DNA of 63,665 nucleotides, the filler included, from Choristocarpus tenellus KU-1152 (taxonomy: Eukaryota > Protista > Phaeophyceae), in the NCBI GenBank assembly GCA_964200185.2. It is 8 parts of 8 records of this genome, joined end to end, with 100 filler letters (N's around TTAATTAATTAA, not from the genome) between each part and the next. Parts side by side here need not be neighbours in the genome. Positions count along the whole stretch, not along the records: positions 42,536 to 47,942 come from CAXNAD020010882.1; 7 more parts are not named here. The stretch is one strand, 5' to 3'. Made by a program: the position numbers and the translations under genes. Position 1 is the first letter of the stretch. Every line of letters begins with the position of its first letter. Shown piece after piece: positions 1 to 63,665 of the stretch. The notes under the pieces are model-generated. The model did not search any database, was not told the DNA's origin, and saw nothing but the letters and a program-made list of their open reading frames with translations.

Positions 1-310
1 CCCTGCTGGTCCTCAAAACGCCATTTTTGTTGTAAGAACCAGGACATACTAACCCCTTAACCCTAACCTTTCACCTAAACCCAATACTTTTGTCTTCCCC
101 CCCCCCGCTCCCCGCCATCCATCCATCCATCCCAGAGCATACTGATCTCATACCCAAGAATGTAACTGCTTTCATAGTTCTGCAATCCATGCAGGCGTTT
201 TCCTGATTCAACCTTGAACCACTCTGTTTCCCACCTGAAACCCCGGTGACATCACGATGCTGGGTTTGTTGGATTGTACTGGGGGCAGGCTCGGTGTGGT
301 GAGTGCGCAG

Positions 311-3300
311 GCTCTTGTGAGAGGAGTTGCATGCAGGTGCCGTGTTGTGGTGTGGCATGCAATGGCAGTTACGCTCTGTGCACGGTGGCGAGGGGTGAAA
401 GAGGCCCGGCGCTTTAGGAGTATCCGGAAGAGTGTTGTCCGCCTGCAGGTGAGGAAGAAGAACAGTATGCTTTTGGAAGAGAGATGGTTTTGGCGTGTGT
501 TTCTGGCGTGTGTGTGTTGATTTTGTTGTTATTCTCAGGAGTGTGTGTTGATTTTGTTGTTATTCTCAGGAGTGTGTGTTGGTTTTGTTGTTATTCTCAG
601 GAGTGTGTGTTGGTTTTGTTGTTATTCTCAGGAGTGTGTGTTGATTTTGTTGTTATTTTCAGGAGTGTGTGTTGGTTTTGTTGTGGAGGTTTGACCCACC
701 CATCGTTGCGTCTGAGTTGTGTTTGTTTGTATTATGAAAAAGGTTTTATATTACACTACTGTTGGTGCTGTTGTTGTGGTTGTTGTCAAGAACGATGTGT
801 ACTTTTGTGTGATTTTTTTGCTTGCTATTTGCTTACTTTGTGGTGTTCCCAGTCGGCAAAGTAGGGCATGAAGTATTCTGAAAAGGGTCAGGGTTTGTGA
901 GGCACTTGAGCGTGGCTTGCCAGTTCCTCATTTAAGGTTCGTGTCCATTTTGGGTCTTTGGGGGGTTGTGGTTTGGACCAGTGACCTAGAGGTCTCTGTT
1001 GTGGTACACACAAGGTACAGGGCACTGTGTGGTATACCTTTTCATGCCTGGTATTGTGCCCCAATTTCCTCTTTAACCAGGGTGTTGTAGGTTCTCAGGG
1101 TTTTACTCCGTATCATGTTCAGTCACAGTACCACAGTATCACTTTCAAGCCTGGGAGTGAAGTATGAGTATAGGTTCCATGGTAGTACTGGTCCCACGGT
1201 GGTACTGGTCCCTTGGCAGATTTTATTTGAATTAACAAAAAAGGACATTGAGTATGAAAAATGTGTAGCAGTGTCAGAAGAGCAAAATAAGTTTGATGAT
1301 GTTAGTGGTCCAGATTTTGGTAGTTGGACCCGGACCTGTACTGTTGTACTTATTGTAGTACCTTCCTGTTGTACTTATTGTGGTACCTGTGCTGTTGTAC
1401 TTATTGTAGTACCTGTACTGTTGTACTTATTGTGGTACCTGTGCTGTTGTACTTATTGTAGTACCTGTACTGTTGTACTTATTGTGGTACCTGTACTGTT
1501 GTACTTATTGTAGTACCTGTACTGTTGTACTTATTGTAGTACCTGTACTGTTTTGTACCTGCACTGGTACTCTGTTCGAGACTTGTGCAACTTGTTGTTT
1601 CTTAGGAGATTTTTTTTTGTGTGTTTTGAAAGAACATCCTGATGAAAGAACATGCTGATGGAGTGGTAACGCCATGAATTTGGAGGTGGGGAGAAGGGTG
1701 TGACAGTTTCATTCTTCAGCAAATCAGGTCTTGAATATATCCACAATGTGATGCTGGTGGGATTTGCCACTGTTGTGCTTAGTAGTAGTAGTAGTGTCGC
1801 CCAGAGCTTTAAATTTTGCTCCAGAGCATTACATCTTCATCGCATTAGAAAATGTATGATAAGTAGTTAATTCAGAGCGACCTAGGTGGGGGGATACAAG
1901 AAAGTTGTCAGGGGTTTGCCCAAGATTGTGGGAAGGTGTGAATAATAATAATATGTTCTTGACTGCAGAAAACTCATGAAAGCTATGTAATAATAATAAT
2001 AATAATAATATGCATCAACACCCGCACTACGTGAGTAATAATAATAATAATAATATTAATAATAACAAGCCTTGTTCTTGGAAAATGGTATCCGATCCCC
2101 AGTACCACCTGATCATAACTGTAAGTCTCTTACGGGACTCTTACACAACGACTCTTACGTGAGTGACTCTTGCACGACTCCTACATGGCCCTTACGTTAC
2201 TTTTCCTTGTGCCAACGGTGTGTGCTTGAAGAGCCTTGTCCGAGGTCATATTGCTAGGAATGCTGCTCAAGCCCTTCGCGTCCATGGTGTTGGTCGTCTC
2301 TCTGTTGGGCAAGCAGCAACAATGATCCAGGTTATTTTCTATTATTTTGATAATTGTTTCAATTGACGGTGTGGCCTGATCAAAGAACTTACATTCAAGG
2401 GTATCCTTTTGGTATGCACCTTGCACAATAAAGGGTATACCCCCGGTATGCAAGTGGTATACCTTCCACAATGAAGGATGTATGTATCGTATGACAGTGC
2501 ACATATATTTTTTTTTCAATAGTAGAGGTCCAAAACCATCAAGTGGTGTGATTAACTTGAGAATGTATAACTTGTTACTATGGAGGTATATATATATATA
2601 TATATATAGTCGACTTGGGCTTCTGAAAAAATGGGATTGATGTTTGTTTATTGTTGACTTTTGTGTCCATTTTTTTTTTCTGAGTTTGTTTTTTTCATAA
2701 AGGTTCTTTTCAATAGAATTTTCTTGTAAAGTTACTTTGGGTTAGTAAGTAGTCAGGAGCACATGTGTTTGGTGTGTGTCCAAGCGGTTGTTTTCTTTGA
2801 AGTGGCAGCACCCTCAACCTCAACACATTTTTGAGAAAGCAGACAATCGGCCACAATGAGATGGTTCTTCTCCCTTTGCGCCTTCAGATGCCACACCCAT
2901 GGAGTAAATCCCTTCCTGACCTTCCTCACCTTGACAATGGTAGCAGCAAGTAAAATTTCTTGCCCTAACACAAATGTTTGTTTTGCATCACCTGATTCCC
3001 CCCCCATTCTAGAGTGTTCAATAATGGTAGTATGCATATTGTTGCACTAAAACGTAACCCTTGCCCCAATGGAGGGGAGTTCTATTTTTTTTTTATTTAA
3101 TAGATATTATACAACGTTTATTGCTGATTGGATAATAGTAACTGTCTCTATTGTTTTTTGTAGATATTCCAATCAAGTTTATCTTCAACATAAAATATAT
3201 TTATGTACTGTCCATAAAATTACAATACATGCCATGTTTCATCCCCCTTGACTGAGTGAAGATAGATGCCTATCTGTGCGTGTGTGTGTTTGTTGGGGGG

Positions 3301-3432
3301 TTTTATCCAGGCAACAGCAAGGGGGCGTTCGGTGCGTTTGCACGCAGGCGACAAAGTAGCCATGGCCAGGCAGAAGATTGCTGCGGCAGATGCGAGAGCC
3401 CTTGCAAACCCATCACAGAAACTGGGAGCCAG
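311..3432 (+). CDS. IQ-motif repeat protein, ASPM/abnormal-spindle-like, partial (exons 311-448, 2232-2330, 3311-3432)
   Basis: AG/GT-bounded exons join in phase 0-0 to give ALVRGVACRCRVVVWHAMAVTLCARWRGVKEARRFRSIRKSVVRLQ|SLVRGHIARNAAQALRVHGVGRLSVGQAATMIQ|ATARGRSVRLHAGDKVAMARQKIAAADARALANPSQKLGA. The IQxxxRGxxxR motifs form across the junctions. The last exon resembles the post-IQ region of ASPM. Confidence 0.75.
509..682. repeat. 31-bp minisatellite (~5.5 copies) in intron
   Basis: Unit GTGTGTGTTG(A/G)TTTTGTTGTTATTCTCAGGA, with starts at 541 and 572 etc. Confidence 0.95.
1334..1562. repeat. 26-bp minisatellite (~8.5 copies) in intron
   Basis: Unit GTACCTGT(A/G)CTGTTGTACTTATTGT(A/G); ACCTG recurs at 1411 and 1437. 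Confidence 0.95.
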
Positions 3433-3534
3433 GTAGGAGAGTGAGTCTTGATGTCGACAACATCTATGGTTGTGGTTTTGTACAGTTACAGGGCGTTGTG
3501 GTGAGGTAGATAGAAGGGATAGGGGTTTGCTACA

Positions 3535-3793
3535 GAGTCAAAGTATCTTAGAGGGTAGAGCTGCGTCCATTTGGGGGCCAAAATCCAATGTTACAATTTC
3601 GATGCAATTTTGAATATCATGTTTGTTAGGAGATGTCAATATCCTTGTTCTGGACAGTTCCTTTCATATCATATACATTTTACCTATCCCGAAAAAATTT
3701 GGAGCTGGTAATATGTCGTCAAAACCCCGTGGGAAGCCAAGCCCCAAATGGACAAACAGGGCAAAAAACGTACCCTCTAAGATACTTTCACTC
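3535..3793 (+). mobile_element. MITE family A copy 1 (~259 bp)
   Basis: TIRs GAGTCAAAGTATCTTAGAGGGTA / TACCCTCTAAGATACTTTCACTC, 3-bp TSD ACA, homologous to seven other copies in the window. Confidence 0.9.
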
Positions 3794-3881
3794 ACACTGT
3801 GGATGTGTCGTAAGGTTAAATGTGCAGGTCTAGGGCAGCGGATGGGTTAAAGTGTGTTGCAGTGATTGAAGTAGGTATGGG

Positions 3882-3981
3882 NNNNNNNNNNNNNNNNNNN
3901 NNNNNNNNNNNNNNNNNNNNNNNNNTTAATTAATTAANNNNNNNNNNNNNNNNNNNNNNNNNNNNNNNNNNNNNNNNNNNN
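3882..3981. other. Artificial contig spacer (also 11156-11255, 19520-19619, 33240-33339, 42436-42535, 47943-48042, 51431-51530)
   Basis: Identical 100-nt N-run / TTAATTAATTAA / N-run linkers carrying stops in all six frames. A separate 10-N internal gap lies at 29911-29920. Confidence 0.99.
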
Positions 3982-4067
3982 TACACTCAAACTTGACTCC
4001 AACTCACTTTGTATATACCCTGCTCCTCCCACGCAACCGAATATCCCCTCGCCCCTCATCTCTTTGC

Positions 4068-7000
4068 CTGCATTGGCCATGACCCATTGTAGTCACGTCC
4101 AAGCAACGCATTTCCCCCTGTTGTAGAAACAGTCACGACCGCCTCCCCCTCTGTCCCAACAAGCCTGACCAGGGTGAGATTGACCACACCAACAGACTCT
4201 TCCATTCCCGAGGCAGTAGCTGAAGTGGACAAGAAGCTGAACCCAAACACCCCCGGGCACAAAGCACAAGTTCCGTTTGAGCAGTCTACTCCACTGAATT
4301 CGTTGCTGACACCATGCGGTGTAGAAGATCAGTGCGGGAATGATGATGTAAGAAGTTGAGAGAGAATGAGAATGAGAATGAGGGAGACGATGAAGGAGGG
4401 CAAGGGAACATAAGTTGTTGGGAGTTCTGGAGGCGAAAGAGAGTGGTGTGACTGGTAGAAGGGATTAGAGGGAAATGAGAGGGGATAGGGTAGAACTGAG
4501 GTGGGTAGTACTTTGATATGAGTCGTTTGGGGGGGAGGGAGAGGGGGTTACCTGCAGTCTATGGGAGATGGGAAGGGGTTGAATAAACCACTTCAACGTC
4601 CTGGTCAAGGCGTGGTGAATGTGAAATGGAAAATAATTGAATCCCATACTAACTATGGGAGATAATCCCTATAGGTGCATCGGAAATACTACAGTAGTAA
4701 GTTTAGCTTGATAAAGAGTAGGATCTGTTTTTAAGGGTATTCACGATTGGGTTGGAAGACTCATAAAATGTATTTTGTACTAGATCCTCTTGAGACGGCC
4801 ATCCTGGATAACCCTGGGGGAAAATGAGGGAGGACATTGGCCTTAATCTGGTGTGTGCATTAAGAAAACGACAGTGACCACATTCCTCCTGCCCTCCACC
4901 CTCCACCCCCCTACTCTGCTCATTCCTAGCCTGTCATAATTTACCTACTTCGACCTATTAAAGATCCTGCATTGGGGATAAGACATCTTACATCCATCTC
5001 AACAATCAACACAACTTGAAAGTAGTCTGTACATCACACATACTAAGTTGTCACGCCTCTCCCCTTCAACTCGCATCTCCACCAACATAGCTTCCCTCCA
5101 AATAATCACCACCACCACCACCACTATAACTCAACCTAGCTGATCCTACCATGCATTTTAGATTCATTCTTCTACCAATTTCAAGTTGCTGGCTTACTCG
5201 CAGTCACAGAGACCAAGGTCGCATGTGCCATGCCCACTGCAGACACTTCCATCTGGCCCCAGAGGACAAGTATTGTTGAAGTTGCATCCCACACACTGGG
5301 GGTGACCCCTGTATGAGAATGAGGAGGAGTTGCATGCCGTGCAACTGGATGAACCTGTGAAGTTGGTGGCCAACAAGTAAGTGTGTTAAATGGGCACATT
5401 GATGTGTAGGTGGGCAGGAAGACCAGCAGGTGTTCAAAGTATGGATAGGGTGAGTGAGGTTTTTGAAGAGAAACAGATGATAGCTGCTGGGCAGGGAGTC
5501 AAAGCAATTGAGAGGCAGGCAGGGTTACATTTTAAGGATCCTGAGAAAAGGCAAAACTACCCTTTTTGTACAATTGCAAATTGCAGAAAGGATCTTTGCT
5601 GAATTGTGGTCACTCTGTGTGTAAAGGGGTAATATCAATTTTGCGTACAATACTGTGCAGATTAAGTAATGAAATAGAGTGCATTGCACAGGGTAAGAAA
5701 GATTGCTTAGAAATACAAAAGGGCCTAAACCCACTTATCACTCAATTACTTCGACTCAGGAAGAGAGGGGGGTGTAGAGTTGGTACCATGATGTAGCTGA
5801 TGTTAGAGCTTGGAAGCGTTTAAGGGAGGGGGAAGGGGCTGAGGAGGGTTTCGAAGGTGGTAAAGATGGAGCGCAGTTGCCTGAATGGAGTTCAGGTCAA
5901 CATCCAGTAAAACCTCAAGAAAAAGAGGGTTTGGGATGGGTACTTCCGTAGTCTGGATTAGTACCACTGCAGACAGTTGACTCGAAGTATCTGGGAGGGG
6001 GAGTGGCAGCTGTCCTATTGGGGCCCATTTTTTCATGTCACGATTTTTGTGTGGTTGGTTGCATACGCCGGATGGATTATGTAAGTTCGCTTTTCCCGGT
6101 CAGGGTCCAAATGGACACCCTGATGTAGACCACCCCCCCCCCAAGTGTGCCTGGCACTAACATTTTTTTATCCTTCTTTTGTACAGACGACATCCTGTGC
6201 ATTGGCAATTAAGTTTAGAAACATTTAGAAGCAAATAGGGTTGGGCGGGGCAGGTTTGATATATGTATTCCCAAGGAAATTTCTTCTTGCATTTAAGGGT
6301 TCTCATCTCCCTGTGTACCTGTGGAATTTGTAAAGAACCCCCCACCACATTCTGTACAATTGAGCGACTGGGCCTGGGCATAGGTTGATGTATACTCTCC
6401 CCTAGGGCACACCTGTATTGTGTGCATATCAAGGGGTCATATATTATGAGATGGGGGATATGGGGAGGGTTTGGAATTAGGGAAGGAGGGTTGTATTCTG
6501 GACTTTACATCAATCGTAGAGAGTACTATCAGTTGTACAGCTTGGACCTGATGGAGCAGATTAAATTTAGGTATATGGTGAAGGGACCTTGTGTGTGGGT
6601 CCAGTGTTGAGCTGATTGTTCTTCTAATAATTGTAGTGGGTTTCATTCAAATCAATATCTGGTCCGTTTGAAGTATGTTCTGCAGCACATATTATTTAAC
6701 TTTTGACCACAGAGGACATTCACCTTTGGTCCCCTGCTGTGAGACATATTCCATACACATGAAACCCCCTGCGTTTAGTTTTCCAAACTGTGAGGACTTA
6801 ACAAGTGTAACTTCAATTTTCTCAAATCCTTCGGTAATTCTTACTTAAACTAAGTGAAAAATTCCACGTAGCACGTGGAGCAAGGCGAGTAAGCCGCTGA
6901 ATGCTCTGTGGTGCCACCAGGGCATTCGAGCAGAGTGTCGTGCTGCATATGTGCAATTAAACGACCAACCGAATCCAACCCCAATTTTTCTAATGCCTTT

Positions 7001-9714
7001 GATATTTCAAATTTATTCAATAGTACCAACTCAATCGCCACCATTCACAGCTCTATCTGAGTGAAAGTATCTTAGAGGGTACGAGTTTTGCCCTGTTTGT
7101 CCATTTGGGGCTTGGGTTCCCCCATGGATTCTTTTATGACATTTTACTACTCCAAAATGTTTCGGGGTAGGTAAAAAGGAAAACGTCATGAAAAGGTGAG
7201 TCCGGAACATGGATACTGACACTTCCTAACAAACACAATAGCCAATATTACATCAAAATCGCAACATTGGATTTTGGGCCCCAAATGGACGCGGCTCTAC
7301 CCTCTAAGATAATTTAGCTCATCTATGGTAGTTGGACGTTCCAAACGGCCCAGGTTCTGGTATTCTGGGCAGAGTAAAGGGCTCGAGTACTCTTGCTGGT
7401 CGGCCACAAAAGTAGAGGTTTGGTTCTGTATATTGCTTTGTCATGAAAGCACCTGCAGCTAACATATTGATTCAATTCGGTTTATTGTCCTTGGTCCCTA
7501 GAGCACGATGTCTCCACCTACATCTGCAACATATATTCATGTGTGTAGCTGGAAAAGGATAAAAAAAATAGGTGAGTAGACTGAAAAATCACATGGTATA
7601 CACATCGGTATACACATCGATATCAATATATATATATATGTGTGTGTGTATTTCATCCAAATGTACCGTGCCATCCTCTCCACACGCCTCTTATACAATT
7701 TTACACAGACCAGCTCCACGGTTTAGCTATACAACTTCTTAAATCTATAACGATTGAGGCTCATTGCTAATACAATTGTTTCAGGTGTCCGCGCTGATCA
7801 TTTTTTTCCAAACGTACCTGACAACCACCTCCATCTCCCATACTGATGCTGTGCGTCCCAGGTGGGCAGGGCAGACAATCTGCAGAGCTTCCACTCCCAC
7901 TCTTTCCAGAGGTGTATTGCCCCTGAGTGCAAGAGATGCACTGGGACTGTGAAGTTCCACCTGTATTCGGCAAGGATGACCAACGTACCTCCAGGTAATT
8001 AACATTCCTTTGCTGGTATTTTGTAGTGACCATTTCTGAGCAAGAATTCCCCTGGGGTCATAGCAGTCACATCTCTCACCACAATAACTTGTCAACTCGT
8101 TGAGAATAGGGGCAGCCCTTGATGGTCCTATGTATCTTGGCTCTCCTCCCTTCCATTTCCTCTCTGGCAACATCCAAAATGATGAAGAATTCTAGAGCTC
8201 TACTGAGGAAAGTTTTAAGTACAAATCGATGTGAATAAATCTGTCAACAAAATGTCCACTAGTTCCCTTGCCAGCTGCAAAAAAAAAGCAGTTGGCTCAT
8301 CCCCCAATGGAATGCATGCCTTGTATCCCAGGGTACATCCAGAGGAGGTGTTTCCACCTCACTCCTGTTCCCATGCAACTTAATTGAAGCAAGAAATTCA
8401 CAACAACTATGGTATACATGAGGTGACCCAGTCACCTGTTATGTCCAAGTATGTGTTCTCAGGGCAGGGATCACATGCATCAGATCCCTCTCCTGATGCA
8501 AAGTGGCCAACTGGACATGGGTCACATGATCCTGCCCCAGGCAAGGAGTAGGACCCTGCGGAGCAGACCTGAACTTGTTGATGGTGGTAGTGGGGTGGAA
8601 AGGGGATAACAGGGCAGAGAAGAGGGTCTTGTTTAAATAGATGGAACAGTGTTGTAGTTGAGCCAATTGCACGCATCCCCTGATCTAATAATCGCCTGCT
8701 GTGCTTCTTTCAACTCTAGCCTATCCAGTACCCCCAAGAAGATGTCAACAAGTAAGCACGGTGCCTGCCACCACCACACTACCGCACACAAAAGGAAAAG
8801 AAAATCGTTCTTCTATTACATCCTAACCTTGCAGACACTGCTATTGGAAGCCCCTGCTATCTCAGATGCAGACCCTGAAGGACACAGTTCACAAGCACTC
8901 TCCCCAGTGGTGTCTGAGTAACTCCCTTTCGGACAATCTAAACAGGCCTCCGCTTCATCCCCCCCTGCCACTGAGGCCCCAGCAGTGCCCACAGGGCAAG
9001 GGAAACATGCCATCGCTTGAGAATTAGAGTAGTGACCCCTGGGGCAATCTAAGCAAGTTTCTGCCTGGGAGAAGGGTGCATAGGTACCAGCCATACATGG
9101 AAGGCAGGTTCCAGACGAGGTAGAGAGGGAGTAGGTCCCAGCTTCACATGAACTGCAGGAGGAGGCGTTGGCCATAGAGTAGGATCCCGAGGGACAAGGC
9201 AGGCACTCTACAGCCCCACTGCTGCTGTACATGCCTAAAAAGGAGCATACCATTTCAATGTGGGAGTCAGCGACAATACAGGACATAGTTTCAAGAACAC
9301 CATATCCTCTTTGGGACTTGTACCCTCATAGGTGGTACACAACACCATTTGAGTCCTCTAATTTTGACCCGGGAGATAAACCCTGTGGTTGACCATACAA
9401 TCTACTTGCCACTCCCTAATTTCCACCAGGTCTGTACATATCCTCTCCATTGGGATCCCAGACAACTAGTTGGCATCTTACCTCGTGTCTGCCAATAAGG
9501 AGTGCAACACTTTGCATTTCGTTCAAGCAACATGTATTTCATTGCTTTGATACGGGGAACATAATGGGATGCTGTCGCAACACTTAGGAGAGCGTTAAGC
9601 CCTCTAAGACTATTTTATCTTGTATCACGATGTTATGATGTTATATTTTGTCAGAGGGGCTGTGTGCTAAACAGTACAAAGAACAGACTATATGGCCTAC
9701 AGTAAGAACACTTA

Positions 9715-9749
<35 letters not shown>

Positions 9750-10765
9750 ATCAAATCAATATTCACTACCCTGCCAACTCCTCTCCTCTGTCTCGTTACA
9801 CACCGTTAACTCGCCTGCTGAGCACGCCAGGCACCCATCCTCGGAAGGCAGACCCACCACTGCTGATGAAGTACCCGCAGGACACTCCCTGCACGGCCAA
9901 ACAAAGGAGGAGAGAGGGGGAGACCAAGTAGCGAGGGAAACAGAAGAAGCAACAGGAAAACGTTATCACCTTCTCACTACCAAAAAGTTGCCAATAATTG
10001 CGCGTTGTCCAGGAGTCGTCTTACCATGTTAATATGCTCTACCACCTTCCCCTCACCACCCTCCTCCCCTCTTATCTTCTCCGTTTCAAGCTCATCCTAT
10101 GGGAAGGCGTTGCCCCACACTACAACACAGCGCCTGATGAAAGTATTGCACCGTCTCACCTGCATCCAGTGCCTTCGCTGACCCCACTTGGGCCAGTCCC
10201 GTACTTCCCTGCAGCACAAGGGGTACAAGAGGGGGATCCCTCCGGTGACGCGTAGGCCCCACTAGGGCAGGAGGAGCACGTGTACGAGCCCGCTTCCGAA
10301 AACGTTCCGTTGGGACAGCTTGCACACATAACGGTGCCATCGTCGGGGCACAGAAAGGTATACCTTCCAGAAGGGCATATTGGGCTGCGAGGGGGTGAAT
10401 AGGACAATTCATGGGGAAGAGAAGAAGCCTTTTCAAAGTAAAAGAGATTTTGCTTTCTCTGTGCTGTTCTAGAGATTTTATGGGTAGCCACTACAGCTTT
10501 GAAAAGTCAGGGCGAAGTGAGAGTCACACCCCCAGGAATCCCCCCTTTTTGTAGTTTTATTGTAGAAGAATCACTTCTCTTCATCTTTCATCGTTTCATT
10601 GTGTGCTGGAACGACAGTGCAGCCCCCCTTGTGGGGATCTCCTCTGGAAAAATAAAAAAAGAAGGTATTTTCTGCGACGTTCTCATCTCACCGGCTACGC
10701 TACACACCCAAAGGAATTAATAAAAGAATATGGGGGAGGCGGGGCACGGGGAAGGGGGGGGGGCA

Positions 10766-10814
<49 letters not shown>

Positions 10815-11091
10815 AGAAATATGCACAGATTTGTAAGTGTGTGAAATCTACCAAATCTGGTACATTAATAAGAAGAGTTCACCTGGAAAAATTGGTGACC
10901 CAGAGGTCCGCCAACGGCACATCGGTGTTATCCACACCACCGTACGCCATGAGCACTCCATCCTCAACAACGCTGAGAGTGCAGTCCCTCCGCCCTCCTG
11001 GGGCTGACAAACCAGGCACTCCACCAAAGTCTGCTTCCAACCAAACGTCTATCCGTGCATCGTACTCGTGAGCATTCTCACTGCCCATGTA
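4068..11091 (-). CDS. Large extracellular/cell-surface protein, partial: Kelch-like repeat + Cys-rich CxxCPxGxY (GCC2/GCC3, ephrin-receptor-like) repeats + EGF-like + Calx-beta
   Basis: Nine exons with consistent phases: 10883-11091, 10160-10384, 9815-9888, 8828-9234, 8436-8568, 7818-7960, 6319-6412, 5198-5354, ~4068-4305. Kelch-like LMAYGGVDNTDVPLADLW; many CxxCPxGxYS repeats; EGF CSGHGTCDLGLCDCDNEFSGVDCS; Calx-beta ESVGVVNLTLVRLVGTEGEAVVTVSTTGGNALLGRDY. Confidence 0.88.
5979..6144 (+). mobile_element. MITE family B copy 1 (right end truncated), intronic
   Basis: Starts GACTCGAAGTATCTGGGAGGGG; body matches 36496-36673 and 63475-63655. Confidence 0.85.
7059..7320 (-). mobile_element. MITE family A copy 2, intronic
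   Basis: GAGTGAAAGTATCTTAGAGGGTA ... TACCCTCTAAGATAATTTAGCTC; flanks ATCT/ATCT. Confidence 0.9.
9718..9747. repeat. (CA)n microsatellite
   Basis: Direct inspection. Confidence 0.95.
10770..10813. repeat. (AAT)n microsatellite
   Basis: Direct inspection. Confidence 0.95.
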
Positions 11092-14000
11092 CTGTTTCAA
11101 GAGTAGAAAGAGAAGGTGGGGGGGAGGGGGGGAGGGAGGGAAGGGGGGGGGGTGGNNNNNNNNNNNNNNNNNNNNNNNNNNNNNNNNNNNNNNNNNNNNT
11201 TAATTAATTAANNNNNNNNNNNNNNNNNNNNNNNNNNNNNNNNNNNNNNNNNNNNCCACTGGGGGAACCGCCCCCCTTGTTGGGAGAAACACCCACCCTA
11301 TTGAGGAAGCCACCCCCTGTTTCTTCCATGTATTATTATCAATCATTGACCCGATTCGGGGAACCACCCCCACGCACTTTTCCACTTTTCCAAAACAATT
11401 CTATTTGTTGTTAGCCCACCGATTTCTCAACTAAGTGGGTCGAGTGGAGAAGGTCCAACTTAGGCAAGCCATTGATCATATAGTGTAGTAGCACATATTC
11501 AAACACACCGCACTAATCAATAAGTAGGCGAATTCATCCCTGCACATATAGGAGGAAAACAATGCAATATAGCAGAAGCCCAAACAATATGGATATACTT
11601 ACTGCATTGTACCCCACACAATTTTGATGCAAGGATGTAGTGATACCCCCACATGTATTGATTGGTTACTACTCAAAGTACAACAGAAAACAAAAACAAA
11701 GGCCTTTCTATAGTACAAACTCTAGGTACAGCGGGTCTTTTCTTATGACGATGTGAAGGAAACAAGAAACAAATGATACAACTAGTTGCACCTTCTGTGC
11801 TACTAGTGCTATGGATCCCAACTCTAGAAAATCTATCTCTGACCGTATACACTGCTAACGTGACTGGATTCCTCTAATCCTCTAATAAGCACTTGATGCT
11901 TTCTTAGCATCCTTGGCAGTCTGTTATGCATCTGCCTTCGAGCAGATGCTGGGCAGGAGGAAAAGGAGCTACATAACATCGGAGTCCAACCTATTTATAT
12001 CACTGGCCGATCATTGAACTCCAGTATGCCACATTCCGCACTCCATATGTCCATTGGCTCCACAAGGTATGGTTCAGGAAATTTCAAGATACCACACTCT
12101 TATGGGGTTATATCCACACTCTGATAAGAGAGGCTTAACACACCCCTTTGTCGTAATCTCACTCAGGTTCACGTACATATTGGAGGATTGAATTTATGTT
12201 GTTAAGGTAGATGATTCTTTTCTTTCCTTTTGCAAATTTAGACATTTTATCCTGGCTTGCTATTTTGCTTTGCTCACGCAAGAGTTGCCCATTTCTTGTT
12301 TGCTTTAAGGTATGAAAGACCTATGAGCACACTAAGGCAGGGTGGAGTGGGAGGAACACGTACCTGAGGGATGCACAAGATTTTCTTTTTCTGAAGTAGA
12401 CCGAGAGCAGACCACTGTTGGTTTGAGCGGTGAATGTGACAAAGGAGAGACCACCACATGATGATTCACATGCGTTTTGTGCGTGCCCTCAGGTGTGCTA
12501 GTATGTAGAGCTTAAAAACGTTTCCCACCTCGAACAGTGAAACAGGAAGTTCATATTATGGACATGACAATAACATGTTGTAGTCGGAGTATGTGTTAGG
12601 AACGTAGCGTATGCATGCGCTAGTGACTGACTGGATAGAGATTATTAAGGACGAAAACATACACTCCGTATATGTTTCTGCCTTGGACTGAAGTGATACA
12701 GACATGACACATGCACCTACTCAAGTGTAAGTTTTCGAGTCGATCGAGTGAAATAGACGTAATACTTACCATTGTTGTGTACTGTGGTATGTTTTAGACT
12801 TACTGGCCACAACGCATTACTGTACTTTGTTGTGAAGTCATTAAATACATTACAGTGCTAAGCACAACGATCATTCATAGTGTTGTGTCCTTGGCTTTAT
12901 TGATTTAACCCTTATTGATACTTTATGACCACGGACAACATGTTCAAACTGTCGGGTGGGAGAAAGAATGCAACGAACACAACAAGAGGACCGAAACTCC
13001 TTTTAACCAACAACGCTGTGATGATATATATGGCTTAAAGTACTAACTATACAACTACTATTTTATAAGGGCATCGTTGTCATTTACGCAAGGCCAAACG
13101 TATTGAGTATACAATAGCTTGATAATAATTGTATTCCGAATAGTTGGAGGGATGGTCAGGATCTTGTTAGGGCACACTACTTCACCATTACCATCTCAGA
13201 TTCCATTACAAGAACATTATATTTTGTAGACAACAAGTCAAATGGTTACTGGTAGGTCTCTATTAGATGAAGGAGTGAGTCACTATCAACCTTGATAACT
13301 ACTAGAAATGCAATTTTTCAAGGTTGTCTCATGTTACTATGCAGCATCTCAGCCGAATCCATGACATGTTCTTAGACACTTTCTGCCGTGCAGGTCAACA
13401 CGACTTATACGAGGAAATATATCCTCCATGCATCATAAACAAACACAAACACAAACACAAACACACGCACCAGTACACAGGAATTCGTATACATGCCTGG
13501 AACTCCAGTTCATGATGGAGTGAGGAGGAGGTGTACACAAGAATTGTTGTTCGCCCTTCGAGTAGGACAATAGCACACCAGTGTGTTGAGCTTCCATTTC
13601 TATAAATTAGTATGATAGAAACTTAATATCTCAAGGGTAACGTTTCACACCAACTCATGTAGAAAGACCGTGCATGGAAAATCACCACCAAACATAAAAC
13701 ACTCGAATGAAAAGACATCACCAATCACAATATCGTATTGTCAGCACAACAACACCGTGCCCAGGTGGACAATGAAGCAATGGAGGAACACAGGCATAAA
13801 TGAAACAATAATAAGTTACAAGTGTTTCGAAGCATAATGTCGTCATCCTAGGGTGATGAGGTTCTATCCACTTGCTTCGTACCAAGTAATGTTAACATGT
13901 GGTTCTTGGAAAAGAATCCTACCTCCAGTCTGGCAAAGAGAGACATTGAGGAGCAGAGTGCAGGCAGAACAACTTAAAATCAATCGTCAGCATTCTCATA

Positions 14001-15724
14001 CGCACTGCATCTCTTAGCGATAAGCACTGTAAAAGTAGTCCAACCCTCGTGTATTTCCCCTAGAGGGCCAGAACACAGCAGCCCAATATATATACATATA
14101 GCTGCGGGGTGAAACCTTCTTGATCTGCTCTATCCCAATATTTCCACCTTCAAAATCCAGTGGCAGCTATATGGACTCTGTGACTACCTCATTTCTGGTG
14201 AATCGTATGTGCAGGAAAAACACCATCGTCTCTATGTTTCCCACTTCCATTCCAAGTTACCATGTGTATTGTTGTACCTGCTCAACTCCACTTATTACCC
14301 ATGGTGGCCCAGGGTCTCAGATTACAACCCCTAAGCCTCCAATAAGTTCCAATCGCTGCCTAATTGGACAAAACAAATGTGACTACAAAACTGTTTTCCC
14401 ACTTCACATCTCTCTGGCATATCGCCACACGCATAGGGAACAACAAGGTACCTTGTAGACCCGTTGCTTCATAGACTTATTGTGGTTCACCTACACAAAA
14501 TCATTCCAAATATCATATTTCATTCGCTAGTAAAACTACAGCATATTTAACACACAAAACCACAACCTTTCATCTTTGCACATGGCAAGGACCTTTTGTT
14601 GCTGCAAGTCGATCTGACTTTGTCCCTCACCAAGAATATATACTATGCCTTCTTCCCACTGAATGGCATTCTATCAAGCTATCATCATTTCCCCCCCACA
14701 TTTTCCCATTCTCCCCTTTCCAAAAAACCTTTCGCGCCCCGCGACAAGTGATCAATCAAAGTATTATCCGCTGTACTTCATATGTAAGTCGTGCCTCGTC
14801 CTTTGGTTCTCCTTGCCCCCCCTTTCCGGTAGTGACCTTATGGCTCAATCCCCTACAAATACTAGTAGTTGTGGATGCCACTCCAATTTTGACTTTCATC
14901 GCTACAACTCCACTGCCTACTATCAACACAAATGTCTCCAAGCTTACCCCTAATTCTGTCACTTCGATCACTGCGGCAATTGCCATGGATAGTAGCAGCA
15001 CTGCTTGGCGACCATTGTTGCTGTTCCCATCCGCAGCAATAGACACCGCCATCCAGTATCTTAAACGATTGATTGTACAGAGTAGGGGCCGGTGGTGGTG
15101 AGGACATCACCCTAGATTGCTTAGACGAACCCACCATCTCCTTCACGACCTTCATGTTATCCCAGAAGAGACAAGTGTTCAAACATGTGTTTGGGTTTGG
15201 GTGGGGATGGGATTGTGAGTGAATGCACTCGACTGATGGTTCGATGGGCACAGCGACTTCCCACGTCTGTGCAAAGCCATTGAATAATAGAACATAGTTC
15301 ATCAAAGTGACTTCATCGTGGTTCATGAGGTTTCTTACGACGTTTTGTTTTTCTCCTCTTCAAAACTCGAAATACCCCTTACATCCTATTTTTTTGGTAC
15401 CCAGAACCCTACAGACAGTATTTCCCAATACTATTGGTAAATGATTAGTACGTTCCAAGCAATTCGGCAACACAACCTTTGAAAAAAAAACGTTTCGTGA
15501 ATTTTGTTCAACCCAACTCTACGCCACAATTTTTTAATTTCATACATGAATCCATTGGTAAATAGCTGAATATATCATGACCAAATTCTCGAGCAGTGAC
15601 ATTTTTGTCTTCATGTTCAATTGGTATGGGCGTAGTCTTGGCAACTGGAGTTGTCCAGAAAGAGACCCTGCGAAAACGTCCTCCTTCTTGTTCATTGAGT
15701 CACTCTCCAGTACTCAGTAGGGGT

Positions 15725-15768
15725 GTATTATGTATTATGTATTATGTATTATGTATTATGTATTATGT
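15725..15768. repeat. (GTATTAT)n 7-bp tandem repeat
   Basis: About six copies of TATTATG. Confidence 0.9.
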
Positions 15769-17431
15769 ACGTATGTATGTATTATTTTTTCTGGTGGGTT
15801 GAGGCGGTAGTCGTCAAAAAAGTGCACTTACCTTTCTCAATCAATCAATCAAACTCAGTTGATGTACCCTCAATGGCATTGATCATTATTACAAGTTTAG
15901 TGTTTCTTGCTTGCTTACTGGAATATCAAACCCAACATTCCATGGTCAAGCCCCGGGTCCACTCTCTGGATGTGTGGTTGACCCCCCCCCGGATGTGCCC
16001 AAATATCTCCTACTTGTTTATACTGCATTGAACAGCTCAATCAGGGTGGAAGGGCTGTGGAAGAGGTGGATGGCACCGATGGTTACATGACCGAAGCTAC
16101 GATGAGTGGAGTACGTGAGAAGACTTGACTGATGTTAGAAGGGTTGGGAGCAGACTTGATCCTTGGACAGCGAGGCAATTTGCTTATTGTTGTGATTGGA
16201 GGGACTTTGGCTCTGATGGGTTTATTTTGAGAGTCCTTTGCGTGTCAAACTGTCTGTAGCTCTCCAGGGGGTCAGTCCCCAGTATCAGGAATCAGGCTCT
16301 ACATTTTTTGTTGCCCTCTTTTTGCATGGGGTGCACAGGAGTTGTTTGCTAAGGCGTATGGGGTATTGGTGTCGATCAAGATACAAAAATCCACAAAGCA
16401 CAAAAAACTAGAAAATCTAGTTTGGCTTTGGCTGTTGCACATTTTTATGTAAATGTGAGAGATGGCGGAGGCAAGGGCGAGGTGCTGTCCGATCTGAACC
16501 GTAGCAGGGGTTATCTCCGCGCTCGTAGTGGTATCGCCAGCCACAGGGCTGTTCGCGTCTGCTCTGGAAGCGTAAATTCAATGGGTGGAACTTTCTTGTC
16601 TGCTCGTGGTGTGCAGTGACTTGTCAAGTGTTGAGGGAGGAGCGCGTTGGCATCAGATCTCAGTCAATGTTCTTGCACTCTCCTCCCCGTACCGTATTTT
16701 TGTTTTTGTTGTTTATTGTTTGTTTATTTTTGTACAGATTACAGCAAACATGTACATTAGGGACACCACGGTGAATTGAGTTAATTCCGACATCTTCGCC
16801 TTGGCTATGACTTTTCATTTGATTCTGTCCGTGAGTTTTCCCGAGAAGATCAAGCCTGTCAAGTCCGTTGACATTGCCGCCCTGGACGCCCCCCAGGGGT
16901 TCATGTCTACAGATAGGGGATGGAACCGGTGCCTCCATCCGTAGGTCTGATTAGGGTTAGGGATCATGTGTGATTTGGTGTGTGATGCATGCAGCATGTG
17001 ACTGTTGAGTTTTACGGCGGGTATTGGTTGTTGATGAAGGGGAGATTGTGGGGAGTGGTAAGAGAAGTGTTGGAAGACCTGTATAAACTTTTCAGTTTTG
17101 ATTTCCGAGGTGTGCAATTTGGTGCCTAGTGGTGAGTTGGTATTGATTGCAAAAGTGATAAATTCACCAACAGTCGCATTTCAGTTTGGTAATTTTTGAG
17201 TCGCTTGGCTGGTGAAGGTACAGGACGGTGTTTTGATGTCAAATGAGTGTTCGATTTTTTCTTGAAGAGAGAGTTTCCCTTCCAGAGAATGAGTGAGAGA
17301 GTGGGTCCTTGTTTAATAAAATCAATCAAGATTCTGGCAACAAAAATTGGACATTTTTCAAAAAGATGAAGCATGGACAACTTACAATCAATTGGGACGA
17401 TCCTCTTTCTGCTGAATAAGAATATCCCTTT

Positions 17432-17690
17432 GAGCCAAAGCATCTTAGAGGGTACAGCCGCGTCCATTTGGGGACCCAAATCCGATGTTGAACATTTTTT
17501 TGTAATTTTGACTATCAAGTTTGTTAGAAGATGTCAGTATCCTTGTCTGGAGACTCCTTTTCATAATGTCTACATGTTACCTACTCCGAAACATTTTGGA
17601 GTAGGTAAAATGTCAATAAAAACCCATGGGGAGCCAAGCCCCACATGGACAAACAGGACAAAATTCGTACCCTCTAAGACACTTTCACTA
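17432..17690 (+). mobile_element. MITE family A copy 3
   Basis: GAGCCAAAGCATCTTAGAGGGTA ... TACCCTCTAAGACACTTTCACTA; TSD TTT. Confidence 0.9.
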
Positions 17691-17960
17691 TTTGTTTGCT
17701 TCTCAAGTTCCAATGAAACGTTTGAGGTGAGCTAGGATATGCATGTCGTTGCTGAGGTGTTGAGTGTATATTCAATGATTAAATTTTGTGACGCATTCAG
17801 GATGTACAATACGAAATATTTGAGAACCTCCCCCCCACCTGATTTTTTTTTGTTCCATCCCTGGTGAGATTATTCTATTGGTCTGTTGGTTGTGTAGGTT
17901 CCTTCTTATAACTCCTTCGAAACTTGACTTTTCAGACTTTGTTCTCCCTTACACAAACAG

Positions 17961-18022
17961 GGCAATGGGCCTGCTTGTATTCAATGATCTACGAGAAGGA
18001 CCCCAATGCAGAGTGGGGTATG
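17961..18022 (+). CDS. Isolated candidate exon of an unknown gene
   Basis: AAACAG acceptor, open frame QWACLYSMIYEKDPNAEWGM, strong GTGAGT donor. Neighbouring exons could not be linked confidently. Confidence 0.3.
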
Positions 18023-18716
18023 GTGAGTGGTTCTTGTTGGTGGGCAGCAATGTCCCAAAAGGTAACCGGACGCGACCTCTTATGGTGGTTGCTGGTGGAA
18101 GTCAGGCATATATTCCAGCGCCCATGTTGATGAAGTCAGATTAGTAACCGGTGTAGTTTGTTCCTGTATGGCATTGAACTACCTGTCCTTAGTTTTTTCT
18201 TCTCTTTGTAGTCATGAGGTGTGTTCTGGTTCACAGGATCGTGTTGGTGGCCCAGCAGTCCCTTCCTGCTCTATCCTTTGGTTTTGAATTTCTTTGGATT
18301 GGGGGGTAATCTGTCCGGCCCTGAAGAATCTACAGCTGTCATGGGCTAAGGTTAAACGGCATTTTTTTTTTCCCAAGAGACTTAAACCCCATAAAATATT
18401 ATATTTGAGAGACAATATCACTTCTCAACATACTTTGGATATTGATATTTTTAACCCAAATACCAAGACTAGGAAATACATCGATCATGTTTGAAAAGTT
18501 CATAGTTGGAATAAGAACACATATAGTCGTTTGACCAATAGGACCCAAGTGTGGAGGAATAGAAATAGAGCGTTTCCGCAAAATGAAATAGATTTCGTTT
18601 TTTGGTCTGTCAGCAATGAAAATATACATTTCGAAAATCAGTGTGCGGAAAAAGAAGTTCACCATCTAAATGTTTCATGTGTCCGTCCGATTTTTGGCTG
18701 TAGTGTTTTTCATAAA

Positions 18717-18922
18717 CCAGAAATCAGTGGCGAAAGGGGTCACACTGGTTGGTCATTGGATAGGGGGGGTGACTGGAAATCAGGGGCGAAGGGGGTTCGC
18801 CCTTGTGGGTCATCAGATATGGGGGTGACTGGAAAAAAGGGGTGAAGGGGGTTCGCCCTGGTGGGTCATCAGATATTAGGGTGACTGGAAATCAGTGGCG
18901 AAGAGGTTGCACTGGTTGGTCA
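18717..18922. repeat. 56-bp tandem repeat (~3.6 copies) with internal hairpin
   Basis: GACTGGAAA at 18771, 18827 and 18883. The central units contain GGG(C/T)GAA-GGGGG-TTCGCCC. Confidence 0.85.
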
Positions 18923-19179
18923 AAAGGGTTTTTAGAATATGGGGAGAAAAGTGTAGAATAAAATAATAATAATAAAGAATTCGTGAGCAAAACAAAAAAA
19001 GGATTTCAATGCAGAATGATTGCTGGTTTGTGTGCAGATCTAGGCTGCTATTTGTGTCAGTATATGGAAGAGGAGAGAAGATATGGGACCCTTTTAAGGC
19101 GGGGATGTTGTTGGAATGCGGAGTGTCATGGATGAAGGCGGGGGCATTTTGGAAATATTGGTGTGGGAGTGGATGTGTG

Positions 19180-19347
19180 AAAATTAGCTGCATTGGTTGG
19201 TGAGTGGATACCAGTCCTAGAAATTGACCGCAATGCTTTGCTAGTACATAGCACTTTTCGGAGGTTGGTTACATTGGTTTATGAGTGGATACATTATCTA
19301 CAGAAATTGACTGCATTGGTCTGCGAGTGGATACCAGTAGCGGAAAT
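19180..19347. repeat. Degenerate ~41-bp tandem repeat
   Basis: Recurring AAATTGACTGCATTGGT..GAGTGGATACCAGT. Confidence 0.7.
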
Positions 19348-20199
19348 GGAACCATACTTGTGGTGGTAACAGCAGGGTCTCTTGGGGTGATTTTATGGCC
19401 AGAACTGGGCACGTTGAGGGTCAGAACGTCGGCATAGTAAACCCCCCGTCGACCCCCCCGTGTAGGAAGGGTGTCCAAGTGTCCCTGGATACCAGGGTTG
19501 CGCTTGCAGTGCCGCACGCNNNNNNNNNNNNNNNNNNNNNNNNNNNNNNNNNNNNNNNNNNNNTTAATTAATTAANNNNNNNNNNNNNNNNNNNNNNNNN
19601 NNNNNNNNNNNNNNNNNNNGGGCCCTCAAAAAGTGCCGCAACATTTACAAAAAAAACGTATCGGCACTTTTTCCGCATGATTTTCGGTCAAAACCATCCT
19701 CAATAGTACACTCCATCCTCAATTTTTATAATCCAGTTTTATATGTATGCCCAGGATATAGAAAAAATGGACGGGGGGAAATAGGGTGTTGCGTGGGGGC
19801 AAGGGAGACGTGTTTTGATTGAGCAATGGTTGTTCTTGTGGTATAGTGGTGAGGACCATTTCGAGTAGAATATAACAATTTCTTAAGACACAATGTGTCT
19901 TGGATATTGGTTGGTACAAAGTATATGCTAATCCTAACCCTAAACAACAAAATGATATGATAGTACTGAAGAATGTTTTTTTTTTAATGACTGAATTGAG
20001 CTGTAGTTGTTGCCAGCTGGGTTGCAATCAATAGTTAGGGTTAGGGACAGGTTGGGGGGTTGGTGAAGCAATGAAAAACAATCTTTCTCGGTGATCTTCC
20101 GTGGTGAGGTAAACGTCATTTTGGTCCTGAAATATTGTGCTTCCAGAGGTGAGAAGTAAAATGATATTATAAAAGGATAGCGGAGATAAAGGATGGGCA

Positions 20200-22550
20200 A
20201 GACAAGTTGGTTCCAACAGGATCTCGACAACAACTGTTCAAGAAGCGGGAAGGTGAGAGCATGGGATCAGAATGGAGTACAGGACACGATTTGCTGACCC
20301 CAATGAGTAACCTTTGGTGGATTTGGGTGATGCAGATACAAGTATCTATCGAGGCATGGGGCGGTCTCAACCAAAAGTGGACGATTATATAGCCAGTCGC
20401 TACCAACCACCAATTCGGAAATCGAATTTCTTGCATACCTCTTCTGTACGTTATGCCTCAAGGCAATGGATCACTCGCATAGTTACCCTGGTGTAAAGCG
20501 CATACCCACAGTATGGATGTTAGTACCTCACCTACTAACGATGTGGCGCATTACCTGGGTTTGTTTCTCTATTCAATGGTGACAACAGTAAGATGTTGTC
20601 TTTTTGCTTCACCGCAGCTCGACGATTCTTCCCAAAGAGATGTAAAGGTCATGATATGAGATAAGCAGTGTTCAGCGGCCCAACTGGGGACCGTTTATAT
20701 TTCCTTACGTATATATGATATCGTCCATAATTTTCTTTCCGCCCACTCAACTGGATAGATAGGCCTCACTGAAGCAAAGTATGCCCATGTCGAGAACTAG
20801 GCGGGAATATGTTTCACAACACCTGCCTGAGGGGTTTGAACTTGCTGATCCAAGTAGCACCGTCGTATTTTCTGTATATCTAGCCCATTGCCAGCACCAG
20901 GAAGTACACTATGTGATACATATCTAAGGAGGTCATGTCCTGCACATTGCACCCAGCATCTTTGCTCGATTACCAGATTCGACGAACATTAAGCACTTCA
21001 TGACCTTTGGATGCTATAATTTTGTTCTACCCCGTTCCACAGGATGTCTCGGTACAACAACAGCAGCCATCACGCTTACAGCAGTAGTATCTATCTCTTT
21101 ATTTGGAGATGACTTCACTTGGTCGTTGGTTTCTCCCTGAGATCACAAACTTTACGCTTTGTTTGGAACAGAACAATAGTACACTTTCATTGGTTCTCAT
21201 TCCTTGGAAATAAAGCTCCACATTGGTCCTTCTAGTACATCTACCCTCTTGAGCTTGGTGGTATATTTAGGTACGATGGTTTGGGTGAAGTTGGTATTGA
21301 AGGGTTGAAAATACTATTAAGAAACATAGATGTTGGTTTAACGGTAATATAACGGCAAGGACTGCCATATGAATCATGAACATAGTCTGCCTCAACCACT
21401 TCACCTGAAGTGTCACATACACAAGACAGTTCATTACCCCTCCCCCAAGACCATCAGGATCATTCCACGACTTGCTTACTCACCATCGACATACATAATT
21501 TCATTTCGTATCCTCTTGGAGGTCTCAATAACGGCAAAGGGGCAGACCGTAGAGAGCGAAAACAGAATTGCCCCAACAAGACTCACCTACGATGAGACCT
21601 TTGGCGATGTTACTGGTCCTGTGGAGTATTTTCAATTTCTCAAACGGTGAGGAATATATGTGTCTGGAAGATTCCCTTCATCAATCTGCTGTACATGATA
21701 TGTGACATCCTGAGCGTGACCCTCATAGCTCGTTCCCCTCTTCGCTCATATCGTCGAACGCCTATGACGAGGGGAGTAGAGTGAGGATAGATTGACATGT
21801 ATGCTTGCTTAGTGAAGCAAGTTTATGTAGATAGCCTAGAAATTGCTGCTAGGTGTGCGTACGCTCGTCCACTCCTCGCCAGCACTACGGAAAACGAGAC
21901 TAGGACTATGGGATAGGCAAAGGTACTACGAAGCACTAGTCTCCCCACGCTTGGCACACCGCCATGTATGTCGATTGGAAGATAATTCGTCGGCGCTAAT
22001 TTCCAATTTATACCCCTGTAATGGCGGTCCAAATTACTTGTCTATGCAACGACATCAGTCGCTTGATGTGATATGATACTCTCGGTTTGGGCCTCCTTGT
22101 GCACCATTTGTCCTACTAAGGGAGAGATGGTTGCATCATTGCGTCTTGTTTATGATACCATCCTCATGGATGCTAAGGTATACATCTAGACGAGGAGAGT
22201 AGCTCATCTCTCTAACCAAGAGAACAAAAGCCTAATTTGGGTTGCAAATATGATAGTCCGACTAACAAATCCTCTTGTCTCATGTGCTCCTGCCCTTAAG
22301 CGTTCCGTGCTCTACGCCCAACTGGGACGACATCTCTCAGGAACCCCTCTCAACGAAACAAGACTCAAGGAACGAACCGACTAAACCTTATCAGACCGTG
22401 GATATCGCACTGCACCTCTTCGCCTGTGGTCGCGGCGGGAGCCCGTGATGGGTATGACGGAGACCAATCAGAGGAAAGAGGATTGACACCTCTCAGTGAG
22501 TAAGCGGATACAAATTTCATGATTTTGAGGTGCAGGAGAAATTTCAACCC
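20200..22550 (-). mobile_element. Possible highly decayed LTR-retrotransposon pol remnant
   Basis: Intron-free, stop-ridden, coding-like tract. The fragment SGRAYAHLAAISRLS loosely resembles the Gypsy RNase H end motif (GxxNxxADxLSRL). Weak. Confidence 0.3.
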
Positions 22551-24396
22551 TTTAAAATAGGAAGCTTACATCTCTCCCCAAAACCCAATGTGTTTCCTAA
22601 GTGCAATCACTGAGTGCCTAAGGATAATGGACTTCTGGCATCTTCCTGATCCCTCCTCTCACCCCCTCTATGAAGTGAATATTTTGAACTTCTACAACAT
22701 TTGAACTAGTAGTGCTGTATGTTTTGAAGTCCTGAATCATAGTATGTAGTTGATACGTGATTACATGAGATGACAATACAATTGGTGTCTTCTGGAGCGA
22801 CCAATTAGCTCACAGTGCGAGTGCTTACAGCAGAGAGGTTGGAAGTACAAGAATAGAGTGTATGTCGTGTGTTCAATATGGTCTTAGCTTGCAGGATCTA
22901 TTCGAAATTATGAACGGAATGTATAAATACTTTGTAGATTTATCTATGTATACACTATGTAATTACCCGTAGTGTAAGGGGAAAAATCAATGTGAGTAGC
23001 ATTGGAGGTGTTTGGTGTGCATCCTTAATGATATGGTGATCTATGGCTCCAAGCATCTCACACTCAAGGAAAAGGCTCCTTGTCTTCTAATCTTGGCATC
23101 TCTCTGCAACATGTGACTCTTGCAGCTTGGGCACCTCCCGTGTCAGCAATCACAGCAATCATTATTTTTTTATGTCTAGAACATCTGAGATATGAGATAG
23201 CAAGCCTGAGACCAGAGAGTAGGTATCATAGAAGATCTGGTTAGAGTCAGCACAAGACTCAGTCAATAGTTCACATGGGTGTCACATGCACTTGATGCAA
23301 GCTGACGCAAAAGACCAACAACAAATGCTGGAGATGTAAAACACACGAGGCTTGAGATAGTGAGCAATTAGGGATACAGTATCTGGGGACTAGCTAGAGC
23401 TGGTTAGAGCTGATCTAGCCTGCTTGGGTGTCAGGTTTGTATTAATTATAATAATAATAACTGACCCTGGCCCTATCTTTAATTAATGTGCTCTATGAAG
23501 AATCATTGGCGTGACCGCTATGCGTAAGAATAAGAGCCGGCCTGTCCTGATTATGCATAGAGGACAGACAAACAGCATATCTTTATAGCGTAGTTTTATT
23601 TTAGACAGAGTTACAAGATGCTTATGTAAGCGGTGTCTGAGATCCCTGTAAGGGTAACTTTACAGAATAACTTGCAATTTTTTACTTACTGTGTAGGTGC
23701 ATGTAATAGTTCTTCATACTAAGTGTACTTCAGAAGGGTTTTTTTAGTGCTTCGTGTTGTGTGTGTGTTTGTGCTGGGAACAACATCCTGATATCACACT
23801 GTACTAGTCAGATCCTAGAATTTTCTGTAGAATGCTTCAAAGGAATAGAAATGTCTTCATTTCTTACCTTCTCTGGTCACTGTAGTGATGATAGTTGTAA
23901 CTAGGGTTTCAGTTTAGTCGGTGGTACAATATGGCTGAGAGAAAACTGTTGACTGTGTATGTAGAATTACTTGTATCATTTGGGGATAAATGCATCATAC
24001 TGCTCCACACAGTGCTGATTTCCAAGTCGGCAGCAAACAGGTAATTTATGTATTAGTTTTTGGCCCACCGAGCTATATATTATTCTGTTTCTAATGCTGT
24101 AGTTGGCCTATTCTGTAAGTGTACTGGCTGGTCATTACAAGCACATGCACAGTAGATACACACAGCGTTTATTTTGCAGCAAAATGGTGTCAACTGTATG
24201 CACAAATGGTCTATTGAGATCTCTTCTTAATGCTCCCTTGTGGTCACTAACCCTAACCCTAATGATGTTCCATTACCTGAACAGATAGAGGTTCAATTAG
24301 TACATCATTATCACTTTCTTATTGTCCAAGAAAGTGATCAAGTGTTTTTACGAAAAATGCTCGTTCTTAATCCTAGCACTCCCTCCCATTAATCAG

Positions 24397-27088
24397 GAGC
24401 TATGCGGGCAGGGTCATCAGCAACAACAACGGTTGCAGGGATTGCCACAGCAGCTTTTGTGGCGGCGTTGGGCTTCCCAGATCAGGCCTTGGCAGAGGCG
24501 GCAGGCTGGGTTGCACCGGCCAAGTTCATTCTAGACCCTATCCTGTTGTATTTTGAAGCAGCATTTGTTGCACGAATCATCTTTTCCTGGTATCCTGCGG
24601 TGAGATTGGGTTTGTAAATCTTGATTTGGTGTGCAACATCCGTTTGTTGTTGAAATATTTTAGAGGGATAGGTCTGTGCTGATATGTATGTTTTTTATTG
24701 ATGGTGATTGAACAATATTATTCAGTTATTTCTGACTTGACTGTTTTTTTCTCAAAGAACTGGCAACGCATTGTTGAGGACTGAGAGATATAATGGATAG
24801 TGTAGGGGGGAGCAGTTCTGGAAGCTTGAGTTCATTGAAGGCAAATGACATCCTCCTCAAAGTTGAAACACCAAAGTATTTGCACCCAAGCTCCTTTATT
24901 ATTGCTCTGTGGTGATCTTTCATGTATATTATTAGTATTTTTTGAAAGTCCTGTCCACCGGCTGGACCAGTCTGGTCCCACAATTATTTTTCCATATCCC
25001 AGTCCATGTCCACTAGGTATTGAACCAACCGATTGATGTCTGCTGGCTGCTGGATCAGGTAAAATATTCTCTGACATGCCCAGACCAGTCCACTGGATAT
25101 TTTATCAGTTCATTTCCACTGGCCGGCCAGTCTAACGTTTTTCCTTGAATGTCCAGAGAATGGCCAGCGACCAGTACCTTTTTTTTCTGGCATGTCCGGA
25201 ACATGTCCACTGTGTGTTCTACAAGTTCATCTGTCAATTCCGTTTGGCCTTTCCATGCAAGCAGTAAAAATGTGTGCAGCGAATTGAAGGAAGGCTAGGC
25301 CGCCACACGCACACGGATCACAAATTGCTTCAGTCACCCAATGTACATTTGTAGTAAATTCATAAGTTCAGTAGTTCAAATAATAAATTAGAAAATGATC
25401 TACAGAAATATGATATCTATAATATGCTCAAGAGTATTTTCTATTTAGAGTACATACCGTAGTAGCATAGGATACAAGATTCAAGTAGAGTGAATTGGGG
25501 AAGCACGGTCATGACATGGCTAGCCCGAGTTGAAAGAATATTACCTGACTGACCATAGGTAAAATGTTCTAACATGGCTGAGCCCATGGTCATCATCGCT
25601 TACTCAACATGACCGAGGCTGTGACCGGCCAGGTATAACCAAGTTCAATCATAACCGAGTCCATGGCCATTGACTATTTCATTATGGCAGGGCCGTGAAG
25701 TAGCCCATGGCCATACAGCCGACAGTGGATAGTGAAAAGCCCTGATATTTTTTTATATTGCCAATGTGGTGGACAGATCTGAAAAATACCAGTATTGCAT
25801 CTATTTGAAGTTGTGCTGTAAAAAAGAAATCTACTACCATATAATTCAAAGTATTTTGTACATTGTGGAGGTGACAAGGCATTCTCTTTCAATACCCAGC
25901 CTCGGTGGGATTATCCTCGCACTAAGTGAGAATGAGGTGAGGTGCACTGACTTGTGCAATTCCTTCCCACCCCCCTACCTACCTTTTGAATAATATAAAG
26001 TTTTCATATTGTCACTGTTGATATGGTGCCATGACTCCTTGGGTTAGGGGTAGGGTTTTAGTTATCCTTTTTTTCTTTCACCTTGACAATTAAATTTCTC
26101 CAAAGAGAAAAAGTCTTTACTACTCTATGCATTTGTTTCATTGAAACCATTACAAATCTTGATTGAATACACCTCAGCGTACCTTGCTGCGTCTCATATA
26201 TGTAAAGACCTCCTCCCTTCATAGCCGAGGAGATTATACTACCCATCTGGTGTGATCGTCTTTGGGTTGACATTCAATGAATGGGCACACTTCATGTCGC
26301 CTATTAAAGCCACTTCCATCCAACAAAAGGTCTGCTATGTGGAGACAGCTCTATGCATTGATCTTCTCTAATGTTGTGAACCTGCATTGATTTATATCGG
26401 TCGCTACTGATCAGTCATGATTATCTGATAACCGAAAAAATTGATACCAAATCTTTTCCAGTTAATTCCCCACGATATCTTTTGCGCACACGGCTCTAGA
26501 GTTCCTGTTTGTATTGTGTGCAGTGACATGTGGGGGAGGCCCTCTCCAGCCTTGGGGTCTATTCTCACTGCTCGCCGGCCAAGCATTAATGTGTGACCAG
26601 GCGCTATCATCAATCTCGTCTATCTTGCTATAGTTGAGGGCTGAACCAGACTACAAAATATGCTGCAAATCCTCTCAGTTCGCAATCTTATCTGATGTTG
26701 CTTAGGTGAATACAGAATATGGTACGTACTGTAGAGCTGTAGTAGGAAAAGGAATATGTCGAGACAACTGTCACAGAACCAAAAATGACATTTATTTGCA
26801 CTTTTCCTTTCTTGCTATTTTTCCGCTAATTGTGTGTATGTTGTGCCCTGTTTTTGGGAATACCTCCTCTCTTGCCCGCCACTTGAATAACTCAAGCTCG
26901 ACCTCAACAAGCTTCCACAGAACCTGGCGGCCTGGCCAACGGAGCCGATATTGAAGCCCACGAGGGCTGTGGTGCCCCCAGCATTTGGAGTGGATATCAG
27001 CCCGATTGTTTGGGTGATGATCTGCTCCTTTTTGCACGAGATACTGCTAGGGCAGCAGGGCATACTCAACCTCATCTCTAGCAAGTGA
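24397..27088 (+). CDS. CCB3: YGGT-family cytochrome b6 heme ci assembly factor CCB3, 5'-partial (exons 24397-24599, 26897-27088)
   Basis: ...FILDPILLYFEAAFVARIIFSWYPA|LDLNKLPQNLAAWPTEPILKPTRAVVPPAFGVDISPIVWVMICSFLHEILLGQQGILNLISSK*. Phase-0 GT...AAG intron. SWYP, PTEP, GVDISP and EILLGQQG match CCB3. The upstream targeting exon(s) were not located. Confidence 0.9.
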
Positions 27089-28258
27089 AGCACTTTTTTT
27101 AAACAAAACATGACACAGTTATTGAATGGATTGGTGACGAGGCATTTGATACTGTTGGTGAAGTGTAGTAGAAGTAGTCATGGGATGGCTGCATGCAATA
27201 GCACCACCAAAAATAATCTCAGTCAGCTTCTGGATAATCATTTGATGAAGATAGCATGAGGTTGTCCTCAAACATGCACATCCTGCCACGAGCAGGAAAA
27301 GTGGTAGCAGTTGGTTTTAGTGTAGGGGTGAAGATGCAGTGACTGAGTTGAAGGGCACACAATTGGTTCACTCTCCATGTAGTGCTGTGATTTGGTTGAC
27401 AGTAATAAAGAAAATATGCTAGGGTTATTGATTCATTTTGTATTCATTCTTGATCGCTCCTTGCATTGCTTTCTTTTCTTGATGTTGTGGTTGTTGTTTA
27501 TGGTTCAAGTGCCATGCTTAAAGTATTAGTTGTATCTATAAAATAGTGTTTCAACCACGAGAAGTGTGAAGGAACAACAAGCAGTAGAGTATGTATGTGA
27601 TATCTCGGTGTATGTTGTCACATGCTCGGGAAGTTGATTGCATGGTTATTATGTGGTGCCCCATCTTGCCTCTATTACCCTTGATTGCCATCAGACTTGT
27701 CCTTCGCTTCTTGTGAGCTAGCAATCAGGGGCAATGAGATGTCGCTACTGTGGTTTGGATGGTACTTCTGTCTTGGTGTATAAATTCATAGCTAGATGAA
27801 TGAGTAGCATTTGGGATGTTGATTTTAAGAGGAATGTGTAACACCTTGAAGATGTTGGCACCTAAAATGCAATTTACGGATGATGTTGCTGTTGTGTTAT
27901 TTTTTGGTATCCAATTTCCTTCAAAGATGACATCTGCAATATGTTGGTGCATGTACAATATACTACTGCTGCTATCTATTTTGCCCGTGCTTATTCCTCT
28001 CAAGAAGATACTACTCCTACCAAAAACGTTCTTTATGGGCACAAAATATCTTTTCGCGTAGACTGCCTTGCTTTTTTTTTTTAAGAGTTACATTGTCCAA
28101 GATACAGTATTTCCTCCAAAGCTACACGTCTGTCTGTCTGTGTTGCACGGAGACAGCAGACCGGTGACATTTGCCCACTATTGACATCAATCGACAATGT
28201 TGACTTTTGCAGTTTATCCAACAATACATCAAATTCATTTAGTCGGTATGCTGGTGGT

Positions 28259-28456
28259 GGTGGTGGTGGTGTAAGAGGGTCTTGTTCTGGCATACAAATC
28301 ATACTATTATTTTGTAGGCATCAATGTAAGGTTTTCTGCTTGGTATCGTGGTGGTGGTGGTGTAAGAGGGTCTTGTTCTGGCATACAAAGCATACTATTA
28401 TTTTGTAGGCATCAGCGTAAGGTTTGCTGCTTGGTATCGTGGTGGTGGTGGTGTAG
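28259..28456. repeat. 91-bp direct tandem duplication bounded by (GGT)n
   Basis: GTAAGAGGGTCTTGTTCTGGCATACAAA at 28271 and 28362. Confidence 0.9.
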
Positions 28457-30159
28457 CTGAGCCTACTTTGAGGATAAAATGTTATTGTGTAACAAAAGCG
28501 TCCTCCTTGGTGGACCCATGGGTTGGTAGATCTCTTTTCCCTTCATGGCTGCCTATTGCTACCAGAGCAAAAAGGCGGCAAGTCAGTTCTCTTAAATATA
28601 CCATCATAAATCGAGCTAAACCAGGCAAACCTGGTTTCATCCTGCCATTAAGTACTCCAGTCGTAAGGAACTCTGCAACATGATAATTGATTCCACTCAC
28701 TGCCTCTCGATACCAAAAACAATGGCATGAGTGAGTGCCATCCCTTCTTCTCCTTCTCCAATGTTATAGTTTTTTCTTGGAATTCAAAATAAATTAGTTT
28801 TTTCATGTAGGCTGGTAAGACCAAGTTCTGACTGCTATAACTGAAGAGTAAGAATAAGGTCTGCAGCACAAAAAAATCTTCTTACGAGGAGTACTATTTA
28901 TGCACACACAACATACGATGCATCATAAACACCAAGTATTTCGAAAGTATTGTCACACAGTTCACTGTTCGGAAGATGATGTAAAAAAAACTGGAAAGGT
29001 CTGCGGGAAACAGTTCCTTGCTACCAAGGCACACATAGAATAACACTCAAAAGACACAATCTGTCTCTCAGCGAACAAGAAAGAAGCGGCATAATCCTGA
29101 TGACACTGTACATATAGAAGGTACTGTGGGAGATTTATTTTTTGTTTTTGCTCCAGGTGGCCACACGAATAATACATGAACGACCAACGCAATCAGCCGG
29201 ATGGATGCCGTCTATATAAAATTGCTCGTGATCAGGACGAATCCTAGCCCAAACCCTACCTCTCGCCGTAGCCCTAGCTCTAGCTCAAACCCTATCTCTC
29301 GCCATAGCTCGAGCTATAGCTCTACCCGCAGCTCTATACCTTAGCTGGAGCTCATCAATCGAATCAAACCCAAACTGCACTGCAAGGATAGTGATACCGA
29401 TAACGATATCGATACTGATAATGCAGGGATGCTGCATAGAAGAATTGAAGACCACTAATAAGACTCTACGTGTGTGTAGTAGTAGTACACACGACAAGAC
29501 CCCACACATCAATACAGTCGGTATACTCTCATTGCACCAGTCAAGCTCCCTCACCTAGCAGGAATTTTTCGACCTGACACCAGACCCATCCACAGAACCA
29601 TAACTATAGTTTCAATTGCCCAATCCAATCTCCGTCTTGGCCATTTGGCACAGGGATCATTCATTCGTGGTTGACTCAAGCGGCCCCGGCTGGTAGCAGC
29701 ACTGATCATTCTCATAGTCATGCTGAGCCTCCCTTCAACTGGTCCGGTTAGGGACAAGCCACCATGAGGTAGCCTCTCCCTCCTGTGTCACAGCTAGCCA
29801 GCTCCAACAACATATTTTCTTACATCTGAGATCTCTCTTTCGACCTGCTGGTTATTACACTCACAAAACGGGCGAAAGAGGGGGGGGGGTCGTTGCTAGG
29901 GTGGGGGGTANNNNNNNNNNGGGGGCGCTGGATGCCGGCGGGGCCCCCGGGGAGCGGGGGGTCCTGGGGGGGGGGGTAACAACGGCCACCAACCGCTACT
30001 CAAGTACGCGAGCGTACGTGTTCGTGACGTTTGTTGTAACTGCATTACTCGAGTATAGTGCATTGTCTCCTCCATACATTCCTACATAAATACAGAAGGT
30101 ACTGTGGGATATTTTTGTTATGTTTTTGCTGCAGGTGCCAACATGAATAATACACGAAT

Positions 30160-33100
30160 TGCGTCTGTCAGGAGTAGCATATGTGGGAGGGTTTGTTAGT
30201 AAAATCTGCAAAGGATTTTACAAGGGGGTACAACCGCAATCCAAGAATTTGGTGGTGATAGAGCCCTTATCAGAGTGTAACTTGGAATTGGGAAATGCAG
30301 TTGGAGTTGCCAAAGGTGTACAATGTTGGGAACCAGATACCCCCATCTATTGCAAACTGGTAAACACGTGCAAAAAACCAAGTAGCGTGCAAGCAGTGTT
30401 GCCTGTTGCAAGAGCGATTGCTCTGAATACTCATGCCATGGAAAGGATGTTTGCACTCTTTCAGACACTAACCCGACCCTTCCAAGATCCCCATTGAACA
30501 CAGGTCCTGCTTGCCACAACTAGTCCCCAGCCAAGTCATTCTCCAAGGCCAGACAAGATCAGTGACTGTCCAGTAAAAGAGAAAGACGATACTCCTTCAG
30601 ATAAAGCCATGGAGGTCCTGCATCAATCGGTGAGACTTAGTGATGCCAATATGGGACAGTTGACACCATGAAAAAATGAACAGTTGATGGGATTGTTGGA
30701 GGAATGTAGGAAATTAGGGGTATTAACAGAAGACCCTAAAAGAGTTCTCCCATGCTCTAAAGGAGTATTGCATACACCACTCGTAGACGAGAACTGTACA
30801 CCCTATGCAGCAAAACAAAGGCGCTTCTCTGCTGAGCAAACTCGAATGATTCAGGTAGAAGTTAAGCAGTTACAGGAACGTGGTATAATTAGGCCTTCCA
30901 CCTCATTGTGTGCAGCGTCAGTTGTAGCAATAAGAAAAGAAGATGGGACCCTAAGGTTGTGCATAGACTACAGAATGTTCTAGGATCTCTCACGTAGGGA
31001 TAGTGGAGGTCTAGGGAATATTGCTAGCATCTTTGAAAAAGCTTAAGGGTTCTAGCTATTTTACTGCCATAGATTTAGCATCAGGATATTTCCAGCTGGA
31101 AATAGCAGAGGTAAACAAACACAAGATGGCCTTCCGTGATGCTCATGGACATCTATGGGAGTATGACAGGTGTGGCTGTGGCTTGAACATCTTACCTGCA
31201 GTATTCTCTAGTTAAATGAGAGAAGTTGTTGGGAGAACTCAAAGGAAACGTTATAGAGGACTGGCTAGACGACCTTTTTTGGTACACTTCATCATTTGAT
31301 GGGCACATGACCAAATTTCACCTCCTACTGACCAGACTCAAGCAATATGGGTTGCGTGTGAACTTACCAAAATCCCTCTGGTGCATGCCCTCACAGGAAT
31401 TTGTAGGGATGACTGTAGGTAGAAATGGCCTTAGCCCCGCCCCATCAAAAATGATAGCAGTAGCAAAACTCGATCCCCAATCGACAGTTGAGCAGCTGAG
31501 AAGTTTTGGGGGGCATGACAGGATACATGCGACAGTTTGTTCCGAACTATGGCCAGCTAGCTGCACCACTATCTGACATTCTTCGGAATAAAGGGTATGC
31601 TTCCAAAAGGGACAGGAAGAAGAGTATCCCTTGGGGATCAAACGAGCAGAAGGCATTTGAGGAACTTAAGGTACGTCTGATTTCTCGACCAATTCTAGTC
31701 TTTCCAGACTGGGATAAACCGTTCCTTCTATACACAGATGCGAGTGAGGAAGGGGTTGGAGCAACTCTGACCCAGGTACAGAATGATGACGAGGAACGTG
31801 CATAGCATATGCCAGTCATAGATGGTCTGGAAGATACAGTAGAAGAGCACCTACCGAAAGAGAATGTATGGCTATCTTGTGGGCTGTAGAACACTTCCGC
31901 TCCTACATTTGGGGTAGGAAATTCGCTTTAACTACTGGCTGCTCAGCCCTGACTTGACTCTTCAAGAGTCGCAAACTTAGCCCCAAGCTCCACAGGTGGG
32001 CCTCCGCCTCATAGACCATGACATGGGACTGAAGTGGCCAGTAGATTCGAAGCATCAGCTACCAGACGGACTGTCACGACTCTCCCCACTAGCTACATCA
32101 GGTTTGAACATCGATTGATCCTTTCCTGATCCGTCAGTAGCATGTTACAAGAGCTATGCTGGACAGAGAGGACCTGTCTTAGACGGTATATGTTTGCAAG
32201 ATTTAGGTGCATCAGACCTTGACGTAGTTCATCCCACAATGTCCCCTTGATCTCTCTGTCTGTGCCTTAGCGGATTCAGAGCTAGAATGTACTTCTCCCT
32301 CACATGAAGAACCTAGTCTAGGGGTAGCAAACATGATACCTTGGGGAACAGTTGGTACCACATTCTGAGCAATACTTTCAACACTTCAAGGCTGTCACAC
32401 AGAAGCTGATAGTCGCAACTCAAGCATTGAAGACTGGCTATCACCTATTAGACCCCAGGATCAAATATTATCAATGCCTACGCCCCCTCCCTCTGGTTGG
32501 ATGGCCCCAGATAAGATGCCTAGTCTAGACCCAACGCTTGCCTCACAGCAGCCTCTCCCCCCCTCTAAAGCATCCAACACTCTTGGATGACTACGTTTCG
32601 ACCCTTCTCTTGAAGACAAGGTATACGCAAAGGGAACAGTGGGAAAAGATAAGCTACCAAGCATGAAAAGGCGCAAAGGTACAACATGGCCAAAGAACAA
32701 GAAGGGGAGTGATCGAACAGTCCGAATGAGAGAGATGGTTCAGCATCACCACACTCTCAAGAGAGCATGGCTACTCTCACAGACGTACCAGAGCTAGTGG
32801 GGAGACAGAAGAATGATCCCTTTGGGGGCAGCATAAGGGGTGTTCTCGAGGGCCAAGAACATTGGAAGTCATAACTGGAGTGGGGAAAAGGGAGTATGGA
32901 TGTGGAGTCATATTCTTTAGATGAGAAAGAGTTGCTGTGGTACACCCCTGGAGAGCATCCACCTAGGCTAGCAGTTCGTTCGCTAGTGTCATACATTATA
33001 GAACTAGTATATCTGCAGAATAGCCACCAGGAAGTTGGACGCACAGTAGCTCTAACCCGACAATACTTTTTCTGATCCTCGCTCCACAAGGACACACAGT

Positions 33101-33169
33101 ATTATGTTCTATCCGGTGGCTGCCGCAGACGTAAGAGGACAAGGAGTGCACAAGTGGCAATTCGTAACC
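30160..33169 (+). mobile_element. Degenerate Ty3/Gypsy LTR retrotransposon pol (RT, RNase H, integrase zinc finger)
   Basis: RT motifs GIIRPSTS...LRLCIDYR, FTAIDLASGYFQL and WLDD. RNase H motifs PILVFPDWDKPFLLYTDASEEGVGATL and TERECMAILWAVEHFRSYIWG. Integrase HHCC-like HQEVGRT...CRRRK. Many stops and frameshifts. Confidence 0.95.
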
Positions 33170-33396
33170 TGTTGAAATCTGAATCGAATGTATCGTACAT
33201 GTAAGCAAAATGCGTAGACTACTAGCGATGAGGAATCATNNNNNNNNNNNNNNNNNNNNNNNNNNNNNNNNNNNNNNNNNNNNTTAATTAATTAANNNNN
33301 NNNNNNNNNNNNNNNNNNNNNNNNNNNNNNNNNNNNNNNGGTTGGCGGTGTTTGCTGCTCTTTTCTTTTTTTCCTCACGGTTCGCCCCCGCGTGGG

Positions 33397-33429
33397 CCCC
33401 CCCCCCCCCCCCCCCAGATACTTTGGGTT
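33397..33429 (+). mobile_element. MITE family B terminal fragment
   Basis: Poly-C followed by AGATACTTTGGGT, the right-end TIR of family B. Confidence 0.6.
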
Positions 33430-36400
33430 TCTGACTCCCGAGGCATCTTAATCTTCAACACCAATTTATGCAGCCCAGCAATTTCCTCACCTCATCTCGG
33501 CGTAGAAAAGCTCGTTGCTGAGAAATGGTGTGGGTATCACAGTAAACATACAATCAAGCACGGGGTCGTTCGTCTGTCCACCAGTCCCTGATCGTCACCT
33601 GCCACACTTGTAGTTAAAGCTGATTGATCACCTCGTTTTTCCTGTGACAATAGACATAAAACATCCAACAAACAACTGGTCAGGCAGCCTTGGCCTTTGC
33701 CATCCACTGATGATTGCCTAGATAATTTACAGGGTGCAAAGTTTTTAGGTGTATGGTTATTCAAACCGCTTGTTGGCAAATTATGGAAGAGAGCAGGCAA
33801 AAACACGTTTTTTTACCGCCAGCATCAATGCAAGGTCCTCGATGTTTGGAGTCAGTTATGAACTGTGGGTGTTCCAGAGGCTCATGTAAAGAAAGAAATC
33901 GACTTTGGTCCCTCGTTGTGTCTGCTTGTCTATTTTGACGATATTGTGTTGGTATTTCCCAGGTGGGAAGGGCATATTCACTTAATGACCGAGTGCTGTC
34001 TACTTTTCAAGTCGCAGGTGCCACCCTCAAACTGTCAAAATTAATGTTAACACACAAAAAAACATGTACCTTTAGTGTAATGTCAACCCCAAAGAAGGTA
34101 TTTATACCATTATTTGACAGTGGAGGCCATCAATAATATTCCCCAACCGTCTGATCTCATCAACAGTCTTCAATTGTTGTGGGATTCCATAGCCTTCTAA
34201 AAGAAATATAAATTATTCCTGATTTAGCAAGTATCATTATCCTGTTAGTTACCCTTACTCGTACCTGTAAGACAAAATGGTTGAAATTAAGTTGGGTATA
34301 ATTGTGTGACAGTGAGCAGCAGTCAGCTTTGAGGAGTGCAAACGTCTTCTTCCCATTTCTCCAGTTCATGTTTTCCTGACAAAATCGTGGATTTGCCATC
34401 CACGAGGACGCTTATGAACTGGGGAATGGGGGTGGTTTTAATTCAAACAGATCCATCATCAGGTGACCTCCAAATGATTGATTGCCCATCATAGCGAACT
34501 ATTATCTCACATGCACAACATCATTCTGGTGAGCAGGCTTATCTACAAAAAATAATGGGCTGTAATTGAAGCACTCACCCATTGACTCCCGTATATTTGG
34601 GGTCGCCATTTCACCATGGTCACAGATCATGCACCACTTCATTGGCTGTAATTTCTGCAAGACACATCAAGCATATTAACACCTTGGGCAATAGCTCTTC
34701 AGTTGTTTGATTTCAAAGTTTAATACAAGCCTGGTTGGTACACGTCGCCAGATATGCTATCTCAAGCGAATAATGAGTTAGGAAAGCATTAGGGATCTCA
34801 TCCTTGTTCTCTTCAATATATTCTATCGCTTCATAGTATGCACCACCAGCAGTAACTCCTACAGTGTTTGTGCTCTCTGTACATCAGTTGGGTGAAGTCA
34901 ACCCAGATGACAGTGACTTAGAGTTGTGTACTTCAGCAGTTAATGTCTTCCCAGTTGTAGACTCAATTGTTCTCTCTGACGCTCAATAGAAACAACACAA
35001 GTTGCATTTTGAATACTTATCTTCACCCTATACGGCCATGTTGATGATGGATTTGACTTGTGTGCTACTTCGTAAATAGTCTCTCTTGGAACAAAGTGAT
35101 CCTTCTATGTCAAACTAAGACCACCGTTATTCATGATTCTTCACTACCGTCATGGTTGGTACCTGTGCTTGACTCAATCACATCAGCAAGTAAACGCTCA
35201 ACCACCGATTTGAAGAAGGGGGCATGGGAATTTGAAGTTTGGGTATTAGTTATCAAGTACACAAAGAATATTTTTGACGACCTTGTGTGATATATCCTCT
35301 CGGACAACACTCTGAAGGCATATTTGAAATTCCTACGTTCTCGAATACGCACTTGAATACTTGCTTTCAGTTGTTGGCGCTCCTAAATTTATTTTTAAGT
35401 GTGCGCCTTCACAGCACCGAAGTTGATGTACTACTCAAGTATAATATGCTCACTGTTCCAAATCTTGATGCTTTCTCAACTCTTGGCAATATTCTCCTAA
35501 TACTGAAGCACACTAGCACAATGTGTGCATAAACACGAAAAATAGGTATAAAATAACTTTAATTTCTCAGTAGTACGGTCCCGCGGGAGTACTTGTTGAC
35601 TCTTCTATACTTAGGTTGCTACTACTGCATTCATGATGCTCTTCCTTGCAATTATTACACACCCTTGCCATAAATGTTCGACACTTGGTCTCTCCAGTGT
35701 GCACATATATACATAGAAAACGTAGCCATTGTTCAATGTTAATCATGGGTATCATAGGTGATGGTTATCTAGGTCCTTTATGTCTTAGATACATCAATTT
35801 ATGTATCGGCGTATAACTGCATGTGGGCGCCCTTTTACTTGATAATTTCTTGATGAGGTGAGAAATATGTGTACAAATTTGGAGGGGCTCCTGACCACCA
35901 TGCTACCACTTGTTCAACCTTCACGCACATGCATGTACACATTAAGGGACGGCAGTACAATAATGCGTTTGATTTGCCGTCATACCCGTGCGGTGCGTCC
36001 AAAAATGCGTTACCTATTCCTGCAATATGAAATGTGTGTGTTCAGGTAAACAATAAATAAAGAGAACAAGAACATACCAAAGAACATTTACCAGTCAAGC
36101 AACTATCGGGTACCTATCTATATCGCAGCTCTTCATGTGTAGGCACTCATGAACTCCATTTTCGACTTTTGCGCCAGTGTGCAGGCCCGATCTAACTATT
36201 ATCTCTAATCTTTGCCTTCAAATGAAGAAAATGTGACCACACTTCAAGAAAGGGAGGCGAAGGCTCGCCCTTCCACTGTCATCACTGCTACCACCGTTTG
36301 TTGTGATCTCATTTTCTGATTCGCCCTGTTCCTCATCAACTTGCTAGCAGTGGTTGTAGGAAAGACTACATCTGTTAGTGCATCGCCTACGTCCTGATCC

Positions 36401-36495
36401 AATGCCCCAACCATATCCTCCTTCCCTTATCACCTCCTCATGAAGCCTGCCAATCTGCCCATCCAGCACTATGCTTCTCATCCTGTTGCGGCAAA

Positions 36496-36673
36496 GGTTC
36501 AAAGTATCTGGAGGGGGTGGCGGATGTCCATTTGGGTTCAATTTTTTCATGTTGCTATTTTTGTGTGATTTTGTTGCATAAGTCGGATGGATAACGTAAG
36601 TGCACTTTTCCTGTTACAGACGAAATGGACACCCTTGTGTAGACCCTTTCCCCACCCCCAGACACTTTGGGTC
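36496..36673 (+). mobile_element. MITE family B copy 2 (complete, 178 bp)
   Basis: TIRs GGTTCAAAGTATCTGG / CCAGACACTTTGGGTC; TSD AAA. Confidence 0.9.
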
Positions 36674-37507
36674 AAAGATACACCTTAACACACTCTTGCA
36701 AGCAATAAAACTCTCCCGGGATTCAATATCTGCACCAAATAGCTTTTGGCAAGAAGTTCTGCCTTAACCTTGAGATCGATTGACAGGAGGGTGTCTTGAG
36801 TCACCAGCAGACCGGCTATCCTTACATCTCCGCAAAGCCCGTCACCATGCTATTCAGAAAAGAAAAACAAAAGAGCGGTCAGCAATTAGTCTGTTGCAAC
36901 ACAGATGTACTTCACATATATGGGAGTATATCTTAACATGGAGAATTGTAGCAGTTGGGCAGCAGTTGCACCACACTAATAATAATTGTGCAGACAGTAA
37001 TACCACAATACACACATAGCAAGAAATAAATATATATCTCTGGGTGCCGTGTTTTTCCAACCCTTGCAGGAATCTGCTTCTGAAGATCTTTGTTTCTGCG
37101 TTCAATTCATGTAATGTTTCTCATGCCAACACTATATCACTCTGCTATGCTGACTTGGTTAATCTTGTGTCCAGGTAGTAAGTTCAGCAGTTCCATTCAT
37201 CAGCGCCACCTGATGAGTCCTTATGCTTCTCTGTGTGCTCGACCATGCTGGACCAGGCACTGCCCCAACCTTGTCGGGAGCACTTTTCCCCAAAGCTGGC
37301 CCCGTGGCAGACATTTGGAATTTTTCTGCGATAAGAAAGAAGGCTGTTTTCCAGTTGGAGGAGATGAAGTCCTTGATACAACGATGGGCTCGTCATCATT
37401 GGTGCCCTCATCACTCTTCTCCTCTCCAGGGGCGTGGCAATCAGTGGACAGTCTTTTTAATCTCATTGTCCCCACCCAGATCCATGTTGCCACAAATTCC
37501 ACAACAG

Positions 37508-37765
37508 GAGCCGAAGCATCTGAGAGGGTAGGAGTTTTGCCCTGTTTGTCCGTTCAGGGCTTGACTTCCCACCGGTTTTTTATGACCTTTTCCATTTTTC
37601 TGTGTGAACAGAGTTAGCTAAAATATATATGACTATGAAAGGTGTTTCCGAAGCAAGGATATTGACACCTCCTAACAAACACGATAGCTAAAATGAATCA
37701 AAATCGCAACATTGGATTTATGACCCCAAACAGATGCTGCCCTGCCCTCTTAAATACTTCGACTC
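37508..37765 (-). mobile_element. MITE family A copy 4 (diverged)
   Basis: GAGCCGAAGCATCTGAGAGGGTA ... CCCTCTTAAATACTTCGACTC; the TSD has decayed. Confidence 0.8.
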
Positions 37766-39619
37766 ACGATAATTTTCAAACCTACTTTTATTCGTGGCCT
37801 GTAAATTGTGGTGGTCCCAATATGAAGGGAGAGATAATACACGTGTCGAATAACCTAGTGTTATCCTTACATTGTCTGTGCTGATACAAGTATATAACAT
37901 AGGTTTTATGTACATTTATCTTTAGTTCGATACAGTACAAAGTAGAGACGTGCATATTTCGGTATGATACAAAGTAGTGACGTGCACAGCGGTACGTTAT
38001 GGTGGGCCAATGGGACATTACAAGTGGTATAATGGGACAATAGCAATGATATAGTAATATTGGACACCCAATGGACAATACCCAGTGCATAATTAATATT
38101 CAGTGTTTGTTTTACCATATAACTCAACTACTAGCTTTCGGCGATGAGCCTTACATGCGCCAAGTTTCTCAACAACAGGGACCTCTTGTTGAAAGTGGCA
38201 TGACCAAAATGTCCAGCATGTATATGGGAAGGGCCCTAATTTGTTGTCCGTATGACCACAAACCGGGTTCTCACCTCCTTTGGTATGTTATGCCTGTCCA
38301 CATTAAGGCATGTTTGCCCAATGTTATCGTAAACATACCCCATATAACAAAAAATCGTAAAATCGAGGATGATTTTAGTGCCAAGCCAAAATGGCATACC
38401 TTATGGAAGTATGCCTTCAAATGGTACTACTACTCCAAAGTACTACTATATTGTGATCAACGATTCTACTCTGTCGTTTATTATTATTATTAGTATGTAG
38501 TATTATAGTATGCCCCCTTACATTTTGGAGATGTGTATGTGAGGAAAGGGATGGGATGGTAAGACCAGCTTTTAGTACAACTATTGGATCATCAGAAGTC
38601 CTTGTAGTTTATTTTTGCATCTTTGATTTGTCTTTTTCCTCCCCTCACAAATCTAGAAAACAAGGCATTGGGCAAAATAAGATACAGTTTGCTAATATTG
38701 AGGCATATGGGCTAGATGACAACCAACAAATAATCCATCATTTGTGCTAGCGCCACTTTCCAGGTCTAGGATCGCCCATCCCACCATCCTTTCACCAGGA
38801 GTCTCTTCAGAGGGCTTGGCGGGAAGTTGGTCAAGGCTGGGTAGACTGGACAGGAGAAACACCCCCCGCTACTGCCTTGGAGGTTTACACTCTGTTGAGA
38901 ATTTGACAGCTATTTGCGTCAGTATGGATAAGAGAAAAGAGAAAGGAGTCTCACACGATACCCCTTTCCTGAACGTGATGAGATAATTAAAAAGAGAGGA
39001 GTAATACTATTATACGTGGTTGGGCTTGGTTTAGCATCTATTGCTTCCAGAAGGAAACACTAAAACTGAACACTTAAAAAGCTTCTAGAAAACTCCATCA
39101 TGATCTATAAAAACGTCTCGAACATGAGCACATCAAAACCCAGAATTGATGCTCTATAAAGATCCCCCGCAAAGACATAAACCATGAACCCGATTGCTTT
39201 CGGTTGTTCGTAGAAAGTGCTGCTGATTCACATAGACACCACCGGTGGATTAGATAATAGGATGGAGAGACAATGACATATATATATATATAGTATGTAC
39301 TGACTCATAGTGTTAATTTCTTTTTTGTAATGTTCAAGTACACTTCCTATACTTAAGACAACTAAATAAGTGATTCATAGTAAATTAGTGTGGGCGATTA
39401 CAAACCCCACACTGTAGAAATAATAATAGTAGTTTAGGCTAGTCTCATCCACATGTTCAGTCAGCGGAATCGAGACCACAAGCCCCTTGTAATATTAACT
39501 TTACTAATCTACACCAAGCTGTTCTTTGTCCTTCATTAAAGTACCATAAAAGCCGCGGGTCCAGTGGGGGATAGTTCAACATCGGTTACATATTACTGTA
39601 TAATTCATACCAGTTCTTT

Positions 39620-40440
39620 ATGCCAGGATCATGAGGAGGGGACGGCATGAAATCACTCGCCTTTCGAACAGTATTCGATTTGAGTCCTTTTGAACGCAAC
39701 TAGCCAATGTACGGATGATGCATAGGAACAAGGCAGATATCGAAACCAGTGTGGGCAAGGGGCCAACGCATGGGACTCTACACAACACTAAGAACCAGCA
39801 CGCCATACATCTCCTGTGGAGTTTAGACTTGCCGCCAGCAGATCTTTCGGGAGGCAGCCTTATCCGACAGGTACTCGGTGGGCAGGTGCAGGAGGCTCAA
39901 TATCGAAACCCGACATGTCCACATCTGCCCTAGGGCAGGAGTACAAGTACGGCAGCACGTGCCTATGGCGAACACCTAGGCCATCTCTGCAGGGGAATGA
40001 ACATCCCTTGAACTATGGAGGATGGAAGCACGCTTATAGTGAACCAAACTTCCGCATGGATGTAGTGCTGCATGCCGGGGCACTCCCCGACACTGGCTCA
40101 GCCCCCTATCAGGACAAAAACCCCTCCTTCTGGATGTTGCTTTTCACTTATAATATTCATCCAACTGCGATGGTGTAGCTGCTGTGGTTACTGTGACACA
40201 AAAGTGCACCCTCTGTGAGGGATCTTTTTACCTTCGTAACTGTAATGTCGGCACCTTTGCAGTGAAAGGTTTTTGGCATTTTGGTAAGCAAGCAGCGAGT
40301 TTTTTTGATGACTTTGCAACCCATGTAGCAGAGGAAAGAGGGAGTGAGATTATCATACGTAAGGGGCTAGCAAATCTTGTTTGAGACAGATACTATTCGT
40401 TTATCCATAAACGGCACTCTTCATACGTATCGTGCTTTTC
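39620..40440 (+). mobile_element. Degenerate non-LTR retrotransposon 3' region (restriction-like endonuclease type, CRE/R2-like)
   Basis: Fragments TCPH..., FRMDVVLHAGAL and GTFAVKGFWHFGKQAASFFDDFATHV resemble the REL-domain RxD and P(F)AVExxGxxG motifs. Frameshifted. Confidence 0.5.
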
Positions 40441-40869
40441 AACCTAGAGACACCGGGCAGGTGGGCTTGAAGAGACTTGACAGGTTCTTGCGGTGATTAC
40501 CTAGTTCCTCGCCCACCTTCGTGATACTAAGCTAGGTTAGAAGCATAGCAGCATTACATTACAGTGAACAACATTTGAATGGAACATTCCAATATTGCTA
40601 GTTTAAAATGGTCAAACATATTTTAGTGTCTTGGCATTGGCAAATGCTTTTATAGATTTTCAGTACCTTGTAATATTGTATTTCGTTTTCCCTGACATAA
40701 CTACAATATATCAGAGGGCATAATAATATCTGTCTGTTATGGACAGTCGAACAGAGATTTGAAATACCGTCACGACCCATACAAAAGAGTACAATTTACG
40801 GTGAATGGGTAGTAGGTCTACAGCAGTTATGCCATTCGACATTTGCAGATATGTGTCAAGAGAGGGGAG

Positions 40870-42435
40870 AAAGATCAAAATCCAGGGAAGCACATCATAA
40901 ATATAGTTCCTATAATGTATCGTCGCAATGGATCCAGATTTGCAAGGTGCAATTTCTTAATTTGGAATTTTGATTAAATCCAAAACACGTCGCAAGAAAA
41001 GCAATTCCTGAGCCACACTGCTAAGGGCTACATATTCACTCTCCGTTGAGGACAGAACTACAACCTTTCGATCTTTGACACACAAGATATTGCTCCTCCA
41101 GCAAATATTACGACTCCTCCAGTCACTGACCTACGATCATTACAATCTCCAACATAACTAGCATCAGCATATGCGCTCAACTCATTTTCAGTATCAAAAC
41201 CACTGAAAATCAATCCAAAACTTGGAAACATATTCGAATATGTTAAAATACACTTAACTGCACGCCAATGTGCAGCTTCAGGATTTCTACTGTACTTGGC
41301 AATCTCACCAACCTGCATTGGTAATATCTAGCCTGGTCATGACAACTGCCCAGATCAAACAACACTTGGATGATCCTCATACTTGCCTAAAGTTTTTGAG
41401 AGATCATGGGGTACCACCCTCTTCTTTGCCTCATCCATACTAAATATTTTATTGAGAAATTTCTCATTGATCCTGAAGCGAACCTGAATCAAAACATCAG
41501 GTATTCCTGCCACCATAAGATCGTCAACATGAGGAGCAATTACAACACAAATAATACCATTTCTTACATCGCGTTATCACACATGGATCTTCTCTGCATT
41601 GCACAAAACCACATTGTTCCAAAACATGCACCAACACATGATTAAACTCCCTGCTAGCCTGTTTGGTGCCATAAAGAGCTTTCACTAAGCGCACAATCTT
41701 TACTGATCATAAACACATCCATCACATGAATTTACAAAATATGTTCTTTGATTTCTGCTCTAACAAAATTCTGCTTCATTTCCTAGTGCATTAAGCCTTG
41801 TTCGTAGCTAGTGCCAATCCCATTATTAAAAACGTACTGGCCACATCGTCAGGACAAAGGTGTCACACAGTAATCTAAATCCTTCATCTCATGAAAATCC
41901 TGTTGCTACTAGACATGCCTTGTATCTCACTACCTTACCAAATTTATTGAAATATTGCTAGTGAATCTATTTGGAGAAAATTGCCCTGCGTCCAGGGAGT
42001 AACACGGCCTCCACCCTACTTCCATTCAAACAACAAACCGGACATCTGTTCTGCTCTAGGCCGATCCTATAAGTCATGTTCAGGAGAACTATGTGCTGCT
42101 TATTACAGTCTTGGGTTCTGGAGGGAATTCATCCGGCTAATAGACTCATCACTCACACAAATTACAAGGGTAGTCTCAATGAAAAACAAACATATCAAAC
42201 AATGCAACTCTTGTAAAATAAAAAAGCAAATAAATCAAAAGGAGTTTGCACGGCTACCAGGTGAAGCGCTCCAGAATGGTGATATCCAGCGTCTAGTCTT
42301 CACTCCCTGAACTCTCACCAATCCAGGAAAAATTCTCACATCATCATCTTGTACCTCTATCCAAACATTAGATGTCAATCTCATATTCCCCTTGCACTCT
42401 CGATCAGTTCAGGAGATACCATTCTCCTGAACACT
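40870..42435 (-). mobile_element. Degenerate Ty1/Copia pol (RT + RNase H)
   Basis: LVKALYGTKQASREFN; HWRAVKCILTY; LSAYADASYVGDCNDRRSVTGGVVIFAGGAIS; VVLSSTESEYVALS. Confidence 0.93.
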
Positions 42436-42563
42436 NNNNNNNNNNNNNNNNNNNNNNNNNNNNNNNNNNNNNNNNNNNNTTAATTAATTAANNNNNNNNN
42501 NNNNNNNNNNNNNNNNNNNNNNNNNNNNNNNNNNNATTCACATCCACACAACAAACGCAATGT

Positions 42564-42821
42564 GAGTGAAAGTATCTTAGAGGGTACAAGTTTTGCCCTG
42601 TTTGTCCATTTGGGGCTTGGATCCCACAGGGTTTTTTATGACACTTTCCTACTCCAAAACGTTTAGGAGTAGGTAAAATGTATACGTTATGAAAAGGTGT
42701 GTCAGAAACATGGATATTGACACTTCCTAAGAAACACGATAGCCAAAATTACATCAAAATCACAACATTGGATTTTGACCCTCAAATGGACGCCGCTCTA
42801 CCCTCTAAGAAAATTTATTTC
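42564..42821 (-). mobile_element. MITE family A copy 5 inserted in the LRR array intron
   Basis: TIRs present. TSD TGT is confirmed by the empty paralogous site CAATGTCAC at ~43469. Confidence 0.93.
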
Positions 42822-42994
42822 TGTCACATGCATCACATACCAGTCAGTATCATCGAAATATCTTCTTCCATGGAACATCAAATCAGACATTTGAACAATA
42901 CAGCTACAAATCACACAAAAAATGGATTACATCACATGCTTACAAACGACATTGTGAAATCATCAGCCTTCCATGTGCAAACGAGCAAACATAC

Positions 42995-43068
42995 CACTTA
43001 GTTTTTTTTGTTGTGGAGATCGAGAACAAAGATGTTGGAGAGTTCAACTAGAGATGATGGTATGTCTC
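42995..43068 (-). pseudogene. LRR exon (74 nt, +2 frameshift in a poly-A run)
   Basis: CAG|GDIPSSLVELSNIFVLDLHN(KK)..|GTATGT. Eight Ts replace the 6 nt of sister exons; this may be a homopolymer error. Confidence 0.75.
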
Positions 43069-43644
43069 CTGTTTGGGAAGAAATCCAATTCACACACAGT
43101 CCACACACAGGAAGCATGGTCAGTCTACATTCAACCACATAATCGTACATAATATGAACAAGAACAACGTACATCACTAACAATTAACAACAAACCACCT
43201 ACACCACTTCACATCAATGCACGTCACCTGTGTGAAACATTGATAGTTTATAGAAACAGAAGATATACAACGACCAACGATGTACTGTTCCAGGTATAGG
43301 ACTCATATTCTCTCTTGTAGTCCTTATCATCAAACATGTATCCCATCACTACACATTCTATTCAGCTCGCCATTCTACCCTTCATAACAACGTACACAAC
43401 ATAAACAAAATATACTAGACAGCGCTACATACCTTAACAACTCACCATTGACATCCACACAACAAACACAATGTCACACGTGTTAAAGACCAGCCAATAT
43501 AATCGAAATGTGTTCTTCTATAGAACATCAACTCACACATTTGAACAGTACAGCTAAGAATCACACAACAAAGAAAGTGCGTCACATGCTTACGAACGGT
43601 AATGCGAAAGCATCAACCACCCATGTACAAACGAGCAAACATAC

Positions 43645-43716
43645 CACTTAGTTCATTGTTGCTGAGATGGAGATTTTCGAGGTTGGAGAGTCCATCTAGA
43701 GATGATGGTACGCCCG
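43645..43716 (-). CDS. 72-nt LRR exon
   Basis: CAG| xGVPSSLDGLSNLENLHLSNNELS(G) |GTATGT, phase 1-1. Confidence 0.9.
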
Positions 43717-44296
43717 CTGTTTGGGAAAAAATACATGTCACACACAGTTCATACATAGGAAGTATGGTTAGCTTTGCATTGAACCTCAGGATCATATAAA
43801 AAACGAAGAACAATGCACATCACTAACAATTCACAACCAGTCACCTACACCCCTTCAAATCAATGCACGTCACCTGTGTGAGAACATACATTAATAGGTG
43901 ATAGAAAAATGATACATTTTACGACCAATATTGTACTGTTCAGGCTATAAGACTCATCTACCCCCTTCTAGTCCTTAACATTAAAACATGTATCTCAACA
44001 GTACACGTCCCATTCGCCAAAACGGTATCTTCGCTCTTCCACACTACACGACAAACACACGCAACATCAAAATATACTAGATAACACTACATACCTCAAT
44101 AACCCACTATTGACAACCACACAACAAACTCGATGTCACATGTACCATGGACCAGTCAACATCATCGGCATGTCTTCTACGGAACATCAAATCATAACAG
44201 TACAGCTACAAGTCACACAACAAATGGAGTACATCACATGCTTACAAATATCAATGTGAAAGCATCAACCTTCCATGTACAAACAAGCAAACACAC

Positions 44297-44368
44297 CACT
44301 CAGTTTATTGTTGCTGAGATCGAGAACAAGGAGGTTGGAGAGTCCACCTAGAGATGATGGTACGTCCC
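44297..44368 (-). CDS. 72-nt LRR exon
   Basis: CAG| GDVPSSLGGLSNLLVLDLSNNKLS(G) |GTGTGT, phase 1-1. Missed by the ORF track. Confidence 0.9.
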
Positions 44369-44963
44369 CTGGTTTGAAAGATTTTCATGTCACACACAGT
44401 TGACACAGAGGAAGTATGGTTAGCTTTGCAGTAAAAAACCATAACCATACAATAATACACAAAATGAACATGAACAACGCGCATCACTAACAATTCACAA
44501 GAAACCGCTTACACCACTTCACATCCATGCACGTCACCTGTGTGTGAACATATATTGATAGTTTACAGAAAAATGAGAAATTAAACGACCAATATAATGT
44601 ACAGTTCAAGCTACACGACATATCTACTCTTCTAGTCCTTAACGTCAAAACATGCATCTCAACAGTGCACACCCAATTCACCAAAAATGTATCTTCGCTC
44701 TTCTATCTACACAATAATAATGCACATCGAAAATACTAGACAGTGCTACATACCTCAACAAACCCACCATTTACGTCCACACAAACACAATGTTACATGT
44801 TTCAGAGACCAGTCAATATAATCGAAATATCTTCTTCTACGGAACATCAAATCACAAATTTGAACAGTACAGCGACAAATTACACAACAAAGGGAGTACG
44901 TCGCATGCTTGCAAACAGTAACATGAAAGCTTCAACTTCCCATGTACAAACAGGCAAACATAC

Positions 44964-45035
44964 CATTTAGTCTATTGTTACTGAAATCGAGATATTCCAG
45001 CTTGGAGAGCCCACCTAGAGATGATAGTATGCCTC
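44964..45035 (-). CDS. 72-nt LRR exon
   Basis: CAG| GGILSSLGGLSKLEYLDFSNNRLN(G) |GTATGT, phase 1-1. Confidence 0.9.
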
Positions 45036-46839
45036 CTGTTCGAGACGAAATACACGTCAAACATAGTTCACACAAAAGAAGTATGGATAGCTTTGCAGTC
45101 AACCACACAATCATATACAAAATGAACAAGAACAATGCACATCACTAACAATTATTCACTAGAAACAACCTACACCGCTTCACATCAATGCAATCACATG
45201 TGGGACCATATAGATTGGAGTACTTTTTAAACAGAAGGAGATTTTTACTCTCTTGTAGTCCTTAATTCCTACCTGCACTGTTTGGAAAGAAATATAAGAC
45301 ACACGATTTTAAAAATGGAAATTAAGGTACACAATATGCTATAATTTTATATCGCGAACTATTCGCAACCAATTTCCTCTACCGATTTTGTTAGATTTGT
45401 ATGGCATGGATGATTATGCATATTAGTAATACACAAAATAAACAGCGACGAAATTTGCAGCAACTGAGTTCAGAAATGCGACCATACTTATCTACTCTCT
45501 TGTGGTACTCAATAACAAAAACATACATCTCAGCGTCAATCAGGTAATTGAGCAAGAAATTTATTTTCTCCACATGACGAGACAAAACACGTCAAAATCC
45601 ACGATTCACTAGACAGCTCTAAATATTTGAACCTAATCTAGATATCAATTCAAGAAATATTATATGACATCTATCACAGACTAGTCAATAACAACGAAAT
45701 GTCTCGCTCCATCAAAATATCGAAGGGTCAGTCAATTGCCATGTATAGGACTGTCACAGAGTCATCATTGTATAAAAAAAGTACCAAATATTTAAATTGG
45801 GTGCAACTTGTCTTGAGTAAGATTCGATTGTGGGATAATATATTTGATTTGGTTTGTACACAAGCAATTAAGACATGAACCTAGTCGCAATTACACATTG
45901 AAAGAGAAGCCTAGTTCATAAATCACATTGGAGCTCAGTCACAGCCTCTACTTTGTATGCATGAAAAATGTGTACACGTCAGTCAGTTGGTTTTAGTTGG
46001 CGAAGGCTTTAGGCGCTGGGGGGAACTTGAAGAGATGCTGTAATCCTTGTTTGAAACAAAATACAGAACTGATGTAGTGTACTGTTGGAAAAATCTAAGG
46101 CCATGAAAAATACAACTTATCACCTTAGTCAAAGTAGACGAGAGCTACTCCGAGTTGCATTTGAAGGGAGCTGACAAAAATGTACATTAATTGGCTTATT
46201 TTACCAATTCGTACAGGTTGTATTCTAAACAGTGTCGAATAGTTTCAGACGATATAGAAAGAACATTCCCAAGCCAACCCTAGAACCCAATCCATAGAAG
46301 CATGGGTGAATTGCGGAAGATTGAAAAACAGACTTCAAATGGAAAATGGCTAAAACCTGAGTACCTCTCGTTACCGTGGTTCTAAAGAGGTCACATGTAA
46401 CCAAGTACGAACACCTATTCCTGTACGCCATAAATGTAAATAAATGCTACAGATTACATGGAAATTATCTGGAAGAAAATGACTTGACTTCTGGAAATAT
46501 AAAGATGCTTGTAGCAGAAGCAATAACGGTCCACCTCTCTTACTTTGTCCACAAGATAGTGTATACCATCAGTCAATAGACTATTAAAAGAAATCTCTGA
46601 AGTGATCCCATCAGAAAAGAAGTTGTATAATATATTTTGAAGTGGATTGTACTGACACCATATCAGGATACCTGCAGTACCAATGAATTCAGATCAGGCA
46701 GAGGTGGGTTGAACTCTGCCCTGATCGGATCTTAGAAGATGTTGGCGCGTGTGCAGCAAGAGGCTTAGCTAATATTTACACTTCACTTACGGTATGAAGC
46801 ATTGTCAAAGCTCGATGCATATATTTCAACACGGGCAAA

Positions 46840-47020
46840 GACCTAGAGTATCTGTGTGTGTGGGGGGGGGGCTACACCAGGGTGTCCATTTGGACCAAAT
46901 TCAGGAAAGGTGCATTTACATTATCCATCGGACGTATGCAACCGAATCAACCAAAAATTGCGACATAAAGAAATTGACCCCAAATGGACAGCCGCCACCC
47001 CCCCCCAGATACATTGAGCC
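46840..47020 (-). mobile_element. MITE family B copy 3 (complete)
   Basis: GACCTAGAGTATCTG ... CAGATACATTGAGCC; TSD AAA. Confidence 0.9.
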
Positions 47021-47219
47021 AAATTTATATTCAATGGAATCCTCCCAAGATTCAGATGATGATACAGAGCCAAACCAATTGAGGGGTAGGCAGGTTTGGA
47101 CCCGTTTGCGTTCTAAATATTATATCCTACTCTATGCAATTCACTACTTCTTTGTTCTTTGTGCACAATAGTGTACGCGATCTACGTGTTACCCCTTTAC
47201 ACTCATTATATATGATTGT

Positions 47220-47478
47220 AAGCCAAAGTATCTTCGAGGGTAGAGCAGTGTCCATTTGGGGGTCAAATTCCAATGTTGTGATTTTGATGTAATTTTGACT
47301 ATCATGTTTGTTAGTAAGTGTCAATATCCTTGTTCCAGACACACCTTTTCATAACATGTACATTATACCTACTCCTAAACATTTTGGAGTAGGAAAATGT
47401 CATTAAAAAAAACGTGCGAAGCCAAGCACTAAAGGGACAAACAGGGCAAAACTCGTACCCTCTAAGATACTTTCACTC
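47220..47478 (+). mobile_element. MITE family A copy 6
   Basis: AAGCCAAAGTATCTTCGAGGGTA ... TACCCTCTAAGATACTTTCACTC; TSD TGT. Confidence 0.92.
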
Positions 47479-47872
47479 TGTACTTTCTCAAGATCCTTCA
47501 AATTCAAGCCTGTCTACCTCACTTGGTTTCACTGACAGCTAAGAAATACACAATAAAGCACACGATGTATCGATAGTTTTCGTATAATCAGGGAATACAT
47601 TCAGTTTTCAACCCGAAAAAATTGTAACACAGTTCACAGATAGTGCAATTCGATCATTCGGAAGGAGTACAAGTACCATCCAAACCCTAGATCAAGCAAT
47701 GACAGCTACGGACTCTGCTTGAGGAATCCAAAGTACATGTTAGCAAATTCTTCAATACCTCATAGAGCAAAGTTTTACACGGGGGAATAGATATAGACGT
47801 GCTGCTGGAAATGGGGCATATGACAAAGCCTATTGCACTACTGTACCTCCACAAATTAATCAAGTTGTACGA

Positions 47873-47942
47873 GGCTCAAAGTATCTGGGGGAGGGTGGCG
47901 AATGTCCATTTGGGGTCAATTTTTTCATGTCGCGATTTTTGG
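47873..47942 (+). mobile_element. MITE family B partial (contig end)
   Basis: GGCTCAAAGTATCTGGGGGAGGGTGGCG... Confidence 0.85.
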
Positions 47943-48100
47943 NNNNNNNNNNNNNNNNNNNNNNNNNNNNNNNNNNNNNNNNNNNNTTAATTAATTAANN
48001 NNNNNNNNNNNNNNNNNNNNNNNNNNNNNNNNNNNNNNNNNNAAAAAAAAAAAAAAGAAAAAAACAAAAGTAAGTAGGGCAAAAACAATAAGGACCGCGA

Positions 48101-48256
48101 AGGGGGGGGGGGGGGGGGGGGGGGGGGGGTCTACTCCAGGGTGTCCATTTACATTTGAAAAATCAACCAAAAATCGCAACATCGAAAAATGGGCCCCAAA
48201 TGGACAGCTGCCACCCACCCCCCAAGATACTTATCACCCCCAAGATACTTTGAGCC
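48101..48256 (-). mobile_element. MITE family B partial with internal deletion and duplicated TIR segment
   Basis: Ends CAAGATACTTTGAGCC; CACCCC(CC)AAGATACTT is duplicated. Confidence 0.85.
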
Positions 48257-48425
48257 TAATATATATGTTCCACAGACTGTGCAAGGAAACAAGGCAACAA
48301 CACCAACTGATTATTAAATAATAAAAAAAAAATGTTTGGGACCCCTCTCTCCTGAAAAAAAAGAAGAGAAAACTCTAATGAAAAGCAAAAAAAAAAATTA
48401 CATATACATGTAGTATGTTCCTCAC

Positions 48426-49772
48426 TTTCCGTGCTTGATGACCTCTTCCCTTGTGACGCTGAGGCTCTTCATCTGCCTTTCCCAGATCTCATTGCAGTTC
48501 CTTTTTTTAAAGAAAACAAAAAACAATTGAAAATAAAAAAAACAAAAAATCAGTACAGTTTTACCTTGTTTCCTCATTTTAAGTAAAATATATATATATA
48601 TATGTATGTATATGTGTATGTATATGTATATGTATGTATTAACCATTTCTTTGTGTAGTATGGACCCTATAATACTAAACCTGGCTCCTCCCAATCTGAC
48701 GATTCTAAAGACAAAAAATAATATAATAATAGTAGAGATTTCAAAAATAATTTTAAAAAATGACACAAAAAATATAAACTCTCATTTTTTTCTTAATTCT
48801 TCAAACGCAGAGGAATAATGCAGTAAGGATTCAACACAATTTTCGATCAATGGTAAAAAATAAAAATAAAAAGTCTAGTCGATTCATTTTTTCTCTACTC
48901 CAGAAAATAAAAAAAAGAATGGGGATATATATAGAGGCATGGGTTTTGGCAAACATTGGTAGGTTCCTACAGCGAAAATTGAACCATCCTTTCTCTGCAC
49001 AGACCATCATCTGGAATTTTTTTGAAATCATAAAAAATTTAAAGAGCATACAGAGTTCCTGAAAAAAAAAGTTACGGAGACAAAAACGTCCATTTTTTCT
49101 TTTTTAAAAACTATTTTTTTTTCAAAATTCGAGAAAAAAATTAAAAAATCGATTTAAAAAAAAAAAGTTGCACATGGAAGGTTGAATAATAAATAGCAAT
49201 AACCTGCCAAAATAATAATAATAATAATAATAATGATAATATGTAGCTCACTTTCTGTAGTCATCCTTCTCTGCAGTGGAGTTAGGTCTGGTCTTCCGAA
49301 CATACCGCTGGAAGTACCCTGCATCTTGCACACCTTCATTCACCTGTAAAAAATAAATAAATCAAACACGCACAAAATAGTAATAATACACATAACAATA
49401 ACACACACAATAACAGACTCAATAACACACACAATAACACACGCATAGCTAAACAGCATAGACTAGACATCTTCACACGCAGTCGTTTCAAAAATACATA
49501 TCAAAATGTGCACATTTCTATTCCATTAATATAATTCATTAATATAATTCACTAATACACACAACACACAACGCACAACACACACTACAAGAAACACAAT
49601 AGCACACCACAACACACACAACATAAAAAAAAAAGCAAACTAAGCTCTCACCGCAATACCAGACATCTCCTTGATCATATGTACACGATCCCATCTCCTA
49701 AGGTCCTTGATGCTATCCTCATCAACCCCCAGATTCTTCAGAGTGGTTGCCAGTTGAATCATCGTCAAACGC
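48426..49772 (-). CDS. TAF1: TFIID subunit 1 (TAF1), internal exons 49652-49772, 49252-49343, 48426-48500
   Basis: In-phase join RLTMIQLATTLKNLGVDEDSIKDLRRWDRVHMIKEMSGIA|VNEGVQDAGYFQRYVRKTRPNSTAEKDDYRK|NCNEIWERQMKSLS. This matches the conserved TAF1 segment DLRRLS...FGVPEEEIKKLSRW...ECQRIFDLQ. Confidence 0.85.
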
Positions 49773-49886
49773 CTGCCACACAGTACCAAAAAATACCAAA
49801 AAATACCAAAAAATAGGGAGAGATGTCACAAAAAGGAGGGGTCAGATTCGAGCGAGGTTGGGGCAAAGGTATCATATATAGCGGGT

Positions 49887-49919
<33 letters not shown>

Positions 49920-50189
49920 TTATTTATTTTTCTCTTTTTTCTCTTTTATTTATTTTCTCCTTTGAGTTTTTTTTTTCATAGTACTTGTATTACTAAAGCA
50001 GTATATATATTGCCCTTTTCTTGGACTGCCTTTTTGACCATGAGTCTGAAGATCCCTCCTCAGATTAGTGTGAACAAATATATCAGTATGTTAATAGTAA
50101 AAATATATCAATAAATTAATAATAAAAATATATCAATATGTTGATAATAAAAAATATCAATAGAAATACACGGGAGAAAAGGGTAAGGC

Positions 50190-50875
50190 CAAACCCTAAC
50201 CCTAGAATTTGTCAGATCAGCGCACACGCCACCCAATCACTACCAACACCACTCCACAGTAACAACCATACGACTAGAATGTACAACCCTAACCCTAACC
50301 CTAACCCACAATTGCCAAGAATAAAAGAAAATCAAATCCAAGAATAACTGGTCAGTAGTCCCTGCTGAAATAAATACTGAAATAAATGCTGAAATAAACA
50401 CTTAAATAAACACTGAAATAAACACTCCATCATGACAAGTTCAACCTAGATGCAAAAGGGGACAAGAGAGGTATGTATGAGGTATGTATGACAAGTGTCA
50501 GGGTTAGGGTTAGGGTTGGGACTACCCTTTCTGAAAACGAAATGTACATCATCACCATAAAAATATAAAGGGTTAGGGTTAGTGTATAAAAACAAAACCC
50601 CCCAATAAACCAACACCACACGTGTATAACCCTAACCTTACAAATCAAGAAACCACTACAAAAAACAAAAATCACACTTGTACACATACACGCGCACTTG
50701 TAACGACCAAAATAACCAACTGACAGCAAAAAACATCGTAACACTTAGGGTACATCATTAGGGTTAGGGTTAGGGTTAGGGTTAGGGTTGGGTACGTATG
50801 GTTACATAATATAGAAACATAAAATTCCAACAATGGAATAAGCCTCTGAGCCAAATTATCTTAGGGTTAGGGGGT
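50190..50875. repeat. Cluster of short interstitial (TTAGGG)n/(CCCTAA)n tracts in both orientations
   Basis: Examples at 50285-50308, 50500-50520, 50568-50582 and 50758-50792. Confidence 0.85.
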
Positions 50876-51317
50876 AGGGCCGAGTCCAGTTGGGGTTCAA
50901 TATCCAACGCTGCGATTTTGATTTTGATGTAAGTTTGGCTATTAGGAATTGTGTTTGTTAGCAAGTGTCGATGCAAGTGTCGATGCAAGTGTCGATGCAA
51001 GTGTCGATGCAAGTGTCGATGCAAGTGTCGATGCAAGTGTCGATGCAAGTGTCGATAACCCTTTTTGTTCCAGACACACCGTTACAATGTAAACATTTTA
51101 ACTATACATTTTAACTATACATTTTAACTATACATTTTAACTATACATTTTAACTATACATTTTAACTAAACATTTTAACTAAACATTTTAACTAACTCA
51201 GAAACGTATCGGAGTAGTATAAAATGTCATTTAAAAAACAACAACATGGGAAGTCAAGCCCCGAACGGACGAACAATACAGGGCAAAAGTCGTGTACATT
51301 CTAAGATACTTTCACTC
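50848..51317 (+). mobile_element. MITE family A copy 7, expanded to 470 bp by internal tandem repeats
   Basis: TIRs and TSD TCT intact. 8 x GCAAGTGTCGAT (50961-51056) and ~8 x ACATTTTAACTA(T/A) (51093-51196). Confidence 0.9.
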
Positions 51318-51530
51318 TCTAATGTACTTTAGAACACATTTAGTCAAAACATATATGCGAGGTATGGCTGGGATTAAGGGTTAGAGTTACCATAAATGAG
51401 ACCCTACTTGTTTGGATACCCCTCCTCCCCNNNNNNNNNNNNNNNNNNNNNNNNNNNNNNNNNNNNNNNNNNNNTTAATTAATTAANNNNNNNNNNNNNN
51501 NNNNNNNNNNNNNNNNNNNNNNNNNNNNNN

Positions 51531-51584
<54 letters not shown>

Positions 51585-51589
51585 GGGGG

Positions 51590-53808
51590 GGGGAACAAGG
51601 AGGGTTATGGGTCATCTGTCGAGGGCCTCATTGGCATGTTTGAGCATCTGAACCCATCAAGTGCTGCTACAACTTCAATATCTGCTGCTTCAGTGAGGGC
51701 ACCTGCAGTTGTGACAGAGAGGGATTCAACATCGGGGTCACAAAGTTTTGGAGGACAGGGAGGACAAGGGGGTGTAGGGTGGCCTTTGAACTTGCAGTCT
51801 GGACAAGAGGTGAAGTTTTTTTGTGCCTTGTATGTAGTTGTTAGAGTGGGTTGACTGGCTCCCCTGCTGGCGGTTCATGCACCTCCTTCCTATCCTTTCT
51901 ATGATCGATGCAGTTGCAATGATTGTTGTTTTAAGAGTGTCGTAGAGTTTGCTGCGCAAGAGCTAACCCTGCTGATAACCCTGCAGTTAAGACATGGAGT
52001 TAGATAAGTAGTATAGCCAGCCCTATGAGGCCTCAGGCTCAGGAATTGCATTGCACTCCAGAGAAGATGTCTTGTGCAGGGACTACAGACTCTTACTCTG
52101 CTCTTGATTTTGATATGCTGAAGTATGGAGTTCACTCTGACGTTTTATATACACCAAACTCTGTATTTTGACTAGGACCCGTTCCTAAAAATGGTAACTT
52201 CCTCCGCTTGTGCCCTTGCTTCTGGTTATCCATTTGATCCACAGAGGGGAAAGTGAAAAATCTTTTTTCCTATGTTCCAGTTACCTTTTTTCACAATTGT
52301 ATCCACTGGATGTTTCTGTTAGAACGATATTTTTCACAGTAAGCATTCTTATGGGTGGAGTTTTGTTTTTCAAAATACGAGATGTGACTGCAACGATGCA
52401 ACAAGAAATTGTTTGGGTTGATAGTAATGAAGCCTCACATTCCCACTTTTAAGTAGTGAGTGAAGGCGAACAAGAATCATCATGCAAGTCTCGTGATGTT
52501 AGGAAGGTGTCTTTTTATTGAAACGGTGTGGTTGGAAAAAAAATATCTGCAATACCACATGTTGAGTTAGATAAGTGCATCCTCAGATCAGTTTGCTTTG
52601 GTGGATTCTAATTGTTGTCTAATTATCCCAAGCTTCCATCTTGCACCTTCCATCCAGCCCATGCAAATGGCACAGCAACATGTAACGTCAGCGCACCAGA
52701 TGGCAGTGCCTAGGTGGCCTCGGGGGGGGATCACCACACCTTCACGCCATGCAGCTGTCCATCCACCTGCTTCCACCACCAGTACTGCCCAAGGGAGCGT
52801 GGCAAACTTGATGGACCTGAGACAGACCTCAACGCTGGCAAGTTGGGTGATGTAGTGGAGGGGACTATTTAGTAATGGGGATCTGAAGTTGGATGTATTG
52901 CCGTTGGTGCATTCCCAGCCCTGCTTGTCATGCTGATATAGTGTGTTTACAAGGTCGTCCTCTTCCATGATCATCCAAGTCTTATTTCCTGCTGACAATT
53001 TCACAGATGCATGTCAGATTTTTCATGTAAAACTGCTTCACTTTACTACTAATCCTTGGCATTCACTGTTCCATTTCCTGGAGATCCAGCAATAAGGAGG
53101 TGGAGGTGTGTGCTGAAACACTTTATCTTCATGATTGCTCGTGATGATTATTACCATTGATGATCACTTTTGATGAGAGCTGTCTTGGGATGAGTAATGA
53201 AAGAGACCCATATATACTCAATACTAAGTGGAATGAGGTGTGAAGCATGAGCTGATTTCAAAGAGGTCCTGCTTGTGAATGCTGACAATGTGAGTACCTT
53301 GACGATAGACTGCTTACCTCTTAACAGTATCACAAACGTTCCCCAACAATAGGTCACGTACCCAACACAGCAAACATTAGGGGGAGGGACCTACACGAAC
53401 TCACTAGGTAAGTCAGTTGCTCAGCAACCGCAGGCATTCCAGGCACCCATAATGATGTCACAGCAGCCTCAAGGGGGGAATCCTTACGCAACTCAACAGT
53501 TACAAAATCAGCAGCAGCAGCAGCAGCAGTGGCTACATGCCACACCATCCCACGAATCTCAAGGACGAGATATGGGCACTCAAAGGTCTGCGGAGAGTGC
53601 TGACCCATTCGCCGCCCTGGATCAGCCAAATCTGGGAGATCACGGGCAGAGTCGCGGACAAAGCCAGATGCAGATGCAAGGGATGGGTGTAAGGCTGGTT
53701 GGTCAAGGACAAGGGGCGGGAAGCGTTCTGCAGCACATAAGTCAACAGTCACATCACCAAAGCCAACAATCACATCAATGGCCCCCGCCTCAGGGCAGTA
53801 GCTGGTAG
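51590..53808 (+). CDS. C-terminal exons of a Gly/Gln-rich low-complexity protein with NPY/DPF motifs (possible endocytic/trafficking adaptor)
   Basis: Exons ~51590-51809, 52658-52837 (or 52846) and 53434-53808 join in phase 0. Motifs GGNPYA, ADPFAALD and polyQ; stop at 53808. Confidence 0.6.
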
Positions 53809-56800
53809 TGAGGGTTTCTTGTCTAACCTAATGTATAGCAACACACACTGTTTGTGTGATTCATGGAATGTAGCTCAAGGAATGGACTAAGAACGAAGGT
53901 GACATGGATTGATTACATGCACACACCAATGCAGCAAGATGTGCAGGGGTCGCTTGACTTCACAATTTTTCAGTGTAGGGCTGCCTCCCATTGGTGATCG
54001 TCATGACTGGGTGATGCTACTATCACCAGGAAAATCTTGGCTTGACTTTTTTGGGGGGGGCGTACATACTTAAATCCCATTATGTTGCATGCAGGGGATA
54101 ACCTGAGTACCTTGCATCATTCAGAATAATCAGGATATTGTCGATGTCTTGCAGAGTAGGAAAATTTGCTTATGAGGTAGTGGTAGTAGCTATGCATTAG
54201 ATCGAGTGCAGTACTATGGCTGTTGATAAGAAATTGGGCACTGCCTATCCACCCACAAATGATCCAGATCCCGTTTGGGGTGCAGGATGTGGGTCTGGGT
54301 GTGAAGATTCCAGCATTTAGTCTAAGATTTGTGCCAGGGAGCCTACAAGCCACAATTTCTGTCAGCAGAAATTGTCGGGATTCATTCCTTGGTAAGATAT
54401 TCTATCCACTTGTTCGGTTATCTATTTATAATTTCTTCTGTTGCAGGGACCAAACAAAGAGTTGATATGTCACAGGTATCAAATGCAAGTGAGTGTGGAT
54501 AGGAGTGGTGTATTGCTCGCTTTCAAGTGCTATTAGGCACCTAGGCGTTATAGCAGGGGATGTTATCAAGTCAACATTATGTTATCCAGGAAAAGAGCTC
54601 TTCAAAATTAAGAATTGGATGAGCTTCGTACAGCAGATATCATACATCGAAGTTTTGGGTGAAGGCATGGAAAGGTGTACATACATAGAGTCTTGGGTAT
54701 GATCATGGTGTAGGAACCATCAATTTCTTGCCTGTGTACACTGGAAGTTTCATTTGTTCAGTCAATAGTTTTATAGTTCTTAAAAGTAACAATAGTAATG
54801 CAGGATAGTTGAAGTCTAAATTTCGATATCCTGTGTACTTAATGTGTGTGGTACTCATACCTCATAATCGTTTAAAGGAATATATATTATGTGCATGTAG
54901 TTGTCTTACTGGCAATTGACCACATTCAGGGTGCCATGGAAACCTTGGGAAGTCTCAACCGTCAATCTCACCTTCTTGATAACTCTTGGGCAAGATATCA
55001 TTCATCACTGGTTTGGAATTTTCTTTATTCTTTTAACAATGCGGGTGTACATCGTATGTGTTACCCATGGGTTGCATGTTGATGGCATTCTCTTTCCGCT
55101 CTTAGTTGTTGACTAAGTGATCTTCCTACTATGTTTGTTGGCCCTGAGGATGTCCCTCCACCCAAATTTCTGCGAGTGGAATTCTATGAGTACAACCCCA
55201 AATAAACCTCATGCAAACCAAGCCAACAAGCAACTCCAGCCACTTGACAAGGTCAATGGTCAATATGCAGTAGCTCACTTAATAGTGGTAGCTGCTACAC
55301 ATGCATGCCTTCCACATAGTAAGGGTGTCAAATGTGCAACAAAAAAAGTCTACAGATGATCAGAGTACATCCGCCTCAACGAACGTGTTTGTTTGGAGAA
55401 AGATGTTGTAGTCACAACTCCAAACAAATGCTGCATATAACAAGAATGATGGCTGAAGCACATACCCCCATATTCTTAGAGGGTCTGCCCCAACATCACC
55501 TCTGCACAAGTGGCTTACATGGTATAGGAGGATTAGTCCACTTTTTGGTTGTTGAAATTATTTGACTCCGGTACATTACGTGGCGATTGAAGTGATATCT
55601 TGTTAGGTGAGAGAGCTCTATGTGTGTGATCTATAGCTTTTTTTTGTCATCTCATTTGGTGACACAATGCCAGCATCATGCTACCTCATCCTTGTTGTCT
55701 TCAATTTGGTCTGGGGGCTATTCCTACCCATGGTCAGAGGTACAACACACTGTTCTACCGTTCATTCTAACTACTACCACTACTGTAAATTATTTTATTG
55801 GATATTATACTTCGACTAATTGTACCGCCTCTGTTCCTGACTTGCTTCTTGCGCATTGGATCAGCACTCCAATTATTACCACTCGTCACTCCATTGCCTC
55901 CCTTGAAATCTTGTGCTGGATCCACCTTGATATTTCCACCTCGATATTGGTCCGGCATTTTTTGGTGTAGCCATGAGGATATAGATAGAGAGGACATTAT
56001 CAATATGACAGGCATACAATTGATTTGTGCTTGCCACGTGGAATTTGGATCTTCAAAAATCAGATTTTCCAGAAAAGAATCTGAAGCCAACTGTGACGAC
56101 ATGTACAGCCACTTAGATTACATCTTTCCGCAGGATGAGTCAGAGTGGGGGTGGTCACCAAGGGCTCACCAAGAGCTCGTCATGAAAAGTAAGAGGCCCT
56201 GTTGAACATGTCAAAAGTCAGCAATTGTTAAGCAATACCCCAATGCGGGTCAAAACGGAGAAATCTTACATACAGAAACGACTCGTTATGACTTCTTGAC
56301 ACCTAGGTCTACAGTACGACCTCGTCCCTCCTCTAATGTAGAACGTTTTTGGCGAGTGTACACATTATCATCATTGCTAATATCACCTCCAAAAATGGTT
56401 TTGAAATTTGTTAGCAGGCGCAACAATCTGTCACACTCGCTAAAAGGGTAAGTGTTTTACAGTAGCTGGAAATTAGCATGCAAAGCAGATTGTTGCGCCC
56501 ACTTACCAATATCGCGTTTGGAGTGGTGATTATTTACGACTGTGTAACGCACCATCTACAGTAGGCTATTTTCTCCAAACACAAATGTCACCTACGAGAG
56601 GGACCCAAAACCGGTCTCTACTGGGCACAACACACAACATGCTCAATTTCCGGCAGCAGGTATCCTACTATCTACTGAAATCCCTAACCCTATTACTATC
56701 AATATTACTATACTATTATGCCCTCTGACATTTTGCTGGACATTGAGCATGTTGTGGAATAAAAACCTTCTGAGTGTATCATTGCGTTTAACTTGCTAAG

Positions 56801-57804
56801 CGTAGGCAATTTAAACTGTTCGTTCAGAATAATTATGACAATGTGTACACTCACTAAAAATGCACTAAGACCAAATGTGATGATGTGTATACAAAGCTAA
56901 AATTATATCCTCCCAAAAGAATGAGTCAGAGTAGGGAAATTAACATCGAAATCCTCGTGAAGAGAAGCCCCAGTTGGACATTTATATGACAGCAATCCTT
57001 CAAGCAAACCTCTAGTGCGGATTAAAACTTCCATACGGCATTTGATGCACCAACACTGACTTCCTAGGACATGCTGACATACCCATATCCACAACACGAC
57101 TTCACCCCTCCACTACTTCAGCAACTTCAATTTTAGCAAATATACACATCTGCACCCTTGCTAGAAACACCTTCAAAAATCATATATTTTTATGCAGTCA
57201 TAATTATCTGTCTCACTCGCTAAAATGAAAATTATTTTAGACCATCATGGTTGGATGCCTTTGAAGATATATGTATACGTACGCATACTTCTGAACAGTG
57301 GATCTTGTTGTTGTGTTATCGGAAACTTAGCTACATACATACTACATTGTTCAGTATAAACCTGAGGAAGACCTCTGAATATTTTCTGTTCAGTCGATCA
57401 GATGCCGATGTGTTTAGTAGAGGAAGGAAATATCACAACAGCATGAGAAGAGAGAAAATTACCTTATTTTGTTCAAGCAGTTGGAATAGCCAGCAGGGGT
57501 GGGGCGAGTCAATTAAACACCAAGACTGGAGGGGGGAGAGGAGTTGTTGGGCAGGTCGGAATGTGATGCAAGTACCATGATTGCCTGAGTATGAAAGGTG
57601 AGGGGAGGTTTTTGTATATATGATCAGACTGGATGGAAGGCTCTGCTTTATATTCCATGCATGATAGCTCACCAGAAGTTCATTTGACCGAAGAAGCCAG
57701 TTCACAAAAACAATTACAACTCTACGCACAGTGCCTACCTGAACAATACACATGAACGGAATTACATTCTCAATCCGCCATTAGAGGACTTGGTGATAGA
57801 AAAT

Positions 57805-58063
57805 GAGTAAAATTATCTTAGAGGGTAGAGCCACGTCCATTTGGGGGCCGAAATCCAATGTTGCAATTTTGATGTAATATTGGCTATCGTGTTTGTTAGG
57901 AGATGTCAATATCCTTGTTCCGGACGTACCCTTTCATAACGTGAACATTTTGCCCACTCCAAAAATATTTGGAGTAGGTAAAATGTCATTAAAAACCGGT
58001 GGGAAGCCAAGCCCCAAATGAACAAAAAGGGAAAACCTCGTACCCTCTAAGATACTTTCACTC
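57805..58063 (+). mobile_element. MITE family A copy 8
   Basis: GAGTAAAATTATCTTAGAGGGTA ... TACCCTCTAAGATACTTTCACTC; TSD AAT. Confidence 0.92.
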
Positions 58064-59315
58064 AATACTATATTTATTGGGGTTTTTTCGATGTAGGTAT
58101 TACTGGTACCGACATCTCGAGTACTTGACACCAGAACTGGGGAACCACTTATCACAGGGAAACAGTGTGGCAGACTTACAGAGAATAGGGTCACAATCCC
58201 CACCACATAAGTGACTGGGCTTCCACTATATTTTACATACGCTCGGTCCAATCCCTGGACCCTTACGTCTTCATTCAAAATGTTAACGGTGTCAAGTAAA
58301 TTTGAAATAAGCTAGTTCATCAATGCAAATAAACGTGGTACAATATAGAAGTACAACAAGACACAAATCAAAGGACGATTCACAATATAATGTACAATTT
58401 TCTACTAGTAGTGTTGTCCTTTCTGAATGAATGCATTTACCATTAATAGTAGTATCTAAAGTCCAGAGAATGTCCTCAGTCCAGATAGAGGGTAAGATCC
58501 TCACCTTACTAATACTCGAACAAATTATTAGCCCATGTTATCTAGTAAAGCATCCTACTATTAATGGTATGAGACTTCTCTTTCCGGTGGTAAGGTGTCC
58601 TGTTTGGACTACTGGGTGTATGGAAATGCCCAGGAGGAGGGCAAAGTAAGAGAGAGTACTATCTCCACAATAGCCGACCAATGATGTGAAGAACACCGCC
58701 TCCTCTATTACTGTAGGGATCTACTGTATTTTGTTTGATTGAATGCCAAAATCCCTCAAGCCAATTTGCTCAGAGACACCCAGTCAGACCACCCTTGTGA
58801 AGTTTAGAGAGGAGTGCAAAATGCTGGTCGCCGTTTATCTCTTCCGTGCCGTGCCCTTTAAATGTGCGCAGCAAATAAAAGGCGATACGTAATTGAATGC
58901 ACATTTTTTTTTTTAAGCTACAATTAATGTACTCTATTCCATAAAACAAAATCGTGCTGCACCTCTACGTTGAATATGTTCATCATACAACCAACAACTA
59001 GGTGTACAGAAGAGTAGCTCCATAAAACAAATATACCGTAGACCAATTGTCGCTTCCAGATTTTCACACAAGACATTCTTCAGACACCAAGGCAAGCACC
59101 AAAACAAAAACTCAAGTCCAAGATAGAAAAATAAATTTACCATCAATGTACGTAGCGCTACGGAAGACGCAAGACCAGTACCAGGTGAATAATTTGTTCA
59201 AGTCTTCCTGCGTCGCCATGTTGGCAGCCTGACTTGAACTCACCATGACTCACACCACAAAACATTCAGGTATTCCAAAGATTGACAATAGCCACCTCCA
59301 CAAGAAGAGCAAAGA

Positions 59316-62300
59316 CTATACACCAGCAACTGTGGTAGACCTAAGCTTAAACTCTAAAGCAGGAACCTCCCCTATGGCTGCACCTGACAACAATAACCCC
59401 TCAGTCACAATGGCAATAACCATTGCACAATTGAACAGGATCAAAACCCACTCAAATGCGTCCTGGCCTTGCTTGTGCTCATCTGATACATCCACCCGAA
59501 GGAGAAGAGCTAAGTACATGCTAGCCAGCACAACAACTTGCCCAATACGATATAGCCACTTGTCTATAGGATTACTGTGCGGACTCAATACCTCTGACAC
59601 AAGCTGGAACGCAAATGCAAGGCCCACTGTCGCAGCAATTTGAGCCGCACTATCGGGGTATATAAAAACAACTAAACCTGTAAGCATGACTCGCCGAAAG
59701 CACTCCACCAACTCATAGTAAAAAACCTTCGGCTTGTATGGCCCCCACAGGTCTGAAAATGCCTTTAGACGAACGTTCTCTCCCCGATCCACACCATGAC
59801 TCCTCAAAGCATGCCGGTGTCGAAAAAGTAGTACTCCGTACAGAAAAGGGATCCCTATGGGATAGACAAGTATCATAACACCGGCATAGATCTTAAACAT
59901 CAAGTGCCTGTTAGTGTTGCATGACAAGCTATAGTCAGCCCGAAGAAGACTCCTTCCATCATCAAGGTCATCACAAGCAAAGGTGAGGAAAACTGTGGAC
60001 GACACTGATGAATATATCAGAAACGTCAGCAAGAGGGCCATGGACATGTGCTTCTGATTAACAATCACCATAGCAGATGCAGACTTGCCATGTATCAAAC
60101 GGGAGATTGAATAGGTCGCAAGTAATGCCACCATCACTACCAATGGTCCAATCGTGGAGGTGAGGAGACGATTATAGAAACCAAAGACGATATCAATGCA
60201 TCCAATGGAGAAAATGATTCCGATGTCCAGGTTGAAAAAATCAACTACTCCAATGAAGTGCTGATACACCCCAGGGTATACCACGCCAGCCACGGTTGTG
60301 AACTGTGAAGTGGGCACAACATGAAACGTCAAGAGGCAAAAGTTCACTTGGAACAAGCGTGTAGTTGAGAAGGGATACTACTCACAAGCAAAGGGACGAA
60401 AAAAAAAGCCACCTAAAGTAATACCGTCTCTTTTGGCTCAAGGTCGTGTTAATACAAGCATTACAAGTATATAGGCTGTGTTTTGACGGTTGCGATAATG
60501 TGTTTATTAGATACTACTAGCAGTGCCCCTCCTGTCTTTGCTGACAAATTAACCCAAGACAAGATCTCCCCGACTGGCACATCAGGTGACCTAATCATTT
60601 TTGTGTCTTGTGTTGGGTTTCGTGACTGTTACTTATTGGTCATCACCATCAAACTATACCCTCCACAATTACAGAATGTCAAATTCGTTAGCAACATTAC
60701 TTCAACAAGTCAATGATGGCTGCCAAACTCACAGATTCAACAGTAGGCGCACTCACCCGATATGTTAATATTAATCCACAACTTTTTTCAACCCATTTCA
60801 TTAACGGTAGAACACTGTGATCCAATAACCCAAACCAATCATCTCAAAACATGGTTCCCACACTGTGCTACATTCAAAACATTCCTAACTAAGGATTCAC
60901 TTTCACTATCTCAGCTGCCCATCACGGAACTTCAATATCCTCAACCTCCATTCCATACACTTTGCATTCACAAAAGATAAGCAAGGATTAACCCACCTAC
61001 CCAGGAGTATTTGCTATGGATTGACTCAATTACACTACCCGAGTGATGAGGTGATCGCGTGCATATTAATAGTAGCAATTCTAAATTGGGACTTTAAAAG
61101 GTAAAACGTTATCCACATCATTTGTGGGCGGTTCGCAAAGTTCTTGCATACGCGTATGATCTTAGAAGAAAAAACAACAAAAAAGTGAACGTACAATCCC
61201 ATCCATACCTGACTAATGATCTGCCAGACGACCACAACAATCTTCAAGGCACGAAATGGAATTCTTTCTCTTATGCGCCCAATCCATGTGCGCCTTGGTG
61301 GTGAGGCAGAATTATCATCGGCGGACAGGAGGTATGTGATGACGACAGCAACGCCTATTGTTGCAAAAGCCAATATAATGCCTGCCATAGCCTGAGCTTT
61401 AGTCTTGCTCCCACCTGTACATTGACGGCAGCTGTATACCAAGTATGGGGCATAACCCTCACTGCATACAGTACAATCTGGAAGTTTACAAGCAGATATT
61501 CAGGGTCACAGAAAGTATAGCACCTTCAGCAATTAAGTCCTATCTCATCTGCATGTGTACAGATTTGACAATAAGCACCCTTAAAATATATCGTAGAGTG
61601 TGCTTCAAAAAGAGGACCAGGCATTTTTTCCGGGGCACACCTACGTAACTAACCCACTTGCCCAGGGACAAAACATTGTAAGAAGCAGGCGTAGCTCACA
61701 TGGGCCCGTATACCCTGGAGCACAGTATTCTTCAGTATCAACCCCGCCCAAGCATGCATCCTTGTTGTAGCAACCCAAGATTGTTACACTGGTGTTTGAT
61801 GTACGCCAGTATCCCTTCTCCAATGCCAGAGTTGCAACGGTGACACCAGGCTGAGGACTGATTGTATTGTCCAAGGGCACTTCACAGGTTGGCACCTTCG
61901 CGTTAAGCACTGTGCAGTTGTTTGAAGGTTCACATGAAGATGAACATCTCGCACAGACCGTGCCATAACGATCGCTCGAATCGTGCACCTGCCAGTTGAA
62001 ATATTATATTTGATGACGTTGTATGCTAGTAATGTTGTTCTTTCCTTGCAATTCGCCAAAGGTGTGCAATGCTGGTTTTGCCGTTCTTGAGAGAATAGAA
62101 CCACGCCGCAGTATGTCGTTCCAGTGAAGTTTAGTTTGCAAAAACACAACCTTGGGGCGCTGACCTTGATGGATATAGCTCTAGTGTGCTTATGTTGGGA
62201 ATAGCTGCGTCAGAATTTTGAACAACTTCATCGCACAATGATATACAGCATGTTTTGCGTAGAAATTTGTATCTATTTTAAGACAGATAAAGTGGTTGCA

Positions 62301-63157
62301 GTGAGGTAAAGCCTTGCAATCTCACACGTGCAAGAAAAGTACTTCCTACAAAGTGAAGGATGCCCATCAACCACAAAATGGAAAATATGGACAACTTCAA
62401 TCTATACACGAGTCCAATTATGGTGGACAGCCAAGCATCAGTCTGCTAATTTGCACATGGCTGCTGTATCAGGTGAGGAAAAAATGTTCAATTTTTTTTT
62501 TCGGTCAACAACCCTTACCTCTTCCTCCATAAGGTATAATCCTTCGTGGCAATGAAATGTGTTCTCCTCAAAACTGATGTATTGCATGAAATCGATGGTC
62601 CCAATGTTGAGTATGGCGGGTCCTTCATCCATGGCCTTGTTCCTCACAAATGTGCTATTGGAGAGGGTCTTCAAAGCACCGAAGTTGGCAATTGCACCTC
62701 CAGCAGAACCTGGAATTAAAACCACCAGGTGGAGGTGGCAGTTGGAGTAGGGCTTTACAGTAGAGAAGGTTGGATGGTAAGAGTTGCACTCCCACATTTT
62801 GATTAGGATTATATTCCTTCCACCGACCGTTCCAATATAAAGTCGGCACACCTGCAAAATTATTGGAGAACGTTGAGCCATAGATGATGTCAAAGCCTCC
62901 AAAAGTGTAGACGGCCCCGCCATCCGTCAACGCATAATTCATGTCAAACAGACACTCAGCATACTCAGCATGGTTGGCATCAACCGTTGCGGTTGCTGCC
63001 CCTAGTTTTGCTACATTTGATGAAAATAGTGCTCCCTTGATCTCAACAGAGGAAGCAGAACAGTACAGAGCCCCACCATACAAGTCCGCACTATTGCTAG
63101 TGAAGCTTGTCCCAGGAAAAACGCGAAGTGAAAATACATCAAGTGCGGAAATGGCAC
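59316..63157 (-). CDS. Polymorphic-membrane-protein (GGA[I/L/V]..FxxN) beta-helix repeat + Cys-rich + multi-pass TM protein, 5'-partial
   Basis: Exons 62852-63157, 62519-62709, 61700-61988, 61209-61477 and 59316-60302 have consistent phases. FTSNSADLYGGAL, DGGAVY and GGAIAN repeats; GYWR...CLGG...CAPGYTGPYCTVCSEGY; TM region with FACDDLDDGRSLLRADYSLSC and YKPKVFYYELVECFRR. Confidence 0.9.
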
Positions 63158-63474
63158 CTGTGGCGATCGAAGAGATGGCATCTGTCTTAGCGAAGTATGT
63201 TGTATAATATATAGTGGCCAGAGAAAGCAGCACTTCTCTGAAAAGTTCGAACTCGGTAACAGGGGCATGAATCACACTGTACTTTTCATCCACGACAAAG
63301 TTTCTAATCCCCTACGTGAACAGATACTGGCATACTGGTAGGATTTCATGTATCATGATGCAGATCATGAACGTCTCTTCCACATAACTTACATATCAAC
63401 AAAATGGAACTGAAAAGAGGAGAGGGCACAAAAACTTTACTAAACAGTTCTAGCATGCTTGACCTCGGAGGAGA

Positions 63475-63655
63475 GGCTCAAAGTATCTGGGGGGGGGTGG
63501 CGGCGGCTGTCCATTTGGGGCCAATTTTTTCATGTCGCAATTTTTGGGTGATTTGGTTCCATAAGTTGGATGGATAATGAATGAAGTGCAATTTTCCTGG
63601 TTTTGACCCAAATTGACACCCTGGTGTAGACCCCCCCACCCCCCCCCCACCCACA
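63475..63655 (+). mobile_element. MITE family B copy (right end degenerate or at window edge)
   Basis: GGCTCAAAGTATCTGGGGGGGGTGGCGG...GACACCCTGGTGTAGACCCCCC. Confidence 0.87.
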
Positions 63656-63665
63656 CGTATCGCTG

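Follow-up and report, generated by a model that had tools for sequence, protein, structure and literature searches.

The piece studied here (positions 42536 to 47942 of the window, i.e., of the whole 63,665-nucleotide stretch of DNA that was analysed, filler included) carries a tandem array of LRR exons that probably codes for part of the LRRs of a nuclear gene, the source being an intron-rich eukaryote with a GC content of about 38%. The unit of exon plus intron was duplicated in tandem long ago, and three exons would still be used. The one-LRR-per-exon architecture is already known in brown algae, and an active diversification mechanism does not appear to be indicated here.

Organization of the array

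Four LRR exons on the minus strand (E1 to E4; Table 1) start at 45035, 44368, 43716 and 43068 and are spaced 667, 652 and 648 bp apart along that strand; direct repeats of about 650 bp were found as well (copies of repeat D1 650, 652 and 667 bp apart). The repeats of E1 to E3 are of the plant-specific type with 24 residues per exon, the split Gly/Ala codon contributing 2 nt at the exon start and 1 nt at the exon end (phase 1-1). These three exons are symmetric, so that addition, loss or skipping of a cassette keeps the frame, in principle. Similarity to Pfam LRR_8, LRR_4 and LRR_1 was observed on each of them, below the cutoff in E1 and with E=1.3e-4 for the LRR_8 match of E2; the top solved-structure (PDB) matches of E2 were the plant LRR-RK ectodomains GSO1 and FLS2. 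The motif Pro of E1 is replaced by Leu and its LSNL reads LSKL (Lys for Asn), so that E1 departs from the exon motif GxxPSSLxxLSNLxxLxLSNNxLS given in the initial annotation.

E4 carries 2 extra nt within an A8 run (alignment columns 94-95), which shift the frame and place an in-frame TAA 5 nt ahead of the donor, and it gave no Pfam match. Either the exon has been inactivated or is terminal, or the insertion is a homopolymer error of the assembly; being 74 nt long and frameshifted, E4 is neither symmetric nor intact. The initial annotation had described four units of about 650-670 bp with one symmetric, intact LRR exon each, open to frame-neutral skipping or swapping. The units were recovered as direct repeats with one minus-strand exon per unit, and frame neutrality applies in principle to the intact cassettes, but symmetry and intactness do not extend to E4.

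Between units the introns, which are about 580-595 nt long, align at 79-83% identity, and the proposed duplication of whole exon+intron modules was borne out by intron alignments over 560-570 nt at 79-81% identity. The MITE-like element was inserted in the intron after E4, the corresponding site being uninterrupted in the other units; four MITE-like copies are present in 5.4 kb, and the surroundings are repeat-rich. A copy of repeat D15 occupies 42536-42563, at the contig end, which cuts the array about 460 nt past E4. At the other side, the weak acceptor-region remnant of a fifth, exon-less unit abuts mid-intron sequence, with the exon and about 380 nt missing, and an older partial unit sets the upstream limit at about 45716. 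The array had earlier been placed at 42536-45265; its downstream limit stands as a cut by the contig end, while its upstream limit has to be moved to this remnant.

No unit-like sequence was found upstream of about 45716, and the 2.2 kb upstream yielded no further exon or domain. TRF failed to detect the array because the period is above 500. Rfam gave no match, and Pfam searches of the ORFs, ten of them outside the array, retrieved no domain beyond the LRR similarity of the exons. In an LRR-ROCO gene, ROC GTPase and COR domains would follow downstream of the LRRs; whether the host gene is of the ROCO, kinase or LRR-only kind or a pseudogene is not visible here because the contig ends in the array.

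Table 1. Features of the LRR exon array (positions in the window)
Feature	Positions	Strand	Description
LRR exon E1	44964..45035	-	72 nt, phase 1-1, AG acceptor, GT donor; from sequence reading and ORF
Intron 1	44369..44963	-	595 nt, donor GTATGT; introns 2 and 3 are homologues (81% and 80% identity with other units)
LRR exon E2	44297..44368	-	72 nt, phase 1-1, AG/GT; most canonical repeat of the array
Intron 2	43717..44296	-	580 nt, donor GTGTGT; a CTAAC-type motif lies about 50 nt ahead of the acceptor
LRR exon E3	43645..43716	-	72 nt, phase 1-1, AG/GT; split codon would give Ala, not Gly
Intron 3	43069..43644	-	576 nt
LRR exon E4	42995..43068	-	74 nt; GT donor kept; from translation and unit alignment
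Intron-like unit sequence after E4	42536..42994	-	MITE-interrupted, cut by contig end; intron part of this fourth unit (U4) 79-83% identical to the others
MITE-like element	42564..42816		about 250 bp; terminal inverted repeats I1 and I2; from TIR motif matches and alignment
3' part of intron before E1	45036..45265	-	unit positions about 391-652; 78% over 182 nt
Exon-less unit, acceptor-region remnant	45270..45328	-	score 45 vs 25.7±3.5 for shuffles; weak match, low confidence
Older, more diverged partial unit	45486..45716	-	unit positions about 180-417; score 93-113 vs about 32±5 for shuffles

Divergence and constraint

The substitutions among units spare scaffold residues and splice sites. 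When the same number of substitutions was placed at random, E1 to E3 all kept AG/GT and remained stop-free in 14% of trials, at most one scaffold break occurred across E1 to E3 in 11%, and the joint outcome was reached in 1.3% (p≈0.013), these p-values being rough as the consensus came from only three to four copies and a star tree was assumed. E1 to E3 are also free of indels, the intron indel rate predicting 1.9 events per 72 nt (P(0)=0.15).

Variable columns amount to 21/72 in the exons (29.2%) and to 161/550 in the introns (29.3%), the exon differences are spread evenly over the codon positions, and dN/dS among exons was 0.9-2.1, calculated from tiny counts (23 codons, few copies). Exon divergence thus equals intron divergence, and on the codon-position and dN/dS measures the exons look neutral; this was counted against the explanation favoured here, as were the broken E4 and the lost motif Pro of E1. 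Regarding the concave-face x positions of xxLxLxx, 7/15 nt were variable vs 14/57 elsewhere (Fisher p=0.09), so that the concentration of variation on the concave face described in the initial annotation persists as a trend but is not significant. The most variable codons were 13, 14 and 16 (of 23), all within xxLxLxx.

The units are equidistant (K2P 0.226-0.245), which suggests, at the level of sequence comparison, one old duplication burst, and the longest exact run shared between them is at most 26 nt. At about 0.24 substitutions/site and with no exact run above this length, nothing points to duplication or conversion in recent times. Recent or ongoing duplication was ruled out by the divergence of the units, which is about 20%.

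Homology searches

The exons were taken individually in the searches. Queried with the open frame of E2, HMMER yielded 24,670 matches, the top ones being giant many-repeat LRR proteins with 45-61% identity; no near-identical family was present among the top matches. Ten sampled matches comprised metagenome proteins, an EIX1-like RLP of Pistacia and a protein of a Spirosomataceae MAG, and the E2 matches appear to represent generic LRR similarity that carries no lineage signal. Neither the 66-aa open frame surrounding E3 nor the ORF crossing the multicopy MITE returned candidates in word-index protein searches, and a degenerate exon DNA pattern had 0 matches in metagenome, genome and viral contigs. 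The 25 metagenome-contig matches of the MITE terminal motif were dismissed as chance, the blastn similarity being confined to the 18-mer. No matching locus or protein emerged from the collections covered, and this, like the lack of further exons or domains upstream, was counted against the favoured explanation.

Comparison with known LRR and cassette systems

The type I LRR exon has the motif GxxPxxLxxxxxLxxLxLxxNxLx and a length of 72 nt, of which nt 3-71 encode 23 aa (PMC3341825; PMC11378527); arrays of it are known from LRR-ROCO genes, some LRR-kinases and LRR-only loci of Ectocarpus and Saccharina (Zambounis et al. 2012, PMC3341825; Teng et al. 2024, PMC11378527). The present array shares with these a single LRR per 72-nt exon (E1 to E3; 74 nt in E4), a register that starts with G-x-x-P and ends with N-x-L-x (L at the P position in E1), a codon split 2+1 that leaves nt 3-71 for 23 aa, introns of several hundred nt, a plant-specific-type LRR and an 'inactivated' exon in the array. 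Length, register and phase thereby uphold the likeness to brown-algal one-repeat-per-exon LRR genes pointed out in the initial annotation (PMC3341825, PMC11378527). Two of the sites reported as selected in brown algae, 14 and 16, are among the variable codons. Published hallmarks of shuffling in the brown-algal type I arrays are recent recombination that can be traced and LRR exons, intact or inactivated, located within introns or on the non-coding strand; unlike in those arrays, neither an LRR motif on the plus strand nor extra copies in introns were found in the piece, and the only sign of the shuffling type is the one inactivated exon in the series (E4). Unlike in ROCO genes, ROC-COR or another partner domain is not visible in the cut contig. 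The GC content of the piece is about 38% (range 35-43%), with about 43% at third codon positions. The genomes of Ectocarpus and Saccharina have a GC content well above that of this piece, and sequenced brown algae in general are higher in GC, so that the source may lie outside this group.

Nearest to the array exons in repeat sequence are the LRR-RK/RLP ectodomains of land plants. Rice LRR-receptor kinases have one LRR per 72-nt exon, thought to stem from exon duplication (PMC3050792). The introns of these plant genes are in phase 2 and split the first Leu codon of xxLxLxx (PMC3050792), whereas those of the array are in phase 1 and split the Gly/Ala codon before x-[IV]-P. Judging from the two motifs, the land-plant exon boundary would be the offset boundary of the 'type II' exon of Zambounis et al. 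As intron positions and phases differ, land-plant exons and array exons are not interchangeable, and the land-plant LRR-RLK exon type was ruled out on this basis.

Tetrahymena has the tiny introns of ciliates and a very AT-rich genome. Its LRR arrays consist of exons of exactly 90 bp with phase-2 introns, in modules amplified by ectopic recombination (PMC6564038). Amplification of exon+intron modules, a fixed exon length and a uniform intron phase are common to both, but exons of 72 nt in phase 1 are found here and the repeat type differs; the mismatch in exon length and phase excludes the ciliate 90-bp arrays. The VLR of lampreys and the Dscam of arthropods share with the array the idea of tandem cassettes that give rise to combinatorial binding surfaces. 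Lamprey VLR cassettes lack splice sites and are somatically copied into an incomplete gene, and the mutually exclusive exon arrays of arthropod Dscam require docking and selector RNA elements.

Interpretation

The sequence shows that a unit of about 650 bp, made up of an exon and an intron of about 580 nt, was amplified in tandem, likely by unequal crossing-over, and that the copies have since diverged by about 0.24 substitutions/site in the absence of further exchange. One unit appears to have lost its exon by deletion, one exon appears to have gained a frameshift and a stop, and a MITE entered one intron. According to the favoured explanation, E1 to E3 would still be spliced into an LRR solenoid whose hydrophobic core is formed by the scaffold residues, whereas the free x positions, including those of the concave face, may have drifted or diversified. 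Such diversification would be the ordinary germline duplication and divergence of a binding surface, not a programmed somatic or splicing-based system.

It is possible, though rather doubtful, that the array is a decaying relic, i.e., a pseudogene fragment or an unexpressed leftover from a type I LRR exon array under neutral drift, in which three exons are open by chance. The equal fractions of variable sites in exons and introns, the flat distribution over codon positions, dN/dS values of about 1 or higher, the frameshift and stop of E4, the loss of an exon from an upstream unit, the MITE insertion, the Pro to Leu change in E1 and the absence of any other coding feature found in the piece are all in line with this. 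Random substitutions, however, seldom leave E1 to E3 stop-free and splice-competent with at most one scaffold break, the exons have escaped the 1.9 indels expected, and a fully neutral array would be expected to be more damaged after so many substitutions per site. The same preservation of LRR scaffold and splice sites beyond chance stands against a macrosatellite outside any gene, with units of about 650 bp, that picked up an LRR exon with its intron and continues past the contig end, which is the least credible of the readings and very improbable; the head-to-tail units, the break of the contig within the array and the four MITE-like copies would suit it, but satellites are usually homogenised, and these units are about 80% identical and equidistant.

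Combinatorial use of the cassettes by exon skipping, mutually exclusive splicing or ongoing or somatic recombination, producing variable ligand-binding surfaces in an immune-like receptor, is regarded as unlikely. Any subset of E1 to E3 would remain in frame, codons 13, 14 and 16 within xxLxLxx vary most, and the ROCO genes of brown algae that carry this exon type have LRR-exon splice variants as well as positively selected sites 14, 16, 18 and 19 (PMC11378527). Somatic recombination has, however, not been observed even in brown algae (PMC11378527), a broken cassette is among the four, and the contig end hides the host gene. The active repeat-shuffling, immune-like diversification advanced in the initial annotation finds no backing in the units, which are equidistant (K2P 0.23-0.25) with no mark of activity in shared runs, nor in reverse-strand or extra intronic cassettes, which are absent from the piece, nor in the excess at exposed sites, which is not significant. 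More unlikely again is that the array stems from a eukaryote of low GC content other than a brown alga, with symmetric type I LRR cassettes being selectively used, by regulated skipping or choice of exons, so that the binding surface of a receptor varies; a cassette system like that of brown algae would then be present in a further lineage.

The array is thus best described as an apparent fragment of a known gene architecture, for which its sequence does not seem to call for a special mechanism. It also serves as a caution that a symmetric cassette array is by itself no indicator of active shuffling. Should the source be something other than a brown alga, the LRR cassette of type I with one repeat per exon would be spread more widely than reported, which would be a modest point on the growth of LRR domains.

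Array organization and exon structure

The piece analysed is a single 5.4-kb contig (window 42536-47942). Its GC content is 35-43% and its base composition is strongly skewed between the strands; the minus strand, on which the LRR reading frames lie, is T/G-rich (A 25%, C 14%, G 24%, T 37%). At 38% GC, and approximately 43% in third codon positions, the piece lies well below Ectocarpus and Saccharina. Direct long repeats spaced 650, 652 and 667 bp were found on the contig, bearing out the tandem units of ~650-670 bp described in the initial annotation; a contig-wide TRF run did not report the array, to which TRF is blind because its period exceeds 500 bp. The bounds of the four LRR exons, E1 to E4, were set by minus-strand reading and location of the splice dinucleotides, E1 being read by hand (see table).

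Coordinates of the exons, units and other features in the contig piece
Feature	Position	Strand	Remarks
E1	45035..44964	minus	72 nt
E2	44368..44297	minus	72 nt
E3	43716..43645	minus	72 nt
E4	43068..42995	minus	74 nt
Eight-A run with E4 frameshift	43000-43012	minus	
Unit-like sequence at the upstream limit	45716..45486		unit positions ~180-417
CACACAGGTGACGTGCATTGATGTGAAG block, four copies	~43205-43240, 43851-43886, 44515-44550, 45170-45205	minus	unit positions ~480-520
Stop-free frames	43613-43819, 44935-45141	minus	66-69 codons
~250-bp element, two copies	42564-42816, 47225-47478		opposite orientations; 84-89% complementarity
Shorter related element	46845-47020		~175 bp, inverted ends
Shorter related element	47873-47942		cut by contig end
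125-aa ORF	46794-47171		no Pfam match

Upstream of every exon lies a pyrimidine-rich tract with a terminal AACAG or ACCAG, and GTATGT or GTGTGT follows the exon; a CTAAC or CTGAC motif was read directly about 50 nt ahead of three of the four acceptors. Intron lengths are 595, 580 and 576 nt. Each exon opens with two bases that complete a split codon and closes with G, the first base of the following codon, which puts the introns in phase 1 and makes the 72-nt exons symmetric. E1 carries Leu at the Pro position of the motif. Relative to the other exons, E4 is longer by two A's, which lie in an A8 run (alignment columns 94-95), shift the frame and bring a TAA five bases before a donor that is retained nevertheless. 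Of the four symmetric cassettes with intact splice sites in the initial annotation, three (E1-E3) are therefore intact; E4 is frameshifted. The frameshift falls within eight consecutive A's and may reflect an error of homopolymer sequencing or assembly instead of a real mutation.

The final 180-230 nt of the intron preceding E1 resemble a unit. Further upstream, a weak acceptor-region remnant is fused directly to mid-intron sequence, so that the exon and ~380 nt are missing from a unit there. Beyond this remnant, 45716..45486 can be aligned to unit positions ~180-417 (alignment score ~100 versus 32±5 in shuffles). Past position 45716, neither unit-like sequence nor an LRR motif was found on either strand; at the other side, the contig end at 42536 falls within unit sequence, 460 nt after E4. 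The piece holds at least five units, of which three keep an intact exon, one has a broken exon and one has none.

The intronic block CACACAGGTGACGTGCATTGATGTGAAG, which includes a CAG/GTGA donor-like site and an ACGTG core, persists also in the remnant unit upstream of E1; few parts of the unit are better conserved, and at ~0.83 its conservation is not clearly higher than in the rest of the intron. Two stop-free frames span an exon together with intron sequence on both sides. They are not real ORFs, although prokaryote-style gene callers would report them; stop codons are rare because the coding strand is rich in T and G and poor in A.

MITE-like elements

The intron after E4 is broken by a ~250-bp element with terminal inverted repeats, the copy at 42564-42816; the other units are continuous across its insertion site. 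In both copies of this element the terminal inverted repeats start with AAAGTATCTTAGAGGGTA and include GTCCATTTGGGG, on which account it looks like a MITE; no clear target-site duplication was definable for it. Two shorter related elements, one apparently complete, share the terminal motif GTATCT…G-run…TGTCCATTTGG, giving four MITE-like copies in 5.4 kb. A search of metagenome contigs with the MITE motif yielded chance matches only. The 125-aa ORF traverses one of these elements and is probably spurious.

Encoded repeat and known LRR exon types

Protein searches were run exon by exon, with single exons only. The translations of E1, E2 and E3 each match Pfam LRR_8, LRR_4 and LRR_1; none of the scores reaches the curated cutoffs, which single repeats would not be expected to do. 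The best solved structures for the E2 open frame are the plant LRR receptor-kinase ectodomains GSO1, FLS2, MIK2 and ERL1, matched repeat by repeat; together with Pfam, these mark the repeat as a plant-specific-type LRR of 24 residues. A full HMMER search brought up generic LRR proteins with many repeats, at 45-61% identity (sampled sources: metagenomes, a plant and a bacterial MAG). No Pfam domains were found in ORFs of the piece outside the array, word-index protein searches with its open frames gave no candidates, and the exon DNA pattern had 0 matches in metagenome, prokaryotic-genome and viral contig collections.

In Ectocarpus, the "type I LRR exon" comprises 72 nt encoding GxxPxxLxxxxxLxxLxLxxNxLx and occurs in ROCO genes, five LRR-kinases and 46 other LRR loci (Zambounis et al., PMC3341825). 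The brown-algal type I exon has been described as 23 aa from nt 3-71, and splice variants and selection at sites 14, 16, 18 and 19 were reported for it (Teng et al., PMC11378527). E1-E3 have the same length, register and split-codon geometry, and the comparison with brown-algal one-repeat-per-exon LRR genes made previously is apt. The array differs from rice LRR-kinase 72-nt exons, in which phase-2 introns interrupt the codon of the first Leu in xxLxLxx (PMC3050792), a register apparently matching "type II" of Zambounis et al. Judged by exon geometry, the architecture is of an already known kind.

Divergence, age and interpretation

Pairwise identity is 72-86% between exons and 79-83% between introns, the latter confirming that the flanking introns are alignable between units. 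Among the first three units, 21 of 72 exon and 161 of 550 intron columns are variable (29% each), differences are evenly distributed over codon positions 1-3, and very small counts give a Nei-Gojobori dN/dS of 0.9-2.1; on these bulk measures the exons thus evolve like introns. The array as a neutral relic ranks second and is considered rather unlikely. When the observed number of substitutions was scattered over the consensus exon and splice dinucleotides, all three exons remained stop-free with AG/GT in 14% of trials, at most one scaffold-breaking change arose in 11%, and both held jointly in 1.3%; the placement of substitutions is not random. E1-E3 contain no indels, where 1.9 per 72 nt are expected from the intron indel density (P(0)=0.15). 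These rough tests favour E1-E3 having been kept as splice-competent coding exons with non-scaffold positions free to change.

Concentration of variation at the x positions of xxLxLxx, which lie on the concave face, was proposed previously and amounts to a trend only (7 of 15 nucleotides variable versus 14 of 57 elsewhere, p=0.09). The units are equidistant (intron K2P 0.226, 0.239 and 0.245) and the longest exact run common to any two is 26 nt, which points to a single old burst of amplification, after which the units diverged independently; neither comparison gave evidence of recent duplication or gene conversion. Opposite-strand and intronic cassettes, published marks of dynamic shuffling in Ectocarpus (PMC3341825), were absent from a motif search of the piece. 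An active combinatorial diversification system, as envisaged in the initial annotation, or a somatic one finds no support in the piece and is improbable. The repeat itself is real and mostly as first described, apart from the overlooked broken exon. The array is probably a contig-truncated segment of an LRR gene with type I single-repeat exons, which would have arisen by old tandem exon and intron duplication and may still be at least partly coding.
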